Positions 1 through 64,000 of a DNA stretch of 64,000 nucleotides are shown here, in pieces. A program made the position numbers and the translations under genes. The notes beneath the pieces were generated by a model that saw only the letters and a program-made list of their open reading frames with translations, made no database searches and had not been told where the DNA came from. How positions within the stretch are numbered: position 1 is the stretch's first letter; each line of letters opens with the position of its first letter. The stretch is from Minisyncoccota bacterium (lineage in GTDB: Bacteria > Patescibacteriota > Minisyncoccia > Phycocordibacterales > JABMNX01): the NCBI GenBank assembly GCA_965222715.1, contig OZ244961.1, positions 365,458 through 429,457 of the forward strand, in the 5' to 3' direction.

Positions 1-1
1 T

Positions 2-196
2 AACCCAGAGGTCTTATGGTACATCTTTTTAGGTATCGTTTTGATATTTGTATTTTATAGTATTTTTCTTATGTACCACTGGTTTCGTTACGGCATGAAT
101 ATTCTTACCTCTCTTATTGCAACAGCTCTCTATGGAGGGGTGAGTCTTATATTACTTCTCATTATGTTACTCTCATTCGCCTCGTTGGTTACTTAA
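2..196 (+). CDS. Partial CDS (5' end outside window): C-terminal part of a hydrophobic membrane protein
   Basis: Open frame from window edge to TAA at 194-196. Translation ...LWYIFLGIVLIFVFYSIFLMYHWFRYGMNILTSLIATALYGGVSLILLLIMLLSFASLVT is strongly hydrophobic (TM helices). Confidence 0.4.
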   Translation, partial: NPEVLWYIFLGIVLIFVFYSIFLMYHWFRYGMNILTSLIATALYGGVSLILLLIMLLSFASLVT

Positions 197-223
197 GAGA
201 TTATCTACGATTACTTACGTACT

Positions 224-757
224 ATGCTTCACTTAAAAGAAGGAGAACAGATTGACATCAAAGCTAGAAAACACTGGTTTATACTTGTTGGTGAGTCTCT
301 TGGGTTATTTATTATGGCAGTATTCCCATTTGTGATTTGGGAAATGCTCTCAGGTGGACAATTTGATGCGCTCTTTCAGGACGGTTTCTCCTTCACAAAT
401 GTCTCCCCCGCACTCCTCACATTCCTCGGAAGCACATGGGTCCTGATTATATGGGCAAAACTCTTTGCTGCGTGGACTGATTACTATCTTGATATTTGGA
501 TTGTCACTAATAATCGTATTGTTAATATTGACCAAAAAGGACTTTTTAGACGAGAAGTCTCAACCGTAAGTTTTGATCGAGTGCAAGATGTAACATTTGA
601 AATTAATGGTATCATCGGAACCGTTCTTGGATTTGGCGATGTGTATGTTCAGACTGCTGGAGAAACGAGAGAGTTTGTTATTGAAGGAGTAGAAAACCCA
701 GAGCATGTAAAAAAACGAATCTTAACACAACTCGATGCTCACTCTACTCGTATGTAA
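224..757 (+). CDS. Membrane protein with two N-terminal TM helices and a bacterial PH-like (YdbT/bPH_2-like) domain
   Basis: ORF translation has KARKHWFILVGESLGLFIMAVFPFVIW TM pair followed by a beta-rich soluble domain. Fold assignment from family knowledge, not verified. Confidence 0.55.
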   Translation: MLHLKEGEQIDIKARKHWFILVGESLGLFIMAVFPFVIWEMLSGGQFDALFQDGFSFTNVSPALLTFLGSTWVLIIWAKLFAAWTDYYLDIWIVTNNRIVNIDQKGLFRREVSTVSFDRVQDVTFEINGIIGTVLGFGDVYVQTAGETREFVIEGVENPEHVKKRILTQLDAHSTRM

Positions 758-834
758 ACATCAAAAAGGCGTGGTGATACGTGCTTTCATCACGACTTGT
801 TTTAAGCTACAATTGAACAATTAATATACGGTCT

Positions 835-2088
835 ATGGGAGATATACCTACAACAGAGTCATACAAAGGCGTACGAGATTTCTATCCTGAAGATATGTAC
901 GTTGAGCGTTTTATTTTTGACACCATGAGTCGAGTTGCTGAGAGTTTTGGGTACCGAGAGTATAGTGCGTCAATCTTAGAACCAGCAGAACTGTATCGCT
1001 CAAAAACAAGTGATGAAATTGTAAATGAACAGACCTACACCTTTACTGACCGTGGGGGGCGTGAGGTAACACTTCGCCCTGAAATGACACCAACCATCAC
1101 TCGTATGGTCGCAGCACGAAAACAAGAGCTTACATACCCTCTTCGATGGTTCTCTATCCCTAATGTATTTCGATACGAACGACCACAGCGGGGACGACTC
1201 CGAGAGCACTGGCAATTAAATGCAGATATATTTGGTGTCTCCAGTACAGATGCAGAAGCTGAGATTATTACTCTTGCTCACTCAATTATGAAAGCCTTTG
1301 GATCAGATGAGAGTGATTTTGAGATTAAAATAAATGATAGAGCTATTATTGACGCTCTACTTGAGGATACTGGTATTTCAGAAGATGTGCGCGGAGAGAT
1401 TATGCTTCTTCTTGATAAACAAGATAAAATTAGTGATTTTAAAGAGCAGTTGACGCGACTCATTGGAGAAAAAACAACACCTTTTATTACACAATTACAA
1501 GCCGTAAGTAGTAGCGCACGACTTGAGGAGCTGGTACAAAAGCTAGAGACCCTTGGTGTTAATAATGTCGTTATCGATACATCAATTGTGCGCGGCTTTA
1601 ACTATTACACGGGCGTGGTGTTTGAAGTGTTTGATACATCGTCAGAAAATAACCGATCATTGTTTGGTGGCGGCCGGTACGATAATTTACTTGAGTTATT
1701 TGGTAGCGAACCTATTCCTGCAGTAGGTTTTGGAATGGGAGACGTTACCATGAAAGACTTTCTTGAAACACATGACCTCCTCCCTGAGTACATTTCTCGA
1801 ACTGACCTCTTTCTTGCAACACTCACTGAAGATGCGGCTGACTTTGCTCAAAAACTTGCACAGGAGTTACGTCAACAAGATGTAAGTGTTGAGGTGTCAC
1901 TCTCACAAAAGAAGGTTGGTGAACAAATTAAACTAGCCGATAAGAAAAAGATTCCATTTGTTATTGCTATTGGAGAAAATGAAGTGGCGCAAGATTCGTT
2001 TACTATTAAACATCTTGCTTCAGGTGATGAGCGCACCGTATCTCGAGAAGACATAGCTACTTATATTTTTGAAAAAGGAGATATATAA
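835..2088 (+). CDS. hisS: Histidine--tRNA ligase (class II aaRS)
   Basis: Motifs REVTLRPEMTP, RWFSIPNVFRYERPQRGRLREHWQLNADIFG, GGGRYDNL and C-terminal anticodon-binding domain. 417 aa. Confidence 0.95.
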   Translation: MGDIPTTESYKGVRDFYPEDMYVERFIFDTMSRVAESFGYREYSASILEPAELYRSKTSDEIVNEQTYTFTDRGGREVTLRPEMTPTITRMVAARKQELTYPLRWFSIPNVFRYERPQRGRLREHWQLNADIFGVSSTDAEAEIITLAHSIMKAFGSDESDFEIKINDRAIIDALLEDTGISEDVRGEIMLLLDKQDKISDFKEQLTRLIGEKTTPFITQLQAVSSSARLEELVQKLETLGVNNVVIDTSIVRGFNYYTGVVFEVFDTSSENNRSLFGGGRYDNLLELFGSEPIPAVGFGMGDVTMKDFLETHDLLPEYISRTDLFLATLTEDAADFAQKLAQELRQQDVSVEVSLSQKKVGEQIKLADKKKIPFVIAIGENEVAQDSFTIKHLASGDERTVSREDIATYIFEKGDI

Positions 2089-2108
2089 GAAGAAGTTTTT
2101 TAATATCT

Positions 2109-2684
2109 ATGAGAAAAGTTGTTTTTGATATAGAAACACAGAATACCTTTGAAGATGTTGGTAAAGCAGAACCAGCACTTCTTGATATCGCACTTGTAGG
2201 CGTCTATGACTATGAAACAAATGAATACTATTCGTATACCGAGAACCAGCTCTCAGAACTGTGGCCTCTTCTTGAAAAAACTGACATGCTCATTGGGTAT
2301 AACTCAGACCATTTTGATATTCCCCTTCTTAATAAGTACTACCACGGCGACCTCACTCGAATAAAAAGTCTTGATTTACTCAAAGAGATTAAAAATGCAC
2401 TTGGGAGACGATTACGTCTTAATGTTGTTGCCGAAGCAACACTTGGAGTAAACAAGAGTGGCCATGGACTTGATGCAATTAAGTGGTGGAGAAACGGAGA
2501 GATTGAGAAGGTACGAAGGTACTGTCTTGACGATGTAAAGATAACTAAAGATATATATGATTTTGCACTAGCAAATGGTTTTCTGAAATATAAAGACCTC
2601 TCAGAAGTTAAAGACATAAAACTTGATACATCACATTGGGAAGAAGATCAGAGTGTTTCAATGACTCACTCACTTCCTTTTTAA
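2109..2684 (+). CDS. RNase H-like 3'-5' exonuclease family protein (DEDD-type, YprB/PolB-exo-like)
   Basis: N-terminal VVFDIETQN (Exo I DxE) and later YNSDHFDIPLL, CLDDVKITKDIY motifs typical of RNase H-like exonuclease fold. 191 aa. Confidence 0.6.
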   Translation: MRKVVFDIETQNTFEDVGKAEPALLDIALVGVYDYETNEYYSYTENQLSELWPLLEKTDMLIGYNSDHFDIPLLNKYYHGDLTRIKSLDLLKEIKNALGRRLRLNVVAEATLGVNKSGHGLDAIKWWRNGEIEKVRRYCLDDVKITKDIYDFALANGFLKYKDLSEVKDIKLDTSHWEEDQSVSMTHSLPF

Positions 2685-2700
2685 ATCCCCTACCTTTTCA

Positions 2701-3498
2701 CTAGACAATAAGAATAAAAACCAAAAGGGCGAGCAGAACTCGATACACAATAAAAACGTTGAGTGTGTGGTTACGTAAGTAGCGAACCATAAAATGCATA
2801 GCCAGTATTCCCACAATAAACGCAGTAAGGGCGCTTAGAAAAAGTGGGAGGCCTAATGTAACTAAATCACCACTTCCTCCAAGTTCAAGTAATTTTTTAA
2901 GGCCTGAGCCAAAAATGATAGGAAATCCAAGCATGAATCCAAATCGTGTTGCCTCAACTCGTGAAAGCCCTAACAGCAACCCACCAGCAATGGTAACACC
3001 AGAACGAGACATGCCGGGAATGAGTGCAAGCGCCTGAAAGAGTCCGATCCAAAAACCTCGTTTCACATTAAGTTCTTGGGCTTGTTTTGCGAGTCGCTCT
3101 GCTACCCAAAAAAGTGCCGCCCCGAGAAGGAGTGTCCACGCAACTAGCTCAGCATTTCGAAACGATGTTGCCATAATGTCTTCAAGCAGAAGGCCGAGCA
3201 CTACAGCAGGCAGTGTTCCAACAACAAGCGCTCCTATTAGAATTTTGTCTTTTGAAGGTATTACCTTGCCTTGTACCCATTGGAGTGCTGAGAGAAAAAG
3301 TTGTAAAAAATCACGCCAAAAGTAGATGAGAATCGCGAGTGAGGTCGCAAGTTGTAACACTGCATCAACTGAGAGACCGAACTCTGTGTGTACACCTAAC
3401 ACCTCACGCGCGAGAATAAGATGCCCTGATGATGAAATGGGTAGAAATTCTGTTATTCCTTGAACAGCCCCAAGAATAATACCAGTGAGAGTATCCAT
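2701..3498 (-). CDS. uppP: Undecaprenyl-diphosphatase (BacA/UppP)
   Basis: Canonical N-terminus MDTLTGIILGAVQGITEFLPISSSGHLIL and multi-TM body. Start placed at the internal Met matching the conserved family N-terminus (the ORF track extends to 3555). Confidence 0.85.
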   Translation of the reverse strand: MDTLTGIILGAVQGITEFLPISSSGHLILAREVLGVHTEFGLSVDAVLQLATSLAILIYFWRDFLQLFLSALQWVQGKVIPSKDKILIGALVVGTLPAVVLGLLLEDIMATSFRNAELVAWTLLLGAALFWVAERLAKQAQELNVKRGFWIGLFQALALIPGMSRSGVTIAGGLLLGLSRVEATRFGFMLGFPIIFGSGLKKLLELGGSGDLVTLGLPLFLSALTAFIVGILAMHFMVRYLRNHTLNVFIVYRVLLALLVFILIV

Positions 3499-3557
3499 AC
3501 AGTACTTAGAATATAGTGTGGTACACTTAATACTATCATAGTAGTTAATAAACATAT

Positions 3558-4292
3558 ATGGAAGAAACAGTAGAACAAGGACATGCTACGAGGAATAAGT
3601 ATATGATTCCTGCAGCAATAGTCATCGCGGGTGTACTCATTGCTGGTGCGCTCTATATGACAAATCAACCAAACGAAGCACCTCGAGTTGGAGGAAGTAG
3701 CGATACCGCACAACGTATTCCACCCGTAACCAGTGACGACCATATTCTTGGAAGCCCAGACGCACAAATTGTTATTGTTGAGTATTCAGACTTTGAGTGT
3801 CCGTTTTGTAAAGATTTTCACAATGTAATGCATCAGATCATCGACGAGTACGGCCCAACAGGTGAAGTTGCCTGGGTGTATCGACACTTTGCTATCCCAC
3901 AACTACATTCAAAAGCCCCAAAAGAGGCAGAGGCAACAGAATGTGCAGCTGAACTTGGTGGGAACCAGGGCTTCTGGGACTATGCTGATAGGCTCTTTGA
4001 GGTAACACCATCAAATAATGGCCTTAATCTCTCACAACTTCCTGTTATTGCTGAAGAAGTTGGTCTTGACCGAGGTGCATTTGAGGCGTGTCTTTCAAGT
4101 GGACGATATGCACAGAAAATAGAAGACTCCTTTAATGAAGTGCGAGCAGCAGGTGGACGTGGTACTCCCCACAACGTTGTTATTGTAGACGGACAACAAG
4201 CAGTGATTGAAGGTGCACAACCACTACAAGCAATGCGCCGTGTTATTGAAACGCTTCTTAACGATTCAGGCGCGTCAGTACCAGCACTGTAA
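3558..4292 (+). CDS. DsbA-family thiol:disulfide oxidoreductase (thioredoxin fold, CPFC active site), membrane anchored
   Basis: N-terminal TM helix, then EYSDFECPFCKDFH active-site CxxC and DsbA-like helical insertion. Confidence 0.8.
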   Translation: MEETVEQGHATRNKYMIPAAIVIAGVLIAGALYMTNQPNEAPRVGGSSDTAQRIPPVTSDDHILGSPDAQIVIVEYSDFECPFCKDFHNVMHQIIDEYGPTGEVAWVYRHFAIPQLHSKAPKEAEATECAAELGGNQGFWDYADRLFEVTPSNNGLNLSQLPVIAEEVGLDRGAFEACLSSGRYAQKIEDSFNEVRAAGGRGTPHNVVIVDGQQAVIEGAQPLQAMRRVIETLLNDSGASVPAL

Positions 4293-4305
4293 TCCACAAC
4301 CTTTA

Positions 4306-4331
4306 GTTTACAATAAACGCCAAGAGTACTC
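4306..4331. terminator. Bidirectional intrinsic terminator, copy 1 of recurring palindrome, between convergent dsbA-like and nuclease genes
   Basis: aataaacgccaagagtactcttggcgtttatttt. Confidence 0.7.
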
Positions 4332-4487
4332 TTGGCGTTTATTTTGTATTGTTTAATATCTCAGCTATAGCTGAGATATTAAACAAAGGAAGTTTTATAC
4401 ATTACTTTTTATATGGTGCCCTTATACAAATTTCATACATTAACCTTCTACAAATTTCATGTATTACCCCTCTGTAAATTTTATATA

Positions 4488-5315
4488 CTATTCTTCAACA
4501 AGGCCGAGGCGGTAGATATCAAATGAGTTCTCTCCTTCAAACATGTCCGTTGGGTTAGGAAGAAAGATACGCCGTCGAGAAATCTCTTCAGTTGCATCAT
4601 TTAGTAGGCGGTGGAATAACACAAACTCATCTTGGCACTCATTAAAATCAATGACGTATTTACGCATCTGTGATTTTCCATCAGCATTCTTAGTGCGTTT
4701 ACATTCTTGAACAATAAACCGACGTACTGGCATATTAAATTCTTCTCTAACAGTGTAGTAGTTAAAGAGCGCCTGAATAATAAAAAGTGTCTTTTGTGCA
4801 CCATATCCACTAAATGACTGTACAAATTTGTGATCAACTATATCAAGTGCACCTTTTTCAATGCGAGACTCTACCACTAAATCAGAAACCGCCTTCAGTG
4901 GAAGTGTAAGCCCATCAACGCCCGCAACAATACTTTGCTCTACAGCAACCACTTTATGACGTGGTGGTCGCTTAAGATAGAAATTAATTGCCTGTAGGTA
5001 GCTTTTTTCCATCCCTAATCGCTTTTGCTTCTGTGCTCGTTTAGTACGAGCAGTCCCAAAGTTAATTTCAATATCTTGGATATGTTTGAGATACTCTCTT
5101 CCCTTCTCTATTGCTTCTTCTTTTGGCACTCCTTTGTAGAAATACTCAAGCGCTAAGTGCCCAGCTCGCCCCACAAATGACGAAGGTGATGATGGAATGT
5201 CGTAGACTTTCTCGACATAGCGCTTATACCACGCAAGTGGATTATTAAGAAAGGTCATTAACGAGGAGTAGCTCCAGTGTTCTATTGGTAGTTTTTGTGG
5301 AAGTTTCTGGCTCAT
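4488..5315 (-). CDS. PD-(D/E)XK nuclease superfamily protein (RecB/Cas4-like nuclease domain, standalone)
   Basis: N-terminal HWSYSSLMTFLNNPLAWYKRYV motif typical of the family. Putative catalytic motif ...SDLVVESRIEKGALDIVDHKF (D...D/E-x-K). No C-terminal Cys cluster. Confidence 0.6.
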   Translation of the reverse strand: MSQKLPQKLPIEHWSYSSLMTFLNNPLAWYKRYVEKVYDIPSSPSSFVGRAGHLALEYFYKGVPKEEAIEKGREYLKHIQDIEINFGTARTKRAQKQKRLGMEKSYLQAINFYLKRPPRHKVVAVEQSIVAGVDGLTLPLKAVSDLVVESRIEKGALDIVDHKFVQSFSGYGAQKTLFIIQALFNYYTVREEFNMPVRRFIVQECKRTKNADGKSQMRKYVIDFNECQDEFVLFHRLLNDATEEISRRRIFLPNPTDMFEGENSFDIYRLGLVEE

Positions 5316-5426
5316 TAGCTAGAAGTATAACAAAACTGCGTGTTTATATAGTACTATTGACAATAGTTTTATATTATGATATATTTAACGTAGTTATACC
5401 TGAACATTAGAGTACGAGGTGACGTT

Positions 5427-5606
5427 ATGAATCTCAAAGAGGGTGTCCCTATTATACTTCTCTTCTTAGCTGCTTCGTTTTTTGCAGCAACCGCATTCAA
5501 GGAAGCATCTCCTTCCTACGTGGGTTTTGCTATATTCAGTTTCTGTTGTGGTCTTGCCGCAATCGGAGAAGCTATCGTGAACGCGATCAAAAAAAGCAAA
5601 GGGTGA
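5427..5606 (+). CDS. Small hydrophobic protein (59 aa), hypothetical
   Basis: Strong SD GAGGTGA 6 nt upstream of ATG at 5427. Translation MNLKEGVPIILLFLAASFFAATAFKEASPSYVGFAIFSFCCGLAAIGEAIVNAIKKSKG (two TM helices). Followed by an intrinsic terminator at 5628-5659. Below the 60-aa cutoff of the ORF track. Confidence 0.35.
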   Translation: MNLKEGVPIILLFLAASFFAATAFKEASPSYVGFAIFSFCCGLAAIGEAIVNAIKKSKG

Positions 5607-5627
5607 ACACGTCGTCGCTTTTTGCTA

Positions 5628-5659
5628 AAACGCCGAGCATATGCTCGGCGTTCTCTTTT
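5628..5659. terminator. Bidirectional intrinsic terminator (small ORF / rpoD)
   Basis: aacgccgagcatatgctcggcgtt + ctcttttt; A-run on other side. Confidence 0.65.
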
Positions 5660-5671
5660 TAACAACAGCTA

Positions 5672-6985
5672 CTAGTAATTCTTGAGTTGATTTGAGTGTT
5701 CGTGGTGACGGATTTTCTCAAGCGCTTTTGCCTCGATTTGTCGAATACGTTCACGAGTTACCCCAAATTCTTTTCCTACTTCCTCAAGAGTATGATAAAT
5801 ACCATCCTCAAGTCCATGACGCATTTCAAGAATCTTTCGCTCTTTTGGTGAGAGTTCATCAAGAATACTACGCACCTGATCAGCTAGAATTCGTCGAGCT
5901 GATTCCTGGTCTGGTGAGAGAATTTTATCGTCAGCAATAAAGTCTCCGAGGGTTGATTTATCTTCCCCCTCATCCCCCACTGGGCTCTCGAGTGAAACAG
6001 TATCTTGGTTAATTTTTTCAATATTATGAATCTTCTCAACATCAAGCCCCATCTCTGCAGCAATCTCTTCTGGAAGTGGATCCCGCCCAAGATCCTGGCT
6101 CAACTGTCGTACTTTCTGCTTGTACTTTGCAATAGTTTCAACCATATGGACTGGAATACGAATAGTGCGAGATTGATCAGCAAGCGCTCGAGTAATTGCT
6201 TGGCGAATCCACCACGTTGCATAAGTTGAGAACTTGTACCCTTTTGTATAGTCAAACTTATCAACTGCACGAAAGAGTCCAATATTCCCCTCTTGAATAA
6301 GGTCGAGAAGTGTAAGATCAGGGCTACGGCCAACATATTTCTTTGCAATTGAGACGACGAGGCGTAGGTTTGCTCGCGCAAGAAGGTTCACCGCCTCTTC
6401 ATCACCTTCTGTAATGCGCTTTGCCAAGTCTCGCTCTTCCTGGGCGTTAAGGAGTGGGTACTGACCTATCTCACGGAGATACATTTGAATTGAATCGTAC
6501 GCAGAATCTTGCTTGTGATACACGTTCTTATTACCCAAGAGATTAGGTTCTTCTGCTTCAAGGAGGCCTCCTCCTTCAAGGACATCAATACTTGCCGTAT
6601 TAAGGCGTTCATACATCTCCTCAAGAAACAGTACGTCTTCCTCAATCTTAGGAAATGTCTTAAGAATTTGGTCGTACGTCACATACCCTCGTGCGCGACC
6701 ATTTTCAAGAAGTTCTTCTGCTTTCTTCTCTTTATTTTTATCTTTCTTGAGTGAAGTGCTTTTCTTCGGAGCTTTCTTCACAGCCTTTTTCTTTCCGGTT
6801 TTTTTAGGCGCTACTTTTTTTGTTACTTTTTTCTTTGCTGGCTTCTTCTTTGCAACCTTTCGTTTTGCAACTTTCTTTACTACTTTTTTAGTAGCTTTTT
6901 TTCGCGGAGATTTTTTGGTCGCTTTTGATGCGACTTTTCGAGTTGTCTTTTTTGTTTTTGTAGTAGCTTTTTTCTTTGTAGCCAT
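5672..6985 (-). CDS. rpoD: RNA polymerase sigma-70 factor RpoD/SigA with ~100-aa Lys/Ala/Thr-rich histone-H1-like N-terminal extension
   Basis: Regions 1.2-4 recognisable: [50 protein letters not shown], region 4 [25 protein letters not shown]-terminus [25 protein letters not shown]... Confidence 0.95.
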
Positions 6986-7021
6986 AGTATTTAATTTTAC
7001 CTTATTAATATTATTTTCCTA

Positions 7022-8752
7022 TTATTTACTAACGAATGATTTTAATTTTTCTGCAATTTTTTGACTTTTCTCTAAAAGTTTTGAAGAAGTCTGTGTATCC
7101 CCCGAGAGCTCTGCGTTACGCAATGCTTCCATCGTTTCTTCAAATTCCTTCTTGGTCATCCTGTACCGCACATGCTCTAACAATTCCTCTATATCTTCCC
7201 GTAAAATATTCTCATGCTCATACAATAATTCAATTTTAAATATATTTTCTTGTTGTTTGTTGCGACATTTCTCAAGAAGCTGAGCACCCCTCTCCTCCCC
7301 GAGAAGAGCAATGAATGATTCTCGCAGTTCACTAACATTAATACTTGGTGTTTCGATCTCCTCTTGCCATACAATAATTCCAGCAAGCTTCTCTTCAGCT
7401 GATTCTGGTGCTGATGGTTTTTGCGTGGACGCCACTCCTTCTCTTTGTGTCTGGTGTGACTTTAACTCTCTTTCACCAGCCATTCGCTCAAGATCAGCAT
7501 AGAGCACCTCTTCTGATATATTCATTGCTCGAGATACTCGAGTAATAAAGTGACTTTGGTCTACTTTATTTGATATTTGTGCAATAAGTGGAAATACTTT
7601 TTCTTGAACTTCGAGTTTAAATTTCCGCTCATCATACCCCTTCTCTCGTATATAGGTAAGGTAGAAGTCGATAATATGAACTGAGTTACGTACTGCTTCT
7701 TTCCATTTCTTAGGATCTTCTAAGATAAGGTCTGCAGGATCAACCCCCTCGGGAAGTTGTGCGACTTTTACATCAAGCCCCATACGAAGCGCAAGTGAAG
7801 CGCTTTTCCCAGCTGAGGTGAAACCTGCTTGGTCAGCATCAAACGCCATAACAATGTTTTTTGAGAGACGACTTAAGAGTGTTAGTTGGTGCTCGGTAAG
7901 GGCGGTACCTGAGACAGCAACAGTGTTTGAGTAGCCTGCTTGATGAGAAAGCACTACGTCCATTTGACCCTCAACCAGAATCGAGAAATTAAATTTCTTA
8001 ATACTCCCCTTTGCTAAGTCGTAGCCAAAGAGCACGCGAGACTTGTTATATAGAGGTGTGTCGGGTGAGTTAATGTACTTCCCTGTTTTACCATCGTTGT
8101 GCTGAGGAAGAATTCTTCCAGAAAAACCAACACTACGCCCTACACTATCTCGTATTGGAAACATGACTCTCCCTCGAAAAGTGTCGTAGTAACGAACTTC
8201 TTTTTTTTCTGTCTCGGCTTTTTTAACTAAACCAGCAGTGACCAGCTCTTCTTTTTGATACGATGCCGACTCAAGGTGTTCAAGTAATGCCCTCCATTCA
8301 TGTGGGGCGTATCCAAGAGAAAACCGTTCGATTAACTCTTTTGAAACACCTCGTTTGGTGAGATACTCACGTGCTTCTGTATTACGAGTAAGGTTGTGGT
8401 GGTAAAACGCTTCTGCTTTTGAAAGAGCGTCATAGAGACGTTCTCGTTCATCTCGCACTTCTTTACTTTCATGAACTAACTCCACCCCAGCTTTTTCTGC
8501 AAGAATTTTAAGTGCTCCCTTAAAATCAACACCCTCCATTTTTTCAACAAAAGTAAAGATGTCTCCGCCTTGATTTGTTGAAAAGCAGTAATACATATTT
8601 CGCTCTGGCGAGACGAAAAATGATGGCGTTTTCTCATTACTAAATGGTGATCTCCCTTTGTAGTTCTTTCCGGCTTTAGTTAGCTTCACGTATGCTGAAA
8701 CAACATCAAGAATGTTTAATCGTTCTTTTATTTGCTCAACTTGTGAAGACAT
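7022..8752 (-). CDS. dnaG: DNA primase DnaG
   Basis: N-terminal zinc-binding-domain homolog (KGRSPFSNEKTPSFFVSPERNMYYCF), TOPRIM core (FSILVEGQMDVV, VAFDADQAG) and C-terminal helical domain. Start set at MSSQVEQIKERL; the ORF track extends to 8821. Confidence 0.9.
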   Translation of the reverse strand: MSSQVEQIKERLNILDVVSAYVKLTKAGKNYKGRSPFSNEKTPSFFVSPERNMYYCFSTNQGGDIFTFVEKMEGVDFKGALKILAEKAGVELVHESKEVRDERERLYDALSKAEAFYHHNLTRNTEAREYLTKRGVSKELIERFSLGYAPHEWRALLEHLESASYQKEELVTAGLVKKAETEKKEVRYYDTFRGRVMFPIRDSVGRSVGFSGRILPQHNDGKTGKYINSPDTPLYNKSRVLFGYDLAKGSIKKFNFSILVEGQMDVVLSHQAGYSNTVAVSGTALTEHQLTLLSRLSKNIVMAFDADQAGFTSAGKSASLALRMGLDVKVAQLPEGVDPADLILEDPKKWKEAVRNSVHIIDFYLTYIREKGYDERKFKLEVQEKVFPLIAQISNKVDQSHFITRVSRAMNISEEVLYADLERMAGERELKSHQTQREGVASTQKPSAPESAEEKLAGIIVWQEEIETPSINVSELRESFIALLGEERGAQLLEKCRNKQQENIFKIELLYEHENILREDIEELLEHVRYRMTKKEFEETMEALRNAELSGDTQTSSKLLEKSQKIAEKLKSFVSK

Positions 8753-8840
8753 AGTATGTATTACCTCTCTATTGGTACTACTAGAGCCACTAGTAAGGCG
8801 TATGTACCCATGAAAGAACAATTAGCGACAAAGCGCAAAC

Positions 8841-11800
8841 TTACTTATCCTCTTCGTCGTCTCCGTCTGTTGTATCAAGCTCTTCTTGGAGTTCATGAAC
8901 CATGTGAGCTTTAGGGCTCTCAGAAAAACCGGTACCTGCTGGAATAAGGCGACCAATAATAACGTTTTCTTTAAGTCCATTCAGTGCGTCTGAGCTACCA
9001 CGTACGGCTGCATTAATGAGTACTCGAGTAGTGTTTTGGAATGATGCAGCTGAAAGGAAACTTTTTCGTGAAAGTGACACTTCTGTAATACCAAGAACGA
9101 GTGGCTCAGTGGTTGGTGCTGTTTTACCTTCATCTTTAATCCGTTGTAACTCTCGGTTAAGTTCTGCCTCTTCAATAACATCTCCAGCAGCAAATACAGA
9201 ATCTTCTTGTACTTTTACCTTTCGACGTGAAAACATCTGCTTCACAATAACCTCAATGTGTTTGCGTGAGATAGTCACACCCTGAAGCTCGTAAATCTTT
9301 GTTGCTTCGTTAATGATGTACTCTTGTGCGACCTCTTTACCAGCAAACTTGAAGAGATCATTAATATCAACTGAACCGTCAGTCATAACCTCACCCTTAG
9401 TAACCGTGTCTCCTTCTTTTACATGCACTGTTCTGAGGAAGTGAGCTTGGTACTCAATATCTTTTTTCTTCGCATTTTTGCTGCTTCCCTCTGGAATGAG
9501 AATAATCACTGTTCCTTTTTCCTCTTTTCGAATTTCACCTACGGTTCCTGAGATGCGTGCAACCACGGCTGGGTGTTTTGGTGAACGTCGTTCAAATACC
9601 TCGTTCACACGTGGAAGACCGTGCGTAATGTCTCCTCCAGCTGACGCAGCACCTCCTGAGTGGAATGTACGCATAGTAAGCTGGGTACCAGGTTCACCAA
9701 TAGCTTGCGCAGCCATTGTTCCCACTGCTTCACCAAGCTCAACTGGTGCATCAGTTGACATATCAATACCATAACAGGTTTGGCAGATACCGTTTCCTGA
9801 ATTACAGGTCATTGGAGATCGAACAAACACCTCTTCTACCCCTGCTTCTTCAAGTTCATGTGCTTCTTTTTTACGGATAAGATCGCCTTTCTTATAAAGG
9901 ACGTTTCCTTTCGCATCTTTCACGTCTTCTGCAAGGTAGCGGCCTTGAATATCACGAGCGATAGATACTTCAATACCAGATGCACTCTCTTTGGTGATAC
10001 GTACACCTTCTTTACTCTTACAATCTGCTTCAACAATAATAGCGTCTTGCGCGACATCAAAGAGTCGACGAGTTAGGTACCCGGCACTTGCGGTTTGAAG
10101 CGCGGTATCTGTAAGACCTTTTCGAGAACCGTGAGTAGTGGTGAAGTACTCAATTGGAGAAAGCCCTTCTTTCATTGAAGCAATAATAGGGAACTCGATA
10201 ACCTCACCACGTGGGTTTTGAATAAGACCTTTCATACCTGCCATTTGAGAGAGCTGGCTGGTTGAACCACGAGCACCAGAGACAAGCATATCGCTCACTG
10301 AGCCATTTGGATCAAGTGAATCAGCAAGGAGTTTTTCTACTTCATTTTTTGCATTATGCCAGATCTCAACTGAGAGACGGTGTCGTTCTGTTTTTGAGAG
10401 TAGCCCCTCATTATATTGATTGATCACCTCTTCACTCTTCTTCTTAGCTGCTTCAATAATCTCATCTTTTTTCTCAGGAATAATGAGGTCAGAGAGACTC
10501 CAGGTAATACCAGAGTGTGTTGCGTAGTTAAATCCAAACTCTTTAATCTTATTAAGTATTTCAGGAATTTGATCAAGTCCGTATCGCGCAATCAAATCAT
10601 CAACAAGTGCTGACATTTTCTTGTTTGTCATCACATCATTAATGAATGGGTAGTCACTTGGAAGTACACTGTTAAAGAGTAGTCGTCCTACAGACGTTTC
10701 AAACACCTCTCCGTTAAATACCTCGTACTTTTTACTATCAGTTGGAAGTACTTTAATTCGTGCACGGAAATTAACGGCCCCGAAGTCATATGCGGTAATT
10801 GCATTATTTGGTGTTGGGAAGAATTTATCCTCACCTTTCTCACCTTCAACAATTTTAGTCATCCAGTAACATCCAAGGATAATATCTTGTCGAGCACTGG
10901 TTACCACCTCTCCAGAACCTGGCTTAAGGATATTTTTGTTTGCAGACATGATTTCCTTTGCCTCAAGTTGCGCCTCTTCAGAGAGTGGTACGTGTACTGC
11001 CATCTGGTCACCGTCGAAGTCAGCGTTAAAGGCTGAACAGACGAGTGGATGAATTTGGATCGCGTTTCCTTCAATAAGAATTGGACGGAATGCTTGAATA
11101 CCCTGGCGGTGAAGTGTCGGTGCGCGGTTAAGGAGTACGTACTTACCTTCAATTACTTCTTCAAGAATTGCCCATACTTCTGGAATACCGTCATCAATGA
11201 GTCGTCCAGCCCCACGAATGTTATATGCGAGTTCTTTTTCAAGTAATTTTGAAATAACAAATGGACGGAAGAGTTCGAGTGCCATATGTTTTGGCAGACC
11301 ACACTCATCAAGTTTAAGGTGAGGACCAACAACAATTACTGAACGTCCTGAGTAGTCCACTCGTTTACCAAGAAGATTGCCGCGGAAGTACCCCTGCTTA
11401 CCCTTAAGGTAGTCTGAGAGAGACTTGAGTGGTCGGCGTTGGTACTGGCTCATTGCTGAGAATGCAGTGTTTCCGTGACGAATTGAGTTATCAATAAGTG
11501 CATCAACTGCTTCTTGAAGAATTCGTTTCTCATTTCGAAGAATTACTTCTGGTGCGTGAATATCCTTAAGTTTCTTAAGTCGGTTGTTTCGGTTAATCAC
11601 ACGACGGTAAAGGTCGTTGATGTCGGAAGATGCATGCCGCCCACCCTCAAGCGCAACCATTGGCCGAAGCATTGGTGGGATAACCGGAATGCGCACCATA
11701 AACATCCATTCAGGTCGAACGTTTGCATTAATCATTGAGTGGATAAGTGAGAGGCGTTTATTGAGCTTTGTTCGCTCAACAGCACCAGCTTTCTCTCGTC

Positions 11801-12527
11801 TCTCTTCAAGTTCTTTTGCAAGCTTTTTAAGATCAAGATTTTTAAAAATGTTGTACACCGCTTCAGCACCAATTTCCGCTTCAAATACACCACCAAAACG
11901 AACTGAAAATGCGTGGTACGTCGCTTCATCAAGTACTGTACCCTCTTGAATACTCTCAATATCTTTCTTGGTTTGAGTAAAGAGTTCTTTTAGTTTTGTT
12001 TTTGTTTTTGAGTCAGTTGCTCCTTTTACTTTAGTCTTGTACTCGGTATCAAGGTCTTTAAGTAATCGAGCTTTCTCATCCTGAAGTACTTTCGTCACAA
12101 TGTAGCCAGCGAAGTACACCACCTTTTCAACATCACTTGCTGAAAGCCCAAGAATGAGTGCAATACGAGAAGGAATACCGCGAAGGAACCAGATATGTGA
12201 GACTGGTGTGGCAAGTTCGATGTGCCCCATTCGTTCACGTCGTACAATTGAGCGGGTTACTTCGACACCACACTTCTCACAAACAATTCCCTTAAAACGG
12301 ATGCCTCGATACTTACCACAGTAACACTCAAAGTCTTTCTCTGGACCAAAAATCTTCTCATCAAAGAGACCGTTCTTTTCAGCCCGCTGTGTTCGGTAGT
12401 TAATTGTTTCTGGTTTGGTTACCTCACCGTATGACCACGCTTCAATACGCTCAGGAGATGCGAGCTTGAGTGTGATTGCGTCAAAATCCTGCAATGTATG
12501 TGAATCTCTCTTTATCATATTACTCAT
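8841..12527 (-). CDS. rpoC: DNA-directed RNA polymerase subunit beta'
   Basis: Zn-finger ECYCGKYRGIRFKGIVCEKCGVEV, NADFDGDQMAVHVP catalytic motif, 1230+ aa. Start placed at MSNMIKRDSH, just overlapping the rpoB stop. Confidence 0.97.
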   Translation of the reverse strand: MSNMIKRDSHTLQDFDAITLKLASPERIEAWSYGEVTKPETINYRTQRAEKNGLFDEKIFGPEKDFECYCGKYRGIRFKGIVCEKCGVEVTRSIVRRERMGHIELATPVSHIWFLRGIPSRIALILGLSASDVEKVVYFAGYIVTKVLQDEKARLLKDLDTEYKTKVKGATDSKTKTKLKELFTQTKKDIESIQEGTVLDEATYHAFSVRFGGVFEAEIGAEAVYNIFKNLDLKKLAKELEERREKAGAVERTKLNKRLSLIHSMINANVRPEWMFMVRIPVIPPMLRPMVALEGGRHASSDINDLYRRVINRNNRLKKLKDIHAPEVILRNEKRILQEAVDALIDNSIRHGNTAFSAMSQYQRRPLKSLSDYLKGKQGYFRGNLLGKRVDYSGRSVIVVGPHLKLDECGLPKHMALELFRPFVISKLLEKELAYNIRGAGRLIDDGIPEVWAILEEVIEGKYVLLNRAPTLHRQGIQAFRPILIEGNAIQIHPLVCSAFNADFDGDQMAVHVPLSEEAQLEAKEIMSANKNILKPGSGEVVTSARQDIILGCYWMTKIVEGEKGEDKFFPTPNNAITAYDFGAVNFRARIKVLPTDSKKYEVFNGEVFETSVGRLLFNSVLPSDYPFINDVMTNKKMSALVDDLIARYGLDQIPEILNKIKEFGFNYATHSGITWSLSDLIIPEKKDEIIEAAKKKSEEVINQYNEGLLSKTERHRLSVEIWHNAKNEVEKLLADSLDPNGSVSDMLVSGARGSTSQLSQMAGMKGLIQNPRGEVIEFPIIASMKEGLSPIEYFTTTHGSRKGLTDTALQTASAGYLTRRLFDVAQDAIIVEADCKSKEGVRITKESASGIEVSIARDIQGRYLAEDVKDAKGNVLYKKGDLIRKKEAHELEEAGVEEVFVRSPMTCNSGNGICQTCYGIDMSTDAPVELGEAVGTMAAQAIGEPGTQLTMRTFHSGGAASAGGDITHGLPRVNEVFERRSPKHPAVVARISGTVGEIRKEEKGTVIILIPEGSSKNAKKKDIEYQAHFLRTVHVKEGDTVTKGEVMTDGSVDINDLFKFAGKEVAQEYIINEATKIYELQGVTISRKHIEVIVKQMFSRRKVKVQEDSVFAAGDVIEEAELNRELQRIKDEGKTAPTTEPLVLGITEVSLSRKSFLSAASFQNTTRVLINAAVRGSSDALNGLKENVIIGRLIPAGTGFSESPKAHMVHELQEELDTTDGDDEEDK

Positions 12528-15500
12528 TCTCTTCGTTAGTTCGTATAAGCTCGACATCAAGTGAAAGACCACGGAGGTGTTTCAAAATTACGTTAAATGA
12601 TGCTGGGGTGTGTGGGTGACTAATGCGCTCCCCTTTCACAATTGCATCAAAAGCGGCTGAACGCCCTTGAATATCGTCTGACTTAATCGTCAACATTTCA
12701 CGAAGGGTGTACGCCGCACCGTAACCAAGAAGTCCCCAGACTTCCATTTCTCCAAACCGCTGACCACCACCTTGTGCCTTACCTCCAAGCGGCTGTTGGG
12801 TAATGAGTGAGTATGGACCAATTGAACGCATGTGGATCTTGTCTTCAACCATGTGGTGGAGTTTTAGAATGTACATGTATCCAACTGCAATATCCTGGTC
12901 AAATTTTTCACCAGTACGTCCATCGCGAAGTGGAATTTTACCTGTCTTACTAAAGCCAGCTTTTTCAAGCTCCTCTTCAATTTCTTCACCGGTCGCACCA
13001 CTAAATGGTGGGACAATTGCCTGATAGTTAAGTGTGTGTGCAGCAAGCCCAAGGTGTAGTTCAAGAATTTGCCCAAGGTTCATACGGCTCGGTACACCAA
13101 GTGGTGTAAGGATAATATCTACTGGTTCCCCATCCTCTGAATACGGCATATCTTCTTCAGGAAGAATACGTGAAATAACACCCTTGTTTCCATGGCGACC
13201 CGCCATCTTATCACCAACTGAAATGCTGCGAAGCTGCGCTACTTCAACATGAATCTTTTTAATAATTCCTGAATCAAGGTCATCACCATTCTCGCGTGAG
13301 AAAATCTTTACTCCGGTCACACGGCCACGCTTACCTCCCTCAAGGCGAAGTGATGTGTCTTTTACATCTTTTGCTTTCTCACCAAAGATTGAGCGAAGTA
13401 ATCGCTCTTCTGGAGTGAGTTGTGTCTCTCCTTTTGGTGTCACCTTTCCTACTAAAATATCTCCTGGTCGCACTTCAGCACCGATACGGATCACTCCGTC
13501 TTCATCAAGATTACGAAGTTTTGTCTCACCCACATTTGGGATGTCATGTGTAGTTACCTCAGGGCCAAGCTTTGTATCACGAACACTTACACTAAATTCA
13601 TCAACGTGGATACTGGTAAAGCGACTATTCTTAACTAGACGCTCTGAAATAATAATTGCGTCTTCATAGTTAGATCCTGACCATGACATAAACGCAACGC
13701 GAATGTTTTGACCAAGTGCCGCTTGCCCTTGATCGGTTGAGAAGCTGTCAGCAAGTAGTTGACCCTTTTTCACCTTTTCTCCAACAGAAACTACTGGGCG
13801 ATGGTGCATAGCACCAAAACCATTTGTGCGAAGGAAGTTTACCATTGGGTACTCTTTCTTTTCACCTTTATGTGAAGTAACGACAATTTTTCGTGCATCA
13901 ACATACGTCACCTCTCCTGGGTCACGTGAATAAATAAGACGGCCTGAATCTCGTGCAACCTGCTCTTCAATACCTGTTGCAACAATAGGTGCTTCAGGCA
14001 TTAAACATGGCGTTGCCTGCTTCTGCATGTTTGAACCCATGAGCGCTCGACTTGCGTCATCGTGCTCAAGGAATGGGATCATTGACGGTGCAATTGAAAA
14101 CGCCTGGTTTGTCGCAACATCCATATATTCAATGTCTTCTCGTAGAACTAGTTGTGGTTCACCTGCAACACGCACTTCAACCATCTCATTTACAATAAGA
14201 CCACTTTCGTCGTACGGTGTAGCAGCATGAGCGATCTTTAACTTTTCTTCTTCAAGCGCGTTAAGGTACTCAATTTCATCAGTCACCCGTCCATCTTTAA
14301 CCTTTACATACGGTGTTTCAATAATGCCAAACTCGTTGATGCGAGCATGTGTTGAAAGGCGGAGAATAAGTCCGATGTTTGGACCCTCTGGAGTGTGGAT
14401 TGGACACACACGACCGTAGTGAGAAGTGTGTACGTCACGTACTTCAAAGCCGGCACGTTCTCTTGTAAGTCCACCTGGACCAAGCGCTGAGAGTGTGCGC
14501 AGGTGTTCAATCTCAGAAAGAATATTTTGCTGGTCCATGAACTGCGAAAGCTGGTTGGTGGTAAAGAATTCCTTAATTGACGCTTGAAGTGGTCGTGGAT
14601 TAATAAATTGAATAGGAAATGTTGTCTCTGCATCCACAGTCGACATGCGGTCTTGAATGTTTCGCTTCATGCGACTCATACCAACACGAACTTTTTGTTG
14701 AAGAAGCTCTCCAATATATCTCACCCGACGGAAACCAAGGTGGTCAATATCATCAGGAAGTGCACCCTTGGTGTTATTAAGTTCAATAATGTGAGAGACG
14801 ATGCGTACAATGTCATCAAGTGATACTGTCTGACGCGCAAGCTCTCGATCATCAATACTCATACCAAAACGCTGGTTGAAGTGTCGACGACCAACTCGTG
14901 AAAGGTCGTAGCGCTCTTCACTGAATATAGACTTAATATATTCACGCGCATTATCAGCAGTTGCGAGATCACCATCACGAAGTCGCTTGTGAATTTCAAT
15001 ATACGCCTCATCTTCGGTAGATGCTGTATCTTTATCAAACGTTGCCTCAAGTACCGCTTTAGCGTGTGGGTTATGCTTGAAGAGATCAAACATGTCTTTA
15101 TCAAACTTTGCACCCATAACTCGCAAGAGTGTAGTGACTGGGAATTTTCGCTTACGATCAATCTTCACATAGATAGCGCCATCAGCCTCTGACTCAATTT
15201 CAACCCAGGCACCGCGAGCAGGAATGATCTTTGCGCCAAAATACTGCTTACCACGCATTTCTTTAGTACTAAAAAAGACCCCAAATGAACGAGCAAGTTG
15301 GGGCACAATAATACGCTCAACACCATTAATGATAAACGTACCGTGGTCAGTCATCAGTGGGAAGTCTGCAAGAAAGATTTCCTGCTCTTTTTCACCACCT
15401 ATTGTTTTATTCTTAAGAGAAACAATTGCACGAAGAGGTGCTTCGTAGGTGAGCATATTTTTCTTTGCAAAGTATTCATCATACTTTGGCTCACCGAATT

Positions 15501-15723
15501 CAATCTTTGAAAATGTAAGATCAAATTTTTTCTCTGAGTAGTCTTTAATCGGAGAAAACTCAGTAAAGATTTCTTTTACTCCTTCTTCAATGAGTTGTCG
15601 AAATGATTCGAGTTGCGCTTCAACAAAATGAGGGTACTCAATTTTTGAATCTTTGTATCGGCTAAATTTCTTTTGCTCTTTGACTTCTAACATAGGAATG
15701 ATGAGGTAAAAATAGAAAGACAC
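12520..15723 (-). CDS. rpoB: DNA-directed RNA polymerase subunit beta
   Basis: 1067 aa; conserved blocks GRHGNKGV, LGGKAQ.GGQRFGEMEVWAL-like C-terminus (FGEMEVWGLLGYGAAYTL). Confidence 0.97.
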   Translation of the reverse strand: MSFYFYLIIPMLEVKEQKKFSRYKDSKIEYPHFVEAQLESFRQLIEEGVKEIFTEFSPIKDYSEKKFDLTFSKIEFGEPKYDEYFAKKNMLTYEAPLRAIVSLKNKTIGGEKEQEIFLADFPLMTDHGTFIINGVERIIVPQLARSFGVFFSTKEMRGKQYFGAKIIPARGAWVEIESEADGAIYVKIDRKRKFPVTTLLRVMGAKFDKDMFDLFKHNPHAKAVLEATFDKDTASTEDEAYIEIHKRLRDGDLATADNAREYIKSIFSEERYDLSRVGRRHFNQRFGMSIDDRELARQTVSLDDIVRIVSHIIELNNTKGALPDDIDHLGFRRVRYIGELLQQKVRVGMSRMKRNIQDRMSTVDAETTFPIQFINPRPLQASIKEFFTTNQLSQFMDQQNILSEIEHLRTLSALGPGGLTRERAGFEVRDVHTSHYGRVCPIHTPEGPNIGLILRLSTHARINEFGIIETPYVKVKDGRVTDEIEYLNALEEEKLKIAHAATPYDESGLIVNEMVEVRVAGEPQLVLREDIEYMDVATNQAFSIAPSMIPFLEHDDASRALMGSNMQKQATPCLMPEAPIVATGIEEQVARDSGRLIYSRDPGEVTYVDARKIVVTSHKGEKKEYPMVNFLRTNGFGAMHHRPVVSVGEKVKKGQLLADSFSTDQGQAALGQNIRVAFMSWSGSNYEDAIIISERLVKNSRFTSIHVDEFSVSVRDTKLGPEVTTHDIPNVGETKLRNLDEDGVIRIGAEVRPGDILVGKVTPKGETQLTPEERLLRSIFGEKAKDVKDTSLRLEGGKRGRVTGVKIFSRENGDDLDSGIIKKIHVEVAQLRSISVGDKMAGRHGNKGVISRILPEEDMPYSEDGEPVDIILTPLGVPSRMNLGQILELHLGLAAHTLNYQAIVPPFSGATGEEIEEELEKAGFSKTGKIPLRDGRTGEKFDQDIAVGYMYILKLHHMVEDKIHMRSIGPYSLITQQPLGGKAQGGGQRFGEMEVWGLLGYGAAYTLREMLTIKSDDIQGRSAAFDAIVKGERISHPHTPASFNVILKHLRGLSLDVELIRTNEENE

Positions 15724-15974
15724 AGCACAAAGATATGCTTCACGATTGTGAAGTATATCTTTGTGATGTAGTTGTTATTAAATTAACCTAAGAATTAATT
15801 GATTGAATTAATCAAAGGTGCTGTGTGCGTATGTTATATATGCCCTATAGCACACCACGAAACGTATGAAAAAATACTACCGATACTCAATCTACTCAGT
15901 ACAAGACGTGTAGCAGCTAGTCTACATGAGGGCTTTGATTGAGTCAAGTTTTCTTCTATGGGTGTGTGGATAAA

Positions 15975-16325
15975 TTGAAACCCCGGACGCAATCGCGCGT
16001 CCGGGGCCTCCCTGTTTTTCTTCACCCAGAGCTGCAGGGTCTTGGGCACCATGACTGTGCCACCGTAACCGAATGCGGCCTTTGGCGATCTTTCCGCCAG
16101 TTGCGCTCTTGCATGTCGCAGTTTCTCAGGCACCGAGCTGAGTCTGCAGGACAGACAAGACATCCGAATTGCAGCGCATCCGAAGCACTGCTTGCTGAGT
16201 TGCCTTCCTCCGTGCTTTCGGACTCAGTTGTTTCAGCGTGGGTGATAGTGGGCTGAAGCATTGTATTCCCCCATATTCAAAAGGTTTAGAACTGAACATT
16301 TCCTAATACGGAAATGCCTACCACA
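15975..16325 (-). ncRNA. Unidentified structured GC-rich RNA (~350 nt) between trmD and the rpoB leader
   Basis: GC content is well above flanks. Minus-strand promoter-like TTGACG-N17-TACTAT at 16330-16358. Several stable hairpins, e.g. gcagugc-uucggau-gcgcugc. Ends in a 10-bp GC hairpin (15981-16006) followed by U-rich tract on the minus strand. Only short overlapping ORFs in all frames (typical of RNA). I could not match RNase P P4, tmRNA tag or clear SRP helix-8 motifs by eye. Confidence 0.4.
15981..16006 (-). terminator. Intrinsic terminator-like hairpin (ccccggacgc/gcgtccgggg) ending the putative RNA; also T5 run on plus strand
   Basis: Perfect 10-bp GC stem with 6-nt loop. UUUCAAUUU follows on minus strand. 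Confidence 0.45.
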
Positions 16326-16374
16326 TCAGATAGTACTCCCCTATATAGCTTACGTCAAGGAATTATCCACCTTC

Positions 16375-17022
16375 TTACTTCCCTTGAGACTTCTTCTCTT
16401 TCCATTCATCAATCTTTTTATGGTGCCCTGAAAGAAGTACGTCTGGCACTCGATACTTTTTCTTTTTCCAGGTAAGCACTTCGGGTCGAGTATACACTTC
16501 ATGTGCACTTACTCGCTCTTCTTCAAGGGAACTATACTTCCCAAGCACTCCAGGAATTTGTCGAGACACAGCATCAATAATAACCGCTGCTGGTAATTCT
16601 CCTCCAGTGAGCACGTATGGTCCGATTGACACACTCTGCGCTTCTAATATCTTCTCTACTCGGGCATCAATACCTTCATAATGTCCACATAAAAAGACAA
16701 TGTGTTTGTATTTCTTTGCATAGGTTCGAGCAGTGGTGTTTGTAAACTGAGTACCACCTGGAGAGAAGAAAACCACCAGTACGTTTTTCTTTTTTCCTAT
16801 TACTTTCTCAGCCGCAAGAAGCACTGACTCAGCCTCAAGAACCATACCCGGACCACCACCATACGGCTTTTGATCAACGCGCCTGTGTATATCTTTTGTA
16901 TAGTCCCGTGGGTTATAGAAAGATATTTTTATTTTTTTATCTTTTTGTGCACGTCCAAGAATTGAGGAGTTGAGATATCCTTCAATGCTTTCTGGGAATA
17001 ATGTAACGATATGAAAATGCAT
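16375..17022 (-). CDS. trmD: tRNA (guanine37-N1)-methyltransferase
   Basis: MHFHIVTLFPE..., SPGGTQF, KPYGGGPGMVL motifs of the SPOUT TrmD family. Confidence 0.93.
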   Translation of the reverse strand: MHFHIVTLFPESIEGYLNSSILGRAQKDKKIKISFYNPRDYTKDIHRRVDQKPYGGGPGMVLEAESVLLAAEKVIGKKKNVLVVFFSPGGTQFTNTTARTYAKKYKHIVFLCGHYEGIDARVEKILEAQSVSIGPYVLTGGELPAAVIIDAVSRQIPGVLGKYSSLEEERVSAHEVYTRPEVLTWKKKKYRVPDVLLSGHHKKIDEWKEKKSQGK

Positions 17023-17025
17023 AAC

Positions 17026-17060
17026 AAAAACCGTGATGTCTCAACGATACCACGGTTTTT
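17026..17060 (-). terminator. Hairpin plus U-run between KH-protein gene and trmD (possible terminator/attenuator)
   Basis: aaaaaccgtg...cacggttttt on minus strand. Confidence 0.3.
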
Positions 17061-17085
17061 GTATTTTTCTATTCTTTAAAAACTA

Positions 17086-17406
17086 TTAGAGTTTAAGATC
17101 ATCCATCGCCTCATCAACCGTTTTTGTTGCGCCGGAACCATGTTCTCCTCGACGCATACCACCCTCTGGCTCATTAATCTTCAAGTTTACACGAGCATCG
17201 TGTTTCATTCCTACAACACGAAGGAGTGTTCGAATCGCTTTTGCAGTGTTTCCTGAACGCCCAATAATCTTTCCCATGTCATCTGGATGTACATCAAGAG
17301 TAAGGAGTACTCCCATCTCATCAACAACACGATCAATTTTTACACTGTCGGGATTATCAACAAGGGCTTTTACAACATACTCAAGAAATTCTCTGTCCTG
17401 TTCCAT
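17086..17406 (-). CDS. KH-domain RNA-binding protein (YlqC/UPF0109 family)
   Basis: GKIIGRSGNTAKAIRTLLRV KH motif (GxxG). Conserved position downstream of rpsP. Confidence 0.85.
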   Translation of the reverse strand: MEQDREFLEYVVKALVDNPDSVKIDRVVDEMGVLLTLDVHPDDMGKIIGRSGNTAKAIRTLLRVVGMKHDARVNLKINEPEGGMRRGEHGSGATKTVDEAMDDLKL

Positions 17407-17515
17407 ATCACTACATTAAAAACTAAATTAGTAATGTGAGGCAAGCCTATGCCTGATTCACATGCTTAAACTATAGAAAAAAATATCTGAGTAAACAAGG
17501 GGGTGTGAAGGATAC

Positions 17516-18025
17516 TTACTCCTTCTTCTCTTCTACTTCTTCTTTTGGCTCTCCTTCTGTTGTTTCTTCTACTTTTTCTTCTGTCTTTTCTTCTTCCTTC
17601 TCTTCTGGCTTCTCTTCTGGTTTTTCCTCCACCTTTTCCTCTTCTTTTGCTTCTTCAGTAACCTCTTTAGTATCAGCTTCTTCTCCAGCTTCTTCTACTG
17701 GCGCTTCTGTGCTCTCTTCTTCAGTCTTTTCTTCGGCTTCTTCTTTAAGGATAGGAGATTTCTTAGGGAGTACATTTTTCTTCTCTCCCTTGATCACACC
17801 CTCTTTTACAAGGAGGTTGTGTACAGTATCAGATACCTGCGCCCCATTCCCAATCCAATGTAAAATCCGCTCACCATTAAGCGTTACTGAATCGAGCTTT
17901 GGATTATAGTTTCCAAGCATCTCAACGTGATCATTTGATTTTGGACCACGCTGTGACTCGGTCACCACAACCCGAAATGACGGGTCATTTTTTCTTCCAA
18001 CTCGGGCTAATCTGATTTTTAACAT
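17516..18025 (-). CDS. rpsP: 30S ribosomal protein S16 with ~80-aa Glu/Lys-rich C-terminal extension
   Basis: MLKIRLARVGRKNDPSFRVVV... core. Tail EEKPEEKPEEKEEEKTEEKVEE. Start set at MLKIRL. Confidence 0.9.
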   Translation of the reverse strand: MLKIRLARVGRKNDPSFRVVVTESQRGPKSNDHVEMLGNYNPKLDSVTLNGERILHWIGNGAQVSDTVHNLLVKEGVIKGEKKNVLPKKSPILKEEAEEKTEEESTEAPVEEAGEEADTKEVTEEAKEEEKVEEKPEEKPEEKEEEKTEEKVEETTEGEPKEEVEEKKE

Positions 18026-18100
18026 GGACATAAATCTACCAGAAGTACCTATCGACGTCAAATATCTATGTTATACTCCAAAAACATATTAGATTGATAT

Positions 18101-20035
18101 ATGACAAAAAACGACACACAACTGTTGGAAGGAATTATAAGCGTCACCAGCCGAGGTATTGGGTATGTAACCGCTGAAGGGTACGAGGAAGATATTGAAA
18201 TACCTGAAGGGCGTCTTAATACCGCTCTGCATCGAGATGTGGTGAGCATCTCACTTCTACCTGAAAAAAGTGAATACGGCCGTGTGCAGGGTGAGGTTGT
18301 TGAAATTATTTCACGAGCAAAAACTCGTTTTGTTGGTACTCTCGAAGAAGAAAGTGGTGTGCGATACCTCAAACCTGACAACTTTCGTTTTTACCCGCGA
18401 ATGCGTGTCACTGAGGGCTCTGAGAATATTGGTGAAAATATAAAAGTACTGGTTGAGCTTACTCGTTGGGAGAACCCAGAGCGAGACCCTGAAGGAAAAG
18501 TTGTTAGCGTTATTGGAGAGAAAGGTGAGCATGAGACCGAGATGCAGGCAATTCTCATTGGGCATGATTTTGATGTGAACTTCCCTCCTGAGGTTGAAGA
18601 AGAAGCAAAAAAAATTGGTGAGCATCGAGACATTACCTCTGAAGAAGTAGCGAAGCGTCGTGATATGCGTGACGTAACTACGTTCACCATTGACCCAGCT
18701 GACGCAAAGGATTTTGATGACGCACTCTCATTTAGAGAAGTTGGTGGAGATCATGTGGAGGTTGGTATTCATATTGCTGATGTGACTCACTACGTTTTAC
18801 CTGGTGGCCCAATTGATACTGAAGCGCAAGAGCGTGGGACTTCAATCTATCTTGTTGACCGCACTATCCCCATGCTTCCTGAAGTACTTTCAAACGATGT
18901 ATGTAGCTTAAACCCAAACGAAGATAAATTAGCCTTTTCTGCAATCTTCACCTTAAGTAAAGATGGTTCTGTGACTGACCGATGGTTTGGGCGTACTGTC
19001 ATTAACTCAGACAAACGTTTTACCTACCAAGAAGCGCAAGACAGGCTCGACACCAAAGAAGGTGAGTTTGCACAAGAGTTGTTAGTACTTGAAGATCTCG
19101 CAAAGAAACTTCGTGCTAAGCGATTCAAAGAAGGTTCAATTGGATTTGAACGTGATGAGGTGAAATTTAAACTTGATGAGCATGGCACACCAATTGATGT
19201 AGTGGCTAAAGAGCGACTTGAGACGATGATGCTTATTGAAGACTTTATGCTTCTTGCTAACCGCGAAGTAGCAAAACATCTCTTTGAATTGTGTGAAGAT
19301 AAGAAGCACGCAAACTCGGTGCTTATCTATCGTATTCATGATGCGCCAGATCCAGATAAAATTGAACAACTTGCAATATTCCTCCGAGCAATTGGTTATG
19401 ACCTTGAGGTGAAAAATGGCGAGGTAAGTTCAAAAGATATTAATAACCTTATTCAAAAAGTAAAAGATACTCCTGAAGAACGCTTGATTACAACCGCAAC
19501 CATTCGCTCAATGGCAAAAGCAGTGTACTCAACAAAAAATATTGGGCACTTCTCTCTTGCTTTTGATTTCTACACTCACTTCACCTCCCCTATTCGCCGC
19601 TACCCTGACATGATGGTGCACCGCATCCTTGCAAGTCATTTAGATGGTTCCCCTATTCCTCCCGAAGAATTACAAACATACAAACGATTGACACTTGAAT
19701 CATCACAAAAAGAGATTGAGGCTTCAGCTGCTGAACGTGAATCGATTAAATACAAACAGGTTGAGTATATGCAAAAACATGTTGGTGAAGAGTTTGATGG
19801 TGTAGTCACCGGTGTTGCTGACTTTGGCGTCTTTGTTGAAGAAGGAAAAACAAAAGCAGAAGGTATGATTCGCATGCGCGACCTTGGAGACGATTATTTC
19901 TCACATGACCCAAAACAGTACGCAGTTATTGGTGAGAGAAACCACAAAAAATACCAACTTGGCGACACACTTCGCGTAAAACTTGTTGAAGCAGATCTTG
20001 ATCAGCGCCAACTCACCTGGGTGCCAGTATCATAA
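18101..20035 (+). CDS. rnr: Ribonuclease R / RNase II family 3'-5' exoribonuclease
   Basis: RNB domain motifs (TIDPADAKDFDDALS, YLVDRTIPMLP), cold-shock-like N-terminal domains and C-terminal S1 domain (GVVTGVADFGVFVE). Confidence 0.9.
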   Translation: MTKNDTQLLEGIISVTSRGIGYVTAEGYEEDIEIPEGRLNTALHRDVVSISLLPEKSEYGRVQGEVVEIISRAKTRFVGTLEEESGVRYLKPDNFRFYPRMRVTEGSENIGENIKVLVELTRWENPERDPEGKVVSVIGEKGEHETEMQAILIGHDFDVNFPPEVEEEAKKIGEHRDITSEEVAKRRDMRDVTTFTIDPADAKDFDDALSFREVGGDHVEVGIHIADVTHYVLPGGPIDTEAQERGTSIYLVDRTIPMLPEVLSNDVCSLNPNEDKLAFSAIFTLSKDGSVTDRWFGRTVINSDKRFTYQEAQDRLDTKEGEFAQELLVLEDLAKKLRAKRFKEGSIGFERDEVKFKLDEHGTPIDVVAKERLETMMLIEDFMLLANREVAKHLFELCEDKKHANSVLIYRIHDAPDPDKIEQLAIFLRAIGYDLEVKNGEVSSKDINNLIQKVKDTPEERLITTATIRSMAKAVYSTKNIGHFSLAFDFYTHFTSPIRRYPDMMVHRILASHLDGSPIPPEELQTYKRLTLESSQKEIEASAAERESIKYKQVEYMQKHVGEEFDGVVTGVADFGVFVEEGKTKAEGMIRMRDLGDDYFSHDPKQYAVIGERNHKKYQLGDTLRVKLVEADLDQRQLTWVPVS

Positions 20036-20060
20036 AAAACCCTTTGCTGAAGCCACAATA

Positions 20061-20086
20061 AACGCCAAAGGTACCTTTGGCGTTTA
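20061..20086. terminator. Bidirectional intrinsic terminator, copy 2 of the recurring AAACGCCAARGGTACCYTTGGCGTTT palindrome
   Basis: aataaacgccaaaggtacctttggcgtttatt between convergent rnr and hydrolase genes. Confidence 0.7.
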
Positions 20087-20092
20087 TTATTT

Positions 20093-20677
20093 CTAGTTTT
20101 TAATATTTTGTATTATTTCTGGGAAGGTCTCTCCGAGGAAGTGACCACGATCAGTGAATGTTTCTAGTTTGGCCGTTGGTAGTGCCCTTTGATACTCTTC
20201 TGCATCTTTATAAGACACCACGTCGTCATCTTTTGAATGGTAAATATAGATTTCCTCAGCTTGTTCCTCGACTCCTACAATGCTTTTACCAAGATCAAAA
20301 CCAGCCACATACCCAAAACAACCTGAGACAAGATGCAGTTGAGTGACTTTCTTTGGAAAGGTATTTTCTGAAAGATACTTTGCGAGAAAGTTGGCACCAA
20401 GAGAGTGACCAATAAGAATTACTTCTTCAGCAAAAAACTTAAAATGTCGCTCAAACCAGATTTTCCACTCCTCATACCGAGCATCATCTTTAATCGGCAT
20501 ACTTAAGAAAAGTATTTCATAGTCTTCCCCAAGTTCATCTGCTAAGGTGTGCTTCCATCGCTTACTATGCTCCATCCGTGGATCACTCACCTCCATCTCA
20601 TCTCGAATATACGCAACGAACTCATCTCGCGAATTCCACGCTTCACCACCATGTATAAAAATTACCTGTTTTTTCAT
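20093..20677 (-). CDS. Alpha/beta-hydrolase fold serine hydrolase (YdeN/RBBP9-like esterase)
   Basis: MKKQVIFIHGG..., nucleophile elbow LIGHSLGANF, C-terminal His region. Start set at MKKQV; the ORF track extends to 20767. Confidence 0.6.
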   Translation of the reverse strand: MKKQVIFIHGGEAWNSRDEFVAYIRDEMEVSDPRMEHSKRWKHTLADELGEDYEILFLSMPIKDDARYEEWKIWFERHFKFFAEEVILIGHSLGANFLAKYLSENTFPKKVTQLHLVSGCFGYVAGFDLGKSIVGVEEQAEEIYIYHSKDDDVVSYKDAEEYQRALPTAKLETFTDRGHFLGETFPEIIQNIKN

Positions 20678-20687
20678 ATAGTATATT

Positions 20688-22907
20688 TTACTTCGCAACT
20701 TGAACCGCCTCGTCGAATTTGACTGAAAGGAGTTTTGAGACGCCATCTGAGCCCATGGTAACACCATAAAGAATTCCTGCGACTGACATAGTTTCTCGGT
20801 TATGGGTGATAAGAATAAGCTGTGTCTTTTTAGAGAGGTCTTTAATCATTTCACCGTATTTTCGTGAGTTTGCTTCATCAAGCGCTGCGTCTGTTTCATC
20901 AAGAATTAAGAATGGCGGTGGATTCACCTGGCTCATTGCAAAAAGAAGTGCAATTGAGGTAAGTGCACGCTCTCCTCCTGAGAGCATTTGAAGACCCTTC
21001 ACTTTCTTTCGTGGTAGTGATACAGAAATATCAATACCTGCTTCGGTCTCTTCCTCCTCATCAACCTGCTCTATTCCCTCTTCCTCATCTGAAAATACAC
21101 TCCTCTTTTGAGTCTTCTTTTGTGCAAGCACTGTAAGTGACGCTTCGCCACCACCAAAAAGAATCGAGAAGAAGTGTTGAAATTCTTTGTTAATTTTTGA
21201 AATACCATCGTTAAAACGCTTTGCGAGTTTTTCATCAAGGTCAGCAATAATACCTTTTAGTTTTTCTGCTGATTCTTCAAGATCAGCAATTTCCCGCTCG
21301 AGGAATTCGTCACGTTCACTCGCTTCTTGATACTCTTTGAGAATTTCCTCACTTGAACCACCACCTGCTTCTTCAACACGAATTTTTATCTTTTCAATCT
21401 CACGCTTACGCTTCTCCTGCTCACCCCGTGATTCACCGAGAGCTACTTCTTCAACTACTTCTGCATTTTGATACTGAAGCACCTCTCTTCCAACAAGTAC
21501 CGCACCTTCTTCCATATCTCGTTTAAATTCGTTCTCAATATGCTTAAGCACATCCTCATCTCGCTCAAGGTCGTGCAGCACTGCCTCGACTTTGCTTTTC
21601 TCAGTAGTGATACGAAATACTTCGCGCTCTGCTTCTCGCCCCTCATCTTTAGTTGCATCAATGTCTTCTTGCAGTTGTTTATATCGCTCTGCATAGGTGC
21701 GTTCTTTTTCTTCAATTTCTTTAAATTGCGCATCAAGGGTCATCTTTTCTTTTCGTAGTGTATCAAGGTCTGTGGTGCCAGCTTCCCCCTCATCTTTTCT
21801 ATGTTTGGTAATAAAGGAGGTAATAAGGTTACGTATTTTTTCTAGTTGGGTCTTTAGACCTGAAACTGAATCTGCTTCAACCGCAGCTTCTTTTTCTATA
21901 TCTTTTGCTAACGACTCAAGATCACTAAGAGGGACGGTGTGTGTTGTCACCTTTTTTGCATGTTCTTCTGCAAAGGCAATTTGCCCTTCAAGTCGTCCAA
22001 TTTCTCGAGAAAGCTCGTCTCTTTTAGTACGCACATCTGAGAGATTCTTCTCAGCTTCAAGCACTTCTTTGCCTTTCTCATTATCCTGAGAGGTGCGCGC
22101 AAGTGTCTCTCGAGCATTCTCCAAGTCTCTCACCAACTGCTGAAGTTGTTGCTTTGGTTCTTTACGCCTTGTCTCTATTTCTTCTTTTGCGTGTGTAATA
22201 TAGATTTCTTCACGTTTTAAGTATTCACGTAACAAATCCTTAAGATCGTCACGCATCTGTTTTGTCCTTTCTATTTTATCAACCTGACGTTTTAAGAATT
22301 TGAGGTGCGGCGCAATTTCTTTACGGAGTGAAGTAACATGAGAAATATTTTCATTAGTACGCTCTAGTTTACGTTCACTCTCCTTCTTTTTGTATTGAAA
22401 AATTTTAAGCCCGAGCGCGTCTTCAATCATTTCTCGACGATCTTTGACACTTGCTGAAAGAATTCTATCTGCCTCTCCTTGAGAAATAATATGGTGCCCT
22501 GTTGAGCCAACATTTGCACTTGCAAGAAGTTCAGCAACATCTTTGAGCCGCACTCGAGAACCATTAATTGAGTATTGATTCACCCCATCACGATGTACTT
22601 CACGTTCAATAGACACTTCATCAAAATCAATATCGAACAATCGAGAAGAGTTATCAAAAACCACCTTCACCAAGGCACGGTTTGAGCGCGGCATACTTTG
22701 AGAACCGCCCCAAATAAGATCTTCGCCGCGCTTCGTTCGCATTGATTTAAATGACTGCTCGCCAAGTACAAAACGAAAGGCTTCAGCGGTATTTGATTTA
22801 CCTGAGCCATTTGGTCCAACAATTGCAGTAATAGGAGAAGCGAACTCGAGTTCGCCTTTTTTTGCAAATGATTTAAATCCCGAAAGTTCGAGTGATTTTA
22901 GATACAT
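20688..22907 (-). CDS. smc: SMC-family chromosome segregation ATPase, short form (739 aa) with no recognisable hinge
   Basis: N-terminal Walker A MYLKSLELSGFKSF...GPNGSGKSN. C-terminal signature LSGGERALTSIALLFAM and Walker B ILDETDAALDE. Middle entirely coiled-coil-like. Confidence 0.85.
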   Translation of the reverse strand: MYLKSLELSGFKSFAKKGELEFASPITAIVGPNGSGKSNTAEAFRFVLGEQSFKSMRTKRGEDLIWGGSQSMPRSNRALVKVVFDNSSRLFDIDFDEVSIEREVHRDGVNQYSINGSRVRLKDVAELLASANVGSTGHHIISQGEADRILSASVKDRREMIEDALGLKIFQYKKKESERKLERTNENISHVTSLRKEIAPHLKFLKRQVDKIERTKQMRDDLKDLLREYLKREEIYITHAKEEIETRRKEPKQQLQQLVRDLENARETLARTSQDNEKGKEVLEAEKNLSDVRTKRDELSREIGRLEGQIAFAEEHAKKVTTHTVPLSDLESLAKDIEKEAAVEADSVSGLKTQLEKIRNLITSFITKHRKDEGEAGTTDLDTLRKEKMTLDAQFKEIEEKERTYAERYKQLQEDIDATKDEGREAEREVFRITTEKSKVEAVLHDLERDEDVLKHIENEFKRDMEEGAVLVGREVLQYQNAEVVEEVALGESRGEQEKRKREIEKIKIRVEEAGGGSSEEILKEYQEASERDEFLEREIADLEESAEKLKGIIADLDEKLAKRFNDGISKINKEFQHFFSILFGGGEASLTVLAQKKTQKRSVFSDEEEGIEQVDEEEETEAGIDISVSLPRKKVKGLQMLSGGERALTSIALLFAMSQVNPPPFLILDETDAALDEANSRKYGEMIKDLSKKTQLILITHNRETMSVAGILYGVTMGSDGVSKLLSVKFDEAVQVAK

Positions 22908-22948
22908 CCTCTATAGCTTACCGTTTTTAGGCGTATGCTTCCAGTGTA

Positions 22949-23641
22949 TTACCAGCCTTTTTTCTCAAGTGCTGCTCGAGCAGCTTCTTGTTCTGCTTCT
23001 TGTTTTGCTCGCCCAGTACCACGCGCGACAAGTTCTTTTCCTACATACACACCTACTACGAACGTCTTGTCATGATCTGGTCCCTTCTCATCAATAAGCT
23101 CATAACTTGGGGTGATCCCCGTGTGCTCCTGAGCTTGCTCTTGGAAATTACTTTTTGCGTCCTGCCAGAGACGTTTTTCAATTACCTCATCCATCAAATA
23201 AAACAAATTCTTCGATATAAATTGTGCTGCACTGTCATAGCCCTGATCAAGATAGAGTGCCCCTACAATTGATTCAAAGGTGTTTGCAAGAATATATTGT
23301 CGCGCACGACCTGTGTCTTGCGCTTCGCCTTTTGAAAGTAGTAGGTATTCATTTACCCCAAGTTTATTTGATGCCTCAGAAAGTGTATTGGTATTCACGA
23401 GTGCGGCGCGATACGCAGTTAAATCGCCTTCAGTTTTATCTGGATAAGTGTCAAAAAGAAATCGAGTGACGACAAGCTCAAGCACTGCATCACCAAGAAA
23501 CTCAAGACGCTCGTTGTGTTCAAAACCACTGTCTCGATGCTCGTTAATATATGAACGATGCGTGAAGGCTTGCTGTAAAAGATTGCTGTCTTTGAATGTA
23601 ACACCAATCACTTTTTGAAACTCATGTATGTCTTTTTCCAT
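22949..23641 (-). CDS. rnc: Ribonuclease III
   Basis: ERLEFLGDAVLELVV catalytic signature, C-terminal dsRBD. Confidence 0.93.
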   Translation of the reverse strand: MEKDIHEFQKVIGVTFKDSNLLQQAFTHRSYINEHRDSGFEHNERLEFLGDAVLELVVTRFLFDTYPDKTEGDLTAYRAALVNTNTLSEASNKLGVNEYLLLSKGEAQDTGRARQYILANTFESIVGALYLDQGYDSAAQFISKNLFYLMDEVIEKRLWQDAKSNFQEQAQEHTGITPSYELIDEKGPDHDKTFVVGVYVGKELVARGTGRAKQEAEQEAARAALEKKGW

Positions 23642-23771
23642 CCCGTTAGTGTTAGGACACCACTATGTTAAATATGGTGTCATTGGTTAAACTTTAAATA
23701 AATATTCACATTATTTCAATGGTTCGAGTCAGTGTCCGACGGCTACCTAAAGGTAGCCTAACACTAACGGG
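23642..23771 (-). promoter_or_regulatory. Long-range stem: 15-bp perfect inverted repeat (CCCGUUAGUGUUAGG / CCUAACACUAACGGG) enclosing the entire nusB-rnc intergenic spacer, abutting the rnc AUG; candidate RNase III processing/autoregulatory stem
   Basis: Arms at 23642-23656 and 23757-23771. Inner 7-bp hairpin ggctacc-taaa-ggtagcc. Stem 3' arm ends 1 nt before rnc start codon. Confidence 0.45.
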
Positions 23772-23779
23772 ATCCATGA

Positions 23780-24700
23780 TTACTTGTCAGTAGTATCTTT
23801 TTTCACTAGTTGGTTGATTGCAGTAGTGATAATCGGGAGAATATCATCATAAAAATTAAGGTCAAGGATGTCCGAAAGTTTAAACCATTTTGCGTCATCA
23901 AGACCACCTTTGTCCTCAGGAAGAGTGAGATCTTCAAATGGTGCTTTTGCAAGATAATACACTACCTGTTTTCGCACCTTACCCTTCTCCGGTTGGCTGG
24001 CAATATACTCATTGGTGCCAAGTTTTTTCTTCAATTCAACGGATATACCAAGCTCTTCTTTAACCCCACGGGCAATACCCTCTTGAATTTCTTCATTCTC
24101 TTGAATGTGTCCTTTTGAAAGTGTCCAGTGACCAAATACATCATGAACAAGTGCAAGATATATCTCTTCCCCATCTTGTGCGTAGACAACTGCACCACCA
24201 AGTCGTTCAATAGGCATCTCTTCATACGGCACCTCTTTTACCTTTTTCTTTTTTGAGGTTTCGTTCTTACCTGGCTCGCCAAGCTCTTTATACACAGCCC
24301 CGAGTACTCCATTTACAAATCGACCACTATTCTCTCCTCCAAATGTCTTTGCGAGTTCGATTGCTTCATTAATCGCAACCTTTGCTGGCACTTCTTCACG
24401 GTCAGCAAATAAAAGCTCGGCAAGCCCAAGCCGGAGTACATTACGATCAACCACTGAAATTTTCTCAATTGGCCACTCTGGTGCGGCTTTCTCTATGATC
24501 TGGTCGAGCTCATTTCGTTTTGAAAGCACTAAATCAAGAAGTCGTTTAGTGAATGAGGCATCATTTAATCCTGGCGCGAACTCTTCAGTATTTCGTGCAA
24601 GTGCTTCGTCAATATCAGCACTCTTCCCTTTTACATCATCAAAATCAAACTCAAAGAGAGTTTGAAGAACAATACTTCTGGAAAGGTGCCTATTTGCCAT
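23780..24700 (-). CDS. nusB: NusB antitermination factor fused to a C-terminal NUDIX hydrolase domain
   Basis: N-terminal ~150 aa NusB (LQTLFEFDF..., VDRNVLRLGLAELLF). C-terminal Nudix box GHIQENEEIQEGIARGVKEELGI. Confidence 0.85.
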   Translation of the reverse strand: MANRHLSRSIVLQTLFEFDFDDVKGKSADIDEALARNTEEFAPGLNDASFTKRLLDLVLSKRNELDQIIEKAAPEWPIEKISVVDRNVLRLGLAELLFADREEVPAKVAINEAIELAKTFGGENSGRFVNGVLGAVYKELGEPGKNETSKKKKVKEVPYEEMPIERLGGAVVYAQDGEEIYLALVHDVFGHWTLSKGHIQENEEIQEGIARGVKEELGISVELKKKLGTNEYIASQPEKGKVRKQVVYYLAKAPFEDLTLPEDKGGLDDAKWFKLSDILDLNFYDDILPIITTAINQLVKKDTTDK

Positions 24701-24749
24701 ATAAAAAGTAAGAAAACGAAAGGAACCAAAAACTCGTTACGGTACGAGT

Positions 24750-25064
24750 TTATTTCTTTGAGAGATTTTCTGGGTCGAGGTTTTGATTCTCTTTTGTCTC
24801 TGCTTGTGTGTCTTCTACCTCTCTTCCTTTCTCCTCGATACCCATTTCCTTGCGCTTTGCTGCCTGCTTTTCAGCTTTTTTCTCAGCGTGTGCCGCAACA
24901 TCAACCACCATTCGGCCCTTGTAGTGACCGCACTCTGGACACATTCGGTGTCGAAGGTGCTTTTCACCACAATGTGAGCACGTCGAAGTACGCGGCTCTT
25001 CGAGTCGCTGGTGGCTCCGACGTTTACCGGTAGCTGAACGGTTGATTCTCATTCGTACAGACAT
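24750..25064 (-). CDS. rpmF: 50S ribosomal protein L32 with Lys/Glu-rich C-terminal extension
   Basis: MSVRMRINRSATGKRRSHQRL... and CSHCGEKHLRHRMCPECGHYKG zinc ribbon. Start set at MSVRMR. Confidence 0.8.
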   Translation of the reverse strand: MSVRMRINRSATGKRRSHQRLEEPRTSTCSHCGEKHLRHRMCPECGHYKGRMVVDVAAHAEKKAEKQAAKRKEMGIEEKGREVEDTQAETKENQNLDPENLSKK

Positions 25065-25155
25065 TGCTAGATAGTATACAAATAAACGGCAAAAATACAA
25101 GCTTTTTAAAGTTTTTATACTGACGGGTATTTGAGAAAGGTATAGAAAAGTAAAA

Positions 25156-25180
25156 GCGGTGTCGCGCCATGCGACACCGC
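25156..25180 (-). terminator. Intrinsic terminator (minus strand) downstream of small Cys-rich ORF
   Basis: gcggtgtcgc-gccat-gcgacaccgc hairpin followed by UUUUACUUUUC on minus strand. Confidence 0.5.
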
Positions 25181-25204
25181 CTCCCCTGTGTGACTCTTGT
25201 CGGG

Positions 25205-25471
25205 TTATGCAGCCCGACGAAACCTTCCGAGTTCCTCGAGTGTGTAGGTTCTAGGCTTGAAGGTCTCGATGAGATCGAGGACCATCCTTGCCTCTTCTTC
25301 AGCATCGGTAAAGCGACGCACAAAATCGTCGCACCGATTAGTCGGCGAGGTGCATCCTTCATTGCAGTTGCTGCAGAGTTTGCAGACAGTGCTTTCAGGA
25401 ACCTCACGACTTCCCTCAGCTGAGAGAATGTCATACATCTCGTCCGATGCTGTTTCTTCTTCACTAAACAC
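25205..25471 (-). CDS. Small acidic Cys-cluster protein (88 aa), possible minimal YceD/DUF177-like protein upstream of rpmF
   Basis: Translation has CKLCSNCNEGC...NRC cluster. Position immediately upstream of L32 gene mirrors the yceD-rpmF arrangement. GC-elevated; low confidence that it is coding. Confidence 0.3.
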   Translation of the reverse strand: MFSEEETASDEMYDILSAEGSREVPESTVCKLCSNCNEGCTSPTNRCDDFVRRFTDAEEEARMVLDLIETFKPRTYTLEELGRFRRAA

Positions 25472-25545
25472 GCTTACCTCCCAAGTTTCTGGAAATTGAA
25501 TACAGGTTGTAGAAGAACAACCAAGGAGGGATTATAAAGTACATA

Positions 25546-26148
25546 CTACTTTCCGTCAACAGTAAGGAAGCTCTTCCTGTGAATAGCACACACACCATGC
25601 TGCATAATACGTTCATAATGTTTTTTTGTGCCATACCCCTTATGCGTTTCAAAACCATACTCTGGATACTGCACTCCAAGTTGCACCATTTTTCTATCTC
25701 GAGTTACTTTTGCGGCAATTGAAGCAAGAGCGATAAGAGGCTCTTTCTCGTCTCCTTTAATAATTGTTTTTTGATAGAAAAACTTCTTTGGTGCGTGCAG
25801 CCCTCCATCAAGAAGTAGCTGTGTTTTCTCTGGATTTTTTTGAAGCCGATTCAAGGCGCTGCTGATTGCTCTATGTAGTGCATACATAATTCCCTTACTA
25901 TCAATGATGTCTTGGGAGATGGATGTGGTTGTGTAGGAAATATACGTTGCTTGTTTAATATACCTCAGCCATTCTTCTCGCTTTTTTTCGGAAAGTTGTT
26001 TTGAGTCAGCTAGGTGGCGTGGAATCCTTCTTATATCTTTTCGTGCTACACATACCGCACCCACTGTTACTGGTCCCGCAACAGGACCTCTTCCTACTTC
26101 GTCAATTCCAATAATGTGAGTACAGTTCTTAGAAATTCTTTGTCGCAT
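25546..26148 (-). CDS. rnhB: Ribonuclease HII
   Basis: IIGIDEVGRGPVAGPV motif, 200 aa. Confidence 0.92.
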   Translation of the reverse strand: MRQRISKNCTHIIGIDEVGRGPVAGPVTVGAVCVARKDIRRIPRHLADSKQLSEKKREEWLRYIKQATYISYTTTSISQDIIDSKGIMYALHRAISSALNRLQKNPEKTQLLLDGGLHAPKKFFYQKTIIKGDEKEPLIALASIAAKVTRDRKMVQLGVQYPEYGFETHKGYGTKKHYERIMQHGVCAIHRKSFLTVDGK

Positions 26149-26227
26149 AGCTGTTATCGTACTTCATAGTATAGCTACTTTTTGGTGGATAACCCACTAA
26201 AAGTGGAGATGCTATACTGGTGACACT

Positions 26228-29200
26228 ATGTCCGAGCAGATACCATTTACCCACCTCCATACTCACTCGCACTTCTCCCTCTTACATGCGCTTCCAAAAA
26301 TAGCCGACTTGGTAAACGCAGCAAAAGATGATGGCATGAGCTCACTCGCACTTACCGACAACGGCAACCTCTACGGCGCAATTCAATTTTATAAGGTATG
26401 TAAAAGCGCAGGAGTAAAACCAATTATTGGTATTGATGCATATGTTGCAGTCCGCACTCGACACGAGAAAGAGGCACGTATTGATAATCGTTGGTCTCGA
26501 CTCGTCTTACTTGCAAAAAATGATATTGGGTATAAAAACCTTCTTAAGCTAGTAACTGTTTCTTTTCTTGAAGGTTTTTACTACAAACCCCGCATCGACC
26601 ACGAATTAATTGAGGCACATACCGACGGGCTTATCGCCATACTTCCCTCTTTCTCTTCGGAAGTGTCCCTTGCATACAAAGGAAATGATCCAGAGAAGGC
26701 AGAAGAGAAACTTTCTTGGTACAAAAAAGTATTTGATGAGAATCTATACCTTGAAATCACTCACCACCCAGAAGTTGAGGGGCACCAAGAACTCATGAAG
26801 ACGCTTGTTTCTCTCTCAGAGAAACAGACTGTACCACTGGTTGCTGCACATGATGTGTATTATCTCAAGCCGGAAGATCGACGGGCACGTGAAGCAATGA
26901 TCAAAATTCAGACTGGTTCAATTCTTCAAGAAGATCCCGAGGAACAACAAGAAGATTTTTCATTTATTACGACAGAGAAAGCTAATGAATATTTTAAAGA
27001 GTACCCTGAAGCCCTCAAAAATACACAAAAAATTGCTGAAATGTGTGATCTTGAGCTGCAGCTTGGCTCGTGGGTATTCCCTAATATTGAAAAAGGAAAC
27101 CATGAGACCTACGACGCTGCTCTTCGAGAACTGGCCTACAGTGGCATTAAGCGTCGTGAACTTGAGAAAACAGATGAAGTGGTTGATCGTCTTGAGTATG
27201 AACTCGATATTATTACAAAGAAGGGCTATGCTCCCTATTTCCTTGTGGTAGCGGATCTTCTAAACTACGCACATAAAAACGATATTCTCACCACTATTCG
27301 TGGCTCAGTCGCAGGCTCACTCGTTACGTACCTTGCTGGTATTACTAACGTAAATCCTCTTGAATACAAGCTCCCCTTTGAACGCTTCCTTAATCCAGAA
27401 CGCCCGTCTGCGCCCGATATTGATATGGACTACGCCGATAACCGACGTGATGAAATGATTCAATACGCAAAAGATAAGTACGGTGAAGACAAAGTGGCCC
27501 AAATTGGAACATTCGGTACGATGATGGCGCGTGGAGTGGTGCGCGATGTTGCGCGCGCACTCGGACACCCCTACTCACTAGGGGATCAAATCGCAAAACT
27601 GATACCATTTGGCTCACAAGGCTTCCCGATGACTATTGATCGAGCGTTTGAGATGGCTCCTGAATTAAAAGAGTTATATAAAAAAGAAAAAGAGGTACGA
27701 GAGGTTATTGATCTTGCAAAAAAAATTGAAGGGCGCGCACGACATATGGGTATTCATGCAGCTGGTGTGGTGATTGCACCTCGGCCACTGACTGAGTTTG
27801 TGCCACTTCAATATGATCCTAAGGGAGGAAAAATTATCACTCAGTATGATATGCACGCCGTTGAAGATGCTGGTCTTTTAAAGTTTGATTTCCTTGGGTT
27901 AAAAAACCTTGCCATACTCGCTGATGTGGTTGAGCGTGTTGAAGCTATTCATGAGGTAAAAATTAATATTGAAGACATTCCACTTGATGACAAAAAAACA
28001 TTTGAGATGTTAGCCCGCGGTGAAACTATGGGACTGTTCCAATTAAACGGCTCAGGTATGACACACTTCCTTAAGGAACTAAAACCAACACGTATCCACG
28101 ACATTAACGCTATGGTTGCGCTCTATCGACCTGGTCCAATGGAATCAATCCCTTCATACATTGAACGAAAACATAATCCAAGTCTTGTATCGTACCTTGA
28201 CCCACGCATGAAAGAAATCCTTGCACAATCATATGGGGTGATTGCGTACCAAGATGATGTGTTGATGATTGCAATTAAGCTTGCTGGTTACTCTTGGCTC
28301 GAGGCAGATAAACTGCGAAAAGCAATGGGTAAAAAAATTCCTGAAGTCATGGAAGCCGAGAGGCAGAAACTCGTTGAAGGTCTCGTTGAGCATGGTATGA
28401 CTGAGAAAAAAGCTGAGCAGCTCTGGAAGTTAATTGAGCCATTCGCAGCGTATGGTTTCAATAAAGCGCACGCTGCAAGTTATGGTCGTGTGGCGTATCA
28501 AACAGCATATATGAAAGCGAATTACCCTGTTGAATACCTCTCAGCAGTCTTAACCGCTGACTCAGGCGATGTTGATAAAGTATCAGAGTCAATTATTGAA
28601 TGTGTCCGAATGGGTATTGAGGTACTCCCGCCAGACATTAATGAAAGTTTTGGTGACTTTTCTGTGGTACCAGACAAAGAGGATCACACTAAATCAAAAA
28701 TTCGTTTTGGTCTTTACTCAATTAAAAACTTCGGTGAAGGTATTGCAAAAAGTATCATCGATGAACGTAAGAAGCATGGTAACTACACGTCACTTTCAAA
28801 CTTTCTTAAGCGTGTTCAAAACAAAAACCTTAATAGAAAATCACTTGAGGCTCTCATAAAGTCTGGAGCACTTGATCGGTTGAGTGAGAAAGAGCAGCGA
28901 GCTGCAATGCTTGAGCATATTGATGCACTACTTACATACAATAAAGACGTCTTGAGCATGCACACCGACCAAGACTCTCTCTTCGGTACTAATGAAAGCA
29001 CCACTGAAGAACTTACACTTCCTGAAACTCCCCCAATTGATACTGCACAAAAGTTGGCGTGGGAGAAAGAACTGCTTGGACTCTATGTCTCTGGTCACCC
29101 ACTTGAAGCATTTAAGGATGTGCTTTCAAAAAATAAATCTGACATTGCTCGCATAAAGACTGACCCCCGTGAAGGGATGCCAACAGTGATATACGGTATT

Positions 29201-29419
29201 ATCGAAGAAGCAAAACCAATTCTGACTAAAAAAGGTGACCAAATGGCATTCCTGCGGATAGCTGATTTTAGTGGAAGCATAGAAACAGTTATATTTCCTA
29301 AACTCTATGCGAAACATAAAGAACTTCTTCAAAACGAAACGTGTATTGGTTTGAAAGGCCGACTCTCAAAGAGAAATGGTGAATTGAGTATTATTGCTGA
29401 AGCGGTAAAAGCGCTGTAA
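26228..29419 (+). CDS. dnaE: DNA polymerase III alpha subunit
   Basis: PHP domain FTHLHTHSHFSLL, polymerase core, OB fold at C-terminus. 1063 aa. Confidence 0.95.
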   Translation: MSEQIPFTHLHTHSHFSLLHALPKIADLVNAAKDDGMSSLALTDNGNLYGAIQFYKVCKSAGVKPIIGIDAYVAVRTRHEKEARIDNRWSRLVLLAKNDIGYKNLLKLVTVSFLEGFYYKPRIDHELIEAHTDGLIAILPSFSSEVSLAYKGNDPEKAEEKLSWYKKVFDENLYLEITHHPEVEGHQELMKTLVSLSEKQTVPLVAAHDVYYLKPEDRRAREAMIKIQTGSILQEDPEEQQEDFSFITTEKANEYFKEYPEALKNTQKIAEMCDLELQLGSWVFPNIEKGNHETYDAALRELAYSGIKRRELEKTDEVVDRLEYELDIITKKGYAPYFLVVADLLNYAHKNDILTTIRGSVAGSLVTYLAGITNVNPLEYKLPFERFLNPERPSAPDIDMDYADNRRDEMIQYAKDKYGEDKVAQIGTFGTMMARGVVRDVARALGHPYSLGDQIAKLIPFGSQGFPMTIDRAFEMAPELKELYKKEKEVREVIDLAKKIEGRARHMGIHAAGVVIAPRPLTEFVPLQYDPKGGKIITQYDMHAVEDAGLLKFDFLGLKNLAILADVVERVEAIHEVKINIEDIPLDDKKTFEMLARGETMGLFQLNGSGMTHFLKELKPTRIHDINAMVALYRPGPMESIPSYIERKHNPSLVSYLDPRMKEILAQSYGVIAYQDDVLMIAIKLAGYSWLEADKLRKAMGKKIPEVMEAERQKLVEGLVEHGMTEKKAEQLWKLIEPFAAYGFNKAHAASYGRVAYQTAYMKANYPVEYLSAVLTADSGDVDKVSESIIECVRMGIEVLPPDINESFGDFSVVPDKEDHTKSKIRFGLYSIKNFGEGIAKSIIDERKKHGNYTSLSNFLKRVQNKNLNRKSLEALIKSGALDRLSEKEQRAAMLEHIDALLTYNKDVLSMHTDQDSLFGTNESTTEELTLPETPPIDTAQKLAWEKELLGLYVSGHPLEAFKDVLSKNKSDIARIKTDPREGMPTVIYGIIEEAKPILTKKGDQMAFLRIADFSGSIETVIFPKLYAKHKELLQNETCIGLKGRLSKRNGELSIIAEAVKAL

Positions 29420-29450
29420 AGAAAAATACAAAATAAAAATCGAGCTACCC

Positions 29451-29478
29451 AGGAGTGGGTAGCTCGATGAGCTTTTGT
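29451..29478. terminator. Bidirectional intrinsic terminator between convergent dnaE and hypothetical gene
   Basis: tcgagctaccc-agga-gtgggtagctcga with A-run upstream and T-runs downstream. Confidence 0.65.
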
Positions 29479-29494
29479 TTGTAATAGCTCGAGG

Positions 29495-30307
29495 TCACAG
29501 GACAAACGCAGAAGCAGATCCGTAGCGTTTGTAGACACGATCATACCAGCGGGTGCCAAACATAATACCACCTTCACCTCCACCGGTAATATAGAGCGGA
29601 GCATGAAAGAAATCGCCCCCAGAGTCTGGGTCATCGAACTCATCACCAGCACAATCCATATCCAACTCTTCCCAACGAACCAATCGATTGGGATGTGTCA
29701 AAATGATTGATCCGACAGCAAGTGCAGTAAGACCAAACTCGTTTGACAGAAAACACTCACGAGCTCGTCGAACTGATCGACCACGATGACGCATACCAAG
29801 TTGTGCTGGAACAACAAGGATATCTCCTGGCTGATTTTGAGCAATTATGTCGAGCGCGTGGGTCGTACGATTAGTTGTTCGCAAACGATCTGGAACAATC
29901 TGTCCATCACGGTAGCTGTACGCCTTTCGTGAATCAAAGATTTTCCCATACACAAGTCGGACCCCAGCACAGTAACGCTCAGTGTCGTCTGTGATGTTTG
30001 GGAAGAGTTTTTCAAGCGCTTTATGCGAGGGGATGGCAAACCAACCCTCTGCACCTTCAGGGAGCTTTGGTAAGTGTTCTACATACTCACGTGCGTCCTT
30101 AGGATCAAGGTTAAGAATTTGAGCAAGTATGGTTATCTGTTCCTTGATTGGTTTGGGACCACTGTACTCTGGCGGATACGTGTAGTTTGATTCCATTTCC
30201 TCAAGACTGACATCATTTTCGCCCCGAGGATCAGGAGATGCGGGTAACTCGTTATTCATGATTTTGATCTTTCCGTGTCTATACCTCAATGTCCTTAAAA
30301 GAAACAT
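29495..30307 (-). CDS. Hypothetical protein (270 aa), no recognisable family; GC slightly elevated (~48%)
   Basis: Long ORF with protein-like composition. Alternative start at MNNELPAS (30259). Confidence 0.5.
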   Translation of the reverse strand: MFLLRTLRYRHGKIKIMNNELPASPDPRGENDVSLEEMESNYTYPPEYSGPKPIKEQITILAQILNLDPKDAREYVEHLPKLPEGAEGWFAIPSHKALEKLFPNITDDTERYCAGVRLVYGKIFDSRKAYSYRDGQIVPDRLRTTNRTTHALDIIAQNQPGDILVVPAQLGMRHRGRSVRRARECFLSNEFGLTALAVGSIILTHPNRLVRWEELDMDCAGDEFDDPDSGGDFFHAPLYITGGGEGGIMFGTRWYDRVYKRYGSASAFVL

Positions 30308-30435
30308 TGAGGAGATTGATAAAGAACTGAATCATATGGTCTGTTTTTTTATGCTGTTTGTCAATAATATACCTATCCCAAAAAAGCAAAACATGGGTTT
30401 GCTCTTACTTAAAAAACTGGCTATTATAAATCTCT

Positions 30436-31683
30436 ATGGAGGAAAGAGATCATAAGAAAATTGGCCCTGAGCTTGGGCTCTATTACATTGACCCGGTGGT
30501 CGGCAAAGGATTGCCGATGTTTTTACCTAAAGGAGCGACAATGAAACGTGTGCTCGAAGACTTTATTATTAAAGAAGAACTACGACGTGGATACTACCAT
30601 GTACACACCCCAGATATAGCAAAACTCGATTTGTATAAAAAATCAGGCCACTACCCTCATTACAAAGACTCAATGTATGCACCCATAGTCATTGATGACG
30701 AAGAGTTTATGCTTCGCCCAATGACGTGCCCCCACCACTTCCAAATGTACGCATCAAAACCGAGAAGCTACCGGGAACTGCCTATGCGTATCGCTGAATT
30801 AGCACAACTCTACCGATACGAACAATCAGGTGAATTGATGGGTCTCCAACGAGTGCGGACGTTCTGTCTTGCTGATGCACACATTATTTGTGCGTCAGAA
30901 GAACAAGCAATTGAAGAAATTAGTAAAGCGCTCGATCTTATTGAATATGTTGCGGGAGTATTTGGCCTCACGCTTAATACAGACTACCGATATCGATTAT
31001 CACTCGGGAGTAGAGACGATACAGAAGGTAAATACTATAAAAACGATGCTGCCTGGGAGAAAGGAGAAGAGCTCCTACGGTCTCTTATGCAGGATCGCGG
31101 ATGTGATTTTGAGGAAGCAAAAGATGAAGCGGCATTTTATGGTCCGAAAATTGATATTCAAATGAAAAATGTGAACGGAAAAGAAGATACTGCGTTTACC
31201 TGTCAGTATGACTTCTGTATGCCTGACAAGTTTGACTTAACCTATGTTGCTGAGGATGGAAGTAAGAAGCGTGCATTTGTAGTACACCGCTCATCAATTG
31301 GTGCCATTGAGCGCATTATGGCGTTTCTCATTGAGCACTATGCTGGTGCATTTCCCTTCTGGCTCTCTCCAGTTCAGGTAAAAATTTTACCTATTAGTGA
31401 TACACATGGAGAGTATGCACAGGAAGTAGCACAGACTCTTGAAGGACATGGGATACGCTCTGAGATTGATGAAAGTTCAGAGACACTTGGCAAGAAAATT
31501 AGAAGTGCGCAACTTGAGAAAGTTCCTTACTGGTTAGTTATTGGAGATCAAGAAGTCACAAAAAAAGAAGTGACCCTTGAAAGTCGAGACAGTGGAAAGA
31601 TTGGATCAATGCATGTTGAGGATCTCATTGCACGATTTACAGAGGAAAATATTCCAACTTCTTCACAACCTTCTTCACAATAG
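30436..31683 (+). CDS. thrS: Threonine--tRNA ligase, catalytic plus anticodon-binding domains only (no N-terminal TGS/editing domains)
   Basis: Starts at the DHRKIG-equivalent (DHKKIGPELGLY), RPMTCPHHFQMY motif 1/zinc site, class II motifs, C-terminal anticodon-binding domain. 415 aa versus ~640 for the full-length enzyme. Confidence 0.92.
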   Translation: MEERDHKKIGPELGLYYIDPVVGKGLPMFLPKGATMKRVLEDFIIKEELRRGYYHVHTPDIAKLDLYKKSGHYPHYKDSMYAPIVIDDEEFMLRPMTCPHHFQMYASKPRSYRELPMRIAELAQLYRYEQSGELMGLQRVRTFCLADAHIICASEEQAIEEISKALDLIEYVAGVFGLTLNTDYRYRLSLGSRDDTEGKYYKNDAAWEKGEELLRSLMQDRGCDFEEAKDEAAFYGPKIDIQMKNVNGKEDTAFTCQYDFCMPDKFDLTYVAEDGSKKRAFVVHRSSIGAIERIMAFLIEHYAGAFPFWLSPVQVKILPISDTHGEYAQEVAQTLEGHGIRSEIDESSETLGKKIRSAQLEKVPYWLVIGDQEVTKKEVTLESRDSGKIGSMHVEDLIARFTEENIPTSSQPSSQ

Positions 31684-31702
31684 ACTTTATGAGAGCTACA
31701 AA

Positions 31703-31728
31703 AAACGCCAAGGGTACTCTTGGCGTTT
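31703..31728. terminator. Intrinsic terminator, copy 3 of recurring palindrome
   Basis: aaaaacgccaagggtactcttggcgtttttt after thrS. Confidence 0.7.
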
Positions 31729-31755
31729 TTTGGTGCTCTGTTTAAGCGTTCTATA

Positions 31756-33120
31756 TTACCCTTTCTTTTCTTTCACAAACTCAACTGCCCGGAGAAGTGC
31801 CATCTTTGCACTCGTGTGTTGGGTAAGATAATTTTGATCAACACCACTTGAAAGAATATGTACTAGTCGCTCTATGTCTTTACTTCCCCAATTCTCGAAA
31901 TAGTCTTCAATTGACTCGTCTTTCAGTGTTTCCTCTTCCCCAAGTCGTCGTGCATGTAATCTATCAAGTTCGCACAATGCTGAGACTAATACTTCTGATA
32001 TATTGCGACCTTTTTCTTTAAATGAACGAACTACACGCAAAACCCCTTCTATATCTCCACGAACAATTGTTCGAATAAGTTCTGTTGTATGTGAAGCAGA
32101 TGGTGATACCTCGTATGTAGGTTCCTGAACTTTTTCCTGAGGTATAGTGTTTTGTGTTTCTGTGCTCGTATTAGATATAGGACGTGACACCTTTCCAGCA
32201 CGATGTAACTCAAGTACTGGCATTTTCCCGTCAGCACCTACTTTTAATTCGAGTGAATCATGCATAGCAGCAGTTGAGTGTGTGAAAGGAGAAGAAGGAG
32301 TGTACTCTACATCCTTTGAAGTTACCGTTTCTGCAACATCATCATGTCGTCCTTCATGTTCGTATATAGGTGCCTGGGTGTTCGCCGTAAATAGGTAAGC
32401 AAACACGTTATACATACGCGCACCAAATCGTCGAGTTACCAAAAAGTATGCAAGAACTCCACTCCAAAGGATAAGCATGAACCAGTAAAGAGTAGCGAGA
32501 AATGTTCCTGCTTTAAAACCAGTATACGGTACTTGGCTGAGTGTAATAAACGAGAGTGGTTGCGCGTCAGCACCAGGGAGTGCACTTACACTTACTGTTG
32601 GAGAATTTAATCCTCCTGGTCCCCCCGTACCTCCTGGACCACCAGTTGGAGTTGGGTCAGGTGTTGGGTCAGGATCAGGTGTGGGATCAGGGGTCGGATC
32701 CGGGTCTGGAGTGGGGTCAGGTGTTGGGTCGGGAGTAGGACTTGGTGTTGGACTAGGTGTTGGGCTTGGACTAGGAGATGAGCCACCACCGTCACTACCA
32801 CCATCACTAGAAGAACCGTTGTCATTTCCAGCACCAGTTCCACCACCAAAACCACCTCCACTACTTCCACCAGATGAACCGTTGTCATTTCCAGCACCAG
32901 TTCCACCACCAAAACCACCTCCATCACCGCCTCCACCTCCATCACCGCCTCCACCTCCGTCACCTCCAGCACCATCACCGCCACCGAAGGCATAGATTAC
33001 GTGACTGATATTGCTGGTAGGAACGGTTATAAGAGAAAAAAGCACAATACACACAATAAGGAAAATTGCTTTTTGGGGTGTAGATATATGCTTGTAATGT
33101 TTCTTTTTTAAGTTACTCAT
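31756..33120 (-). CDS. Membrane-anchored surface protein with Gly/Ser-rich and Pro-Thr/Pro-Asp repeat linker, second TM segment and ~260-aa C-terminal domain
   Basis: N-terminal signal-anchor. GGGDGAGGDGGGGG..., 21-aa tandem repeat GGGFGGGTGAGNDNGSS..., SPSPTPSPTPDPTPDP tract. Start set at MSNLKKK. Confidence 0.6.
   Translation of the reverse strand: MSNLKKKHYKHISTPQKAIFLIVCIVLFSLITVPTSNISHVIYAFGGGDGAGGDGGGGGDGGGGGDGGGFGGGTGAGNDNGSSGGSSGGGFGGGTGAGNDNGSSSDGGSDGGGSSPSPSPTPSPTPSPTPDPTPDPTPDPDPTPDPTPDPDPTPDPTPTGGPGGTGGPGGLNSPTVSVSALPGADAQPLSFITLSQVPYTGFKAGTFLATLYWFMLILWSGVLAYFLVTRRFGARMYNVFAYLFTANTQAPIYEHEGRHDDVAETVTSKDVEYTPSSPFTHSTAAMHDSLELKVGADGKMPVLELHRAGKVSRPISNTSTETQNTIPQEKVQEPTYEVSPSASHTTELIRTIVRGDIEGVLRVVRSFKEKGRNISEVLVSALCELDRLHARRLGEEETLKDESIEDYFENWGSKDIERLVHILSSGVDQNYLTQHTSAKMALLRAVEFVKEKKG
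32600..32960. repeat. Low-complexity tandem repeats inside surface-protein gene (12-18-bp PT/PD-encoding periodicity; 63-bp unit x2; 18-bp unit x2)
   Basis: gaaccgttgtcatttccagcaccagttccaccaccaaaaccacctcca at 32813 and 32876; atcaccgcctccacctcc x2. Confidence 0.7.
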
Positions 33121-33198
33121 AACTACTTCAAATATAAAAAGGAGGGTGGGCGGTGTAAGCCACACCACCACTCCAAAAGTTCTTCGCGATACTCGACG

Positions 33199-34416
33199 TT
33201 ACAGACAGTCGAGGATGGCGTTCAAGTTCGCACCCTCGCTACTGCTACTCCGAGCCAAGATAGCGAGCTCACTCGGACTGTTACCCCCTGAGCCAAGTCG
33301 AGTACTCAGAAGACGAACACCACTGCTGTCCACTCGTGGATACATAACCTGACAACCGTTACCTGAGGCGTCCTTCATGAGAAACTGAGAGTCTTGTTGA
33401 CTTGCTGCTTCTCGAGAGACCGTCCGCTCCCAGTATACCAGATTCGGATGCTCCGAATGGTCTCCAGGTGACGCAGAAGCTGCCTCCCACCCACTCGAAC
33501 TCGGATAGTTCACCTGGAACTGAACCGAGGTAGAGACGGTGGTTGCACTTCCCCTCCCGTCGTCATAAGCAGCCATCAGTTCGCCATCCAGGTCACGCGA
33601 GACCGCCCCGTCCTCAAACGGATACGTCTCATTCCCTTCTTGCGAGTTGACTTCACGAATCCGAGCTTGGAGTGCCGCAGGAATTGAATCCCATTCCCAG
33701 AAACGAATTCTGAGAACATACGGATCATCCACTGCGGTGCTCGCGGTCTGGACCGGAGCTGCCGTCTGCGCCACCGGTTGAGCCGGGGGTTCTGCCGCCG
33801 TCGAAGTGCTTTGCGACCCCTCGACGTAAAACGCCCAGTTGTCACAGATATGCGGTCGAACGAGCACCCACGTTTGACCTTGGTGCTCGACGCGATACAC
33901 GTCGGCCGTCCGGTCATACGTCTGCGCCCAATCGCCCATCACGACATTCGTCCAGAGACGATGGGTGTTCAGTTGAGAACTCCACATCATCCCAGAGAAT
34001 TTCGTTCCCGGAACGAGCTGTTCGACAGAGGGGTTACTCCCCTTGATTAGTTCACGCCATTTGTCGTGAACTGCGGAAGGTACATTGCAACGATCCTTGA
34101 GAATGTGAAGCGCGTAGGCCACACTCCCTTGGTAGGGATGCGCACCAGGGCGCACCCAGTTGTTGTTCCTCGTTGAAGTGCAGGTGTCGACAGCGGACGT
34201 CGTCCGTTGCGGCACACCACCTACGGTTTCCGCTTGGGTTTCCACCTGGGCCGGCGCGCTGCTGGCGATCTGCGGGGGCGATTGGGTTGCCTCGGGTTCG
34301 ACATGACATTCGCCGATACCGACACAGCCGTTCATGTCCCCGTCACCGAGGTTTATGGCGCATGCTCCCAAAACAATCGGGAGAAACACCCACACAAGGC
34401 GAAGACGTTTGATCAT
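33199..34416 (-). CDS. Putative secreted lipoprotein of foreign origin (GC ~57%, GC3-rich codons), function unknown
   Basis: Signal peptide MIKRLRLVWVFLPIVLGAC (lipobox-like LGAC). 405-aa ORF. All other frames show only short ORFs typical of high-GC sequence. Confidence 0.55.
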   Translation of the reverse strand: MIKRLRLVWVFLPIVLGACAINLGDGDMNGCVGIGECHVEPEATQSPPQIASSAPAQVETQAETVGGVPQRTTSAVDTCTSTRNNNWVRPGAHPYQGSVAYALHILKDRCNVPSAVHDKWRELIKGSNPSVEQLVPGTKFSGMMWSSQLNTHRLWTNVVMGDWAQTYDRTADVYRVEHQGQTWVLVRPHICDNWAFYVEGSQSTSTAAEPPAQPVAQTAAPVQTASTAVDDPYVLRIRFWEWDSIPAALQARIREVNSQEGNETYPFEDGAVSRDLDGELMAAYDDGRGSATTVSTSVQFQVNYPSSSGWEAASASPGDHSEHPNLVYWERTVSREAASQQDSQFLMKDASGNGCQVMYPRVDSSGVRLLSTRLGSGGNSPSELAILARSSSSEGANLNAILDCL

Positions 34417-34542
34417 TGTGCTAGCCCCTCCTTAGGGCTTGTTGTGAACACGATGTGAAAGAACTACTCTCTAACTGATGCTACCTACTACTACCTAAGC
34501 GCAACACAGAGAGCTACGCACGCACAATCCTTCCTTATAACC

Positions 34543-35196
34543 TTATGAGTTATTTTGGATTGTAAGCGCATAGCTTCCTACGTATACTGCCTCTACCACA
34601 TATCGCTCACTCTCAGCACCAAATGAGTTACAGGTTGAGAGCGTAAGTTTTCGCTTCCCTTCTTCAAAATTAACACGAACTACATCTGCTTCAGCAAGTT
34701 CAAGACTCTCTACTCGATACACATATCGAGTGGTATATGAATCTACAAAGACCTCATCTCCAACCTCAACGTTTTTTAAACCATTAAACGCTTGGTAATT
34801 TTTATTTATCACGTTTGGCAAAAAACTTGAGTGCCCGAAAATAAAAATATTTGTCTCTTCGTTAAGCAGTCCCGTTCCTGGGTACTGTACTACCCCATCT
34901 TGAAGTGCCTGATCAAGAACAGTGATATCACGACTCTCTGGGTGCTCAATGTTTATATCAATCGAAACTGATGGGATGCGTATATGTACTGCTTGTTCGT
35001 ACATTGTGTTCTCTTTTGAGTCTGATTGGGGGTAATTACTCGCAAGAGCAGCTGTTGTGTTATTTCCTGTATACTCTGGTACAAAATCAACAAGTGAAAG
35101 TACCAAGTATGAACAAAAGAAAATACAAAGAAACCATACCAGAAATCGCCATCGATTCTCGATAAGAAATAGTATGCTTTCTTTTATATCTTCCAT
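34543..35196 (-). CDS. Sortase-family transpeptidase
   Basis: N-terminal TM anchor. Catalytic His (IFIFGHSSF) and TLxTC motif (KLTLSTCNS), conserved Arg downstream. Confidence 0.8.
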   Translation of the reverse strand: MEDIKESILFLIENRWRFLVWFLCIFFCSYLVLSLVDFVPEYTGNNTTAALASNYPQSDSKENTMYEQAVHIRIPSVSIDINIEHPESRDITVLDQALQDGVVQYPGTGLLNEETNIFIFGHSSFLPNVINKNYQAFNGLKNVEVGDEVFVDSYTTRYVYRVESLELAEADVVRVNFEEGKRKLTLSTCNSFGAESERYVVEAVYVGSYALTIQNNS

Positions 35197-35368
35197 ATAT
35201 GTCCCGACCGTGACGCCGTGATGACCATCTTTATAAACTACGTATTTCTACACTATTTTAAAGATTTTGTCAAGTTTCTTTTAAATTATGTTATCACCCC
35301 CACCACCTCTCCGTGGGTCACCTACACTTCTTGACAAAAATCTTTATGTGTGATACACATATATCGTT

Positions 35369-36148
35369 ATGATACAGCGTTTTAAAGAAAATTTTAATAC
35401 AGAAGCAGGCGCACGAACAAAAGACATGTTTGTTCGCAGTCTCGCTGTTATTGGCTTTTTTGCCATTCTCTTTGTAGGACTATGGGGTACGGTGCAAGTA
35501 GTAAAAGTTGCACCTCAGGCATTTTCAACTCTTGCTGCGGTAACCACATCCCTTACTCAAACCTTCTTCTCTGCTGATACCGAAGAAGGGCAAGAAGGGA
35601 ATGCTGAAGAGGCTTCTTCTTCAAATCAAACTGAAGAAAGTACTACTCCAAATGAAAACGTGAGTGGAAATGAGGAAAATACTCAAGGAACAGCACAAGC
35701 ACTTACTCCTGGAGAGCGAGTTGATAACGTATTCCCTATTAACGATAGTCGAGCGCCATCAAACCCAAATGGTGAACCAGATCTTGTGGCTCGTATTCTT
35801 TCCGTTGGTGAAATAAATAGTGCTGGTGTATTTGTTCCAAAAGATAGTATTACTGTTGGCAACAAAGGAGCCGTGATGTTTGAAGTACAAAACAACGGAA
35901 CAAAAACATCTGATACCTGGGTATTTAATGCAGTGCTACCAACCTTCCCTATGCACATTTTCCACTCACAAACCCAACAAGCACTAAACCCCGGTGAGAA
36001 AATTCAATATACCCTTGGTTTTGACCAAATTGATTACAATAAAAAAGAAGGTGTAGTTACTATTAATGTAGACCCCGCTGGAAGTATGAAAGAGTCAAAT
36101 GAAAATAACAACATTGCTCAGCGGGTGTTAAAAATCATTTCAAATTAA
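35369..36148 (+). CDS. Membrane-anchored protein with C-terminal CARDB-like (cell-adhesion-related) beta-sandwich domain
   Basis: N-terminal TM; acidic linker. C-terminal domain with PDLVARILSVGE...VGNKGAVMFEVQNNGT...NPGE...NENNN pattern typical of CARDB. Confidence 0.6.
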   Translation: MIQRFKENFNTEAGARTKDMFVRSLAVIGFFAILFVGLWGTVQVVKVAPQAFSTLAAVTTSLTQTFFSADTEEGQEGNAEEASSSNQTEESTTPNENVSGNEENTQGTAQALTPGERVDNVFPINDSRAPSNPNGEPDLVARILSVGEINSAGVFVPKDSITVGNKGAVMFEVQNNGTKTSDTWVFNAVLPTFPMHIFHSQTQQALNPGEKIQYTLGFDQIDYNKKEGVVTINVDPAGSMKESNENNNIAQRVLKIISN

Positions 36149-36166
36149 AGCAACGTATAGATATTT

Positions 36167-36196
36167 AAAAACACCAAGCTAACCCTTGGTGTTTTT
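36167..36196. terminator. Bidirectional intrinsic terminator after CARDB gene
   Basis: aaaaacaccaag-ctaac-ccttggtgttttt. Confidence 0.6.
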
Positions 36197-36203
36197 TAAT
36201 ATA

Positions 36204-36232
36204 TTGACAAAATAATTTTAATATGTTATTAT
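36204..36232 (+). promoter_or_regulatory. Near-consensus sigma-70 promoter TTGACA-N17-TATTAT
   Basis: ttgaca 36204-36209, 17-nt spacer, tattat 36227-36232. Predicted TSS ~36239. Confidence 0.55.
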
Positions 36233-36238
36233 GTATAC

Positions 36239-36475
36239 AGACATTAAAGGAGTGCGAACGATGCGATAACACTACTTTGCGGGGTGGCGTACTACCCTCA
36301 CAGATAAAGTACGGCAGGACGGAATCAATTGTAGGAAATCTGCTGATGGGGCCCAGCATAACCCCTGACCAACAATAGTCACAGAAGGCGTTGTTGGGTT
36401 TCGCGAAAAGTACTCTTCCTGTGCGCAAAAGATTCCATGGACCAGCAGCTATAGAGCTGCTGGTCCATTTACTTT
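36239..36475 (+). ncRNA. Unidentified ~235-nt small RNA with its own promoter and intrinsic terminator
   Basis: Consensus promoter upstream. Terminator hairpin ggaccagcagc-tata-gagctgctggtcc at 36438-36465 plus U tract. Contains SD-like AAGGAG followed by a 2-codon ORF (AUG CGA UAA). No plausible protein ORF on plus strand. Confidence 0.5.
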
Positions 36476-36566
36476 ATTACCTAACTTTACTCCATAGAAA
36501 GAATATTTTTGCGCGATAGCTGAGAACATATACTACCCCCCTAAACTTCTTTTAGATTATTTTTCA

Positions 36567-38663
36567 TTAAATATCTAAACTAGCGTTCTTTGCATTTGAT
36601 TGAATGAATGACTTTCGAGCAGCAACGTCTGTTCCCATTAACGTATCAAATACTCTGTCTGCTTCTTGTGCATCTTCAATAGTTACTTGCTTAAGGACTC
36701 GACGCTCAGGATCCATGGTTGTCTCCCACAATTCTCCTGGGTTCATCTCTCCAAGACCCTTATATCGCTGAAGGTGGAATTTAGCAGCAGCTTTTTTCTT
36801 AATCTCCTCATCTTCAGAATCCTCTTCGTCTTCATTGTCAGAAGAAAGTTCATCAATAGCTTCGGCCGCATCTTTCCCAATAATACCTACCTTGTCATTC
36901 TCAGTGTATGCATAAAACACCTCCTTCCCTTTCTTGATTTTATAGAGTGGTGGTTGTGCAATGTAGAGATACCCTCCCTCAATGATTGGTCTGAAATAAC
37001 GGAAGAAGAGCGTCAGAAGAAGTGTTCGAATATGGGCACCATCAACATCAGCGTCAGTTGCGATAATAATTTTGTGGTACCGTAGTTTTTCAATATCAAA
37101 TGTATCTCCTATTGCAGTACCAAGCGCAACAACCAAGGCTTTGATTTCATTTGATGAAAGCATACGATCGAGACGTGCTCGTTCAACATTAAGAATCTTT
37201 CCACGAAGTGGCAGAATTGCCTGAGTACGGCGGTCACGCCCTTGCTTACTTGAACCACCAGCTGAATCTCCCTCAACAATAAAGAGCTCGGACTCTTCAG
37301 CACTTTTAGTCTGACAGTCTGCAAGCTTTCCAGGAAGTGTAAGGCCATCAAGCGCACCTTTTCGCAGTACACTATCTTTCGCGGCTTTTGCTGCTTTACG
37401 AGCCTTAAGGGCAAGCGTTGCCTTCCCAATTATCATCTTGGCATCGTCTGGATGTTCTTCAAGGAATGTAGCAAACGCTTCACTAAAGACGCTCTCTACC
37501 GCTCCTCGTGCTTCAACTGAACCAAGTTTTGATTTAGTTTGCCCTTCAAACTGAATTTCGGGCATCTTTATTGAAACTACTGCAGTCAGCCCCTCTAACA
37601 CATCATCTCCGGTAAACGCTTCACCTTCTTTGCCTCCTGATTTTTTAGAGTAGTTATTAAGCGTACGAGTCAGTGATGTTTTAAAGCCAGTAATATGTGT
37701 TCCCCCTTCTGGGTTATGAATATTGTTTGCAAAAGCAGAGATACGAGCTGAGATATCATCAACATACTGGAGTGATACCTCAACAGAAATATCATCAACT
37801 TCCTTTTCAACATAAAAAATATTCTTATGTACTGGCTTTTGATGACGGTTCTGGAACTTTACTAATGAGAGAAGACCGCCTTCAAAATAAAATGACATTG
37901 ATGGACACTCTACACCGAGGTCTCGCAAATAGTGAGTACTTTCACCATCAATTTTTTTATCATACTCACGTAAATCAAGTGTCGTAATATGAAGACCTTT
38001 TACAAGATACGCCTGTTGCCGAAGATGTGCCGTAATGCGATCCCAGTTATACTCAATGGTTTCAAAAATTTCTGCATCAGCTTCAAACTCAATAATAGTT
38101 CCTGTAATCTTTGATGCTTTTACTTTTTTGACCTTTGCCTTTGCTTTACCTCCCTTGGTGTACTCCTGCACATACATGCCACCATCACGATGCACAATTG
38201 CTTTAGCGTACACTGAAAGTGCATTTACCACCGAGACACCAACACCATGAAGACCACCAGAAACTTTATATCCTTCTCCACCAAACTTACCACCAGCATG
38301 AAGGGTGGTCATAATTGTCTCAAGTGCTGAAACTTTTGTTTTTGCGTGAATATCAACCGGAATACCGCGACCATTGTCAGCAACACGTACTCGATTACCC
38401 GGCAGAAGCGCTACTTCAATACGATCAGCAAAACCACCCATCGCTTCATCGCGTGAGTTATCAAATACCTCCCAAATAAGGTGGTGGAGTCCATCTACCC
38501 CGGTCGTACCAATATACATTCCTGGACGACGACGGACTGCTTCAAGCCCCTCAAGAACAGTAATGTCATCAGCACCATATGAGCCAACTTTTTTAGCTGT
38601 AGGTGCTGCAGTTTTACCGCTTGTTTTTGTAGACGTTGTCTTTTTAGCCTTTTTCTCTGCCAT
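36567..38663 (-). CDS. gyrB: DNA gyrase subunit B with short Lys-rich N-terminal extension
   Basis: GHKL ATPase motifs (EVFDNSRDEA, GLHGVGVSVVNALS), TOPRIM (EGDSAGGS), QRYKGLGEMN tail. Start set at MAEKKAKK. Confidence 0.95.
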   Translation of the reverse strand: MAEKKAKKTTSTKTSGKTAAPTAKKVGSYGADDITVLEGLEAVRRRPGMYIGTTGVDGLHHLIWEVFDNSRDEAMGGFADRIEVALLPGNRVRVADNGRGIPVDIHAKTKVSALETIMTTLHAGGKFGGEGYKVSGGLHGVGVSVVNALSVYAKAIVHRDGGMYVQEYTKGGKAKAKVKKVKASKITGTIIEFEADAEIFETIEYNWDRITAHLRQQAYLVKGLHITTLDLREYDKKIDGESTHYLRDLGVECPSMSFYFEGGLLSLVKFQNRHQKPVHKNIFYVEKEVDDISVEVSLQYVDDISARISAFANNIHNPEGGTHITGFKTSLTRTLNNYSKKSGGKEGEAFTGDDVLEGLTAVVSIKMPEIQFEGQTKSKLGSVEARGAVESVFSEAFATFLEEHPDDAKMIIGKATLALKARKAAKAAKDSVLRKGALDGLTLPGKLADCQTKSAEESELFIVEGDSAGGSSKQGRDRRTQAILPLRGKILNVERARLDRMLSSNEIKALVVALGTAIGDTFDIEKLRYHKIIIATDADVDGAHIRTLLLTLFFRYFRPIIEGGYLYIAQPPLYKIKKGKEVFYAYTENDKVGIIGKDAAEAIDELSSDNEDEEDSEDEEIKKKAAAKFHLQRYKGLGEMNPGELWETTMDPERRVLKQVTIEDAQEADRVFDTLMGTDVAARKSFIQSNAKNASLDI

Positions 38664-38797
38664 ATTCTGTATTTTGTGTGAGCGCAAAATTAAAAAGGAG
38701 TGCTGTTTCCTTACTCATTATTTTAGCAAAAAACCCCTGATATATCCAGTGATTTTGGGGATTATGAGCCTCTTCAGGTGGCTCTGTAGAGCCGTAA

Positions 38798-38823
38798 TAA
38801 ACGCCAAGGGTACTCTTGGCGTT
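38798..38823. terminator. Intrinsic terminator, copy 4 of recurring palindrome (overlaps pheT stop codon)
   Basis: aataaacgccaagggtactcttggcgtttatt. Confidence 0.7.
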
Positions 38824-38825
38824 TA

Positions 38826-41228
38826 TTATCGCACCTCGTAACCCTCAGTATTGTTAAGTGCTGTGGTCACTCGCTCCATAGCTTCATGTATTTCCTCATC
38901 TGAGAGTGTTTTTTCAGGCGACTGGAAGACAAGACGAAAGGCATAGGACACTCTACCGTCCTTTTTAAACTCATCAAATAATGTATGTTGCACTAGTAGG
39001 TCTCCAGCAGTATTAGTAATTGTTGTAAGTACGTCATTCCCACTCACACTCTCTGGTACCCATACTGCAATATCTCGAAGGGCAAATGGATAGATTGAAA
39101 ATGGTGTATACGTGTAGGTACTCTTATCAATTGTCGCACTATAGTCGTGTGGTTCAGGTAGTGATTCCACTACTGCATCGAAATTGCACTCATACACTCC
39201 GTTAGTCACTTTTCCGTCAGGCATCCCAAACTCTTCTTTGAGATCAGCAACAATACTTTCTAGAACTTCCTGCTTTGAAGTTGTTATACCAAGTGACATA
39301 TGTTCACTGGTATTGGTAAAGACTGTTCCTAATTCAAACAAGGAAATTGTGTTAGCACTAAACAATGGTATATTTTTTACATTTAGTTCAAGAGACTGTG
39401 TGAGTCCAGTAACAAGAGAGGGTCTAAGATATTTTTTGTCACTTGCGATTGGGTTCTCAATTTCTACTTCCCCACTATCTTGAAGTGCATAGGTATACAC
39501 TTCAGTAAAGCCACGATTGGTTAAAAATTCTCGCACCTTTTCAGCGTAGTAGAATCGCTTATTCACTGACACTTTTTTCTCACTTGTAGGTGACTGCTCT
39601 GCGACTATATTTCCATAACCATAAATGCGTCCAATTTCTTCAATAAGATCCTCTTTATTACCACTTGTGAGAAAACTAGTGTGAGCGACCAAATCAAGTC
39701 GTTCAAATGGAATAGAAACCACATACCGATCCTCTGCATCCATCATTCTTCGGTATCCGACAATATTTTTAAAGTACGCACTCTCTTCAATCTTCTCTTC
39801 GATAACCCCCTCTTTTGTTGCAGCGTGGAGCACCCGATCGTCACCGAGGTATATACCACAGTGAGATACTCCACCTTCTACCACCGTGCCCGAGAGAAAC
39901 TCTTGTGTCTTTTCCTGTGCGCCAGTGTGTACCACCTCTTCACCATCACTCAGCCGAGTGAACGAGTGTTCTTTTTTTGTTCCAACACCATTTGTTGAAA
40001 ATATAACGTCACCAGGCTTACGTTCTGATTCAATGATCGGAGTACCGTAAATATATTGATCAATAGCAATACGTGGAAGTGAGATGCCAGCTTGCGCAAA
40101 TACATACGCAACAAAGGACGAACAATCAAACGCATGTGGTGCATTATACGAGATGCTAGCACCATACTTATACGGGGTACTAACGTACGTTTGTGCAACT
40201 TCAATGACCTTAGATGCTGGCACTACTTTTTCAAATGGGAATGTGAGTCGTGCAAAGATATCTTCAATGGCTGATTCAGATATAGTAGTCCCAAGAAGAC
40301 TGTTCACCTCATTACATGAGACTCCTGACTTATATTCAATAGTTTTTTGAAGTGGAAACTCATCTACGATTCCTTCAACTGTACCACCAGCTATCTCAAG
40401 TATTAATGTAACCACCTCGGCTAATCCGTACCGAGCATATTCAGGCGCTATGCCGTTTTCAAATCGAGTTGAGGCGTCGGTACGAAGTTTTAATTCTTGA
40501 GACGTTTTGCGTATACTTGAACCTTTAAAGTTAGCAGCTGAGATAACAACAGAGGTGGTGTCTTTTGTAAGCTCAGCTTGTGTTCCACCTTTTATCCCAG
40601 CAATATCGAGAACAGCACCACTATGACTATCTGCAAGCACCATCATTCCTTCTCTAAGCGAATACTCCTCACCACCAAGTAAACTGATCTTTTCTTCTTC
40701 TTTTGCTGATCGAATAATGATACCTACACTCCCCTCTTTTTCAGTTAATTTATCGGCATCAAAGGCGTGCGTTGGTTGGCCGAGTCCCAACATAACGTAA
40801 TTTGTTGCGTCAACAATGTTGTTAATTGAACGTTGTCCAAGTGTAGTAAGACGTTCTTGTAGCCACTGGGGAGAGTCTTTTACAACAACACCTGTGATGA
40901 GCGCTGCGGTATGTCTTGGTGCGTTAATATGATCATTAATCGAGAGAGTGAGTTTCTTTGAATGAGGAAACTCTTTATATGATTCTCGTAACACATCTTT
41001 TTTTAATGGAAGCTTAAAAAGTACTGAGCACTCTTTTGCAATTCCTCTATGTGAAAGACAGTCATGAGCACGGTTTGGTAATACATCAATGTCTAAAACT
41101 GAGTCGTCACCAACAGTCTCAACGCCTTCAACCTCAAATGAATGAAAGGTGAGCTTTTCTGCAACTTCCTCGGGTGAAGGTAGTGGTGTATCAAAATATG
41201 TTTGTAGCCAGTTGTAACTTACTTTCAT
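38826..41228 (-). CDS. pheT: Phenylalanine--tRNA ligase beta subunit lacking the B2 OB domain and carrying an inserted NlpC/P60-type Cys-His domain between B5 and the catalytic-like domain
   Basis: B1 (MKVSYNWLQTYF), B3/B4 (ATNYVMLGLGQPTHAFDADKL), B5, then PYKYGAS...FDCSSFVAYVF...HCGIYLGDDRVLHA (NlpC/P60 hallmarks), then IPFERLDLVAHTS...EEIGRIYGYGNI and C-terminal FDX-ACB domain. Confidence 0.93.
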   Translation of the reverse strand: MKVSYNWLQTYFDTPLPSPEEVAEKLTFHSFEVEGVETVGDDSVLDIDVLPNRAHDCLSHRGIAKECSVLFKLPLKKDVLRESYKEFPHSKKLTLSINDHINAPRHTAALITGVVVKDSPQWLQERLTTLGQRSINNIVDATNYVMLGLGQPTHAFDADKLTEKEGSVGIIIRSAKEEEKISLLGGEEYSLREGMMVLADSHSGAVLDIAGIKGGTQAELTKDTTSVVISAANFKGSSIRKTSQELKLRTDASTRFENGIAPEYARYGLAEVVTLILEIAGGTVEGIVDEFPLQKTIEYKSGVSCNEVNSLLGTTISESAIEDIFARLTFPFEKVVPASKVIEVAQTYVSTPYKYGASISYNAPHAFDCSSFVAYVFAQAGISLPRIAIDQYIYGTPIIESERKPGDVIFSTNGVGTKKEHSFTRLSDGEEVVHTGAQEKTQEFLSGTVVEGGVSHCGIYLGDDRVLHAATKEGVIEEKIEESAYFKNIVGYRRMMDAEDRYVVSIPFERLDLVAHTSFLTSGNKEDLIEEIGRIYGYGNIVAEQSPTSEKKVSVNKRFYYAEKVREFLTNRGFTEVYTYALQDSGEVEIENPIASDKKYLRPSLVTGLTQSLELNVKNIPLFSANTISLFELGTVFTNTSEHMSLGITTSKQEVLESIVADLKEEFGMPDGKVTNGVYECNFDAVVESLPEPHDYSATIDKSTYTYTPFSIYPFALRDIAVWVPESVSGNDVLTTITNTAGDLLVQHTLFDEFKKDGRVSYAFRLVFQSPEKTLSDEEIHEAMERVTTALNNTEGYEVR

Positions 41229-41239
41229 ATATTCTGTAT

Positions 41240-41980
41240 TTAAAACTGATTTACAAACCGTAAGTCACCTGTGTGAAAGAGACGTGTGTCATCAATACCG
41301 TACTTGAGCATACCGAGCCTCTCAACCCCAGTACCAAACGCAAACCCCTGCCACTCTTTCGGGTTAATACCTGAGCTCTCAAGCACCTTAGGGTGAACCA
41401 TTCCTGCTCCCATGATCTCAATCCACTTATCACGCAAACGGTCAGGCGCACTGTCTCCCACAAGGCGCATATCAATCTCAACACCTGGTTCAACAAATGG
41501 GAAGTAACTGGGGCGGAGACGCACCTCCACATCACTTCCAAAAAATTTCTCAAAGAATGTTTCAAGGACACCCTTAAGAGTTGCAAGTGTCACATCTTTT
41601 CCAATCATCAAACCTTCAACTTGATAAAACTGTGCTTCATGTGTCATATCAGTTGCCTCGTGTCGATACACCTTACCAGGGGCGATGATACGAATTGGAG
41701 GTTCGTGTTTTTCCATGTAGCGCACCTGCACGGGGCTGGTGTGGGTGCGGAGGAGTTTTTTTGCATTAAGTGGTTTAAGCCAAAAAGTATCCCACATGTC
41801 ACGTGCTGGGTGATTCTGAGGAACATTCAAAGTGTCAAAATTGTAATATTCTGTCTCAATTTCAGGCCCTTCTGCAAATTCAAACCCCATCTCACGAAAA
41901 ATCGCGTTTATCTCGCGGATCATTCTAGTTATTGGGTGAATGTGTGCTTGAGCCGTGCTCTCCTCAGTCATATTGCTCAA
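41240..41980 (-). CDS. pheS: Phenylalanine--tRNA ligase alpha subunit (short, catalytic core only)
   Basis: Class II motifs: NHPARDMWDTFW, FRPSYFPFVEPGVEID, AFGTGVERL. 246 aa. Confidence 0.92.
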   Translation of the reverse strand: MSNMTEESTAQAHIHPITRMIREINAIFREMGFEFAEGPEIETEYYNFDTLNVPQNHPARDMWDTFWLKPLNAKKLLRTHTSPVQVRYMEKHEPPIRIIAPGKVYRHEATDMTHEAQFYQVEGLMIGKDVTLATLKGVLETFFEKFFGSDVEVRLRPSYFPFVEPGVEIDMRLVGDSAPDRLRDKWIEIMGAGMVHPKVLESSGINPKEWQGFAFGTGVERLGMLKYGIDDTRLFHTGDLRFVNQF

Positions 41981-42022
41981 TTATACGGAAAAACCCTTGT
42001 ATGTAAAAGTGTAGGTATCTTC

Positions 42023-42877
42023 TTATAGTTCGTATTCAAAAATCTGTATACCCTCAGCGGTTGGCTCTAAGATAAATATACTATCCCCCTCAGTCCGCAC
42101 CTGCACCCCAAGTGCGTTAAACATTGTTTGTGTATTTCGTGGGATTCGTGGATCTATTTCAGTCATTGATACGACTCCGTCAGTGATGATCAGAATGAGT
42201 TCATTTGAGAGGGGATGAAAGTCGTAATAATCAACTTGTTTCTTATTTATAGAAATTTCTTTTTCGCACACTCCGTCTTCACAAAAATATGACGGTGCCT
42301 TACTGTTTGTATTTGCCCAACGAGCATAGACACTCTCACCCTCTCTCCACAAGACCACATCACCTTTACGTTTTACATCACTTACACCACTACGCGTTGA
42401 AGTTGAAAGCGATGTAGGATACTCAGCCTCACGAAGCATGTTTGGTGAGGATGTTGCAAATAGGTCCAATACTCGTTCATATCGATCCTCAGTAGGAGCG
42501 ACTTCAATATAAGGGATCTCTACCGGAAGAATGAATCCTGCTGCTTCAACTACACGCTGTGGTTTTACTTCAAGTATTTTTTCCCAGGAGCGAAACCCTT
42601 CTTTCTCTACAACAATGTGGTACACACGAGGAGTGAGATCTTGTATAAAAAAACCACTTTTTAATATACTGGCGCTCCTTACTGGCTTCCCATCAAGTAT
42701 AAGTGTTGCGTTTGATTCATCAACACCAACAAATACGCCTCCTGTTTTTACTAGCGTAAAACCTTCTCCAAGGCGATACCCAGCGGAATACAAAACAGTA
42801 ATTGGTACAAGAATAATAAAGAGCACTATAAGAAGTGCAAGGTATATTCTTCTAGTATTTTGTGAAAGAGGTTCCAT
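42023..42877 (-). CDS. Membrane-anchored hypothetical protein, possible PEGA-like beta-sandwich domain
   Basis: N-terminal TM (IYLALLIVLFIILVPITVL); YHIVVEKEGFRSWEKILEV resembles PEGA motif. Confidence 0.5.
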   Translation of the reverse strand: MEPLSQNTRRIYLALLIVLFIILVPITVLYSAGYRLGEGFTLVKTGGVFVGVDESNATLILDGKPVRSASILKSGFFIQDLTPRVYHIVVEKEGFRSWEKILEVKPQRVVEAAGFILPVEIPYIEVAPTEDRYERVLDLFATSSPNMLREAEYPTSLSTSTRSGVSDVKRKGDVVLWREGESVYARWANTNSKAPSYFCEDGVCEKEISINKKQVDYYDFHPLSNELILIITDGVVSMTEIDPRIPRNTQTMFNALGVQVRTEGDSIFILEPTAEGIQIFEYEL

Positions 42878-42886
42878 ATTTCTCCA

Positions 42887-44479
42887 CTACACTGTCTGAC
42901 TCGAAGCTTTTTTAGGGGTCACCCAGAACCCCATATATTTACCAAACAACAGTCGTGTTTGTGCATCAAGCCCTGGAATAGCACTAAAGACGATCATGGT
43001 AAGTGGCACAAGTATCCACTGCAATATCATACTAACATAGCGCGTTTTTTTGTACTGTTGAGGACGTGGCGGCAAAAGTGTTGTCGATATAATTGCTGAG
43101 ACAATTAAACCAAACATGGCAAGCGTGAGGAACGTTCGAGCAACGATGGGTAAATTATATGAAAGTATAGTGGTACTGAATTCTCGCCCGCCAACTAACA
43201 ACGGTAGCCACCCAAGCGAAAAAAGGATAAGTGGGTGTGTAGCAAGAGACCAAAACCCTTCAATTTGTATCCAACAGAAGTGAAGTCGTTTGCGAAGCGG
43301 AAATGTTTTATTTTTTATTGAGTGGTAGAGAATGTATGGAACATTTTCTACACCATAGGTCCATCGACGGTTTTGTTTATATATATTTTTAAACGTCTCC
43401 CAACTTGAATCTGCAACATTTGCATCCATAGAAACAGGATACGAGATTGGAATGACTCGATATGCGCCATTATGGGCAAACAGTAAGTTCCAAAAAATGC
43501 GTGAATCTTCACTCACCATATTTTTTTGCCAATAACCAACTCGATGCAGTGCTTTAAACGATACTGCGTGAGAAGAAAATGTTGCAAGTTTCTCAGGCCG
43601 TTCTTGTTGAATCATCTGCCAGAATGTACCAGATGTTGCGGCAACACGAGAAAACGAGGGCGCATCCCAAATATTATTATTATACAGTGGAACAGGTTGG
43701 AATGACGCGGTGTGTGGATCTTCTGTTGTTAAAAAATACCACGTAAGGCACTGAAAATATTGTGGGTACACCACCGTATCTACATCTAAAGCAGAAACGA
43801 TAACATCTTCATACGGAATATTATGCGTATCAAGAATTGCTACTCGTGCCTCCTCAGCAGCATACGCAATATTTGAACCTTTTCCCGGCATCTCTCCAGG
43901 GATGTCTTTAGGATGTACTGCGATGTGTATATGCCCAAAAGTATCTTGGTGTTCACTTAAGATGCGCTTCGCAATAGCTACAGCCTCCTCCCCCGCCCTT
44001 TCTTCTGGAGCTAGTACGATACACAATTTTTTTAAATCACCGGTTGTTTCAGCAAGTTTTTGTACTGTATATGAGACTGTCTCGTAACTTTCTTTGTAGT
44101 ACGGCAACAATACTAAGTGCCTGATGTGATCATGTTTCAGATGCGATACTCGCTCCCCCCAATCAGTGTTAATACTATGTCGCAATCGACGCCAATTATG
44201 CCGAACATGTACTGAAAGGTAGATTGTTTTGAGTAGCCAAAAAAGTGAGAACGCAATAATTATGTACGCGGCTATTTCAGGAGCAAAAAAAGAAAGGAGG
44301 ACAACACCGAGAAGGGTTGTCCATGAAAGTACTCCTGGAAACATTTCAAAAAAACGGTACAGTAATCGGTCTTTACCCTCTAGGTCAGTTGCTCTACCAA
44401 CATGAAAATCTTTTGGGAGATAGAGTGTTTCTTTGTTTTTTTTAGACATAAAAATAGAATCAGAGTAGTGGAGCGTCAC
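42887..44479 (-). CDS. Family 2 glycosyltransferase, membrane-integrated (cellulose-synthase-like, QxxRW motif)
   Basis: Multiple TM helices at both ends; cytoplasmic GT-A domain with D..D region and YKQNRRWTYG (QxxRW). Confidence 0.6.
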   Translation of the reverse strand: MTLHYSDSIFMSKKNKETLYLPKDFHVGRATDLEGKDRLLYRFFEMFPGVLSWTTLLGVVLLSFFAPEIAAYIIIAFSLFWLLKTIYLSVHVRHNWRRLRHSINTDWGERVSHLKHDHIRHLVLLPYYKESYETVSYTVQKLAETTGDLKKLCIVLAPEERAGEEAVAIAKRILSEHQDTFGHIHIAVHPKDIPGEMPGKGSNIAYAAEEARVAILDTHNIPYEDVIVSALDVDTVVYPQYFQCLTWYFLTTEDPHTASFQPVPLYNNNIWDAPSFSRVAATSGTFWQMIQQERPEKLATFSSHAVSFKALHRVGYWQKNMVSEDSRIFWNLLFAHNGAYRVIPISYPVSMDANVADSSWETFKNIYKQNRRWTYGVENVPYILYHSIKNKTFPLRKRLHFCWIQIEGFWSLATHPLILFSLGWLPLLVGGREFSTTILSYNLPIVARTFLTLAMFGLIVSAIISTTLLPPRPQQYKKTRYVSMILQWILVPLTMIVFSAIPGLDAQTRLLFGKYMGFWVTPKKASSQTV

Positions 44480-44612
44480 GACTTACTAATTATTTTAGTC
44501 CAAGTATTCCTAAAGTAATAATTAGTCGCGACCCCGCCTCGCTCGTTCGTCGACCGCTCCTCACATCGCTCCGACTTGGCTCAAGGCACGCGTTTGACGC
44601 AGGTCAAACACT

Positions 44613-44636
44613 AAAAGTTCCTTATTGGGAACTTTT
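44613..44636 (-). terminator. Hairpin plus U-run downstream of tRNA cluster (minus strand); T4 also on plus strand
   Basis: aaaagttcc-ttatt-gggaactttt. Confidence 0.4.
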
Positions 44637-44640
44637 ACCT

Positions 44641-44725
44641 TGAGCCACCTGTCAGACTCGAACTGACGACCTACTCATTACAAGTGGTTCGAAGTTAGGC
44701 ACTTCTCACCTCCACCAACTGAGCC
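44641..44725 (-). pseudogene. tRNA-Thr-derived fragment: D-arm-like segment + 30-nt insert + exact copy of 3' half of tRNA-Thr, CCA end corrupted
   Basis: 45-bp direct repeat of 44728-44772 at 44642-44686. Ends GGCTCAAGG instead of GGCTCCA. Confidence 0.5.
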
Positions 44726-44801
44726 TGGAGCCACCTGTCAGACTCGAACTGACGACCTACTCATTACAAGTGAGTTGCTCTACCAACTGAGCTAAGGTGG
44801 C
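44726..44801 (-). tRNA. tRNA-Thr (anticodon UGU), CCA encoded
   Basis: GCCACCTTAGCTCAGTTGGTAGAGCAACTCACTTGTAATGAGTAGGTCGTCAGTTCGAGTCTGACAGGTGGCTCCA. 7-bp acceptor stem pairs perfectly. D, anticodon (loop CTTGTAA) and T arms (TTCGAGT loop) fold canonically. Confidence 0.85.
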
Positions 44802-44839
44802 GTATATACTTTTTTTCTTTAACACAACCTAAGCTATTC

Positions 44840-44914
44840 CAGCGAGACAACTCACTTGTAACAAGTGGTTCGAAGCTATTCGCTTCTCACCTCTACCAAC
44901 TGAGCTAAGGTGGC
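44840..44914 (-). pseudogene. tRNA-Thr-derived fragment: leader + 5' acceptor + D-arm identical to tRNA-Thr, followed by rearranged non-tRNA sequence
   Basis: ATATACGCCACCTTAGCTCAGTTGGTAGAG shared with intact tRNA. Then GTGAGAAGCGAATAGCTTCGAACCACTTGTTACAAGTGAG. Shares GTGAGAAGYG...CTTCGAACCACTTGT with the other fragment. Confidence 0.5.
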
Positions 44915-44969
44915 GTATATTTCTGCTTTAACCTTCTACCACCTTGATAGGTGATCTATTGAAGTGTGC

Positions 44970-45362
44970 CTATTGTACAGTATCCTGAGAAGGTTTTTCA
45001 ACACTGTACTTGTGATTGCGAACCTCCTTAAGGAAAGATGAATTTGTGTGACCCCGCTTAATGCTCTTTTTTCTACGAGCGCCTTCAAGTACATGCATCA
45101 TCTTCCTTTCAACAAATCGAGCAGCGACCAGTATAAAGAATGCTACCTTCTTTACCAAGATATGATACCACTCAATGAATGTCGCATACTCAAAAGTAGG
45201 TATACGTCGGGTAATCATTTGCCAGAACGTAACCACATAGATGTCGAGTCTTTCTCGTACATGAGGAATAACACGTTCGCCTCGAGCTAGTTCCCAGTAA
45301 CGAAAACCTAAAAATAAGACGGTGCCTCCAAGTGAAGCAAGAAAAATGCTAATACTAAGCAT
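44970..45362 (-). CDS. Hypothetical small membrane protein (130 aa)
   Basis: Two TM helices, basic C-terminus. Downstream of tsf in same orientation. Confidence 0.45.
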   Translation of the reverse strand: MLSISIFLASLGGTVLFLGFRYWELARGERVIPHVRERLDIYVVTFWQMITRRIPTFEYATFIEWYHILVKKVAFFILVAARFVERKMMHVLEGARRKKSIKRGHTNSSFLKEVRNHKYSVEKPSQDTVQ

Positions 45363-45370
45363 AGAAATTA

Positions 45371-45949
45371 TTATACCGAGTAGCGAACGAAATCAGAAAC
45401 GACAATATTTTCGCCAAACTTTTGTGTTGCAGACTCAACAAGGTTCTTAATGGTGAGTGAAGGGTCTTTAATGAAGTCCTGTTCATATAAGATTTTCTCC
45501 TTAAGAAACGAATCAATCTTGCCTTCTAAGATTTTTGCCCGCATATCCTCTGGCTTATCTGCTACTTCTTTTGTAAACACCTCTCGTGCCGCCTGTATGT
45601 CCTCTTCTTTCACATCTTCACGTTGTGTAAATTGAGGGTGTGACGCTGCAATATGCATTGCTATATCACGTGCAAGCGCAACGAATTCATCGTTTTTTGC
45701 GACAAAATCAGTCTCGCACGAAAGGACTACCATAGCACCAACTTTTTTTGTGTTGTGAATATATGACTCAACGACTCCAGCACCAAGTTCGCGATCAGAC
45801 TTCTTTGCAGCAACATCACTTCCTTTTTTACGAAGCAGTACTTTAGCTTGCTCCATATCACCATTAGCCTCTTCAAGTGCTTTTTTGCACTGCATTACAG
45901 ACACGCCTGTAAGGTCTCGAAGTTCTTTAATTTGTTCTGTGCTTGCCAT
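45371..45949 (-). CDS. tsf: Elongation factor Ts
   Basis: N-terminal UBA-like MASTEQIKELRDLTGVSVMQCKKALEEANGDMEQA. Start set at MASTEQ. Confidence 0.92.
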   Translation of the reverse strand: MASTEQIKELRDLTGVSVMQCKKALEEANGDMEQAKVLLRKKGSDVAAKKSDRELGAGVVESYIHNTKKVGAMVVLSCETDFVAKNDEFVALARDIAMHIAASHPQFTQREDVKEEDIQAAREVFTKEVADKPEDMRAKILEGKIDSFLKEKILYEQDFIKDPSLTIKNLVESATQKFGENIVVSDFVRYSV

Positions 45950-45981
45950 ATCTAAAAACACTAGTTAGTTACTATATACTA

Positions 45982-46725
45982 TTATGCTGCTTTCTTTACA
46001 GCTTGAAGATTCTTCTTATACATCTCAGCAACTTTTCCTACAAAGAAAGAGATGCTTTTTACTGATGCGTCATTAGCAAGAATTGGGTACGTTGCTGTGC
46101 TGGTATCACAATCTGAATTCATAAGGCTAATGACAGGAATACCAAGTTTTTGAGCCTCTTCAACTGCTATACTTTCACGTCGTGTATCAACAATAAACAA
46201 TGCTCCAGGAAGCTCTTTCATAGCAACGAGGCCACCAAACGCATCCTCGAGTGATTCAATTTCTCGACTCAAAAGAAGTTGTTCTCGTTTAGTATATTTC
46301 TTTGCAAGTTCACCTTTTTCTTTTTCTTCAGTAAGTGTTTCAAATCGCTCAATACGCTTTTTTATTTCATCAAAATTTGTGAGAGTACCCCCAATCCATC
46401 GTTTTGTTACAAATGGCATATCAAGAGAAAGTGCAGCATTCCTAACCACTTCTCGCGCCTCATTTTTACCAGCAACAAAAAGAATGGTTTTTCTATTTTT
46501 AGCTAACTCAGCAACAAAAGAGAGCGCTTCGTTAAGAAGCTCTTTAGTTTTTTCAAGATCAAAAATCTCAACACCCTCTTTTGCACCAAAAATGTAAGGG
46601 GTTGTGGTCGGGTGTCGGCGTGACTTACTGTAGGCAAAGTGAGCTCCAACATCAAACATGCCCTGGATTGTTTCGTCTTTTGTAGTTGCTGCTTTTGTAT
46701 CTGTCATATGTAAAATCGTGCTCAC
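45982..46725 (-). CDS. rpsB: 30S ribosomal protein S2
   Basis: GAHFAYSKSRRHP..., LFIVDTRRESIAVEEAQKLGIPV. Confidence 0.95.
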   Translation of the reverse strand: MSTILHMTDTKAATTKDETIQGMFDVGAHFAYSKSRRHPTTTPYIFGAKEGVEIFDLEKTKELLNEALSFVAELAKNRKTILFVAGKNEAREVVRNAALSLDMPFVTKRWIGGTLTNFDEIKKRIERFETLTEEKEKGELAKKYTKREQLLLSREIESLEDAFGGLVAMKELPGALFIVDTRRESIAVEEAQKLGIPVISLMNSDCDTSTATYPILANDASVKSISFFVGKVAEMYKKNLQAVKKAA

Positions 46726-46791
46726 GCACGATACCCAAAGAGTCTACCAAATACTTCTCATGTATGCAATATAAGCAATATACTAGGCATA

Positions 46792-47766
46792 TTATTCCTC
46801 CTCACGCCCATTACTTTCTACTGCACTCTCGAGATCGTCTAAGATTTCTTCAATATTTCCACCAAGAACACGTTCGATATTCGACCACGATTTTTTTATA
46901 CGGTGGTCGGTAATGCGATCTTGAGGGAAATTATACGTGCGGATCTTCTCAGATCGATCTGCGGTACCAACCTGCTCTCGTCTTGCCGCTGATGTTTTTT
47001 CTGCAGCTTCCTCTTCTTTTAGCTGCTCGATTTTTGCCTGAAGGATACCAAGCGCTTTTTCTCGGTTCTTCTGTTGACTGCGCTCTGACGTACACCGCAC
47101 ATCAATACCTGTTGGCGTGTGTATAATGCGTACCGCTGTTTCTACTTTATTAACATTTTGCCCACCTGCGCCACCTGAACGAGAAAATTCTATTTCTAGG
47201 TCCGCTGGGTTAATTTCCACCTTTTTTTGTTTACGGATAGGAAGGATGGCGACTGAAGCTGTCGAGGTATGAATACGACCCTGCTTCTCAGTTGCAGGAA
47301 TACGCTGTACTCGATGTACACCGGTTTCAAATCGAAGCTCTTTGTAGACGTCTTTGCCTTTTACCTCCATAGACGCTTCTTTATATCCCCCAAGAGAGCT
47401 TCGTGATTCATTTATAATACGAGATTGCCAACCTTGTATCTCAGCATATTTTTGATACATGTGAAGTAATTCTTCTGCAAATAAAGCGGCTTCTTCCCCA
47501 CCAGCACCAGCACGAACTTCAAGAATAATTTCATTAGGAAATCGTACTTCTTCCTCATCCGCTTTCACAATCTGCTCCATTTGAGCAACAAGTGCATCTT
47601 TTTGTTCTTTGATACCCTCTAGCTCTTCTTGAGCAAGATCTTTCATAGATGGATCACTCAGCATGTCTTCAGTATTTTTCTCGCGCAAAACAAGCTGATC
47701 ATACTGATCAACCAAAAAAGCAGTTTTATGGTTACTTCTATACTCCTGTAGCGTTTCTTCTGTCAT
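46792..47766 (-). CDS. prfA: Peptide chain release factor 1
   Basis: PAT tripeptide context [14 protein letters not shown] (RF1-type) and GGQ motif [11 protein letters not shown]. Start set at MTEETLQEY. Confidence 0.9.
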
Positions 47767-47773
47767 ACACACA

Positions 47774-47810
47774 AAGACCCCTTACGTACTAGTACTCCAA
47801 GGGGTCTTTA
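47774..47810 (-). promoter_or_regulatory. 9-bp-stem hairpin between rpmE and prfA (possible attenuator/processing structure)
   Basis: agacccctt-acgtactagtactcc-aaggggtct. Confidence 0.3.
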
Positions 47811-47818
47811 AAACAAAG

Positions 47819-48097
47819 TTACTTCTTCGACTTCTGCTTAGATTGCGCTTCTGCTGCAGCTGCTCGTGCTTTGAATTTCTCAACACGCCCAGCAGTATCC
47901 ATCACCTTTTCTTTACCAGTATAAAATGGGTGCGATGCGCTTGAAATTTCAACAGTATAGAGTGGATATTCTTTTCCATCAGTCCAAGTATCTTTTTCTT
48001 CAGTTGAAACAGTTGAGCCAATAAGAAATCGCTCACCACTTGAACTGTCGTGGAAAATAACTGGTCGGTAATTATCTGGATGAATATCCTTTTTCAT
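47819..48097 (-). CDS. rpmE: 50S ribosomal protein L31 (type B, no zinc ligands)
   Basis: [29 protein letters not shown]... lacks CxxC pairs. Confidence 0.9.
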
Positions 48098-48162
48098 ATG
48101 TGGCGACTAGAATACCAGAGAAATTCATGCCTTGCAATACAGTAGACACAAGGGTGTGGTTG

Positions 48163-49542
48163 CTACGACGCCTCAAGTACGTCAATAAGTGATTGATATT
48201 TTGCAGCAAGCTCCATCACTCCTTCTCCATAAAAATCATATGCTGGATTCTTTGCATTGGTCCAACCAGCAAAATAACGGAGTGCCGCAAGTTTTTCTGC
48301 TGCTCGTGTTCCTCGGTCGGCACCATTATCCATCATCAGCAATGCTGACGCAATGAAAGCTGTTCGTGGGTCCCATGGGTTTGGTGGATTCTGACCACTC
48401 GCCTTTGCGATACGTGATTTATACAAAATCCATGTAGATGGAATAAACTGTGCAGGGCCCATAGCGCCGCCGTAGCCATATGACGGTGGACAAGAAACAA
48501 CCTGCCCATATGGGTTAATACCAAGCTCTTCGGTAACTGCAAAGAATGGATCCACATCACGAGTCGGCTTCATAACACCAGCAAAATATCTACCCGTGTT
48601 CACCCCTCGTCCATCTCCTTTTCGTGGTTCATTAGTGATGAGACACTGTCCAACGTTCTCACCAAGATTCGACTCTTGTGCAATCACACCAAGAACTAAT
48701 GCTGGGCGAACCCCCGTGACCTTTGAAGCTTCGAGAGCATATTGATACGCTTCAGCAAATGGAATTGGTGCTGAACCCCGAAGAGTAAAGAGTTCTGCGC
48801 GAATATCTGCAGCTGATTTTTGCTTCTCAGTAATGAGCGCTTGGTATGCTGCCTCCTCACCCTTGGTAATGTTAAGAATTTCTCTTCGCTCTCTCTCACG
48901 TGCTTCTATTTTTTGCTTTTCAAGCTCTTGAATCTGACGAAGTTCTTCTTCAGCTGCACGACGGTTCTCTAGAACAACCTTTTGTTCTTCAGTAACATCT
49001 TTTGTGAATGCAATTTCAGTAAATGAATCATTGAGCCCCGCCTTTATCGCATCAAAATTATCAAGATCTTCAAAGAAATCAGAAATATCTTGATTTCCCA
49101 AAATAACCTCAGCAAGCGAATAATCGTCTATTTCATTTGTTCGCCTGATAAGCTGAGCGAGAGATTCTTTTTCTCGTTGTAACTCTTTGTTTAAACTCCC
49201 AATAGTTTCTTCTTTACCATTAATATCCTGCGAGATGCGTTCTATCTCAAGATTTCGTGCGCGAATTGATAGTCGTGCTTTTTGAATTTGCGCATCAAGA
49301 ATGGCAACGTCACGTTCTAGTGAAACACGCTCGCGCTGTTTGTCTTCAAGCAACACTCGTTGTGCTTCAACCTCTTTCTCAATCTGTGCAAGTTCAGCCT
49401 CAAGCTGTGCCCGACGCTGCGCCACTTGCTCATCTGCACTCTGAGCATGAAGAGGAGTTATGGGAGTAGCAGAAAGAAGCGCACTACCAAGAAGTGCAGT
49501 AAGTACTAGATACGAGAGCGGCCGCACGAGTATTTTCATCAC
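48163..49542 (-). CDS. Secreted peptidoglycan lytic transglycosylase (SLT domain) with long N-terminal coiled-coil region
   Basis: Signal peptide. ~250 aa of heptad-rich sequence. C-terminal VIAQESNLGEN... GAMGPAQFIPSTW (SLT catalytic Glu and GxMQ-F-PsT motif). Confidence 0.7.
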   Translation of the reverse strand: MMKILVRPLSYLVLTALLGSALLSATPITPLHAQSADEQVAQRRAQLEAELAQIEKEVEAQRVLLEDKQRERVSLERDVAILDAQIQKARLSIRARNLEIERISQDINGKEETIGSLNKELQREKESLAQLIRRTNEIDDYSLAEVILGNQDISDFFEDLDNFDAIKAGLNDSFTEIAFTKDVTEEQKVVLENRRAAEEELRQIQELEKQKIEARERERREILNITKGEEAAYQALITEKQKSAADIRAELFTLRGSAPIPFAEAYQYALEASKVTGVRPALVLGVIAQESNLGENVGQCLITNEPRKGDGRGVNTGRYFAGVMKPTRDVDPFFAVTEELGINPYGQVVSCPPSYGYGGAMGPAQFIPSTWILYKSRIAKASGQNPPNPWDPRTAFIASALLMMDNGADRGTRAAEKLAALRYFAGWTNAKNPAYDFYGEGVMELAAKYQSLIDVLEAS

Positions 49543-49635
49543 TACTTAGTATACAACCTCTCGTATCACCGAATCAAACACATAACCCACGTAGTACCGT
49601 GGGTTATGTTCGTTCTTTAGTGAGTAAGCTACACA

Positions 49636-50298
49636 CTACTCTTCTTTTGCATCTCCACCCTCATCTGCTGGGTCTTCCTCATCTTTCTTGCCTTTCTTTT
49701 CAACTTCGATATCCTCAATTGATGGTTGTTCATCATCTGTCTCCTCTTCTTCTTTTGCTTCATTTACAAGTGCAACAGTTTCTTCAGGATCAGTAACCAA
49801 TTCAGCTCCCTCAGGAATGGCAATGTCTTTAGCGTGAATGCTCTTTTCAAAATCAGTAAGTATTGAAACGTCTACTTCAATTTCATGCGGCAAATCTTTT
49901 GGCAATACCTCAATTTCAATTTCGTGTAGTGCTTTTACTAACACACCACCAAGTTCTTTTACTGCAGGGGCAGTACCAATGAACTCAAGAGGAACTTTTA
50001 CTGACACCTTTTTACCTTTCTCCATAACATAAAAATCAGCGTGCTGTGGCTTTCCAGTTACTGGATGCACGTGAACTTCGTGAATAAGTGCCTCAACATC
50101 AATCCCGTCACCTTTAAGCTCGATCACTGTTGATTCACCGGCTGTGTCCCAAAGCTTTTTAAACTCATCAACATTAATAGCAATTGGTGTTGACTCTTCT
50201 TTAGGACCATAAAAAACCGCGGGCATCTCGCTGCCGCCACGAAGTTCTTTGAGGGATTTTTTACCCGCTCGTTTTCTGACCTGTAGTGTCTCTGTCAT
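49636..50298 (-). CDS. rplY: 50S ribosomal protein L25 / general stress protein Ctc with acidic C-terminal tail
   Basis: MTETLQVRKRAGKKSLKELRGGSEMPAVFYGPKE... Confidence 0.85.
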   Translation of the reverse strand: MTETLQVRKRAGKKSLKELRGGSEMPAVFYGPKEESTPIAINVDEFKKLWDTAGESTVIELKGDGIDVEALIHEVHVHPVTGKPQHADFYVMEKGKKVSVKVPLEFIGTAPAVKELGGVLVKALHEIEIEVLPKDLPHEIEVDVSILTDFEKSIHAKDIAIPEGAELVTDPEETVALVNEAKEEEETDDEQPSIEDIEVEKKGKKDEEDPADEGGDAKEE

Positions 50299-50344
50299 AT
50301 AGCACAGTAGTATACGTATTTTTCTAGAAAAATCAATTGCCGCT

Positions 50345-50590
50345 TTGCATCACCCGCACGCGAGCATGTATAGTAAATGTAGTGAATATTGGTGGAGTAT
50401 CGACATACTTATCCTAATCCTAGGCATAAAAGAAATCACCTCAGTCTTTCTTGGCTACATCATTATGTGTGCCATTGTGCTGTTTCTTCTAAGTGCTGTT
50501 CCTTGCGCCTGGCTATACAACAACTATCACAGAAGGAGGAGTAAAAGAAACTTCAAAAATAAAATATGCTCTTCAACCCTACCCACCTAA
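50345..50590 (+). CDS. Small hypothetical membrane protein (81 aa)
   Basis: Two hydrophobic helices, basic tail. Followed by plus-strand terminator gcgtcatg-gaga-catgacgc + T8 at 50600-50629. Confidence 0.35.
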   Translation: MHHPHASMYSKCSEYWWSIDILILILGIKEITSVFLGYIIMCAIVLFLLSAVPCAWLYNNYHRRRSKRNFKNKICSSTLPT

Positions 50591-50599
50591 GGTAAACGT

Positions 50600-50629
50600 G
50601 CGTCATGGAGACATGACGCATTCTTTTTT
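50600..50629 (+). terminator. Intrinsic terminator downstream of small plus-strand ORF
   Basis: 8-bp GC-rich stem, GAGA loop, ATTCTTTTTTA. Confidence 0.55.
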
Positions 50630-51590
50630 ACTTAACTACATGCTCTGGAGTAACTCCTTTTGCGTGATCAATAATGCTTTGAGCTGCCATTTCAGCCATC
50701 TTGCCTCGAGTCTCTTCTGTTGCTGAAGCAATGTGCGGAGTAATAACCACATTCTCGAGCTCAGAAAGTCCAGAAGCAAGTTGCGGCTCATCTTCAAACA
50801 CATCAAGTGCTGCACCTTTTATTTTTTTATCGGTAAGCACCTCAACAAGAGCGCTCTCATCAATCACCGGGCCACGAGAAGAGTTTATTAAGTACGCTCC
50901 CTTTTTCATCTTAAGAAGCCGTTCTTTGTTTAATAAGTGTCGTGTTGTATCAAGAAGCGGCACATGTACAGTAACTACATCAGCGACCTCAAGTACCTCG
51001 TCAACAGTAGCTTTAAATTCCGCATGATACTCTTTTTCAAACTCATCGTTTTGTTTGATGTCGTAGTAACAGATGTTCATTCCTAAACCATGAGATGCAA
51101 TGTGTGCGACACGCTGTCCAATACGTCCCGCACCAAGAATACCAAGCGTCTTACCCTTAAGATCAGTACCGAGTAGTAATAGTGGTGCCCACCCATCATA
51201 TTTTCCCGCACGGGTAAATCGATCTCCTTCGGCAATACGTGATGTTATTGAGAGCATGAGCGCTACTGTGTGCTCAGCAACGGTTTCAGTAAGCACTCCA
51301 GGGGTGTTGGTAATAGTAATACCGCGACGCTTTGCCTCTTCTACATCAATATTGTTGTACCCAACGGCATAATTTGAAAATATTTTTGCTTCCGGTGCTG
51401 CATCAAACACCTCAGCATCAATTGTATCAGTGAGAAGACAGAGGACTGCTTCATACGTGTCTTTTTTAAGTGCATCAACAAGCTCACCTTTTGTAAGTAC
51501 TCCATCTTTTTCACTTACCACAACAGAGTGACCTGCTTCTTTTAGTTTAGTAATACCAATCTCAGGAATAGCACGAGTAACAAAAATCTT
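50628..51590 (-). CDS. D-isomer-specific 2-hydroxyacid dehydrogenase family (glyoxylate/hydroxypyruvate reductase or phosphoglycerate-dehydrogenase-like)
   Basis: NAD-binding GILGAGRIGQRVA, catalytic region SSRGPVIDE..ALDVFEDEP. Start set at MKIFVTR. Confidence 0.85.
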   Translation of the reverse strand, partial: KIFVTRAIPEIGITKLKEAGHSVVVSEKDGVLTKGELVDALKKDTYEAVLCLLTDTIDAEVFDAAPEAKIFSNYAVGYNNIDVEEAKRRGITITNTPGVLTETVAEHTVALMLSITSRIAEGDRFTRAGKYDGWAPLLLLGTDLKGKTLGILGAGRIGQRVAHIASHGLGMNICYYDIKQNDEFEKEYHAEFKATVDEVLEVADVVTVHVPLLDTTRHLLNKERLLKMKKGAYLINSSRGPVIDESALVEVLTDKKIKGAALDVFEDEPQLASGLSELENVVITPHIASATEETRGKMAEMAAQSIIDHAKGVTPEHVVK

Positions 51591-51597
51591 CATAAAT

Positions 51598-52461
51598 TTA
51601 GGTGTTAGTGAATAATCGCAGTCGCTCTTCGACAACACGAGATACTTCTTCTACTCCTTTCTTCATAAAACGATATGGTGCAATTTCTTCAGGATTCTCT
51701 TCTAGCCCAGCTTCAATTCCCTTGCGGTATGCAACACGAATCTCAGTGTTGATGTGCACAATTGACATACCAGCTTCAATAGCTTCTCTAAAATCTTTAT
51801 CACTAATACCCGAGCCTCCGTGAAGCACCATAGGTACACCACCTGCTTTACGTAAGCGTTGTATTTGTAGAATGTTTAATTCAGGATTTTTACCTCCCTT
51901 CAACATGCCGTGAAGGTTCCCCACAGCTGGGGCAATGAGGTCAACTCCTGTTTCTTTCACGTACTGCGCAATCTGCTCTTCTGTAGTAACAGCTCCCTCG
52001 GGATCAACTCCTTCTGGGAGCTCTTCAAGCATTTTTGAAGACGAACCAATGTAGCCAATCTCTCCTTCAACAAGGATGTCTGGGTTTACACTTTTTGCAT
52101 ACGTAACCGCCTCCTTTGTTTGTTTAATATTTTCCTCTAGTGGAAGCTTTACTCCATCAAAAATTACTGCGTCATATCCCGCATCAACTGCCTCTCGTAT
52201 TCGCCCAACTGAATATGTATGGTCTGCATTAAGAAAAATAGGATAGTCATATTCTTCACGCAAACTCTGTACCAGTGCAACAATCTGACGAACACCAATA
52301 AAATCACGTTCACCTTCTGAAGTACCAATAATTATGGGAACATTGAGCTTCCGAGCGGCGTTAAAAATGGCATGCAACTGCTCAGTGTCTGAAACATTAA
52401 AATGACCAAGGGCACTGTTGTTCTCTTCGGCTTCTAAAATATATTCTCGTAGTGTTTTCAT
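51598..52461 (-). CDS. fba: Class II fructose-1,6-bisphosphate aldolase (FbaA/tagatose-bisphosphate aldolase family)
   Basis: ALGHFNVSD, NADHTYS, VLHGGSGI, SIVHINTEIR motifs. Confidence 0.9.
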   Translation of the reverse strand: MKTLREYILEAEENNSALGHFNVSDTEQLHAIFNAARKLNVPIIIGTSEGERDFIGVRQIVALVQSLREEYDYPIFLNADHTYSVGRIREAVDAGYDAVIFDGVKLPLEENIKQTKEAVTYAKSVNPDILVEGEIGYIGSSSKMLEELPEGVDPEGAVTTEEQIAQYVKETGVDLIAPAVGNLHGMLKGGKNPELNILQIQRLRKAGGVPMVLHGGSGISDKDFREAIEAGMSIVHINTEIRVAYRKGIEAGLEENPEEIAPYRFMKKGVEEVSRVVEERLRLFTNT

Positions 52462-52579
52462 ATTGTACTTATGTATTGTAGCAAAAAAGGTTTCCAGGAA
52501 CGCCTATACCTTCTCCACACCCAATTACAGCATGTAAAAAGAAAGCGACCTTCAACATAAGGCCGCTTACGGGAGTCTG

Positions 52580-52813
52580 TTAATCAAGAATTTTGATTTC
52601 GAACATGGGATCTTGGTGGAAGACGTTTTGTGCACATTCAGGAAGTGGTGTCCCATCTTCTCTGCAGACATTCAAACTATCATTAAGGAGAAGTACCGTG
52701 TCGTGACTCACCCCCTCAACATCTTCTGGGATGTCTCCTAGAAGTGTAAATGTCTGGCCTGGAACTACGCAGTAGAAATAGTCGGGGTCTTCTTCAGACT
52801 GTTGTGTATTCAT
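52580..52813 (-). CDS. Hypothetical small acidic protein
   Basis: ORF starting at MNTQQSEED; no known motif. Confidence 0.3.
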   Translation of the reverse strand: MNTQQSEEDPDYFYCVVPGQTFTLLGDIPEDVEGVSHDTVLLLNDSLNVCREDGTPLPECAQNVFHQDPMFEIKILD

Positions 52814-52927
52814 GAGTACCTCTTCTTGCCACCTTCTTGCCAAAAGGGTTCTTAAAAGACTGTGCAGTCTACTGTGTGTAATATCAGAACATGTATCGTA
52901 AATCAAGTATGGTACTATACGTACTAT

Positions 52928-53920
52928 ATGAAAGAACTTGATTTTGTAGGGGTGGGTGACATTACCACCGATGCGTTTATACGACTCAAAGATGCTCGAG
53001 TTAATTGTGACATCAACGATGAGAACTGCACACTCTGTGTTGATTTTGGTGCAAAGATTCCCTACGAATCGGTAACTGAAGTACCTGCAGTTGGAAATAG
53101 TCCAAATGCGTCAGTGTCAGCGTACCGCTTAGGGCTTACCTCTGCCCTTGTAACCTCAATGGGAGATGACCGAAATGGTGAGGATATGCTTACGCAGCTT
53201 ACTAACGAGGGAATTAATACCGAGTACGTTACTGTTGAAAAAGGAAAGGAATCGAACTATCACTATGTACTTCAATATGAGGCTGAACGAACTATTCTTG
53301 TGAAGCACCACGAGTATACGTATTCACTTCCAACATTTGAGAGGCCACCACAATGGATGTATCTTTCATCTTTGGGTGAAAACTCAATACCGTATCATCA
53401 TGACATTGCACGGTACATTAAAGAAAACCCTGATATCAAACTAGCATTCCAACCAGGAACGTTTCAAATTAAACTTGGTGCTGAAACACTGAAAGACATT
53501 TATGAAGTGTCCGAACTATTCTTCTGTAACAAACAAGAGGCGCAGTCTATTCTAAAAACTGATGAGGGTGATATGAAAAAATTACTTTCAGGTATGCGAG
53601 CACTTGGCCCCCGTATCGCTATTATTACTGATGGACCCAAGGGGGCGTATGCTGACAATGGTGAAGGTGTTTGGCATATGCCAATGTATCCTGACCCGAA
53701 ACCACCAGTTGATCGGACTGGTGCTGGAGATTCATTTTCTTCAACGGTAACCTCAATGCTTGCTCTTGGTATGACACTTCCAGAGGCACTTGAGCGTGGA
53801 CCTATCAATTCAATGTCTGTAGTACAACATATTGGCGCACAGAAAGGATTACTTACACGTGAGGAACTTGAGAGGTACTTAGAAGAGCGACCTACTGACT
53901 ACGTAGTGTCTGAACTATGA
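52928..53920 (+). CDS. PfkB-family carbohydrate kinase (ribokinase-like sugar kinase)
   Basis: N-terminal GVGDITTD, C-terminal anion-hole DRTGAGDSFSSTV. Start set at MKELDF. Confidence 0.8.
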   Translation: MKELDFVGVGDITTDAFIRLKDARVNCDINDENCTLCVDFGAKIPYESVTEVPAVGNSPNASVSAYRLGLTSALVTSMGDDRNGEDMLTQLTNEGINTEYVTVEKGKESNYHYVLQYEAERTILVKHHEYTYSLPTFERPPQWMYLSSLGENSIPYHHDIARYIKENPDIKLAFQPGTFQIKLGAETLKDIYEVSELFFCNKQEAQSILKTDEGDMKKLLSGMRALGPRIAIITDGPKGAYADNGEGVWHMPMYPDPKPPVDRTGAGDSFSSTVTSMLALGMTLPEALERGPINSMSVVQHIGAQKGLLTREELERYLEERPTDYVVSEL

Positions 53921-53947
53921 TGCAAAAATGGCTCTATAAAGGCATGA

Positions 53948-53973
53948 AAAACGCCAAGGGTACCCTTGGCGTT
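53948..53973. terminator. Intrinsic terminator, copy 5 of recurring palindrome
   Basis: aaaaacgccaagggtacccttggcgtttttt after kinase gene. Confidence 0.7.
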
Positions 53974-54067
53974 TTTTGTAGTGTGTATGCTGGTGGATAT
54001 ATGAATAATTTGACAAATGGTATTTATATATGATATAATTTTACTAGTTTTAGTAATGTGCTGAGAC

Positions 54068-54304
54068 TTGGAAAGGAGTAAAGACATGCGTGACGCAATA
54101 TCCGCACTTGCTTACACCATTTTCGGCATTCTTTTGACGGGCGCAGTAGTTGTCGGGATTATCTTTTATCTCGACTTCCTGTCAGTTCTCTCCACAGGAC
54201 TCGGAAAGTGGTTCATGATCATCATACTAGAAGCTGGCGGGATCACTGGCTTGTGCCTCTGGTGTAAACGGTACGACAAAGTCAACTATGGCAGCGAGGT
54301 GTGA
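54068..54304 (+). CDS. Small hypothetical membrane protein (2 TM)
   Basis: ORF with AISALAYTIFGILLTGAVVVGIIFYL and FMIIILEAGGITGLCLW helices. Confidence 0.4.
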   Translation: MERSKDMRDAISALAYTIFGILLTGAVVVGIIFYLDFLSVLSTGLGKWFMIIILEAGGITGLCLWCKRYDKVNYGSEV

Positions 54305-54344
54305 AATACAACTTCGCTGTTTTTCTTTACTTAATATAACAGAC

Positions 54345-55370
54345 TTATATAACAGCACACCTCCTACTTGATCCTTCTGGAAGTAATCCACATACCATCT
54401 TAAGTCCATCAGTATACTCCTTTCTGGGTGCCAAAGACCACGTCACCCCTTTCAAACATTCAATTTCAGCAGTCACAGAGGGCATGTCTTCACAAAACTT
54501 GATCATTTTTTCTACATCATATTCAATACTACCAAGTTCATATCCAATACCATTAATGCATGAATTGCGTTCTTCATCATTTTGAAGCGTAGTACATATC
54601 TCACCTATTTTCTTCCAACCACTAGCATCTTCATTAAAATACGCATACTTCCACCAAGAACTTTGGTAGAGGTAACATGCGCCTCGCACACTTTTCTCAA
54701 CGCTGTCACATGGATAGTGCATACCTCTCAGGTCTGGCTCTCGCACAATAGCACCAAGTCGTAGTATTGACCCCTCTTGTTCTCTATCAAAAATCAAATC
54801 TCCTGCACCAAAAGCAAATTCCATGAACACTCCAGAAGCGCATGGAGATGGGCCAGCCGTATCTGAGGTGTGGGACACACAAACATCTACAGCATCTTCG
54901 ACATACTCATCACCAAGATAACTTAAAATGCCATGCCCAAGACCATGGAGACACTGTGCGAACAATTCTGTGTCTCCGTCACATACTCCCACTATTTCTT
55001 CAATGGCTTGGGTTCCTTGATCATACATCGCTAGATTAAAAAAGCCGTGCTGGCACCCAAAATCAAAATATTCCCCACATATTGATGCACCTTCTAGTCC
55101 CGCTTTCTTGTATACAAGCTGTCCAAATATATGCGAGATGTCGTGTTGTATTTGATAGTTTAACTCTTTATATTTCTCGTTTTCAGAAAATGTCCTATAT
55201 GCTTGAGCTGCCCCCACCCTATCGATTTCCTGCTCCCAATACACAGCTTCTTTTTGGTAATCAACATCAACAATACTTTCATTATCTTTTTCCTTTTCTG
55301 AAACCCAAAAGAAGGCAAGAGAGATAACCACCCCCAATAACAGTAAGAGTAGTAATCTGCGCATATTCAT
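54345..55370 (-). CDS. Secreted Cys-rich hypothetical protein (341 aa)
   Basis: Signal peptide MNMRRLLLLLLLGVVISLAFF; >15 Cys; HGLGHG motif. No family recognised. Confidence 0.5.
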   Translation of the reverse strand: MNMRRLLLLLLLGVVISLAFFWVSEKEKDNESIVDVDYQKEAVYWEQEIDRVGAAQAYRTFSENEKYKELNYQIQHDISHIFGQLVYKKAGLEGASICGEYFDFGCQHGFFNLAMYDQGTQAIEEIVGVCDGDTELFAQCLHGLGHGILSYLGDEYVEDAVDVCVSHTSDTAGPSPCASGVFMEFAFGAGDLIFDREQEGSILRLGAIVREPDLRGMHYPCDSVEKSVRGACYLYQSSWWKYAYFNEDASGWKKIGEICTTLQNDEERNSCINGIGYELGSIEYDVEKMIKFCEDMPSVTAEIECLKGVTWSLAPRKEYTDGLKMVCGLLPEGSSRRCAVI

Positions 55371-55373
55371 AAT

Positions 55374-56492
55374 TTATCGAACTGACCGATATCCCCCACG
55401 AACACCCTCCTTTGAGAGCACTATTTGCCATAGTTGATTTTTGCGCGCACGGAAAGAAGCAGCTGAAGCAAGAAGGTAGTATTTCCACATACGATAAAAA
55501 CGTTCGGAATAATTATCTTTTATATCATCCCAGTGTGCATCAAAGTTTTTAAACCAAGCCATAAGGGTCTTATCATAATCTGGTCCAAAATTATGCCAAT
55601 CTTCCATAACAAAGAGATTGTCTATAGATCGACCAATTTGTTCTACCGATGGTAACATTCCTCCTGGGAAAATATACTTTTCAATCCATGGATCTGTTGT
55701 TTTTACGGAACGATTATTGCCAATTGTATGTAGCAAGAAAAGCCCACCATCTTTAAGAGATCGGTGTACCATTTCCATATAGGTTCGATAATTTTTATAC
55801 CCAACATGCTCAAACATTCCAATAGAGACTATGTGGTCAAATTGTTCATCTACATCACGGTAATCTTGTAGGCGTATTTCAACAGGTAGTCCTTTTACAT
55901 TTTCTTGTGCAAGTTTTTTTTGTTCTTTTGAAACAGTAATCCCTACTACCTCTGCACCATATTTCTCAGCTGCAAATTTAGCAAAACTTCCCCACCCGCA
56001 TCCAATATCAAGCACCCGGTCTCCTTTCTGTAACCCAACTTTTTTACAAATAAGATCTAGTTTTGCTTCTTGAGCTTCATCGAGTGTTTGTGCTTGTGGT
56101 GTCCCGCTCCAGTATCCGCATGTATACACCATGCGCGTATCAAGCATTCGTGTGTAAAGATCATTACCTACATCATAATGTTCTTCTCCTACAATAAATG
56201 CACGTGAAGGACTTTGTAAATTTATAAGACGGGCTCGCAATATATGAAGAAGAAGTGATGGGGTTAATATCTTTCTCTCAAGTCTTGCAGTAAGGGCTTT
56301 ATCAAAGAATTGGTCGAGTTCTTCCACATCCCACCATCCATCCATATAACTCTCTCCGAGGGCTAACGGTCCTTTTGCAAAGACCCGATCAAAAAGTTTT
56401 GGATTGTGTACGGTAATATCCCATGGATTAGTGCCATTTATTTTTATACCACTAGAATCTAGGAGTGCTTGTGCCTTTGCTTCACTGCTCAT
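55374..56492 (-). CDS. Cyclopropane-fatty-acyl-phospholipid synthase family SAM-dependent methyltransferase
   Basis: VLDIGCGWGSFAKFAAEKYGAEVVGITVS (motif I) and CFA-synthase-family flanking domains. Confidence 0.8.
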   Translation of the reverse strand: MSSEAKAQALLDSSGIKINGTNPWDITVHNPKLFDRVFAKGPLALGESYMDGWWDVEELDQFFDKALTARLERKILTPSLLLHILRARLINLQSPSRAFIVGEEHYDVGNDLYTRMLDTRMVYTCGYWSGTPQAQTLDEAQEAKLDLICKKVGLQKGDRVLDIGCGWGSFAKFAAEKYGAEVVGITVSKEQKKLAQENVKGLPVEIRLQDYRDVDEQFDHIVSIGMFEHVGYKNYRTYMEMVHRSLKDGGLFLLHTIGNNRSVKTTDPWIEKYIFPGGMLPSVEQIGRSIDNLFVMEDWHNFGPDYDKTLMAWFKNFDAHWDDIKDNYSERFYRMWKYYLLASAASFRARKNQLWQIVLSKEGVRGGYRSVR

Positions 56493-56497
56493 GTCTC

Positions 56498-57487
56498 TTA
56501 CTTTCTCTTAATAACTCTCTGAACCGCCTCTACTATTGCAGTAACCCCCATACGGTAGTGTTCAATAAGCTCGTCTGGCTCACCAGATTGCCCAAACTGA
56601 TCATGGACTCCGATAAACTCAATTGGTGTTGGGTAAACACTACTTAAAAATTCTGATACCGCGCTACCCATACCGCCAGCAACTTGATGTTCTTCAACGG
56701 TTACCAATGCACCAGTTTCTTTAGCAAGATTTTCTATAGATTCTGTATCGAGCGGTTTTATGGTGTGGTTATTAAGAACTACCGTAGATACACCTTTCTC
56801 TTCAAGTTCTTTAGCGGCACATAGTGCGTTATACGTGAGCGCTCCTGTTGCAATAATGCCAACCTGGGGTGATTCACCTCGCCACAACTCATATGCCTTA
56901 CCTATTTCAAACGGTGTTTTTTCAGTGGTAAACATAGGAGTTTTTGAACGAGCAAATCGTAAATATATTGGTGTATTCGTTGCGGCTGCGGCTATGGTTG
57001 CTTTTCGTGCCTCTTCAACATCACACGGATAGATAACGGTCATATTTGGCTGCACTCGCATGAGTGCAATATCTTCAAGTTGTTGATGTGTTGCCCCATC
57101 AGGACCAACAGAGACACCAGCGTGCATACCACACACTTTCACTGGAACATTATTAAGGGAAACAGTGGTCCGAATCTGCTCGTTATTACGTCCTGGTGAA
57201 AATGCAGCGTAGCTTGTAATGAAAGGAATTTTCCCATAGTTTGCAAGACCTGACGCAACTGTTGCAAGATTTTGTTCAGCAACACCAATCTCAATGTATC
57301 GCTGAGGAAACTTTTCTTTAAACCAATGTGAGCGAGTTGATTCTGCAAGGTCAGCACACAGTACAACAACGTCTTCATTCCTCTCTCCAACCTCAACCAC
57401 TCCTTTCCCAAAGCCATCACGAGTTGAGCCGCTCTCAATATCTTCACTAAATATATTTTCTACAAGATGTGCTGTCTTTTGAATCAT
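56498..57487 (-). CDS. Transketolase, C-terminal (pyrimidine-binding + C-terminal domain) subunit
   Basis: EIGVAEQNLATVASGLA, FAAFSPGRN... Split-gene arrangement. Confidence 0.92.
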   Translation of the reverse strand: MIQKTAHLVENIFSEDIESGSTRDGFGKGVVEVGERNEDVVVLCADLAESTRSHWFKEKFPQRYIEIGVAEQNLATVASGLANYGKIPFITSYAAFSPGRNNEQIRTTVSLNNVPVKVCGMHAGVSVGPDGATHQQLEDIALMRVQPNMTVIYPCDVEEARKATIAAAATNTPIYLRFARSKTPMFTTEKTPFEIGKAYELWRGESPQVGIIATGALTYNALCAAKELEEKGVSTVVLNNHTIKPLDTESIENLAKETGALVTVEEHQVAGGMGSAVSEFLSSVYPTPIEFIGVHDQFGQSGEPDELIEHYRMGVTAIVEAVQRVIKRK

Positions 57488-58344
57488 AGATCACTACAGG
57501 TTATTTTCCCACCAAGTGTGCGTAATTCTTTAAGGAACGCTTCCCCTTCTTCTCCGGTTGGTGGTTTCCCGTGCCAGGTATAATCCCCTTCAATAGACTC
57601 AATACCTTTCCCGGGAATAGTATTTGCAATAATCATTGTTGGTTTTTCCTGTATCGCTTTTGACTCCTCAACAGCACTCACAAACGCCTCAATATTATGA
57701 CCATCTACTTCCATGACATGCCAATTAAATGCTTCAAATTTTTCTCGAAGTGGTTCAAGTGGCATTACATCCTCAGTATCTCCATTAATTTGAATATTGT
57801 TACGGTCAATAACACCAGTTATATTGGAAAGTCGATTAACCCCAGCAAACATTGCTGATTCCCATATATTTCCCGCTTGGAGTTCACCGTCAGACATGAG
57901 GCAGTATACGCGAAACTTCTTACCATCAAGACGTGCACCGTACGCAATACCAGCGGCTTGCCCTAAACCTGAACCAAGTGGTCCAGACGTTGTCTCAAGT
58001 GCTGGTATTTTTTCACGTTCAGGATGCCCTTGTATACGGGAACCGAACTTCCTCAGTGTTTTTGCCTCATCTACTGAAAAGTAACCGGCATGCGCCATTG
58101 CAGCGTAGCGCACCGGAACAATGTGACCATTAGAGAGAATGAGTCGATCTCGATCTTCCCAGAGTGGCTCCTCTGGCTTGTGATTGAGTATGTGAAAATA
58201 AAATGCAGTGAAGATGTCCGCCATACCAAGTGGTCCTGCAGTGTGTCCCGAACCAGCTTCAACCAACATCTCAATAATTGTTTGACGCACCTTATTTGCC
58301 TGTGCCTCGAGCGTACATATTTTTGTATCATCAATGTGTGCCAT
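57484..58344 (-). CDS. Transketolase, N-terminal (TPP-binding) subunit
   Basis: SGHTAGPLGMADI, GSLGQGL-like GPLGSGLGQAAG, MSDGELQAGNIWE. 4-bp overlap with C-terminal subunit. Confidence 0.92.
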   Translation of the reverse strand: MAHIDDTKICTLEAQANKVRQTIIEMLVEAGSGHTAGPLGMADIFTAFYFHILNHKPEEPLWEDRDRLILSNGHIVPVRYAAMAHAGYFSVDEAKTLRKFGSRIQGHPEREKIPALETTSGPLGSGLGQAAGIAYGARLDGKKFRVYCLMSDGELQAGNIWESAMFAGVNRLSNITGVIDRNNIQINGDTEDVMPLEPLREKFEAFNWHVMEVDGHNIEAFVSAVEESKAIQEKPTMIIANTIPGKGIESIEGDYTWHGKPPTGEEGEAFLKELRTLGGKITCSDL

Positions 58345-58346
58345 AT

Positions 58347-59069
58347 CTAAACCTGTCTTAATTGCTGTAGTGCCTCTTGTATATTACCACTTTCAAAAAT
58401 AGCTGAACCTGAAACTAATCGATCAGCGCCAGCGCTGATTAATTGGGGTGCGGTTACTTTAGAAACACCACCATCAACACTTATTATAAGATGCGGGTAT
58501 TCCTCTCGCAAATGATGAACTCGCTTAATAACTCTTTCATCAAAAGGTTCTCCCTGGTACCCGATTCTTTCTATACCCATAAGCTGCACTACATCGATTC
58601 TGTGTATGTAGGATGATAGTGCATCAAGTGGGGTATCAATACTTAGCGCAAAACCAATTTCAAGCGGCGGCATGCCCTCATACTCTCGCTCTTCTTTCTT
58701 ATATGCATCAATAAGAGTAATGATTTCCCGTGGCACATCAGTACTTTCGATATGAACAATGATTCTCTGTGCTCCAACATCAATCCACTTTGTAATGTAC
58801 TCTTTTGGCCGAGCAACCATGAGGTCAACTTCGAAATACATTTCATCCCACAGTGGTAACCCTGTTTGTTTGAGACGTGTCAGCTCTACATCTAGCCCAC
58901 CAGACACCGTATACGGCCAGCTCTGTGATGGAACAAATGAACCATCCATGATATCAATTTGTACTTCAGGAACTAACCCACGCACCCGGCTGACCATGTT
59001 CTCTAACTCTTCAAATGTGCTTGGCATAATTGCCGGAATGATCTGTGGTGCCTGAGATACTCTGTACAT
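58347..59069 (-). CDS. rpe: Ribulose-phosphate 3-epimerase
   Basis: IMPSTFEEL..., VQIDIMDGSFVP, HIESTD, ISVDGGV motifs. Confidence 0.9.
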   Translation of the reverse strand: MYRVSQAPQIIPAIMPSTFEELENMVSRVRGLVPEVQIDIMDGSFVPSQSWPYTVSGGLDVELTRLKQTGLPLWDEMYFEVDLMVARPKEYITKWIDVGAQRIIVHIESTDVPREIITLIDAYKKEEREYEGMPPLEIGFALSIDTPLDALSSYIHRIDVVQLMGIERIGYQGEPFDERVIKRVHHLREEYPHLIISVDGGVSKVTAPQLISAGADRLVSGSAIFESGNIQEALQQLRQV

Positions 59070-59091
59070 ATTACATATACAATTTAAACAG

Positions 59092-59541
59092 TTACGAATT
59101 CCTGTCTATTTTTTCTATACGGCGCACATGACGTTCTTCTTCATTAAATGATGTACTAAGGAATATGCGCACCGCATTCTCAGCTTCTTCCTCACGTATA
59201 TATCGAGCGCCGATGGATAGTGTGTTTGCATTATTATGTTCTCGAGCAAGTCGTACAATCTCCATATCACCACCGTAGAACACGGCAGCTCGCACACTTT
59301 TATACCGATTTGCTACAATCGCCTCACCCTGCCCTGAACCTCCGAGAATAACCCCTCGGCGATTCACGGGGTCTTTTGACACCTCTACAACTGCTTTTTT
59401 TATAAAGTCAGGATAGTCATCGTCTTTCTCATATGAAAGAGCTCCACAGTCGGTAACGGTATGCCCAAGACTTTCTATAAAAGGCTTTAATGTTTCTTTT
59501 AACGCAAAGCCTGCATGATCTGTTGCTATATAGACTTCCAT
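59092..59541 (-). CDS. rpiB: Ribose-5-phosphate isomerase B
   Basis: IATDHAGFALKE, GVILGGSGQGEAIVANR. Confidence 0.9.
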   Translation of the reverse strand: MEVYIATDHAGFALKETLKPFIESLGHTVTDCGALSYEKDDDYPDFIKKAVVEVSKDPVNRRGVILGGSGQGEAIVANRYKSVRAAVFYGGDMEIVRLAREHNNANTLSIGARYIREEEAENAVRIFLSTSFNEEERHVRRIEKIDRNS

Positions 59542-59544
59542 AGA

Positions 59545-60570
59545 CTAGGAAATGTGACGTGCTGATTGGGTTGCATGTTGAAGGAGTGCATTGGTATACC
59601 CCATTTCATTATCATACCAAGAGAGTACCTTCACTAAGTTTCCCCCAACAACGCGAGTAAATGATAAGTCGGCAATCGACGCGTAGGTGCTTCCTATAAT
59701 GTCACTTGAGACTATCTGATCTGTAGTAACAGAAAATACTTTGTTCCACCTCTCTGTTTCTGCTGCTTGTGTAAGAATGTCATTTATTTCTTCAACGGTT
59801 ACTTCACGTTTTGCAAGAAAGGTAACATCAACAATTGATCCCACAACAACTGGTACACGGATGGCAATGCCGTCAAACTTACCTTCAAGTGAACGTATTG
59901 CTTTTGTGGTTGCAATTGCTGCACCAGTTGTTGTGGGAATAATATTTTGTGCAGCTGCTCTTCCCTTTCGAAAATCTTTAGCGGGACTATCAACAATACT
60001 CTGTGAAGCAGTATAGCCATGCACAGTGTTAAGAAGAGCTTTCTCTACACCAACTTCTTCTTCAAGGATTTGCATTAATGGACTTCCTGCGTTTGTGGTA
60101 CATGATGCGTTTGAACTAATGTCACATGTCTTGAGCACATCATCATTAACCCCCATTAAGACTGTTTCTCCAGTAATGTCGCTTGGCGGATTATCTTTAA
60201 CCGGAGCTGAAATGACCACACGTCGCGCACCAGCCTTAAGGTGGGCTCGAGATTTCTCATATGTCGTAAACATTCCCGTTGATTCAAGTACGAGGTCAAT
60301 TCCCATTTTTTTCCACGGCAACTTTTCTGGGTCTCGCTCGCTCAAAAAAGAAACGGTACGACCATTAATGACTAGACCACTTTCATTTACAGAGATATCT
60401 AAATCGCTAACCCCATATACTGAATCGTACTTTAATAAGTAGGCAAGATTTTCAATGTCGCCCAAATCATTAATAGCAACAACTTCTATATCCTGATTTC
60501 CTTCAGCAAGTTTAAAAAATGCTCTTCCGATACGACCAAATCCATTAATTGCTACTTTTTTCTTTTCCAT
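59545..60570 (-). CDS. gap: Glyceraldehyde-3-phosphate dehydrogenase
   Basis: KVAINGFGRIGR, SNASCTTNA catalytic Cys, WYDNEMGY. Start set at MEKKKV; the ORF track extends to 60684. Confidence 0.93.
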   Translation of the reverse strand: MEKKKVAINGFGRIGRAFFKLAEGNQDIEVVAINDLGDIENLAYLLKYDSVYGVSDLDISVNESGLVINGRTVSFLSERDPEKLPWKKMGIDLVLESTGMFTTYEKSRAHLKAGARRVVISAPVKDNPPSDITGETVLMGVNDDVLKTCDISSNASCTTNAGSPLMQILEEEVGVEKALLNTVHGYTASQSIVDSPAKDFRKGRAAAQNIIPTTTGAAIATTKAIRSLEGKFDGIAIRVPVVVGSIVDVTFLAKREVTVEEINDILTQAAETERWNKVFSVTTDQIVSSDIIGSTYASIADLSFTRVVGGNLVKVLSWYDNEMGYTNALLQHATQSARHIS

Positions 60571-60633
60571 GTATCCGATATAAAACCAATATACACTAAG
60601 TATAAAGGTAGATATCTCTAAGTCAAAAAAGGT

Positions 60634-62451
60634 TTGTGTGAAAAGGTTTCTCACGGGTATAATGAGCACATAATGTTTCGTCAATATACAGATTGGCTGC
60701 TTTTAGTTGTATTAGTAAGTACTACCATTGGTGGTATTACCGCAGCATCGTGGCACTACCAGAAAACACTAGAAGGTGAGATTACTTTTTTGAAAGATGA
60801 GCTACGTACATTTTGGACTCCAGATGTTGAGGTTGATGGAGTCTTATATCGCATCGATAAGACAATAGTAGTGGTTGGAAACGATGGGAAAAGTTTCGTA
60901 CCCACAAAAGAATTATCACAACAAAAGAAGCTGAATATTTTACGTACTGCCTATTTCTCAACACTTACACGGATCGATCCACTTTTTGCGCTTGATATGG
61001 CCAACACTGAAAAGCTTCGAGAAAGTATTTTTGATTTACGCACATCTCTTGATGCATACGCACCTTTCTACACAAGTACCGAAGAAAGATTTTTACGCTC
61101 ATCAGTATATCCCACAGAGTTTTTAGAAGAACTGAGTCACTTAGAAGATATTCGCCAACGTATTATTCTTGCTCCTCGCAACACAACTACAGAAGAGTAC
61201 TTGAAACAATTTGAAAAAACTGTGTATGCATACAAAAAAGGAATAGCTAACCTGCTCACCACATATGCACTTGTGTCTAATGACACACAGGAAGGAGACA
61301 GGTTTTATTTTATGGGTGGGTATACGACCATACCTCAATTTAAGACCGCCTTGGCCCTTATTGAGGAAAATATGCAGGCCACCTACAGAGAACATAAAAA
61401 ACGTGTTCTGTGTATTGAGGGAAATACTGATCAATGTCCTCACCTCACAGAACATCTGTTTCCTTATAGCATAAGTGATTTAACAAATTCTTCAAAAACA
61501 GTTTCACTACCTACGCAAGTTCTAGAAAATGCAACATTGCTTGAAGAGTACTATAAAAAAGATCCTCGAGTAGATAACAAATCATTCTCTCATCCAATTA
61601 TTGCATTGACGAGCAGTGATTGTTTTTGGGAAGAAGAAACTCAATTTTTTAAGACATTTTTACGAGAAATTGCCCCTGGAAAGGTTGTACTGAAACGAGA
61701 ATTCTTAAATGATTTGTATTTCTATAAATTAACTGAACCGGTTAGCATAATGGAATACGCAGCACTCTTACAGAGCCCAGACGCTGAGCAGGTGTATATA
61801 TATCAACCAATAGCAAATACGTATATGTGCCCTGAATCAGGGACAGATGCTGCAAAAATAAATACCCTGCTTTCTGTACAGTCACTACTTAAGCAACACC
61901 CAATATTCGGTACGGAATCTACAAAATTTAACCAAGAAGCGGAAAAACTTTTTACTATTGAAAAAAAGATACGTGAAAGTGATAAGATACTTTTTGAAAG
62001 TGATATTGATGAGTATGTAGTATGGTTAATTTCACTACTAAGAAATGCTAGCGGAGATAGACAGGTGTATAGAGCATTGGAAGCTGAGAGATTACTTAAC
62101 ATTGAAAGAATTTTGTCTCTCTACCAAAGTAAAACAGCTGGTTTTGATGAACTTATCTATGCACTGGTTGACGAAAGTGATTATTTAAAGAGAGCAGTGC
62201 AGAATAACTTTAAAATAGATTTTGTATACGTACTAATAAGTCGAGCAAATCCAATCCTTACTTTTCAAGCGTTTAATAGCACAATCCAAAGGGACACAAG
62301 ACCTTCAGTGCTATTTCCAAGCACGTCTGACCTAAAAGAAGCTTTTAATCTGGTGAGGTATGTAGAGGAAAAAGAGTTAAAAAACACTTATACAAAAGAT
62401 GAGTTACCAGAGTTAATGTGGAGAGGACACCAAGTCGAGCGACCTCTGTAA
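60634..62451 (+). CDS. Hypothetical membrane-anchored protein (605 aa)
   Basis: N-terminal TM LLLVVLVSTTIGGITAASW. Long helical soluble region. No family recognised. Start may be MFRQYTD (60673). Confidence 0.5.
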   Translation: MCEKVSHGYNEHIMFRQYTDWLLLVVLVSTTIGGITAASWHYQKTLEGEITFLKDELRTFWTPDVEVDGVLYRIDKTIVVVGNDGKSFVPTKELSQQKKLNILRTAYFSTLTRIDPLFALDMANTEKLRESIFDLRTSLDAYAPFYTSTEERFLRSSVYPTEFLEELSHLEDIRQRIILAPRNTTTEEYLKQFEKTVYAYKKGIANLLTTYALVSNDTQEGDRFYFMGGYTTIPQFKTALALIEENMQATYREHKKRVLCIEGNTDQCPHLTEHLFPYSISDLTNSSKTVSLPTQVLENATLLEEYYKKDPRVDNKSFSHPIIALTSSDCFWEEETQFFKTFLREIAPGKVVLKREFLNDLYFYKLTEPVSIMEYAALLQSPDAEQVYIYQPIANTYMCPESGTDAAKINTLLSVQSLLKQHPIFGTESTKFNQEAEKLFTIEKKIRESDKILFESDIDEYVVWLISLLRNASGDRQVYRALEAERLLNIERILSLYQSKTAGFDELIYALVDESDYLKRAVQNNFKIDFVYVLISRANPILTFQAFNSTIQRDTRPSVLFPSTSDLKEAFNLVRYVEEKELKNTYTKDELPELMWRGHQVERPL

Positions 62452-62469
62452 AGAGGTATTATTCTTATA

Positions 62470-62745
62470 TTACTCAAGAAAGCCAGCGCACGACACAAAG
62501 AAAGACCGACCTTCGTCTTTTGATTCAATTGACTCAGTGAAATCTATACTATCCGTAAGAACACAACCATTAGCAAGAGTACCTTTCTCCTCTTTTTGAG
62601 AGTGTAGTAGACCATTAATACCTCCAAACCAAGCAACTGAAAAAAGAGCAACACCCGAGAGTATACTGAGACCTGGTTTCTTAGATAACAACTTAAGATG
62701 AGATATATTAGTATCTTTTTTCATAGTACATATAGTATATATCAA
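62470..62745 (-). CDS. Small hypothetical membrane protein
   Basis: TM GLSILSGVALFSVAWFGGINGLL. Confidence 0.35.
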   Translation of the reverse strand: MIYTICTMKKDTNISHLKLLSKKPGLSILSGVALFSVAWFGGINGLLHSQKEEKGTLANGCVLTDSIDFTESIESKDEGRSFFVSCAGFLE

Positions 62746-62796
62746 TATGTACGTAACTAAAAAGAATTTATTAACACCAGAAGTGTAGATTATTTT

Positions 62797-63315
62797 CTAC
62801 CCCTTTCTCCCAAACAGGAATCCGAGAAAAGCGCCCAAAATGAGACCAAATATAGCGAAGAAAATACCAAAAGGAGGGGGAGAGGAGGAGGTGTTTTCAA
62901 CAGTGAGGGGGAAGCTTACTTCAGCCAACGTCTCTCCGTTACTTTGAAAACGTGCTGATATAAGGTGTTTCCCTGGTTCAGAAAAGGTATACAGCACACC
63001 AGTGGTTCCAAATTCTGGTTTATGTATTCCAGTTGCAAACAATGTGCGTGTTTCTTTGTTGATACGAAGCCATACATCTGAATATTCAACTTCTTCACCT
63101 GTTTGAACATCTGTAATTGTAAAATCAAACCGAGCGCCACTATCAAGAGTTACTATTTCAGGGCTATACCCCACATCAACACGATATCCGTCTATTATTT
63201 CTTCATATGATAGACCGGTACCGTGTCCGAAGGTAAAAATAGGTAGCAACATCCAAATGAGAAAAAGTGCGAAGAACACGAAACCTCTCTTTTGCTGTAC
63301 ACACTTATAGATCAT
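62797..63315 (-). CDS. Secreted hypothetical protein with C-terminal TM anchor
   Basis: Signal peptide then beta-rich domain, then PPPFGIFFAIFGLILGAFLGFLFGRKG anchor. Confidence 0.45.
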   Translation of the reverse strand: MIYKCVQQKRGFVFFALFLIWMLLPIFTFGHGTGLSYEEIIDGYRVDVGYSPEIVTLDSGARFDFTITDVQTGEEVEYSDVWLRINKETRTLFATGIHKPEFGTTGVLYTFSEPGKHLISARFQSNGETLAEVSFPLTVENTSSSPPPFGIFFAIFGLILGAFLGFLFGRKG

Positions 63316-63320
63316 ACTTT

Positions 63321-64000
63321 TTACTGGCTACTGGTACTGGTTGTAGTCGCTGTACTTCCCTCTTGACCTTCTCCAGATACAGGCTCGACTATAACGCTTC
63401 GAGTTTTAGATGACGTGTTTCCAGCTACATCAGATACACTATATGTAACAGAATATGTTCCTGCTACCTCGGTGTTCACATTACTTTCAGTAATAATTGA
63501 GCTGGTAATGTCTCCATCACCATCATCACTTGCCGTAGCACCTTGATCGGTATATACCCCACCTTGGGTTACAGTCACTGATTGTTCTCCGAGTATAGTA
63601 ATTATAGGTGCTGTGGTATCAGCTGGAGTAGATACTGACTCGCTTTCCGTTGAAGTTGCTGCTTCAGTTTCTACTACTTCGTTTGATGAAGGTGCTTCAT
63701 CAACCTGATCCCCTCCGCTACCAACAATAACTGTTCGTGTCGCGGTTCCTGTGTTACCAGCCTGATCTGTTGCGCTGTATGTAATTGTATATGTAACATC
63801 TGTTGATGTATCAATAGAAATTGAAGTTACGGTGACTCCATTAACTTGATATGTAATCCCAAGGTTGTTGTTCCTGTTGTCAGTTACTGTTGCGCCTAAG
63901 TCAACGTAGGTTGAACCAACATCAATAATTGCTGGATTATTACCATTAATAGTAATTACTGGCGGTTCAGTGTCTGAGGCATCATTAGACCCAGAGGGTT
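63321..64000 (-). CDS. Partial CDS (N-terminus outside window): surface protein with tandem Ig-like (DUF5011/HYR-like) domains
   Basis: Continuous frame with no stop from window edge to TAA at 63321. Two repeats of P(V/I)IT(I/L)xG...GxxYxDxGATAxDxxDG...VxxAGTYxVTYSxxDxAGN...RxV(I)V. The ORF track starts at an internal GTG only because no earlier start codon occurs in-frame. Confidence 0.6.
   Translation of the reverse strand, partial: PSGSNDASDTEPPVITINGNNPAIIDVGSTYVDLGATVTDNRNNNLGITYQVNGVTVTSISIDTSTDVTYTITYSATDQAGNTGTATRTVIVGSGGDQVDEAPSSNEVVETEAATSTESESVSTPADTTAPIITILGEQSVTVTQGGVYTDQGATASDDGDGDITSSIITESNVNTEVAGTYSVTYSVSDVAGNTSSKTRSVIVEPVSGEGQEGSTATTTSTSSQ

Follow-up and report, generated by a model that had tools for sequence, protein, structure and literature searches.

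The tRNA-Thr gene and its flanking units

The window analysed here is the whole stretch of 64,000 nt taken from contig OZ244961.1 (assembly GCA_965222715.1), which belongs to a Minisyncoccota bacterium of the CPR/Patescibacteria, an uncultivated phylum whose RNA biology is, to our knowledge, hardly known. Across these 64 kb, ARAGORN and Rfam each report exactly one tRNA, the same intact tRNA-Thr(UGU) that had been recognised in a preliminary description of this DNA (Table 1). The gene lies in the order rpsB-tsf-orf130-tRNA-GT-orf285-pheS-pheT, GT being a glycosyltransferase gene, and partial copies of its own sequence flank it on both sides: unit A upstream and unit B downstream. No Rfam 15 family other than tRNA reaches its gathering score in the window, and no covariance model of a ribozyme, riboswitch, T-box or group I intron matches positions 44400-45100 even at E <= 10. 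The sub-threshold matches obtained in that interval, to plastid-UTR, microRNA, CRISPR-repeat and Francisella sRNA models, lie far below gathering scores and are attributable to the tRNA repeats. In 12 related loci searched at E <= 1, only implausible sub-threshold matches were found besides tRNA.

Unit A consists of the tRNA leader and nt 1-24 followed by a 30-nt insert, and unit B joins a D-arm-like piece and an A-related insert to an exact copy of tRNA nt 30-74, which spans the anticodon loop, the 3′ strand of the anticodon stem, the variable loop, the T-arm and the acceptor 3′ strand. The latter unit begins directly after the CCA of the tRNA and lacks the acceptor 5′ strand. The 30-mer and the 45-mer, each present twice, the likeness of the two inserts (44861-44890 and 44680-44709, 26/30 identical and in the same sense) and the corrupted end of B, TCAAGG instead of TCCA, had all been pointed out in the preliminary description, whose statements on the sequence hold base for base; it overlooked the antisense match of TTACAAGTGAGTTG in unit A and, behind it, the degenerate antisense copy of the acceptor and D region. 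No further match to the insert consensus (up to 3 mismatches) occurs in the window, where 0 are expected from 100 shuffles. The hairpins H of A and B differ at 4 positions, which amount to one compensatory pair (C-G to T-A) and two changes in the loop, and in the tail of A the stretch AGCTTAGGTTGTG is the complement of the acceptor 5′ strand. Motifs of this tail are kept in two related lineages, GAGGTTGT in L140 and GCTTAGGTTAT in L117. Two resemblances to known folds were considered and rejected: a tRNA-like cloverleaf for unit A, in which AGGTTGT faces the acceptor 5′ strand but no T-arm is present and the tail is unconserved, and hairpin H as a mimic of an anticodon arm, T-arm or K-turn, for which its loop sizes and sequences are unsuited and its tandem G.A is confined to the window/L140 type.

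Table 1. Features of the tRNA-Thr locus, in window coordinates
Feature	Position	Strand	Basis or remark
Promoter-like TTGAAA-18-TACAAT, end of orf130, ~50 nt upstream of unit A	44972..45001	(-)	Consensus scan 10/12, pattern match only
Unit A, part a: ATATAC + exact tRNA nt 1-24 (acceptor 5′ strand, D-arm)	44891..44920	(-)	30-mer repeated at 44778-44807
Hairpin H of A: GGTGAGAAGC-GAATA-GCTTCGAACC, 10-bp stem, tandem G.A / A.G	44867..44891	(-)	
Palindrome CACTTGT-T-ACAAGTG: sense tRNA nt 30-36, then own reverse complement	44853..44867	(-)	
Anti-tRNA arm TTACAAGTGAGTTG: exact reverse complement of tRNA nt 25-38	44848..44861	(-)	14-nt antisense match
Tail of A: degenerate antisense copy of tRNA nt ~1-23, then A-rich spacer	44808..44847	(-)	
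ATATAC leader of the intact tRNA-Thr	44802-44807	(-)	
tRNA-Thr(UGU), intact, CCA encoded	44726..44801	(-)	ARAGORN; Rfam RF00005, 73.1 bits
Unit B, D-arm-like segment GGCTCAGTTGGTGGAG	44710..44725	(-)	Matches tRNA nt 9-24 at 14/16
Hairpin H of B: GGTGAGAAGT-GCCTA-ACTTCGAACC	44686..44710	(-)	
Unit B, exact 45-nt copy of tRNA nt 30-74	44642..44686	(-)	Repeat of 44728-44772
Helix P1, 5′ strand TGGCTCAAGGTA, B 3′ end incl. non-CCA CAAGG	44636..44647	(-)	Pairs 44577-44588, MFE fold
Terminator-like hairpin AAAAGTTCC-CAATAA-GGAACTTTT, inside P1	44613..44636	(-)	
Hairpin Tb GTTTGAC-CTGC-GTCAAAC, inside P1	44592..44609	(-)	
Helix P1, 3′ strand TGCCTTGAGCCA, antisense to B 3′ end	44577..44588	(-)	
GC-rich trailer core (AAGTCGGAGCG...GGGGTCGCGAC) + long A/T-rich hairpin	44475..44577	(-)	No Rfam match

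There is good support for the view that B now contributes one strand, the 5′ one, to a conserved helix, P1, whose other strand lies in the downstream trailer. In P1 the CAAGG end of B pairs with CCTTG of the trailer, and the related lineage L021 has CCAGG / CCTGG, its sequences at the homologous place being GGCTCCAGG / CCTGGAGCC. Hairpin Tb reads GTCTGAC-CTGC-GTCAGAC in L021, one compensatory pair change, and a homologue of the terminator-like hairpin, itself uncalled by a simple terminator scan, directly follows the tRNA in L021, L033, L035 and L044. The trailer is homologous by BLAST to that of L021 and, via L021, to those of L012, L015 and L004; its core and the long A/T-rich hairpin together end about 25 nt before the glycosyltransferase ATG (44449). 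The locus can be described, with good support, as a single functional tRNA-Thr(UGU) gene flanked by two structured elements, both tRNA-derived and neither of them a tRNA.

A recurring element upstream of tRNA-Thr

Unit A can be regarded, with good support, as a member of a recurring family, the U elements, which lie upstream of the orthologous tRNA-Thr in at least ten lineages of Kaiserbacteria-like Patescibacteria. In the U layout, the leader and tRNA nt 1-24 are followed by hairpin H, which replaces nt 25-29, then by nt 30-36 and by the reverse complement of approximately nt 36-24, after which comes a poorly conserved tail. The common junctions (nt 24, H, nt 30-36, antisense from 35-38 down to 21-25) are shared by the window, L140, L021 (1.5 units), L033 (2 units), L066, L125, L005, L009 and L011, with looser relatives in L071, L099, L117 and L092, and besides the window 9 lineages have part a in their U elements. 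Conservation of the arrangement among relatives, named in the preliminary description as an observation that would tell against its own reading, is thus found for A, while B was seen in this one lineage only and U occurs without any B in 9 lineages. The element is always located directly upstream of its tRNA and never elsewhere: a scan of the genome contigs for a dispersed insert, with the pattern GTGAGAAG-N7-CTTCGAACCAC, which would miss the longer loop of L140, returned only two chance matches inside ORFs. Exact antisense copies of 11 nt or more were counted in the 200 nt on either side of distinct tRNA-Thr loci: 7/111 upstream and 6/109 downstream flanks contain one, as compared to 0/555 and 1/545 of the respective shuffled flanks. 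The distribution is patchy, U being absent from the equally distant relatives L003, L004, L012, L015 and L138, and the copies in L066 and L125 show degenerate tRNA-derived parts, as expected if some copies decay. Contig ends inside the tRNA (L003, L008, L014, L016) were discarded as evidence of repeats, since assemblies breaking at a strain-shared tRNA explain them better, and orf130 used as a query for related loci in metagenomes gave no matches.

Hairpin H shows the compensatory changes, and the U core the conservation above neutral, that are looked for in a conserved structured RNA. Both sides of the helix change in 10 of the 12 stem pairs, 94.8% of its cells are paired (34-47% with slid partners) and 0/500 shuffles reach the observed value, scores that are inflated, since no more than 9 related sequences, uncontrolled for relatedness, were aligned manually with the proposed helix as the guide. 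The U elements were placed in an N-padded structural alignment, as MAFFT misaligned the hairpin. Between unit A and L140, 66 of the 67 core positions are identical, including all 23 non-tRNA positions of H (stem and retained loop bases; the H of L140 differs by a 6-nt loop insertion), and the third codon positions of conserved residues in the adjacent tsf and orf130 are 45-46% identical. The tail aligns much worse than the core, and this stronger divergence argues against a recent transfer of the whole unit.

Changes in the resident tRNA are also matched by the antisense arm: lineages with an ACTCA anticodon stem have ACAAGTGAGTTGC in the arm, and those with ACGGT have ACAAAACCGTTGC. In the lineages with ACGGT both palindrome arms switch jointly to GTTTTGT/ACAAAAC; the antisense arm tracks the tRNA even at the complement of nt 29, a position that has no partner within U. 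Judged from these sequence comparisons, U looks constrained. Gene conversion could also explain why the tRNA-derived segments match the tRNA, and template switching at a quasi-palindrome could explain the compensation in the hairpin, both without selection.

Compensatory changes are equally predicted by DNA hairpins, which raises the question of whether the hairpin and the palindrome act as extruded single-stranded DNA, as a site related to recombination, transposition or replication. The perfect 7+7 palindrome, the stability of the hairpin and the frequent local rearrangements (duplications, and the inversion of the cassette in L021) would fit such a role. Yet the non-Watson-Crick cells of H are mostly G.T on the tRNA-sense strand, 5 G.U at the RNA level versus 2 A.C, only a weak strand signal, and A, B and L140 have all retained the tandem G.A, which only this type has. 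Moreover, the neighbourhood holds neither a recombinase nor a HUH-type gene, and the motif is not a dispersed repeat, so that an element acting as DNA appears quite improbable.

Alternative readings: integration, splitting and selfish insertion

Partial tRNA copies beside tRNA genes are routinely read as integration scars, and the preliminary description had offered a remnant of integration as one reading of the 3′-half duplication. In a classical attL/attR scar, a tyrosine-integrase element would once have occupied the tRNA-Thr and left B behind. Integrated elements flanked by partial tRNAs are known (bioRxiv 10.1101/2020.12.28.424599), and B resembles the att repeats of such tycheposons and genomic islands in being a direct copy of the 3′ half that lies beside the intact gene and starts in the anticodon loop. 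The foreign DNA and the integrase that should separate such repeats are, however, missing here: tRNA and B are 1 nt apart, the 45-nt repeats are separated by 41 nt, and this spacer is entirely U-derived except for the tRNA end. The flanking ORFs that were scanned contain no recombinase domain, and the locus holds no integrase, cargo or island. The alignment with related genomes, which had been suggested as a check, revealed no inserted island and an identical order from rpsB to pheT in relatives with and without tRNA-derived elements, ten of them sharing that order. Furthermore, excision would remove the repeat rather than leave an adjacent copy, and unit A, with its copy of the 5′ side and its inverted copy, is not a product of an integrase crossover; its hairpin is conserved with covariation across lineages and recurs at the orthologous site in many of them. 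The tRNA 28-mer was found on one viral contig only, and a phage origin was rejected, the sole phage match being a 55-nt match to the tRNA and the neighbours being housekeeping genes. A scar of this kind is therefore very improbable. Because the upstream element recurs in at least ten related lineages, U-type elements are probably a new tRNA-derived element, either regulatory or selfish, and not the scar of an integrating virus. What would usually be annotated as a scar is here a conserved, covarying element absent from Rfam, and annotation pipelines should not call units of the A or B type pseudo-tRNAs or att sites.

Split and permuted tRNA genes occur in Nanoarchaeum, Caldivirga and red algae. 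Such an arrangement had been offered as an alternative, and an intron-containing gene can be considered with it; a second tRNA-Thr would then be made from A and B as its halves, by joining or splicing. The parallel lies in the separate 5′ and 3′ segments, each joined to extra sequence, A with the acceptor 5′ strand and the D-arm and B with the T-arm and the acceptor 3′ strand, the two acceptor strands being complementary. Nonetheless, the extra sequences are alike instead of complementary and the halves are incomplete, nt 25-29 (the 5′ strand of the anticodon stem) being missing from both, with hairpin H in their stead. The C-G to T-A difference keeps each hairpin paired and would give a C.A mismatch in an A:B duplex, B ends in CAAGG, an intact gene stands between A and B, and the host is a bacterium without the context of an archaeal splicing endonuclease. 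With intron search and lowered thresholds, a search of the kind that had been proposed as a check, ARAGORN calls neither A nor B (44726-44801 is the only call by default, with -i and with -ps80, and -ps70 adds spurious calls elsewhere), and the Rfam tRNA model finds the intact gene alone even at E <= 10. Together with the lineages that have U and lack B, these data make a second, assembled tRNA hardly credible.

The broader suggestion that the locus is a remnant of recombination fares differently in its two parts. The conserved synteny and the lack of an integrase speak against an integrase product, and recombination between tandem tRNA-derived copies is supported by the tandem U units of L021 and L033 and by unit B itself. 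The latter shows 0 differences from the tRNA in 45 nt, while its insert differs from that of A at 4 of 23 positions (P about 2e-4 for 0/45 at the insert's rate), and looks, from its sequence, like an in-register chimera in which the D-arm, H and nt 30-36 of a U element are joined to tRNA nt 37-74, the junction lying within the shared CACTTGT. Most economically, B would have originated by crossover or gene conversion at CACTTGT between a second copy of U and a copy of the tRNA, followed by the loss of its first 9 nt.

The main rival to a regulatory function is a selfish origin, because a relative, L064, has a GIY-YIG nuclease gene in the equivalent position. On this view, the 5′ part of the tRNA would have been copied through a homing-type cassette, for instance of the GIY-YIG kind, or through repeated double-strand breaks in the tRNA-Thr gene, the palindrome would have arisen from repair by fold-back at the anticodon loop, and U, B and the trailer modules would be ORF-less leftovers, gene-converted to the tRNA and of no use to the host. 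In L064, a copy of tRNA nt 1-26 with a GC-rich hairpin inserted is followed by an 80-aa GIY-YIG ORF (Pfam E = 2e-13), in the exact place of the non-tRNA part of U, and by the intact tRNA. The loci fetched, 0.9 Mb in total, contain four GIY-YIG ORFs, three of which are no more than 430 nt away from tRNA-Thr. The breakpoints of the 5′ copy vary between lineages (nt 11, 14, 15, 21/26 and 24), tandem U units (L021, L033) and tandem tRNA arrays (L017, L112) occur, a cassette in L021 is inverted, a module M is inserted inside the first U of L033, and the distribution of U is patchy. Free-standing or gene-fracturing homing endonuclease cassettes (reviews PMC2988022 and PMC2677866) would be matched by the nuclease gene of L064 between a 5′ fragment and the intact gene, and by a rearrangement-prone locus consistent with recurrent breaks. 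Unlike such cassettes, the U and B of the window carry no ORF, the U core is conserved far beyond the neutral expectation, and both a cleavage site and homing are putative here. No GIY-YIG gene is detected in the 64-kb window when every ORF of 50 aa or longer is searched by profile. The 23/23 identity of H between the window and L140, with synonymous sites near saturation and the adjoining tail diverged, is also hard to expect from leftovers, and so is a position and pairing of H kept despite many double changes elsewhere. Besides, arms of 7 and 13-16 nt are short for RecA-type gene conversion and yet follow the tRNA, and some 110 nt of junk would scarcely be kept across many lineages of deletion-prone, streamlined genomes. 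Such footprints are rather unlikely on this evidence; if the elements had nonetheless arisen in this way, they would bring to light a selfish element able to colonise tRNA-Thr genes through duplication of their 5′ part.

Possible masking of the tRNA in cis

A last question to be addressed is what a U element retained by selection could do. U is co-oriented with the tRNA, a promoter-like match lies upstream, and a simple terminator scan finds no terminator between U and the tRNA, so that U would most simply be co-transcribed with it. Our preferred reading, proposed tentatively from the sequence, is that the tRNA-derived elements act in cis as RNA, and that the anti-tRNA arm could mask the tRNA in read-through transcripts. 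In transcripts that begin upstream, the arm would pair either with a local decoy, the 7-nt sense copy, or, through an unpaired extension of 5-9 nt, with 13-16 nt of the nascent tRNA, from the 3′ strand of the D-stem to the anticodon, and the 3′ acceptor end would in the same way be paired with the antisense of the trailer. Masking of this kind would decide the fate of the tRNA in rpsB-tsf...pheST read-through transcripts, either folded and cut out or inert, and hairpin H would serve as a structural or protein-binding core. The minimum free energy fold of the 326-nt region (z = -8) places the anti-tRNA arm against the tRNA, in its 5′ half. If true, masking in cis would represent a control of tRNA maturation, or a protection of the operon mRNA from tRNA-processing nucleases. 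We know of no earlier description of such masking, and the literature yielded no described counterpart of the element. More speculatively, and with a rather low likelihood, U and the trailer might form a new class of cis-encoded "anti-tRNA" RNA switches, whose antisense arms and built-in decoy would compete for the tRNA body and so gate the folding and excision of a tRNA within a housekeeping operon against a masking that keeps the polycistronic mRNA intact. An inversion switch between the antisense arm and the tRNA was also considered and discarded, as the inverted product would be a broken tRNA.

Alternatively, U could be an independent small RNA gene acting in trans, a mimic of the 5′ half of tRNA-Thr with an anti-anticodon arm, which would bind the mature or nascent tRNA or titrate ThrRS, a modification enzyme or an anticodon nuclease. 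The promoter-like site upstream of A, the start of U with the leader and first 24 nt of the tRNA, the conservation of a core (part a, H and the sense and antisense arms) without the tail, and an antisense arm that spans the anticodon and contains the cognate codon ACA are all compatible with such an RNA. Against it stand the absence of a terminator before the tRNA, the finding of U solely upstream of its own tRNA and the poor target that a folded mature tRNA would offer to a 13-nt antisense, which leave an action in trans improbable.

Masking in cis has partial parallels among known RNAs. T-box leaders act in cis and contact a tRNA twice, at the anticodon, which pairs with a codon in the leader, and at the NCCA end, which pairs with a bulge. 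Similarly, the leader and trailer described here are encoded in cis and complementary to a single specific tRNA, the leader to its anticodon region (with the ACA codon included) and the trailer to its 3′ acceptor end, and alternative pairings are possible. In contrast to T-boxes, the partner would be the tRNA of the same transcript and not a tRNA acting in trans on an mRNA, the complementarity extends over 13-16 nt instead of 3-4 nt, and no T-box sequence, Stem I feature or Rfam match is present. In the case of rRNA and tRNA operons, leaders and trailers form complementary processing stems, and small RNAs derive from their external transcribed spacers. The likeness lies in flanking spacers that form long helices enclosing or abutting the mature RNA, and in the occurrence of structured RNAs derived from spacers; here, unlike in processing stems, the spacers would pair with the tRNA body (nt 22-38 and the 3′ acceptor/T-arm strand) and not with each other, and the pairing would block the mature fold rather than present it. 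Finally, a 15-nt tRNA-like match in the glycosyltransferase ORF (44386-44400) is most likely due to chance; it encodes V-G-R-A-T, which is partly conserved in the glycosyltransferases of relatives.

Anatomy and neighbourhood of the tRNA-Thr(UGU) locus

The intact tRNA-Thr(UGU) is preceded by a partial copy of itself (unit A) and followed by another (unit B), both on the minus strand. The 30-nt repeat of leader plus tRNA nucleotides 1-24 and the 45-nt repeat of nucleotides 30-74, pointed out in the preliminary description, are confirmed as exact copies, and the inserts of A and B are indeed related, with an insert consensus that matches these two places alone when chance would give none. What had been overlooked is an exact reverse complement of tRNA nucleotides 25-38 directly after the insert of A, and, 3′ of this 14-nt match, antisense sequence that copies the D and acceptor region in degenerate form. 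Because A carries these antisense segments, folding the 326-nt region to minimum energy pairs the 3′ part of A with the tRNA's 5′ half (z = -8). A split tRNA, also suggested earlier, is barely conceivable, and the locus is not of this type; ARAGORN and Rfam give a single tRNA in the 64 kb and never call A or B, neither of which becomes a tRNA when ARAGORN is run with relaxed thresholds and a search for introns.

Features of the tRNA-Thr locus and of other regions of the window
Feature	Position	Strand	Description
tRNA-Thr(UGU)	44726-44801	minus	intact; ARAGORN and Rfam, 73 bits
Unit A, start	44891-44920	minus	ATATAC + GCCACCTTAGCTCAGTTGGTAGAG (tRNA nt 1-24); first part in reading order
Unit A, continuation		minus	GTGAGAAGCGAATAGCTTCGAACCACTTGT, then TACAAGTGAGTTG...AGCTTAGGTTGTG...ATATAC leading into the intact tRNA
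After the tRNA		minus	GGCTCAGTTGGTGGAG, then GTGAGAAGTGCCTAACTTCGAACCACTTGT joined directly to AATGAGT...GGTGGCTCAAGG
Unit B, D-arm-like piece	44710-44725	minus
Unit B, copy of tRNA nt 30-74	44642-44686	minus
Unit B, 3′ end	44636-44647		TGGCTCAAGGTA
Complement of B 3′ end	44577-44588		TGCCTTGAGCCA
Trailer	44475-44577		structured sequence downstream of the tRNA
Promoter-like site	44972-45001
GT start, favoured	44449		ATG
GT start, ORF finder	44479		GTG
tRNA match in GT ORF	44386-44400	minus	15 nt, exact, tRNA nt 15-29 (TTGGTAGAGCAACTG)
pheT	38826-41228	minus	PheRS beta chain
GC-rich stretch	32500-34400		two long ORFs
Sortase gene	34543-35196
CARDB-domain protein	35369-36148

The window is cellular rather than viral, and the tRNA belongs to a co-oriented string formed by gyrB, pheT (with an NlpC/P60 insertion), pheS, orf285, a family-2 glycosyltransferase gene (GT), the tRNA, orf130, tsf, rpsB and a release factor. 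The relatives of the window's EF-Ts come from Patescibacteria MAGs that carry the label Kaiserbacteria or Paceibacteria, the closest other one being 78% identical, and the order tsf-orf130-tRNA-Thr-GT-orf285-pheS-pheT is retained in ten fetched relatives (L-numbers here denote fetched loci). Therefore, no island is inserted at this site, now or formerly, and since none of the flanking ORFs scanned encodes a recombinase either, the initial reading as an attL/attR integrase scar, modelled on an integrated element bracketed by partial tRNAs (bioRxiv 10.1101/2020.12.28.424599), is removed: the locus has the signature of att scars without their defining features, and such an origin is hardly credible.

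With regard to the neighbouring genes, the NlpC/P60 peptidase domain of pheT is inserted between the B3/4 and B5 domains, an architecture also on record for three relatives (L004, L005 and L006). For GT, the ATG start is more plausible than the GTG. The tRNA match within its ORF is most likely a coincidence, because the V-G-R-A-T motif that it encodes is partly kept by relatives, whose GT proteins read VGRAP in L021 and VARAT in L125.

A tRNA-derived element conserved above the neutral rate

The architecture of A is found again upstream of the orthologous tRNA at L140, L021, L033, L066, L125, L005, L009 and L011, defining a family of elements, hereafter U. A short leader and tRNA nucleotides 1-24 are followed by a 10-13-bp hairpin (H) replacing nucleotides 25-29, then by nucleotides 30-36, 0-2 nt, the reverse complement of nucleotides ~36-24 and a 40-60-nt tail that precedes the tRNA. 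There are one and a half tandem units in L021 and two in L033, whereas the U of L005 is identical in L006-L008, and that of L009 in L116. Looser U-like units occur at L064, L071, L099 and L117, with 5′ copies ending at nucleotides 11-26 and then GC-rich hairpins. An unbiased set of 120 metagenome loci that have the first 28 nt of this tRNA was screened for perfect antisense copies, 11 nt or longer, no farther than 200 nt from the tRNA. Among the distinct loci, 7 of 111 had one upstream and 6 of 109 downstream, versus 0/555 and 1/545 with shuffled flanks, and 0/57 and 1/56 for other tRNAs at the same loci.

The place and pairing of H are kept while its sequence is almost wholly different between lineages, with stem strands such as GGTGAGAAGC/GCTTCGAACC, GGTGAAAGAGTAT/ATACTTTTTCACC, GGTAAATAGTCC/GGACTGTTTACC and TTCAAACAATAC/GTATTGTTTGAA. 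In a structure-guided alignment, both sides change in 10 of 12 pairs and 94.8% of the cells are paired; slid partners give 34-47%, and no shuffle attains the observed value. The significance of this covariation is overstated, since the sequences are related and the helix served as the basis on which they were aligned. The conservation of the U core above the neutral rate is independent of that alignment: A and the U of L140 share 66 of 67 core positions, including all 23 non-tRNA positions of H save for a 6-nt loop insertion, whereas in the adjoining genes tsf and orf130 only 45-46% of synonymous third positions are identical and the U tail aligns far worse than the core. The arms of U also covary with the resident tRNA (CACTTGT/ACAAGTGAGTTGC with anticodon stem ACTCA, GTTTTGT/ACAAAACCGTTGC with ACGGT), and the antisense arm outreaches the sense copy by 5-9 nt, covering positions without a partner inside U. 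Enrichment, covariation of H, above-neutral conservation and arms that track the resident tRNA indicate that U is more than debris. A hairpin site acting at the DNA level is very improbable.

The main alternative regards these elements as ORF-less footprints of nuclease-driven insertion or fold-back repair, homogenised by gene conversion. At L064, an 80-aa GIY-YIG nuclease ORF, about 300 nt upstream of tRNA-Thr and with its stop codon inside the tRNA, lies between the intact tRNA and a 5′ copy (nucleotides 1-26, its D-loop interrupted by a GC-rich hairpin). This arrangement, together with variable breakpoints, tandem and inverted copies and a patchy distribution, speaks for footprints, but H is conserved although synonymous sites are saturated, and the U tail has diverged, which argues against them; we consider this origin unlikely. 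Similar small GIY-YIG ORFs (~80 aa) occur at L118 and L099, at most 430 nt from tRNA-Thr, and none in the 64-kb window; homing-endonuclease cassettes may share a common origin with the locus.

Other arrangements were also observed. L017 and L112 contain four to five tRNA-Thr-like units arrayed in tandem (period 72-74 nt) upstream of the tRNA matching the 28-mer, and the whole U-tRNA-trailer cassette of L021 is inverted relative to the GT gene, unlike in the window and the other relatives. A viral contig (L137, IMGVR_UViG_3300020473_002181) has a tRNA-Thr whose first 28 nt are the same, with ACGGT as anticodon stem and ATCAG in the T-arm, and no U-like copy was detected beside it.

Unit B and the trailer helix

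Unit B consists of the D-arm, H and nucleotides 30-36 of U, continued in register by tRNA nucleotides 37-74, and it occupies the site where the tRNA itself adjoins the trailer in L021 (GG-TAAAA... terminator hairpin). No other locus compared has a B-like unit. A simple route to B would start from a second U-tRNA unit, for which the tandem units of L021 and L033 offer a precedent; crossover within the common CACTTGT would have collapsed it, and the first 9 nt would then have been lost. The H of B differs from that of A at four positions: two lie in the loop, and the other two make up a compensatory change from C-G to T-A. The 45 tRNA-derived nucleotides show zero differences from the tRNA (P about 2e-4 at the divergence rate of the insert), so that homogenisation or selection is acting on this segment. 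The end of B, previously regarded as a corrupted CCA, pairs with the trailer, and L021 has GGCTCCAGG/CCTGGAGCC at the corresponding sites, which makes this a compensated helix. The helix encloses a terminator-like hairpin and a second one, and the inner hairpin shows one compensatory change (GTTTGAC/GTCAAAC in the window, GTCTGAC/GTCAGAC in L021). Thus, B has replaced the tRNA as the 5′ strand of a conserved trailer helix.

The window trailer is homologous to the trailer core of L021 and, through it, to L012, L015 and L004. Relatives without U (L004, L012, L015 and L138) have GC-rich trailers of about 190 nt with the reverse complement of the T-arm and acceptor 3′ strand of their own lineage, usually ending in a second sense copy of the tRNA 3′ end, and L034, L035 and L044 carry 12-15-nt antisense copies right after the tRNA or its terminator. 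A possible source of the window's H, judging from the similarity of its stem to hairpin 1, is a three-hairpin module M (GTGAGAAG-hp-CTTYG...). Module M is found inside the first U of L033 and in the trailers of L021, L034 and L092, in L092 after a downstream U-like unit.

This unannotated module combines hairpin 1 (GTGAGAAG..CTTYG), a long hairpin 2 and a hairpin 3 with clear covariation (YYCCU-GUA-AGGRR), and is flanked in L021 by a 60-nt direct repeat. Conserved GC-rich trailer modules lie downstream of tRNA-Thr in L004, L012, L015, L138 and L019, among them a "D core" (AAGCGGAGCC-hairpin-GGCGAGCTCGGG) and another module, ACAAGGGCACTTCTTGTTTAC...GTAAACAAAGTCG; some are tandem (two units in L015). 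Rfam 15 has no match for U, the trailer modules or M.

Possible action in cis

We infer that U, B and the trailer act in cis as RNA. The operon is co-oriented with U and the tRNA, a promoter-like site precedes A, and transcripts coming from upstream would contain U, whose antisense arm would first pair locally with its decoy as a short hairpin; its unpaired extension could next invade nucleotides 22-37 of the nascent tRNA. Read-through past the terminator would add the trailer antisense, pairing with the acceptor 3′ end. The U arm and the trailer would then mask the tRNA from RNase P/RNase Z, or mark it for duplex-specific cleavage, while those that begin and terminate beside the tRNA would undergo normal maturation. 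A conserved family of tRNA-derived elements together with a recombinant B is very probable, whereas masking as such is rather doubtful; the whole package of family, recombinant B and cis masking is plausible, if somewhat short of probable. A trans-acting small RNA or a protein decoy is quite improbable.

The locus belongs with tRNA-derived or tRNA-flanking structured elements. Its likeness to T-box leaders is one of logic only, through codon-containing and acceptor-complementary segments with alternative pairings, and the literature searched yielded no account of a conserved cis-antisense leader derived from a tRNA, nor does Rfam have a model for one.

Elsewhere in the window, a GC-rich stretch (0.54-0.60, against a background of about 0.41) spans two long ORFs, for which Pfam gives no family or just a low-complexity match to a PARP-like repeat. 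Next to the stretch lie a sortase gene and a CARDB-domain protein, and the ORFs probably encode sortase-anchored repetitive surface proteins.
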